A stretch of 16,477 nt of DNA from Pseudomonadota bacterium (GTDB taxonomy: Bacteria; UBA10199; 2-02-FULL-44-16; JBDRGF01): positions 1-16,477 of the forward strand of contig JBDRGF010000100.1 of NCBI GenBank assembly GCA_043818055.1, given 5' to 3'. The position numbers were made by a program, and so were the translations under genes. Below are positions 1 to 16,477 of the stretch, piece by piece. Numbering within the stretch: position 1 is the stretch's first letter; each line of letters starts with the position of its first letter. The notes beneath the pieces were generated by a model that saw only the letters and a program-made list of their open reading frames with translations, made no database searches and was not told the DNA's origin.

Positions 1-597
1 GAGGAGGGTGGATATCTGACCGAGGCAGTGCGTCGCCGTCCATATGCTGTGATACTTCTCGATGAAATAGAGAAGGCGCATCCGGATGTTTTTAACGTAC
101 TGTTGCAGATATTGGATGATGGTCGTTTGACCGACGGGCAGGGGAGGACGGTCAATTTTACGAACACGGTGATGATCATGACCTCCAACATAGGCTCTGA
201 GTATCTGGCCGAGCTCTCGGGAGATGAGGAGAAGATAGCCGAGAAGGTTTTGGGGGCATTGAAGGAACATTTCAGGCCTGAGTTTGTGAACCGCGTCGAT
301 GATCTGGTGATATTCCACTCCCTCAATAAGGTTCAGATTAAGTCGATCGTCGATATACAGCTCAAGAAGCTCGAGACATCTCTGGCGTCGCGTCACATCA
401 AAGTTACGGTCGATGAAAAGGCAAAGGAGCTTCTCGTCGAGCATGGTTGGGACCCCGCATATGGCGCTCGTCCATTAAAACGCGCGATACAAAAATATAT
501 CCAGGACCCGCTGGCGAGCTCCATTTTAGAGGGCAAATTCAACGACGGTTCGAAGATCAAAGCGACCACAAAGGGAAATGAGATCGTGTTTCAATAG
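1..597 (+). CDS. clpB: ATP-dependent chaperone ClpB, C-terminal part (gene begins upstream of window)
   Basis: Frame 1 is open from base 1 ([51 protein letters not shown]). It has the NBD2 Walker [18 protein letters not shown] and [11 protein letters not shown] motifs of ClpB/ClpC. AVRRRPY and DGQGRTV favour ClpB. TAG stop at 595-597. Confidence 0.9.
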
Positions 598-669
598 ATC
601 TTGTATATTTTAGTAGGTTGATATTTCTACGAAAGAGTCTGTTACTGAAGTCTGTTTTTTGATGTTTTT

Positions 670-731
670 GTAGGGGCAGGTTTCAAACCTGCCCTATTCC
701 ATTTTTGGGCGGGTTTGAAACCCGCCCCTAC
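670..731. repeat. GTAG-family REP doublet in inverted orientation (REPIN/BIME-like)
   Basis: GTAGGGGCAGGTTTCAAACCTGCCC (670-694, +) and GTAGGGGCGGGTTTCAAACCCGCCC (731-707, -). Each is a GTAG tetranucleotide plus a palindrome. The same family recurs at 5456-5516 and 16236-16260. Confidence 0.85.
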
Positions 732-834
732 AACAATTCAATATACAAACGACTTTGGCAACAGCCTCGAAATAGTAGAAAATACATTTGCTACTCCCTT
801 GCATTCTACATGAAAATTGGTTTAAGAAGCCTGT

Positions 835-2298
835 ATGCAAGCATCTGCACCTGTGACGCTATCATCGAGCATTCAACGGTTATGCAAAGTTGTGACAGAT
901 CTGCAACGCGTCCATTATTTCTATTTTGATTTAACTTCAAAAAGAGCTCCGCGTATTTTCTCGAAACCGGTTGTAGGTTTTAAGGATCTCTTGAATGATC
1001 CAAGACGGATGCGAGAGATATTTTCACTTTCTCAGGATGGATATGCCCACGGAAATTCCACACCGCTTGCTTTCGCACGCTTCTATTCTGCACTTAATCC
1101 ACCATGTCTTCCAAATCACATGCGTCAGCAGTGGGAGCGAGCCATCTTTAAGGGCTTTCAAGCCGAGTTGGGTGATTTTGCCCCATTATTAAAAGGCTTA
1201 AGGGAATTTTTACAGACTGGAGAGGATTCGAAAATAGATTTAGATTGTTCAAGTCCAATTGTGTACTTTGACCCATGGCATCTGAATGAGAGCGCAAGAA
1301 GTCTTTTTCATACGCGCATAGACAATTTCAATAAAGAGCTGGCATATTATAACGATGCAAGAAACAGATGGGATGCTCGTTATAATGAAAATCATCCATT
1401 GTGCATGGCTTTTCGTGCAGCTGAAAGTATGTCCGAGGTAATTGCTGGCCCAAAATTGCGGGATACTCAGGAGATGCTAAAAATTCAGTTGGAGACTTTT
1501 GTCGAAGAGGGAGAACCAAGCCCATTTTCTAAAAGTGCAACGCGACAACGATTTGGCGCATCTTTCTATGATCATCTAAGTCCCGATCAGTGGGAGCTTC
1601 TCGGAAATAAACGACTCTGGCGGTTGGAAATGGAACGGGATGCACTCATTTATAGTGGTTATATGTACTATGAATACCATCCAGCTGCTAGCCATAGCCT
1701 TTCTCGATACGATGCTGATGGCGCTTCGAATTTTGGAATGATCTATAGTGGTATGACCCTTTTTAGTACATGTGATGAGTTGTTAAGCTTTTCCGAATTT
1801 TGGTTTAAGATGGCATTTATTGGCCTTATTCGGGATGGTGTCACTATGGAAGCTCCCATTTCAAAAACGCTGCCGGAAGAGAAGGGATTAATTCGATTTA
1901 AACATTTTATAAACGAGAACTATCATTTACTAATGAACAGATTTAAAAAGAGGGAAGAACCGACGGAGGAAGAGATATTAGCTGAGAGGATAGTCGCTGC
2001 ATTAGAGTCAGGAGAAGATGCTGTTGCCAAAATCCGTTTTGTTAACACGGGTGAAGTCTTGAACGGCATTGAGGTAAAGGAGGGGGCTGGGGGGAGGCGC
2101 GTCGTTTTGGAGGTTGAGTTCAGTCGCCCAATTGCTTTTCGACCCCATCGTGATAGTGATGGTCGTTTGGGAATCGATTTGATTGATACTATGTATATTT
2201 CAGGCGGAGTTTCTGAAATTAGATTGAATCTTGAGCTTGAGAAAGATTTCAGATTTGAGGAGATCATGATTGGCGAGTATCGGCCCTACTATCCATAA
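835..2298 (+). CDS. Hypothetical protein (487 aa), no recognisable family
   Basis: Long uninterrupted ORF filling the gap between clpB and a strong hairpin, with globular-protein composition. I recognise no motif. The start codon is uncertain (no clear SD). Confidence 0.75.
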   Translation: MQASAPVTLSSSIQRLCKVVTDLQRVHYFYFDLTSKRAPRIFSKPVVGFKDLLNDPRRMREIFSLSQDGYAHGNSTPLAFARFYSALNPPCLPNHMRQQWERAIFKGFQAELGDFAPLLKGLREFLQTGEDSKIDLDCSSPIVYFDPWHLNESARSLFHTRIDNFNKELAYYNDARNRWDARYNENHPLCMAFRAAESMSEVIAGPKLRDTQEMLKIQLETFVEEGEPSPFSKSATRQRFGASFYDHLSPDQWELLGNKRLWRLEMERDALIYSGYMYYEYHPAASHSLSRYDADGASNFGMIYSGMTLFSTCDELLSFSEFWFKMAFIGLIRDGVTMEAPISKTLPEEKGLIRFKHFINENYHLLMNRFKKREEPTEEEILAERIVAALESGEDAVAKIRFVNTGEVLNGIEVKEGAGGRRVVLEVEFSRPIAFRPHRDSDGRLGIDLIDTMYISGGVSEIRLNLELEKDFRFEEIMIGEYRPYYP

Positions 2299-2322
2299 TT
2301 TAAGAACTCAAAATTTAAAAAT

Positions 2323-2360
2323 AAAAAAACCGCGGTATGATTGCTCATACCGCGGTTCTT
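2323..2360 (-). terminator. Intrinsic terminator of the RRM gene, probably bidirectional
   Basis: Perfect 13-bp stem AACCGCGGTATGA-TTGC-TCATACCGCGGTT (2328-2357). The A-run at 2323-2329 is a U-tract on the - strand, and TTCTT overlaps the + side end. It lies between convergent stops at 2298 and 2372. Confidence 0.85.
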
Positions 2361-2371
2361 GATTTAGCAAC

Positions 2372-2704
2372 TTACCAGTCTCTACGACCGCCACCGCCGC
2401 CACGACCACCTTCTCTTCTGCCGCCGCCGCCACCAAAGCCACCACGTTCACGTGGAGCCTGTGGGCGTGCTTCGTTCACTTTCAATGCGCGACCCTCGAT
2501 CTCTTTTCCATTCAATGTGTTGATCGCTGCATTTGCTTCTTCGTCATTGGACATCTCAACAAAACCGAATCCCTTGCTGCGACCTGAAAAGTTATCCATG
2601 ATAACCTTTGCTGAATCGACAGTTCCGGAATCGGCGAACATGTTTTTGAGATCTTCGTCCGTGACACTGTAGGGCAAGTTCCCTACATACAATTTCTTAC
2701 TCAT
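2372..2704 (-). CDS. RRM (RNP-1) RNA-binding protein with Gly/Arg-rich tail
   Basis: RNP2 KLYVGNL, RNP1 KGFGFVEM, GRALKVNEARP and a GGGGRR tail. AAGGAG SD upstream of the ATG. Confidence 0.95.
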   Translation of the reverse strand: MSKKLYVGNLPYSVTDEDLKNMFADSGTVDSAKVIMDNFSGRSKGFGFVEMSNDEEANAAINTLNGKEIEGRALKVNEARPQAPRERGGFGGGGGRREGGRGGGGGRRDW

Positions 2705-2824
2705 TTTCTCTCCTTATCGTTTGCGTTGCCCAACCACTGGACATGACGGCTAGTTTCCAAATACGAGGCGAAGGATAGATAATTATCAACCTTTAGTCAA
2801 AACAAAAATCGAATTTATCGCCTT

Positions 2825-3115
2825 TTATGCGCTTTTCAGCGCACTTTTCAGCAGTTCAACCAGATCTAAAGCCTTAAAGCCTATCAGAGTCGCCTTTTCA
2901 TCAAAAATTTCGCTGACAGTCTTGTCGATATTCAGATCGACTATCCTCTTGCCAACAATGGCATTTTCGAGCCTTTCGATCGAATCCTCTGGATAGACGA
3001 AAAAATCGCCGCTGATCATGATCTTCCTGATGCAGCCATCCTCAACCAACCCCTTGCATCGAAGGAGTTTTCCGCTCGGCACTTTGTAGTCGCGCCTTAT
3101 CTCAACGGCGTTCAT
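2825..3115 (-). CDS. Stand-alone lipoate-protein ligase C-terminal domain (LplB-like accessory subunit)
   Basis: YKVPSGKLL...IMISGDFFVYPEDSIERLENAIVG matches the Lip_prot_lig_C pattern (ISGDFF). The likely start is ATG 3115, overlapping the end of the catalytic gene; ATG 3133 is an alternative. The 3220 start is an over-extension. Confidence 0.8.
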   Translation of the reverse strand: MNAVEIRRDYKVPSGKLLRCKGLVEDGCIRKIMISGDFFVYPEDSIERLENAIVGKRIVDLNIDKTVSEIFDEKATLIGFKALDLVELLKSALKSA

Positions 3116-3869
3116 TCCAATCGGGGTTTCCATATCTCTTCTCTGCGAGCTGTTTTGCCAAAGATTCCTCTTCCTCGGTAAAGCTTCCCGGAGTAAGTTC
3201 CAGACTAAAATTTCTGGCAAATCCCTCTGCTAGTGCCTCTATAATCTTTTTGTGATCGGGTAGCTCTCCGGTCTCTTTTTTTATCGATGTAACGGAATCT
3301 TCAACTCTTTTGATGATTTTGTCCTTTAGCTTTTCGTTCGGAACTTTCAGGAGGGTGAACATGAGCTTTGGATCGACATCGCACAGAATCGTGCCGTGCT
3401 GAAGTATTTGTGATCCTTTTCTCGTCTGCGCATTTCCTGAAATTTTCCTGTTTCCAACTATGATATCATTGACTGGTCTGTATGATGCATCGAGACCGAA
3501 TTTTTTTAATCCGAAGATCAGAGAGTTGCAGATTCTATCATACGACTCGAGGACATCTTGGGAGATCAATTCGTGGTTTTTGTCGATTATCAATGAATAT
3601 GTCACTTCACCGTTGTAATCGTGATAGACAGCACCTCCGCCTGTCAGCCTTCTTATGTATTTGATCGAGCGGGCATCGCACGCCTTTACATCGACCTCTT
3701 CGAAGAGGCTCTGAAAGTATCCGATCGTGATCGCTGAGGGCTTCCATCTGTAAAAGCGAAGTGTGGTGGGAAGTTTTAGCTTATCTTTGAGCAGTACGAC
3801 CGCTTCATCATAAGCCATGTTCAGCGCCGGATCGACCCCATCCATCAGTATTAATCTTGTTTTTTCCAT
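3102..3869 (-). CDS. lplA: Lipoate-protein ligase A family catalytic domain (BPL/LplA/LipB fold)
   Basis: NMAYDEA, TLRFYRW, ITIGYFQ, RRLTGGGAVYHD, NDI, RKISGNAQ and LQHGTIL motifs. ATG 3869 is preferred over TTG 3881, which lies in the heptamer array. Confidence 0.88.
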   Translation of the reverse strand: MEKTRLILMDGVDPALNMAYDEAVVLLKDKLKLPTTLRFYRWKPSAITIGYFQSLFEEVDVKACDARSIKYIRRLTGGGAVYHDYNGEVTYSLIIDKNHELISQDVLESYDRICNSLIFGLKKFGLDASYRPVNDIIVGNRKISGNAQTRKGSQILQHGTILCDVDPKLMFTLLKVPNEKLKDKIIKRVEDSVTSIKKETGELPDHKKIIEALAEGFARNFSLELTPGSFTEEEESLAKQLAEKRYGNPDWNERR

Positions 3870-3877
3870 AACTAAGA

Positions 3878-3999
3878 ACAATTAACAATTAATAAAAACA
3901 ATTAACAATTAACAATAAAGCAATTAACAATTATCAATAACCAATTCACAATTATTGGTAATTGGATATTGTAAATTGTTAATTGCCTTTGTTAATTGC
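3878..3999. repeat. AT-rich heptamer tandem array (ACAATTA)n followed by its inverted form (TAATTGT)n
   Basis: Degenerate ACAATTA units run from 3878 to ~3954, then complementary units run to 3999. GCAATTAACAATT (3920-3932) is the exact reverse complement of AATTGTTAATTGC (3974-3986). Confidence 0.8.
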
Positions 4000-4003
4000 T
4001 TTT

Positions 4004-5434
4004 TCAATCTGCTCCTTCTGGAATCTCTTCGTCCTTCATTTTATGTGCGGTTGTTCCATCCTTCGGATAGGGCTTGTGTACAGGGACGACCTTAATGAAT
4101 TTTTGGATGAGCTCGCCGCTGTTCGTAGTGCCTAGCTGATGAAAGAGACGTTCAAATGTTTTTGCCAGCTCACTTAGTATCGCATGCTTTGTGTTATCGG
4201 TGAGTCCCCATAGCTCCTTCTTGAATGGGCCAAGGGCCTTCTTTCTCGTCTTATAATAGAACTGCTCTGAAGTCTGATCTGCCTTTTTCTCCTTCGCACA
4301 GTTTTTGTCGAGCCACGCGTAAATCTGTTCTTTCAGTGTTTTTGGCAGGGCTGTTGAATCAAGAACTATATTCTGGAATCCGGTCGCGAGATGCACTTCC
4401 AAAGTTTGCCTCTTGGCAAAATTATCGAATGCGGTCTCCGGAAGGGTTGATGCGCCATGCTGAACGACTCCGCCGATGTGGAATTGTTCCCTTGAAGCTG
4501 TTCCGAGTTTTTCGAGTGTGTCAAAGTCGAGAGCTACCTTTGCGATAGTGCCATCTGGCAGTGGAACGCCCCCGTGACTGGTGCCTGTTTGAATCGATAT
4601 CTTGCTTATTCCCTCAGTTCCATTTTCGAGAGTGCTATTGAATCCCTCCATGAATGCCGTGAGCTCTTCGATCGTCGAATTTTTTCCTCCGACCTCGCCG
4701 ATCTCGCCACCGATAGAGATGTTTACACCCTTTGGCTGATGTTGACGAATGTATTTCGAGAGCTCAGCCGCTGTTTCGTAGTTCGCGCGCTGCTGCTCCA
4801 TGATGCTCGGCTTGTCGAGCTCAACGAGGGTTGAGGTGTCGATGTCTATATTATAGAAACCGGCTGCGATCGCCTTTTCGATCAGATGTTTAAGCGATTT
4901 GATCTCTTCAGTTTTGTCCTGCACGAAGTTCTTGGCATTCGCCTGAAAGTGATCGCCCTGAATGAATACAGGATATTCGTAATTTTCTTTGATAGCCGCT
5001 GCCAAAACACATGAGGTGAATTCCTCTGGAGGCTGGTTCGTATAGGTCATCTCCGATTTCGCTATTTCAAATATGCATGCACCGGAGTTTATCTTCTTAA
5101 GCGTTCTAAAGATCGTGCGTGCTGTGTCGTAAGTCAAAGTTCTCAAGTTGATAGCTGGCACCGTTTCATTCTGCCACGCGTTTGTGGACCTTGCCATATA
5201 GTAATCATGAATCGAAGCCGAAGGACAGCTCATCTGCTGAGATGCCTCCCAGATTATCCAGTAGCATATCGGTTTAAGCGTCTCCTCTGTATTGAAGACC
5301 GCGTTGTAGATGATATTGTCTATCTCTCTTCCCCTCAGTAGCTGTTTATCCTTAATGATCAGTTCGTCATCTTTAATCTCGAGTGTTTGAGCAAGCTCAT
5401 TCATCATCTGTTCTTTGTTTTTCCACATTTCCAT
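4004..5434 (-). CDS. Class II fructose-bisphosphate aldolase family protein (long, 476-aa type)
   Basis: Metal/catalytic motifs IQGDHFQ, IDIDTS, GGEIGEVGG, GTSHGG and VQHGASTLP. GGAGG SD upstream of ATG 5434. Confidence 0.85.
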   Translation of the reverse strand: MEMWKNKEQMMNELAQTLEIKDDELIIKDKQLLRGREIDNIIYNAVFNTEETLKPICYWIIWEASQQMSCPSASIHDYYMARSTNAWQNETVPAINLRTLTYDTARTIFRTLKKINSGACIFEIAKSEMTYTNQPPEEFTSCVLAAAIKENYEYPVFIQGDHFQANAKNFVQDKTEEIKSLKHLIEKAIAAGFYNIDIDTSTLVELDKPSIMEQQRANYETAAELSKYIRQHQPKGVNISIGGEIGEVGGKNSTIEELTAFMEGFNSTLENGTEGISKISIQTGTSHGGVPLPDGTIAKVALDFDTLEKLGTASREQFHIGGVVQHGASTLPETAFDNFAKRQTLEVHLATGFQNIVLDSTALPKTLKEQIYAWLDKNCAKEKKADQTSEQFYYKTRKKALGPFKKELWGLTDNTKHAILSELAKTFERLFHQLGTTNSGELIQKFIKVVPVHKPYPKDGTTAHKMKDEEIPEGAD

Positions 5435-5455
5435 CGCATCCTCCTGATATATTTT

Positions 5456-5516
5456 GTAGGGGAGGGTTTCAAACCCTCCCGTTATTATGGTGGGCAGGTT
5501 TGAAACCTGCCCCTAC
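5456..5516. repeat. GTAG-family REP doublet in inverted orientation
   Basis: GTAGGGGAGGGTTTCAAACCCTCCC (5456-5480, +) and GTAGGGGCAGGTTTCAAACCTGCCC (5516-5492, -). Same family as 670-731. Confidence 0.85.
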
Positions 5517-5539
5517 ATTAATTCAGTAATTTCGCCCCC

Positions 5540-6724
5540 TCACTTAAGATGGTTTAATGCAACTGTCAACCTTTGAACCGCTTCTTTAATATCCTCTTCC
5601 GACGAGGCGTAGGATATCCGTATATAGCCGGGCGCCCCAAAGGGCTCCCCGCTGACTAGTGCCACATGGGCTGTTGTCAGAATATGTTCAGTCAGATAGT
5701 TAGAGCTCTTTATCGATCTGGAGCCGGAAAGTTCAATTATTTCACGCATATCTGGAAGGAGGTAAAACGCCCCTTGAGGTTTATGCACCTTGACGTGCGG
5801 AATCGAAGAGACGAGATCGAAGATCAGGTTCCTCCTCTTTTCAAATTCGGAGCGCATCCTTTCGATATCGCCGTTGCCCTTTGTCAGCGCAGTCACGCAG
5901 GCCTCCTGTATAAAAGAGGGAAGTCCTGTGAGCTGTTGCGCCTGCAACGAGGTCATCTTCTGTATGAATTCCTTTGGAGCGGCCATGTAGCCGACCCTCC
6001 AGCCTGTCATCGCATACGACTTTGAAAAGCCGTTAGCGATGAGGCTCAAATTTTTGATATCCGGATTCACGTTGGCAATCGATATATGTTTTACCCCGTC
6101 GTATGTCAGCTTTTCGTAGATCTCATCTGAGATCACGAATATATTATTTTTGATACAGATCGAAGCAATTGCTTCCAGCAATTCGCGCGAGTAGATCATG
6201 CCGCTCGGATTCGATGGCGAGCAGATTATGATCGCCCTCGTCCTCTTAGTGACAGCCTTTTTTAGCTTTTCGATATCTATCAGAAGGTCATCTTCGAGTG
6301 GCAGGATCACAGGTTTTCCACCGGCGAGTTCGACCTGGGTTGGATAGGAGACCCAGTAAGGGGAGGGGATGATCACCTCATCGCCCGGATCGACCAATAT
6401 CTGCAAAGCATTATAGATGCCAAGCTTCGCGCCGCACGTGATGCAAATTTCATCCAAAGCGAAACTTAAGTTATTGTCGTTTTTAAATTTTTCAGAGACG
6501 GCCATCTTCAAATCGGCGATGCCGCTCGGTGGCGTGTATTTCGTGTGTCCCAAGTTCAGAGCTTCTATCGCCTTTTGCTTTATGTAATCTGGCGTATCGA
6601 AATCGGGCTCGCCGGCGGAGAGGTTGATGATGTCGATCCCCTTCGCCTTCATCTCCTTGGCCCTGGTCGATGTGTTCACCGTGGCTGAGGGTTTCATCCA
6701 TTCGGTTCTATTTGCAAGATGCAT
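5540..6724 (-). CDS. aspC: PLP-dependent class I/II aminotransferase (aspartate aminotransferase-like)
   Basis: GEPDFDTP, TKYT, PYWVSY, SPSNPSG, SDEIYEKL, the PLP-lysine motif FSKSYAMTGWRVGY, and YIRISYA. Confidence 0.88.
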   Translation of the reverse strand: MHLANRTEWMKPSATVNTSTRAKEMKAKGIDIINLSAGEPDFDTPDYIKQKAIEALNLGHTKYTPPSGIADLKMAVSEKFKNDNNLSFALDEICITCGAKLGIYNALQILVDPGDEVIIPSPYWVSYPTQVELAGGKPVILPLEDDLLIDIEKLKKAVTKRTRAIIICSPSNPSGMIYSRELLEAIASICIKNNIFVISDEIYEKLTYDGVKHISIANVNPDIKNLSLIANGFSKSYAMTGWRVGYMAAPKEFIQKMTSLQAQQLTGLPSFIQEACVTALTKGNGDIERMRSEFEKRRNLIFDLVSSIPHVKVHKPQGAFYLLPDMREIIELSGSRSIKSSNYLTEHILTTAHVALVSGEPFGAPGYIRISYASSEEDIKEAVQRLTVALNHLK

Positions 6725-7220
6725 TCTTACCTCTTGATTGAAGCTTCTCCTTCAATCTGGTTTCGACTATCGGATGAATCATTCCCTTCGTCGAGCCGCC
6801 GCAGATGATAATCTCTTTGATGATGGACGAGCTTAAGTGAGCGTAGTGTCCCTCGGTCATCATGTAGAGGGTTTCAATCTCGGGGGCTAAAGTTTTGTTT
6901 GCGAGCGCCATCTGCGATTCATATTCGTAATCGCTCATGTTTCTGATGCCGCGCAGTATCGTGTTGCATCCGCTTTTACGGGCGTATTCTACCAGCAGGC
7001 CGTTGAATGAATCGATGACGACGTTGTCCGAATTTTTGAAAATTTCATTAAGAATTTCGACCCTCTCAGCGGCTTCAAAGATAGGATCCTTGGAGACAGC
7101 GGTCGCGACGGCGACGATCAGCCTGTCAAAAATTTTAAGTCCTCTTTCGATGATGTTGATGTGCCCCATCGTGGGGGGATCGAAGGTGCCGGCGCAGATT
7201 GCTGTTTTAGTTTTATCCAT
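6708..7220 (-). CDS. coaD: Phosphopantetheine adenylyltransferase
   Basis: GTFDPPTMGH, GLLVEYA, ILRGIRNMSDYEYESQMALAN and LSSSIIKEI motifs. Canonical position downstream of rsmD. Confidence 0.95.
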   Translation of the reverse strand: MDKTKTAICAGTFDPPTMGHINIIERGLKIFDRLIVAVATAVSKDPIFEAAERVEILNEIFKNSDNVVIDSFNGLLVEYARKSGCNTILRGIRNMSDYEYESQMALANKTLAPEIETLYMMTEGHYAHLSSSIIKEIIICGGSTKGMIHPIVETRLKEKLQSRGKNASCK

Positions 7221-7782
7221 CGGTTTGTTCCTGTTGTGAAGGTTTTAAAAAGGAGATTCGCGTTTGACCATATTTGCGTGTTTCGGTCAAGGCGAAAGCC
7301 TTTACGGGCTCGACCATCTCTTTCGGACTGTGTTCTATAATGATGATCGCATCTTTCTGAAAGATGCTGGTCTCTGCCAGCTGCGATAATGTCGTATTTA
7401 CCAGATTTTTTTCGTAAGGTGGGTCGATGAATATGAGGTCGAACTTTTCTTCTCTCCTCTGAAGCATCTTTATCGCCCTAGCCACGTGGGCGTCGATGAC
7501 CCTCGATGAGTTTTCAAAACCTGTGCTCTGAATATTCTTTTTGAGTGAGGCAAGAGCGACACGATTGTTATCCACAAAGACGGCGCGCTTAGCACCCCTC
7601 GACAACGCCTCGATGCCGATCGCCCCTGTCCCTGCAAAGAGGTCGAGCACAGTGAGATCAGTTACGTCGAAGAGGATGTTGAAGATGGCACCCTTGACCT
7701 TGTCGAGCACAGGGCGCGTTGGAAAAATTCCCTTCGGCGCTACAAGCTTCCTACCTTTAGCTGTTCCGGCTATGACTCGCAT
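7213..7782 (-). CDS. rsmD: 16S rRNA (guanine966-N2)-methyltransferase RsmD
   Basis: MRVIAGTAKGRKL, VLDLFAGTGAIGIEALSRGA, FDLIFIDPPY and RKYGQT motifs. Adjacent to coaD. Confidence 0.93.
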   Translation of the reverse strand: MRVIAGTAKGRKLVAPKGIFPTRPVLDKVKGAIFNILFDVTDLTVLDLFAGTGAIGIEALSRGAKRAVFVDNNRVALASLKKNIQSTGFENSSRVIDAHVARAIKMLQRREEKFDLIFIDPPYEKNLVNTTLSQLAETSIFQKDAIIIIEHSPKEMVEPVKAFALTETRKYGQTRISFLKPSQQEQTDG

Positions 7783-8142
7783 TTAAATTACCGAAGCGTT
7801 CATAGCGGCAAATACGCCAAGAGCGCCTAAGAAGAAGATAGTGATGTATGTCAATATGATAAGGGCGTAAAATGATGTGCCGATTATTCCCAATACCATG
7901 GCAATCTTCGCAAGATTGAGATCACTATTCGACCCCTTCTTTTTGTTGATCTTCCTAATCTCGCCGTGGCTTATGATGATGGCCGGAATACCTGCGACAG
8001 GCCCAAAGCAAAAGAGTGAAAGCACCCCGAAGATCAGCGCGGCTATAACATTAGCGCTGGTGGCACTTTGAACGGGAAGCTTCTTAGTATTTTTTTTTGC
8101 ACGAGTCCTGCGTTTTGGTTTGTCAGTATTCTCCTTCACCAT
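7783..8142 (-). CDS. Small two-TM membrane protein, DUF4190-like
   Basis: Basic N-terminus, then AALIFGVLSLFCFGPVAGIPAIIISH...AKIAMVLGIIG, which is the DUF4190 pattern. GGGGGG SD. The stop abuts the rsmD start. Confidence 0.75.
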   Translation of the reverse strand: MVKENTDKPKRRTRAKKNTKKLPVQSATSANVIAALIFGVLSLFCFGPVAGIPAIIISHGEIRKINKKKGSNSDLNLAKIAMVLGIIGTSFYALIILTYITIFFLGALGVFAAMNASVI

Positions 8143-8214
8143 CTTCCCCCCTTTTTTTGATGTCGGATATCAAATACTATAAGATAACTTTTTGCAAGTT
8201 TTGTATTCAATAAA

Positions 8215-8392
8215 CCACACCCGGTGTGGGCTTTTGACTCACCGGGTGTGGATCCTTGTGGTTGGGGTCGATGAATTGCATTTCGCTTTTCCTAACAACC
8301 TAAACACCTACAGCCTATCAGCCTATTATATATTCCATTTGCCTTCACGCCGTTACGGGTATAAGAAACTGGAAAACACAATCATAAATCGA
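8215..8392. repeat. Direct-repeat module, copy 1 (37-bp palindrome plus conserved leader)
   Basis: CCACACCCGGTGTGGGCTTTTGACTCACCGGGTGTGG (8215-8251) is identical to 8895-8931. The downstream blocks AATTGCATTTCGCTTTTCCTA, CCTATCAGCCTATTATATATTCCATTTGC and CGGGTATAAG are also shared. Confidence 0.85.
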
Positions 8393-8413
8393 ACAGATGA
8401 AGAGGGTAAAGAT

Positions 8414-8842
8414 ATGAAAAGAATAACACGAAAACAAAGTGATGAGTTGTGGGGAGAGGACGGTCCATATTCGCAAGCGCAGCTGATAGAGGAAGAACGA
8501 ATATTGGACGACTCCATCTCAAGAGTCTTCGTCATTGTTTCCGTTAATATCAATCCCTTTACGTTCAAATATGTAAAGAAGCACAGAAAGAAATTTGCGA
8601 ATAATCATATAATTCAGAGTTTGCTTGATGCTTCAAAATATCAGGGAACTAAAGATGGTTACTGTTGCTACGTTTTCCATGCGGAATATGTGAATGAACA
8701 GGTGATGCAAGAAGCCAGGCATTATCTTAAGATAGCAAGAGAAACTATCATTTTAATGCACAAATTTGTGATGAAATGGCTTGGTTTGGAAGTTGAAAAA
8801 CAGGATGTAAACAATGTGCTGCAGTTCAAAGACCTGCATTGA
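8414..8842 (+). CDS. Hypothetical protein (142 aa)
   Basis: ATG 8414 is preceded by GAGGG (MKRITRKQSDELWGEDGPYS...). The upstream extension to 8192 merely reads through the repeat module. Confidence 0.7.
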   Translation: MKRITRKQSDELWGEDGPYSQAQLIEEERILDDSISRVFVIVSVNINPFTFKYVKKHRKKFANNHIIQSLLDASKYQGTKDGYCCYVFHAEYVNEQVMQEARHYLKIARETIILMHKFVMKWLGLEVEKQDVNNVLQFKDLH

Positions 8843-8863
8843 TGGGGGTTAAGGGAAAAAGGC

Positions 8864-8892
8864 GCATGTAGCATATTGCATGTAGCATGTAG
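8864..8892. repeat. Short heptamer tandem repeat (GCATGTA)x4, one unit degenerate
   Basis: GCATGTA-GCATATT-GCATGTA-GCATGTA-G, immediately before repeat copy 2. Confidence 0.7.
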
Positions 8893-8894
8893 TC

Positions 8895-9041
8895 CCACAC
8901 CCGGTGTGGGCTTTTGACTCACCGGGTGTGGTGGTGGTGCCGGTAAATTGCATTTCGCTTTTCCTATCAGCCTATTATATATTCCATTTGCTTTCGCGGT
9001 CTTGCGGGTATAAGTATCTAAAAAATATAATCAAAAATTGA
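8895..9041. repeat. Direct-repeat module, copy 2
   Basis: Same 37-bp palindrome and leader blocks as 8215-8392, but lacking the 23-bp CCTA-unit expansion seen at 8291-8313. Confidence 0.85.
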
Positions 9042-9258
9042 CTTAGAAATTTGTGGATGTTAGAGCCTTTTCAGTTTTGGGGGGCTCTTCTTTCGCTATA
9101 TCCTACATGTCACATATTCTGACTATTTTATCTGAGGACTTCACACCCCTTATTTCAACTTTTTTCGGTTTTTAAAAGATTTTACGCAACTTTCAATTTT
9201 AATGACGATAATGTATAAGAATATGAAAGAAATTTATGGTCAAAAAGGAGGCACATCA

Positions 9259-10899
9259 ATGAAGAAAAATCTTAAGAAGGGTTTTATAAGCAAATTGTTA
9301 CTGCCTTTTCTCTTATTATCGTCACTGTTTTTTCTGATTCAATGTGGTGGAGGTGGTGAAAATGATGGTAGTTCTTCCACTGAAGGGAATGTTTTTGATT
9401 TATCACAATACCCTGAAATTTCTACAAACAAAAACGACATTGGTTTGTTTGCTCTCACTGCATACTCATATTTAGAATATATGATGTCACTTGCTGGGAG
9501 AGACTTGAACAGAGCTATTACAACCGGAAATGAAAACAACCTTACAAATTCTTCAATGCTGTATAAAGCTGTAAAATCTTTTCAAGAGGACGCAAAAAAT
9601 GCCACTGCTCTAGCGATGGCGCTTGGAGATGGAGAAGAAGAAGAAATTGAACTTGATGGCGATACGGAAACAAAAGAAACAGTTGCGCTGAATCGCGAGG
9701 CACTGGAAACATTCGAACGAGTTTTATATTGGGAGTTTAAAAAATTGATTGATGAACAAAATACTTCAAAATCATGGAATTCAAAAAGTTTATGGGATGA
9801 TCTGATTGCAAGTGCAAATCCACAAAATATGAGAACAGCTAGTTTAATCACTGAAACTATTTCAAGAGCTTCGGATATAGCCTCAGGAGTGCTAGCTGTG
9901 ATGTGTGCTGCTGTACCTCCAGCTGCTCCTGCTACATGTTCTGCTTTTGCAATATCGGTTAAATTCAGTTCTTCAGCTAAACTCGCATTGCTGATTATCA
10001 ATATGTATCCAAGCCATCTTACTGGAATAGAAGTTAAAGGACAGAGAGGCTGCGAATATTACAATTATCCATGTTATGATCACTATATAACCTGTTCTGG
10101 AAATCCAGAAGCTGTGAAAAATGAATCTGTTATTGAAATAATGGGCGTTTACGCCAATGATGTCTCACAAGCAACAGATATGTTAATAAGTAAATATATC
10201 TCGAAATATATTGAAGAAGCCTTTCACAAGATTCCTGAAGGCGCTATGAAAGAATATTATGTCAAAAAAATCTCTGACAGCTTAATTGAACTGACAAAAA
10301 AACTGGGAATGTCGGAGGATTCTAAGATATCTTTATGGCAGGAGAAATATCTTATAAATCAAGAAAATGTTTCGTTTAAACTGTCACAAAAGAAAGTTGA
10401 AATTAAGGAACTCGAAGTAAATTACAAACCAATAGGAGCATATAGGATTACCACAGAAGACGATGGAACTGGGGCATTGATTGTCGAGTTAGAGGTATTA
10501 CCTTATTATGCTGAAGAGTCGACTATAAAAGAGACTGTTCAAATAAAATCATATACGCCAATAGCTGCGAAATTAAGTTTTAACTTGGATAATGTGAGAA
10601 TTGTGAGAATAGCAGGAGGTTCTACTTATTTTATGTTTAAATCAGATGATCCGTATTTAGCAAATATCACAGAATGTTCTTTTTCATATCAGGTTAAAAC
10701 AAATAGTTACACCGATTCTGGGTCAAATAATCCGTGTTTTGCATTTTACACGCACGACCCGCAGGTAATTGGAAAGGGCTGGGGCAAAATTGAGTTGATG
10801 ATTGCATGGCTAGGTTCAACAGGCTCAGGATCTGTCGATATGGATCTTAAGGATGTCTGTGGAAATTCGTTTCATGCATCTGAGTCGGCAAGTTGGTGA
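9259..10899 (+). CDS. Putative lipoprotein of unknown function (546 aa)
   Basis: AAGGAGG SD before ATG 9259. Basic n-region, hydrophobic h-region and a lipobox-like LIQ-C followed by a GGGG/Ser linker. Internal hydrophobic stretch (GVLAVMCAAVPPAAPATCSAFAISV) and a beta-rich, Cys-containing C-terminal region. Confidence 0.8.
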   Translation: MKKNLKKGFISKLLLPFLLLSSLFFLIQCGGGGENDGSSSTEGNVFDLSQYPEISTNKNDIGLFALTAYSYLEYMMSLAGRDLNRAITTGNENNLTNSSMLYKAVKSFQEDAKNATALAMALGDGEEEEIELDGDTETKETVALNREALETFERVLYWEFKKLIDEQNTSKSWNSKSLWDDLIASANPQNMRTASLITETISRASDIASGVLAVMCAAVPPAAPATCSAFAISVKFSSSAKLALLIINMYPSHLTGIEVKGQRGCEYYNYPCYDHYITCSGNPEAVKNESVIEIMGVYANDVSQATDMLISKYISKYIEEAFHKIPEGAMKEYYVKKISDSLIELTKKLGMSEDSKISLWQEKYLINQENVSFKLSQKKVEIKELEVNYKPIGAYRITTEDDGTGALIVELEVLPYYAEESTIKETVQIKSYTPIAAKLSFNLDNVRIVRIAGGSTYFMFKSDDPYLANITECSFSYQVKTNSYTDSGSNNPCFAFYTHDPQVIGKGWGKIELMIAWLGSTGSGSVDMDLKDVCGNSFHASESASW

Positions 10900-10959
10900 A
10901 AATATCTTGAGTTGACTAAATAAAAATTAAGTTATTTAGTTCAGATATAGGGGGACAAA

Positions 10960-11355
10960 ATGAAAAGACCGATCTCTTTGACGATTATCGGATGGTATTT
11001 GATGTTGACAGGGGGTGGTGAGTTTTTTACTTCGTTTCTGGAACTAAACTCATCAATGACTCAAGACATAATGCGATTATTTGGGCAGATTTCATTTCCG
11101 CATCGCAATATGTTTATGTTAACAATTAGCGCGATTTCGCTTGTCATCGGAATTGGAATATTAAATCAGAAAAACTGGGCAAGATTTGCATATATTATTA
11201 CTGAATTAACAAAAAATATAGTTTTTCTATTTTTATCACCACTAAAAATTGGAATTGTGCCTTCTGTCTTTCTGTTCCTAATTTTTGCGTTCCTTCTTTT
11301 TAGACCCAATGTTGGAAAATATTATAAACAAGCAGAGGTGATTCATGCTGAGTAA
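10960..11355 (+). CDS. Small integral membrane protein (~4 TM)
   Basis: GGGGG SD. Four hydrophobic segments with the pattern KRPISLTIIGW...GILNQKNWARFAY. Confidence 0.8.
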   Translation: MKRPISLTIIGWYLMLTGGGEFFTSFLELNSSMTQDIMRLFGQISFPHRNMFMLTISAISLVIGIGILNQKNWARFAYIITELTKNIVFLFLSPLKIGIVPSVFLFLIFAFLLFRPNVGKYYKQAEVIHAE

Positions 11356-11755
11356 CATCATTAGCTTTATATTTTACTGTGTCTCGTATTTGTTATTTCA
11401 ACTTACAATTATTTATTCGTTCGCATTTATAAATGTTGTGGCGTGGATAAAATTTGGAACTCTTGGAGGGTTATATATCTTATCATCGTTTTTTCTTTTT
11501 ATTGGTTTAGCAATTCAAAGGTTTCGTATGTGGAAACAGAAGATAGGAGTAGTATTTATTACAGTTTCTATATCAATGATCGTGATTATTTTACTTTCAT
11601 TCTTGCTTAAATATTTTTCAAATATTGATCAAATTATGCCAGAATGGGGGAAAAATATTGTATCGCTTGATTATGTCACTGGAATAATTTTTGTTATTGT
11701 ATTTAGTTTTATAGGTTCTTGTTGTCTTTATTTATCAGAAAGAAAATCGAAGTAA
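11345..11755 (+). CDS. Small integral membrane protein (~4 TM)
   Basis: GAGGTG SD. An 11-bp overlap with the upstream gene suggests translational coupling. Four hydrophobic segments. Confidence 0.8.
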   Translation: MLSNIISFIFYCVSYLLFQLTIIYSFAFINVVAWIKFGTLGGLYILSSFFLFIGLAIQRFRMWKQKIGVVFITVSISMIVIILLSFLLKYFSNIDQIMPEWGKNIVSLDYVTGIIFVIVFSFIGSCCLYLSERKSK

Positions 11756-11776
11756 ATTTATTTTACCTTAGTAATA

Positions 11777-11905
11777 CTACAGTCGTAAGCCCGTAGATGT
11801 ATAAAACCCGTTGTTCACGTGGCCGAAACGTGAATAGGCAAGTGAATGCGAACAACGGGCAAGCGAAGCTTGAATTGTATGATGCCATGGCCGTAAGGCC
11901 ATGGT
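11777..11905. other. GC-rich multi-hairpin intergenic element (repeat, MITE-like or structured RNA); last hairpin may act as terminator
   Basis: Four hairpins: imperfect CTACAGTC-GTAA-GCCCGTAG (11777-11796); 10-bp stem CCCGTTGTTC/GAACAACGGG (11807-11859); CAAGC-GAA-GCTTG (11860-11872); CCATGGCC-GTAA-GGCCATGG (11885-11904). Confidence 0.55.
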
Positions 11906-11908
11906 TAT

Positions 11909-12102
11909 TCACTCTATCATCGGCATATCGACGATAATTGGTGGTGGAGTGGTCGAATGTTCGAAAAGCGAGTTTTGAATGATCATTTGAGTGTCTAAAT
12001 AACTGATGCCTCCGACGTATGGCCGGCCGGCGAGAGCACAGTCAGTTGGATTGTATGAAAGCGGGATGTGTTTGATCCCCCATGTTTCGTCGGTGCAGAT
12101 AT
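11909..12102 (-). pseudogene. Headless 3' remnant (last 63 codons + stop) of a paralog or allele of the S8 peptidase gene
   Basis: Aligns without gaps to 12943-13136 (offset 1034) with 29 mismatches in 194 nt by hand count. ICTDETWGIKHIPLSYNPTD...PPPIIVDMPM(I/V)E-stop is present in both. Confidence 0.88.
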
Positions 12103-12392
12103 CCGTGGGGAAAAGATATGTATATAAGTTTAGATCGAAAGACAATTTTGTTATTTTTTCCGCTGAGTGTAAATACACATACCAAGTTGATTCAACTGCT
12201 AGAAAATATTCTTCACCAGAAAACTTTTGCCAATTAAATGGCGAACTAAATTATGATACGGCTTCGGCAAGCAAAGCTGAATTTTGGTTAGATTTCAGTG
12301 TGCAGGGAGGCACAGGAAGTGCTTCAATATCTGGGAAGTTAGATGATTATTGTGGTAATGTGTTTACTGTCACTAAATCTGTAAATTTCTAA
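12103..12392 (+). pseudogene. Headless 3' fragment homologous to the C-terminal domain of the 9259-10899 lipoprotein (orphan alternative C-terminus)
   Basis: 12129-12392 aligns ungapped with 10636-10899 over 87 aa, ending at the same stop position. There are 24 identities, including all three Cys (ECxxxYQV, NxC, GxTGSxS...LxDxCGNxF). No signal peptide or convincing SD. Confidence 0.75.
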
Positions 12393-12421
12393 GAATAGCA
12401 TGTAAAAAGGGGGAGGTTAGA

Positions 12422-12925
12422 GTGAAAGCTTACAAAGAATGGTATATTAAGATTTTTATGCTTTCAATATTTTCTGGATTATCTTTGTTGTATTCACAAG
12501 AAGCTTTGGCATATGATCATTCTGTAACAGCAACAACAATGTTCTTTTTCACGCTTATTATAGCTTTTATATTGTCATTAAAAATTAAATATCTGATTTT
12601 TTCAAACAAAATTTTAAAAAAGTTAATTCTGCAAATGCAATTTGTCGAAATGGGAATATTAATTCTTTTTGCAGTAATTCTTTTTGAATTTAGCAGGATG
12701 AAGTTTTTAATATTTGCATTTCCTGTATGTACCTTGCTACCTAATTTATACTTAATTCGTAAATCCAATAGTGTAACAAAACATTTTTCTGGGAATTTAT
12801 GGAATATTGGTATTTCTATGTTGCTCTCATTAATCTTCCTTGTCTGTGTGTTCGCAATAACTATTTTATCAACAATATTGTATTCAATAATAATTGGAGA
12901 ATTTAAGTTGCAAGTCATTCAATAG
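12422..12925 (+). CDS. Integral membrane protein (167 aa, possible cleavable signal plus ~4 TM)
   Basis: GGGGGAGG SD before GTG. The N-terminal hydrophobic segment ends in A-L-A and is followed by four hydrophobic segments. Confidence 0.78.
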   Translation: MKAYKEWYIKIFMLSIFSGLSLLYSQEALAYDHSVTATTMFFFTLIIAFILSLKIKYLIFSNKILKKLILQMQFVEMGILILFAVILFEFSRMKFLIFAFPVCTLLPNLYLIRKSNSVTKHFSGNLWNIGISMLLSLIFLVCVFAITILSTILYSIIIGEFKLQVIQ

Positions 12926-12942
12926 TGTTGTTCCCAAGCTTT

Positions 12943-15900
12943 TCACTCCACCATAGGCATATCGACGATAATAGGTGGGGGAGTATTGGGATGTTCGAGG
13001 AGCGAGTTTTGAATGATCTTTTGAGTGTCTAAGTAGCTGATTCCGCCGACATAAGGACGGCCGGGGAGGACGAAGTCTGTTGGGTTGTATGAAAGAGGAA
13101 TGTGTTTGATTCCCCATGTTTCGTCGGTGCAGATATTCTTACCCGCGGTTTTTTTTTCCCATTTCGAACATCTGTAAGAATCAGCGACTATTATCCATTC
13201 ATCTTTACACTGGAAGATGTAACGGTGTTTGGTGAGAAGAGGCTTGCAACTGGCATCAATTGCAATCGGAGTATAATCTATTGGAGGAGCAGCGTTTGAA
13301 AATGACAAGTTCTCGATCAACGCCAGATTTACACCCAGCTGAACTATTCCAACTGCTGTGCTGCTCATCCAGTAATCAGGCGGCATCAATATTAATTCGT
13401 TTCCTCCATTTAATTTTGGTTCAATAGGATTACCACATTTTTCAAGTCCAATTTTTTTGCAACGCTCGTAATCATCACCTTGACCAAGTTGTGCGCTTGC
13501 AACACCGCTTGTCCAAGCCTGTATTCTTCCAGCAGCCGGTAACGTATCCGGTGTTTTGACAAACAACGCTTCAACTTTATCGTCGATATCCGTTTCATAA
13601 GAATCCTGAGAACTTACATATGGCTGGTATGCCCAGCCCGGAGCTACTTTGAGCTGTTCGTCTGTAAGATATTTTACTTCTATGTCCCATTTACCATCGG
13701 GGTTATTTGGCCCACCCAGATCAACCCGCCAGTAGCCATCAGAGCAGAGGATTGAGATATCAGCCCAGTTGTTAGCAACTTTTGGTTTATTACTATTACC
13801 TATTAGATCAGCCACAGCAGGCCTCGAATATTTGCTCTTCCATGGGTCGATGTTGAGTTCATCTTTCCAGTCGTATTGAAGCTCTTTGTCCCAAGTTACT
13901 ATACGATTCTCACTTCCATTGATATAATCGACATTCATATATTCGATATACCATTTGCCATGTTCTTTATCGTAGAGCATGAGATCGGAACGATGATCTG
14001 CGTCCATATCCTTTACATATGGCAATATCCATTTGCTGTTTATATCAGCGTAGTTGATTATCAAATCCCAAGAACCGTATTTCCTGCTGAACCTATACAT
14101 ATTGCAATAACCATCTGGTTCTCTAACTCCTTTAAGATCGGAGCACCATGTGGCATCTGTTCCCTTTGAACTGAGGTCGATCTTAAACTCCCCCCGTTTC
14201 CAACTGACTATATCCATCAGACCATCGCCATCAATATCCATATCGACACTCATCTGATCCCCCCTCGGCCAGAGAAGATCGTCTGAACATAACGGATCGC
14301 TTGAGCTTCCGTCGGGATCATGTTTTATGCAGACCAGACCTACTCCATTGACGCGCATCGATATAATTTCCTGTTTGGTCATACGATTGATGTTACTGAG
14401 TTGTTTGGGGTTTAGTTTCAACGCAGGATATTGAGCAGATATCGACTGCCAGTAGTTATCAACTGCCTTCAATAATCTGTCCATCTTTGGCTGGACGCCG
14501 ATATTTTTTCCGGTTGTGTCCTTCTGGTTATCGCCGCTCGATCTCATGAGCTCCCTTATCTTCTTCGGCATGATGTATCTCATTCTTCCGTTTCCTGCTA
14601 ATTGCATAAATCTGCTCTGAACTAGTGTAACAGCGCCACCGACTATCGCAGTTGCACCGGATGTCCCACCAAAATGGTTCGTGTAGAATTTGTGTTTGTC
14701 ATTCACAGGGTCTTGTGACGGTGGGCCGCCAGCGCCCTTCCAGTAGAAGGGGGATGTTGTAGCATCGCCGTATGGATATGATGTCGTAACAATGCTGCTT
14801 CCCCACGAATATGCATCAAGCCTTGAGCTGTAGTTGCTAAAAGATGCCTTTTGCATATTAGCACCTTCGCTTGCACCTACAATAATAGCGCCGCTGTCCT
14901 GTGTCGTTGGATTGATCCACACGCTCCACTGGCCTGTGTATTGGTTTGCGTCACCGATATCAATATTGCTGTTGCCTGCACCTTCGACAACTGTGATACC
15001 CATCGCTGAAAGAGTTTGGAAATATTTCATCTTGTCGGGAACAACCTCTGAAGGTAACTGGCCAGCATTATAACATGGATCGCCAAACTTGCAGTTGATT
15101 TTTCCATCTTTCCCCACTACAGCGGATTCGATGAGATGAACTGAACCCGGAAATGTGTTCGAATCATGATCGTCACCTAATGGAAAAATATTTGCCTCTT
15201 TATAATACACCGGCGGATTCCCAGCTAATAACTTTGCATCCGGTGCAATTCCCTTTACACCAAAGTTTCCGGTTCCATTATTATGTGACGCGTTGACAAT
15301 ACCTGCAACAGCTGTCCCGTGGCCTATTACCAGATACATGCAGTCAATGCCGCAAGATATGTAATATGGCTGTTTGTCCATCGGGAGATGATCTGCAAGA
15401 GATGTTTTTTCTCCAACGAGAGAGCCCTTTGGATTGTTCTTCTCATCATATACTGTGTAATTTAACTGTAAATCCTCGTGGAAGAAATTATATGCTGCAT
15501 CATCGTTGTATATATGCACACCTTTTCCAGTGACGCCCTGGTTCCAAGCTGAAAAAGCATCTATTCCGCCATTTGCTGTCAGATATCCCTGCTGTGGTGA
15601 AAGATCGGGGGTCGTTACAGCTGTGAGCACCTTCTGCAGATGGGGATAGATGTATTCGACACCGTAGAAATTTTTTAGTCTGTTGTATAAAACAATGGCC
15701 TCTTTGGGTTCTGCCTTGAAGTAATAGATCGAGTTGAGATCGGGAAGTTCTTCGGAGTTTAACTCTTCAAGGTCGCGCTTGAAGATATCATATTCATCCT
15801 GCCTCATAGTGAGATATCTTCTCACTTCTACCTGGTGCTCTTCGAGTATCCTATTTAAATTATCTGCCAGGCTTTGATAATAGAAATTCCGCACTTCGAA

Positions 15901-16305
15901 TTGGGGTTGTGGTTTTGTTGTTGTAAATGCGCCTCCCCCTTGAGGGGGGAGGTTGGGTGGGGGTGAGGAATATAATCTCACCACCAAATCATCCCTGAAA
16001 TGCACGACAATCTCACCAAGATATCGATCGGACATGATCATATCTTCTGGTGTGATTTCTTTTGTGATGGAATCGGTTGGATTTATTTCAGGGGCGTCGT
16101 TTCCTTTAGAACCACAAGAAACAAAAATAAATAACACTATAATGATTATAAAATGTAGGGGCAATCCCCCGTGCTTACCCGCAGGCAGACACAGAGGTTT
16201 GCCCCTACAAAGCTGGGGGAAGGGAATAAAAAAGCGGGCGGGTTTAAAACCCGCCCCTACATTGACGTTAAAATTTCTTATATTTTTAGAGGCATTTCCT
16301 CTCAT
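12943..16305 (-). CDS. Secreted lipoprotein S8 (subtilisin-like) serine peptidase with C-terminal FG-GAP/VCBS-like repeats
   Basis: GGAGG SD before ATG 16305 and lipobox FVS-C (Cys64). Triad motifs: GKGVHIYNDDAAYNFFHEDL (Asp), HGTAVAG (His) and FGGTSGA (Ser), plus VEGAGN (oxyanion Asn). DSGAIIVGA...FSNYSSRLDAYSWG resembles the Peptidases_S8_11 subfamily. Ca-binding-like DIDGDGLMDI and DMDADHRSDL repeats follow. Confidence 0.9.
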   Translation of the reverse strand: MRGNASKNIRNFNVNVGAGFKPARFFIPFPQLCRGKPLCLPAGKHGGLPLHFIIIIVLFIFVSCGSKGNDAPEINPTDSITKEITPEDMIMSDRYLGEIVVHFRDDLVVRLYSSPPPNLPPQGGGAFTTTKPQPQFEVRNFYYQSLADNLNRILEEHQVEVRRYLTMRQDEYDIFKRDLEELNSEELPDLNSIYYFKAEPKEAIVLYNRLKNFYGVEYIYPHLQKVLTAVTTPDLSPQQGYLTANGGIDAFSAWNQGVTGKGVHIYNDDAAYNFFHEDLQLNYTVYDEKNNPKGSLVGEKTSLADHLPMDKQPYYISCGIDCMYLVIGHGTAVAGIVNASHNNGTGNFGVKGIAPDAKLLAGNPPVYYKEANIFPLGDDHDSNTFPGSVHLIESAVVGKDGKINCKFGDPCYNAGQLPSEVVPDKMKYFQTLSAMGITVVEGAGNSNIDIGDANQYTGQWSVWINPTTQDSGAIIVGASEGANMQKASFSNYSSRLDAYSWGSSIVTTSYPYGDATTSPFYWKGAGGPPSQDPVNDKHKFYTNHFGGTSGATAIVGGAVTLVQSRFMQLAGNGRMRYIMPKKIRELMRSSGDNQKDTTGKNIGVQPKMDRLLKAVDNYWQSISAQYPALKLNPKQLSNINRMTKQEIISMRVNGVGLVCIKHDPDGSSSDPLCSDDLLWPRGDQMSVDMDIDGDGLMDIVSWKRGEFKIDLSSKGTDATWCSDLKGVREPDGYCNMYRFSRKYGSWDLIINYADINSKWILPYVKDMDADHRSDLMLYDKEHGKWYIEYMNVDYINGSENRIVTWDKELQYDWKDELNIDPWKSKYSRPAVADLIGNSNKPKVANNWADISILCSDGYWRVDLGGPNNPDGKWDIEVKYLTDEQLKVAPGWAYQPYVSSQDSYETDIDDKVEALFVKTPDTLPAAGRIQAWTSGVASAQLGQGDDYERCKKIGLEKCGNPIEPKLNGGNELILMPPDYWMSSTAVGIVQLGVNLALIENLSFSNAAPPIDYTPIAIDASCKPLLTKHRYIFQCKDEWIIVADSYRCSKWEKKTAGKNICTDETWGIKHIPLSYNPTDFVLPGRPYVGGISYLDTQKIIQNSLLEHPNTPPPIIVDMPMVE
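15932..15966 (-). repeat. C/G-rich palindromic repeat embedded in frame in the peptidase prodomain
   Basis: The - strand reads TCACCCCCACCCAACCTCCCCCCTCAAGGGGGAGG (CCTCCCCC/GGGGGAGG stem) and translates as SPPPNLPPQGG. Its composition is alien to the flanking sequence. Confidence 0.6.
16155..16208. repeat. Second-family GTAG REP doublet embedded in the peptidase 5' coding region
   Basis: GTAGGGGCAATCCCCCGTGCTTACCC (+) and GTAGGGGCAAACCTCTGTGTCTGCC (-). The GTAGGGGCAA/TTGCCCCTAC termini are inverted and the element is 54 bp long. Confidence 0.75.
16236..16260 (-). repeat. Single GTAG REP (same family as 670-731 and 5456-5516) embedded in the peptidase 5' coding region
   Basis: The - strand reads GTAGGGGCGGGTTTTAAACCCGCCC, one base different from the copy at 731-707. 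It translates as VGAGFKPA. Confidence 0.85.
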
Positions 16306-16477
16306 AAAAGCCTCCGGATTGAAAAGAACCTAGCACCATGAGGTTTATTAGTCAATTTTGACGCTATCATTATATAAAGGGGTTTGTTTTTACCCGATGT
16401 AATCTTTATGTAAATTCTAACCTATTGATATATAAGTGAAAAAGTGATATGTTTCGATGAAGAAACTTGGCCTCGAA

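Follow-up and report, generated by a model that had tools for sequence, protein, structure and literature searches.

The question raised by this locus is why a full-length lipoprotein gene should be accompanied by a second, headless version of its 3' end, each version being followed by different membrane genes and by the 3' end of an S8 peptidase gene. In CdiA and MafB loci, a headless 3' gene end and a small downstream gene lie behind the full gene, and the variable part is AT-rich. The preliminary description of the window (the whole stretch of 16,477 nucleotides analyzed here, from a Pseudomonadota bacterium) had proposed a comparable store of swappable tips, using the peptidase 3' end as recombination anchor, or alternatively a one-off event between two divergent versions of the locus.

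The gene order and coordinates given there were reproduced by ORF and sequence comparison (Table 1). A headless C-terminal module with a small downstream gene is present behind the full-length gene, and both remnants, the peptidase tip and the lipoprotein tip, are undamaged and in frame, with the cut at the same point in each. A direct repeat of 195 nt (11908-12102 and 12942-13136) is 85% identical between its copies. The lipoprotein-membrane module is AT-rich, with GC values of 0.27-0.36 (0.36 for the lipoprotein gene) vs 0.43-0.49 in the genome (0.43), the peptidase and two housekeeping genes. No pairwise similarity was detected among TM1, TM2 and TM3 (best E 0.47), as already described. The RNA fold of the intergenic stem-loops reached -48.7 kcal/mol (z -3.64) and included a hairpin of 9 bp (11884-11905) immediately beyond the stop of the orphan peptidase tip; judging by sequence, they may function as a terminator of the convergent genes, and they were not called as such by the terminator scan.

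Table 1. Features of the locus, with positions in the window and the basis of each assignment.
Feature	Position	Strand	Basis
Lipoprotein leader (promoter-like site, 5' UTR, RBS)	9035..9258	+	225 bp, similarity to two gene starts
Lipoprotein, 546 aa, Cys29	9259-10899	+	ORF
TM1, 131-aa membrane protein	10960-11355	+	Hydropathy, GC 0.34
TM2, 136-aa membrane protein	11345-11755	+	Start overlaps TM1 end; hydropathy, GC 0.28
Intergenic stem-loops	11756..11908	no strand	RNA fold
Orphan S8 peptidase 3' end, 63 codons + stop	11909-12103	-	Similarity to neighbouring full gene
Junction	12093..12104	no strand	Comparison with paralogs; X2 contig
Headless lipoprotein 3' tip, 96 codons, second divergent version	about 12102-12392	+	Homology to full gene
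TM3, 167-aa membrane protein	12422-12925	+	ORF, upstream GGAGG; hydropathy, GC 0.27
Full S8 (subtilase) peptidase, lipoprotein-like signal	12943-16305	-	PF00082 E 5.5e-11

The relationship between the two lipoprotein tips was confirmed: 24 of 87 aa are identical without gaps, a value equalled in 0 of 100,000 shuffles, and the BLASTP E-value was 3e-8. The orphan frame is open for 96 codons (equalled in 8 of 20,000 shuffles). An ATG at 12006, which would give an orphan ORF of 128 aa, was rejected as a real start and is regarded as a synonymous variant in the antisense peptidase tip. At the DNA level, the orphan tip shares 123 of 291 nt (42%) with the full lipoprotein gene, with a longest exact match of 9 nt, off register, and a best blastn E-value of 0.21; pS was 0.71 and pN 0.53. 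The C3 Rhs array of the same genome, by contrast, retains 5' anchors of 390 bp at 90% and of 60-78 bp at 85-88%. With such low identity there is no anchor for swapping the orphan tip back onto the lipoprotein gene and, as the peptidase tips are direct repeats, recombination between them would remove the orphan unit rather than bring it into use. Tip storage in the manner of CdiA, Rhs and MafB was therefore not sustained, and the orphan tip is likely a relic that cannot be returned to the full gene by homologous recombination.

The reported match between the peptidase tips was also recovered (55 of 63 aa; 160 of 189 nt), the longest exact match being 25 nt. The orphan peptidase tip shares 138-155 of 189 nt with four other paralogs, and pN/pS in its comparisons ranged from 0.12 to 0.22. 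Its pS against the neighbouring full gene (0.49) is equal to that between C100 and C34, so that the orphan tip is a distinct family member, which led to the rejection of a recent duplication at this site. The full peptidase is one of at least ten mosaic paralogs in the genome; the mosaic structure indicates recombination among paralogs, and such a family accounts for the conserved peptidase end without any special cause. The orphan peptidase tip and the orphan unit are each the only one in the assembly, which is of low coverage and fragmented; five peptidase copies have no 3' end, and many copies break contigs. The protein itself matches PF00082 above the cut-off, with a His motif at residue 329, a Ser motif at residue 549 and, where the Asp of an Asp-His-Ser triad would be expected, an Asn with two Asp adjacent; this position is Asp in 17 of the 23 family members listed. 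The suggestion that the peptidase processes the lipoprotein gained no support, since the family is common in the order and was never found beside this lipoprotein in 22 loci from other genomes.

A further connection was provided by the leader, which is identical at 187 of 223 nt (84%) to C39 and at 169 of 223 nt (76%) to C46 (G000 contigs), both of which are starts of teneurin-like Rhs genes; three strong copies were detected in the genome with nhmmer. Past the start codon, identity drops to 45 of 102 nt (C39) and 54 of 102 nt (C46), and the Cys at position 29 is common to the lipoprotein and both other proteins. A relative of the C46 protein in genome G033 carries RHS (E 3e-89) and teneurin NHL domains, and a small hydrophobic gene and an orphan Rhs cassette lie behind it; the leader was not found beside this gene. 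As the leader gave no Rfam match and covariation was seen for 1 of 48 predicted pairs, no structured RNA is proposed here. Sharing this leader with teneurin-like Rhs genes strengthens the proposed link to polymorphic toxin loci.

The lipoprotein consists of a signal peptide with Cys29 (hydrophobic residues 9-27, read from the sequence rather than by a predictor), a helix-rich N-terminal part with a marginally hydrophobic stretch at residues 207-247 (KD 1.5-1.7), and a C-terminal Ig-like tip (about 440-546). It matched no Pfam family above the cut-off, and no RHS/YD repeats, haemagglutinin repeats or DUF1020 were found in it with Pfam and NCBIfam. The tip model (pLDDT 72.9) predicts a beta-sandwich of Ig/FN3-like type, with a best Z of 7.6 tied among FN3, Ig and CBM56 chains, and the tips gave no toxin match and nothing of note in Pfam, NCBIfam, PHROGs or PDB sequences; judged by this model, the tip resembles a binding domain rather than a toxin. 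A single-sequence model of the whole protein was of no use (pLDDT 34). In the Atlas, the best feature score of the lipoprotein was 0.82, no structure match exceeded TM 0.32, and P0004, a tip-sized protein described below, had no usable match. The predicted complex of the orphan tip with TM3 scored 0.00 in a run without controls, a value that speaks neither for nor against pairing.

The genome has a single full copy of the lipoprotein gene. In 40 relatives no homologous locus turned up (0/40), nothing beyond the window was recovered by word index or in plasmids, and no full-length relative appeared among 1.84 billion representatives. The tip profile gave no match in 92 other genomes of the phylum or, against longer proteins, beyond the window, and the tip was found neither in GTDB or viral contigs nor by a PDB sequence search. 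The only tip-sized relative is P0004, a 111-aa protein from a 1069-bp contig (22 of 88 aa shared with the orphan tip); P0005 (E 1.7e-6), a repeat protein of 4016 aa, was left aside because its match probably reflects repeats. No homolog was found for TM1, which showed weak YbjO/DUF7144 matches below the cut-off, for TM2 in GTDB contigs or plasmids, or, credibly, for TM3 in the 92 other genomes; a TM3 match in G088 (E 6.7e-4, three internal stops) was dropped as due to chance. A metagenome scan returned only L025, identical to positions 12127-13403 of the window and thus carrying an identical TM3 sequence. The searches used miss distant relatives, and these results, including the failure to find either parent version of the module, mean 'not found', not absence. 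As no homologous locus was found, the polymorphism rests on the two tips in one genome and on P0004, and the tips paired with a downstream membrane gene number two, both in this genome. No paper on the lipoprotein or the arrangement was found in the literature covered, most subscription papers and supplements being outside its scope.

The junction was compared with contigs from four of the ten runs, the six with small shares being set aside. Peptidase similarity stops at 12102-12103, where the frame of the lipoprotein tip continues. If the junction were an assembly chimera, the 3' end of an unassembled peptidase paralog would have been joined to another locus; the fragmented assembly with its truncated peptidase copies would allow this, and both L025 (a second assembly) and an X1 contig begin at 12127, short of the junction. 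Against it, a contig of the RNA run X2, which belongs to another study than the best DNA run, spans 11920-12130 with one difference in 211 and no gap, although it reaches 28 letters past 12102, under the 31-letter bridging bar. In addition, the loose ends of X1 at 12103 belong to paralog C34, which they continue, and no long repeat spans the junction, all of which makes a chimera highly improbable. X2 covers 25 of 30 bins, contigs being unable to show transcription.

The sequence comparisons support the existence of two divergent versions of a unit formed by a lipoprotein, membrane gene(s) and a peptidase, and the one-off event between them, previously mentioned as an alternative, fits best. 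The locus, with one full and one headless lipoprotein version, each with different membrane genes and then a peptidase 3' end behind it, is on balance probably what remains of one displacement event, the arriving module having driven the resident module downstream. The donor DNA would have comprised the leader, the lipoprotein, TM1, TM2 and the start of the donor's own peptidase 3' region. It would have paired with the resident leader or 5' region, and its far end would have joined illegitimately at 12103 inside the resident lipoprotein, possibly over a few bases of microhomology, leaving the resident tip, TM3 and the full peptidase in place. TM3, which has its own ribosome-binding site (GGAGG), is likely the partner of the displaced lipoprotein version. 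The best reading of the variable unit would then be the whole lipoprotein-plus-membrane-gene module, exchanged between the leader and the peptidase, flanks that are both conserved and multicopy. The multicopy leader, the abrupt junction and the intact TM3 fit this displacement; the same junction is fitted by a deletion in a tandem pair. The AT-rich module, the divergent orphan peptidase tip and the mosaic paralogs also favour displacement.

In such a deletion, two complete divergent units would once have stood in tandem, and a single loss of at least 4.5 kb would have taken the greater part of both the first peptidase and the second lipoprotein. The lipoprotein would then serve an ordinary role at the surface or in adhesion, with the membrane genes as passengers. 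The junction geometry would be identical, the peptidase family has indeed grown to at least ten copies, and the predicted Ig/FN3-like tip would suit an adhesin; moreover, TM1-3 (131-167 aa) are longer than the hydrophobic genes of 77-100 aa behind Rhs tips in C3, G008 and G033. This history is nevertheless rather unlikely, as the genome holds no other lipoprotein copy, none of the three other paralogs with a visible downstream gene faces a lipoprotein-membrane module (0/3), and the leader common to Rhs-type genes is left unexplained. An active two-sided cassette system would instead store the tip with its membrane partner and swap them through the conserved peptidase 3' end, for instance as a 1034-bp circle integrating at the peptidase tips. 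The flanking direct repeats, the remnants without decay and the tip size of the sole outside relative, P0004, agree with it, as does G008, where two of the three peptidase genes in the stretch examined adjoin Rhs tip/immunity-like cassettes. However, the tip has no anchor for fusion to the lipoprotein, the exact match between peptidase tips is short, a single orphan unit and a single orphan peptidase tip are present, and P0004 may simply be cut by its contig end. No joints were found among the pieces listed in any of the four runs, which were contigs, not reads, and contigs drop rare variants. Such a system is thus considered improbable.

Returning to displacement, it can be tentatively suggested that the lipoprotein is a surface-anchored competition effector co-regulated with teneurin-like Rhs genes, the membrane proteins being protective and TM3 kept as old immunity. 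The binding-domain look of the tip, the marginal hydrophobicity of the N-terminal stretch and the failure to find the leader beside the G033 gene count against the reading as a whole. A broader proposal, that of an undescribed polymorphic lipoprotein effector family on a teneurin-like Rhs leader, with an Ig-like tip for targeting and an N-terminal part that acts on membranes, whose whole effector and membrane-immunity modules would be exchanged between the leader and the multicopy S8 peptidase 3' end while displaced immunity (TM3) is kept, is doubtful. If the lipoprotein is a competition effector, it would represent a new family, and a repeated peptidase gene could act as the downstream flank for module exchange. 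If it is not, the locus would still record clearly, in an uncultured lineage, how one module displaces another next to an S8 peptidase family that has expanded and become mosaic.

Several known systems resemble parts of this arrangement. Rhs orphan cassettes also place a headless 3' gene end and a small downstream gene behind the full gene, with an AT-rich variable part, and they keep core DNA, in Salmonella 522 bp at 95% (PMC2935791, PMC3967940). The tip described here, by contrast, keeps no core DNA, and both tips are predicted Ig-like domains related to each other, whereas Rhs tips are toxin domains without such kinship. Teneurin-like proteins of Gram-negative bacteria are described as having lipoprotein-type export and a downstream immunity gene (PMC13018210). 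Two such gene starts in the genome have the leader in common with the lipoprotein and encode a signal peptide of equal length, but the lipoprotein is a 546-aa protein without an RHS, NHL or YD-shell domain in Pfam. Myxobacterial SitA proteins are polymorphic lipoprotein toxins with nuclease tips, at 25-80 loci per genome, and likewise have an extended N-terminal part, a C-terminal domain that varies and partner genes downstream (PMC8546572); here there is one locus, no nuclease family match (Pfam, NCBIfam) and the partners are membrane proteins.

The displacement mechanism has already been proposed earlier, and the present case is one genome. For the effector-immunity arrays of the Vibrio cholerae T6SS, one study proposes displacement by homology-facilitated illegitimate recombination, a process noted as much less frequent than homologous recombination of the ordinary kind. 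A module arriving there finds its anchor in conserved DNA upstream and is joined illegitimately, and the old partner gene, sometimes with the old effector 3' end, is moved downstream (PMC5361080). Unlike those arrays, the locus has no T6SS genes, its protein is a lipoprotein of no known family, and a single displaced unit is present, together with a convergent peptidase 3' end that came with the module; its toxicity and immunity roles are putative. The shifted-back effector 3' ends described in that study (PMC5361080) provide a precedent for the orphan tip.

The order and parts claimed for the locus in the preliminary description were all located in the window, the complete contig C100 of the G000 assembly (2.93 Mb, 166 contigs, 93.6% complete), and its observation was confirmed. 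The nearest comparison genomes were of the same order, none of the same family. The two peptidase tips are alike at 160/189 nt and 55/63 aa. An ungapped comparison of the two lipoprotein tips gives 24/87 identical aa, a value reached in 0 of 100,000 shuffles, and BLASTP between them gave an E value of 3e-8. Three Cys residues and the motifs GxTGSxS and LxDxCGN are invariant across both tips and P0004, the sole tip-sized outside relative, and the orphan frame runs without a stop over 96 codons, a length matched in 8 of 20,000 shuffles. TM1, TM2 and TM3 were mutually unrelated in pairwise comparison.

Coordinates of the features in the window and of the related loci (Cn, other G000 contigs unless a genome is named)
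Feature	Location	Strand	Comment
REP-like palindromic repeats	666-736, 5452-5517, 16154-16261		
487-aa ORF	835-2298		no Pfam match, no paralog in G000
Hairpin plus promoter-like element	8215-8392, 8895-9041		repeated
142-aa ORF	8414-8842		just upstream of leader
Leader	9035-9258		
Lipoprotein	9259-10899	+	546 aa
TM1	10960-11355	+	membrane protein
TM2	11345-11755	+	membrane protein
Orphan peptidase tip	11909-12103	-	
Orphan lipoprotein tip	~12102-12392	+	
TM3	12422-12925	+	membrane protein
S8 peptidase	12943-16305	-	
Rhs array	C3:21392-37044		
Hairpin element copies	C19:5468-5740, 7145-7250		
Split teneurin-like gene L027	C39:1-1038		
Split teneurin-like gene L041	G033 C15		
Peptidase-side cassettes	C35:414-8855, C99:39872-47771, C38:165-6685		AT-rich
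Rhs cassette L030	G008 C9:71017-75674		
Rhs cassette L032	G008 C9:100413-107079		

The junction at 12103 was checked in contigs of 4 of the 10 listed runs, each of the four coming from a different study, from groundwater and biofilm metagenomes. In X2, an RNA library from a different study than the best DNA holder, X1, one contig covers 11920-12130 with 1 differing letter and runs 28 letters past 12102, the tool's bridging bar being 31. The contig of X1, a run that may be the source sample itself, and a separate assembly (L025) both begin at 12127 and do not cross the junction, and the loose ends of X1 at 12103 correspond to the paralog on C34. No joints at the window were detected among the pieces listed for the four runs, and we consider the junction very probably real. 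One X2 contig (depth 2.3) carries an extra A in the A-run at 9593, inside the lipoprotein gene, which may be an error.

The proposal that the orphan tip is stored and swappable, as in CdiA, Rhs and MafB loci, did not hold, since the homologous anchor that defines such tips is missing: the lipoprotein gene and the orphan tip agree at 123/291 nt, with a longest exact match of 9 nt, off register. By comparison, G000 itself carries a textbook Rhs array, in which a 4124-aa Rhs gene is followed by three orphan tips that are Ala/Gly-rich and hydrophobic and are each accompanied by a small hydrophobic gene; these orphans retain 390 bp at 90% and 60-83 bp at 71-88%. According to the available text of the sources, a Salmonella Rhs orphan has 522 bp at 95% in common with the main gene (PMC3967940), and the displacement model for Rhs requires very high core identity (PMC2935791). 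The peptidase tips form direct repeats, and from this geometry a recombination event joining the two would be expected to delete the 1034-bp orphan unit.

The leader of the lipoprotein gene is identical to that of a gene on C39 at 187/223 nt and of one on C46 at 169/223; past the start codon, identity falls to 45/102 and 54/102 nt, respectively. All three proteins have a Cys at residue 29. On its own, the CGG[GS]G lipobox is frequent in G000 (9 genes), and the leader is present in three strong copies. The C39 and C46 genes are cut by contig ends and gave only sub-threshold matches to CarboxypepD_reg, teneurin TTR and ZU5. A relative of their proteins was detected in 1 of 92 other genomes (G033; 48% over residues 57-358). 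It continues in a second frame, where RHS and teneurin NHL domains follow, and downstream lie a hydrophobic gene of 100 aa and an orphan cassette of Rhs type; the leader was looked for at the gene of this relative and not found. Bacterial teneurin-like proteins are described as toxin-immunity systems, lipoprotein-exported in Gram-negatives (PMC13018210, available text). Since the leader is common to genes whose relative is of this toxin type, the lipoprotein likely shares regulation with teneurin-like Rhs genes, as far as sequence indicates. L027 and L041 are both split across two reading frames, by assembly error or a real break.

The hairpin element flanks the 142-aa ORF, and on C19 it flanks another gene, ahead of a restriction-modification-like gene; such a pair looks like the boundaries of a repeat-bounded gene cassette.

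The peptidase was found by tblastn on 10 G000 contigs at 69-77% aa identity, and C152 has in addition a short N-terminal piece of it. At E 1e-20 or better it is present in 27/93 genomes of the class, 14/21 other genomes of the order among them. The orphan peptidase tip is nearest its neighbour (160/189 nt vs 138-155 for the four others), and the full C100 peptidase is just as close to the C99 and C34 tips (160/189 each). The paralogs have a mosaic structure: relative to C100, the identity of C35 is 82-93% over 15840-14490 and 72% at the tip, and identity between paralogs drops to 45-61% in a block near 13290-13590. Very unequal divergence is therefore normal for this family, and the similarity of the tips could be maintained by exchange among copies. 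The His and Ser motifs of the putative peptidase are present; the usual Asp position is Asn, with two Asp adjacent. One REP-like set lies inside the 5' end of the ORF, so translation may in fact begin downstream of 16305.

Subtilisins are listed as proteases that process some polymorphic toxins or as their neighbours (PMC3482391, available text). Nothing was found to link this peptidase to this lipoprotein, as had been suggested for its processing: at 22 peptidase loci of other genomes (19 with 1.5-kb flanks only), no gene related to the lipoprotein, to its tip or to TM1-3 was detected. In G000, five peptidase copies have assembled 3' ends. Besides the one on C100, three have a visible downstream gene, and the gene that they face is sensor-kinase-like or a sigma-54-type regulator (translations read). 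As side observations, at least 10 mosaic S8 paralogs of ~1,100 aa (C35, C99, C38, C34, C87, C109, C103, C148, C107 and C152) carry a conserved motif at the C-terminus and a block near residues 900-1020 that is hypervariable, in a family common in the order. The peptidase often has as its neighbour a large secreted protein whose tail is a Cys-Ser-Leu sorting-like one. From reading translations, the C35 and C99 cassettes encode a methyltransferase, radical SAM, peptide-binding protein, sensor kinase and regulator, and that of C38 several short Cys-rich ORFs and a SPASM-like radical SAM. In L030 and L032, which directly adjoin two peptidase genes, small membrane genes accompany short Rhs-core/tip genes that have a basic signal-like N-terminus of their own.

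No family above cut-off was obtained for the lipoprotein in Pfam, NCBIfam or PHROGs. Phmmer against 1.84 billion representatives returned 3 proteins, namely the lipoprotein itself, a repeat protein and P0004 (111 aa, from a 1069-bp contig; 44% to residues 440-546, E 7e-17). No relatives of the module proteins were detected in the 40 or 92 other genomes searched, and the literature searches brought up no description of the lipoprotein or of the arrangement. The lipoprotein and membrane-gene module is AT-rich, and residues 207-247 of the lipoprotein are mildly hydrophobic. The full-length predicted model was unusable; that of the tip (three sequences) was a beta-sandwich (pLDDT 72.9, pTM 0.64), with no Foldseek match at E 0.001 and a best VIA-align Z score of 7.6, at which FN3, Ig and CBM56 chains tie; this may reflect only a common fold.

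In the model proposed for the T6SS arrays of V. cholerae, an effector-immunity module arriving from outside anchors on conserved upstream DNA and joins illegitimately downstream, the old immunity gene being kept and sometimes also the 3' end of the old effector (PMC5361080, available text). The parts of the locus, the junction sequence, the missing anchor and the repeated flanks are directly visible, and the window fits this model; direction, mechanism and function are inferred. The leader, lipoprotein, TM1, TM2, hairpins and a peptidase end would come from the donor, and the lipoprotein tip, TM3 and full peptidase would be resident. If an ordinary double crossover took place between leader and peptidase, the entire module would be exchanged without a scar, and a deletion within a tandem pair of units, which produces the same junction, is possible but unlikely.

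The interpretation in the preliminary description is thus partly supported. That the lipoprotein represents an undescribed polymorphic effector family, with whole effector and membrane-immunity modules exchanged between leader and peptidase, seems to us rather unlikely. By the tests run, the lipoprotein lies outside the Rhs, CdiA, MafB, teneurin-like and SitA families. The locus is like a displaced effector-partner module, with a putative effector role for the lipoprotein, and its closest lipoprotein analogue is the SitA lipoprotein toxins, but these have, in the available text, nuclease tips and many alleles (PMC8546572).
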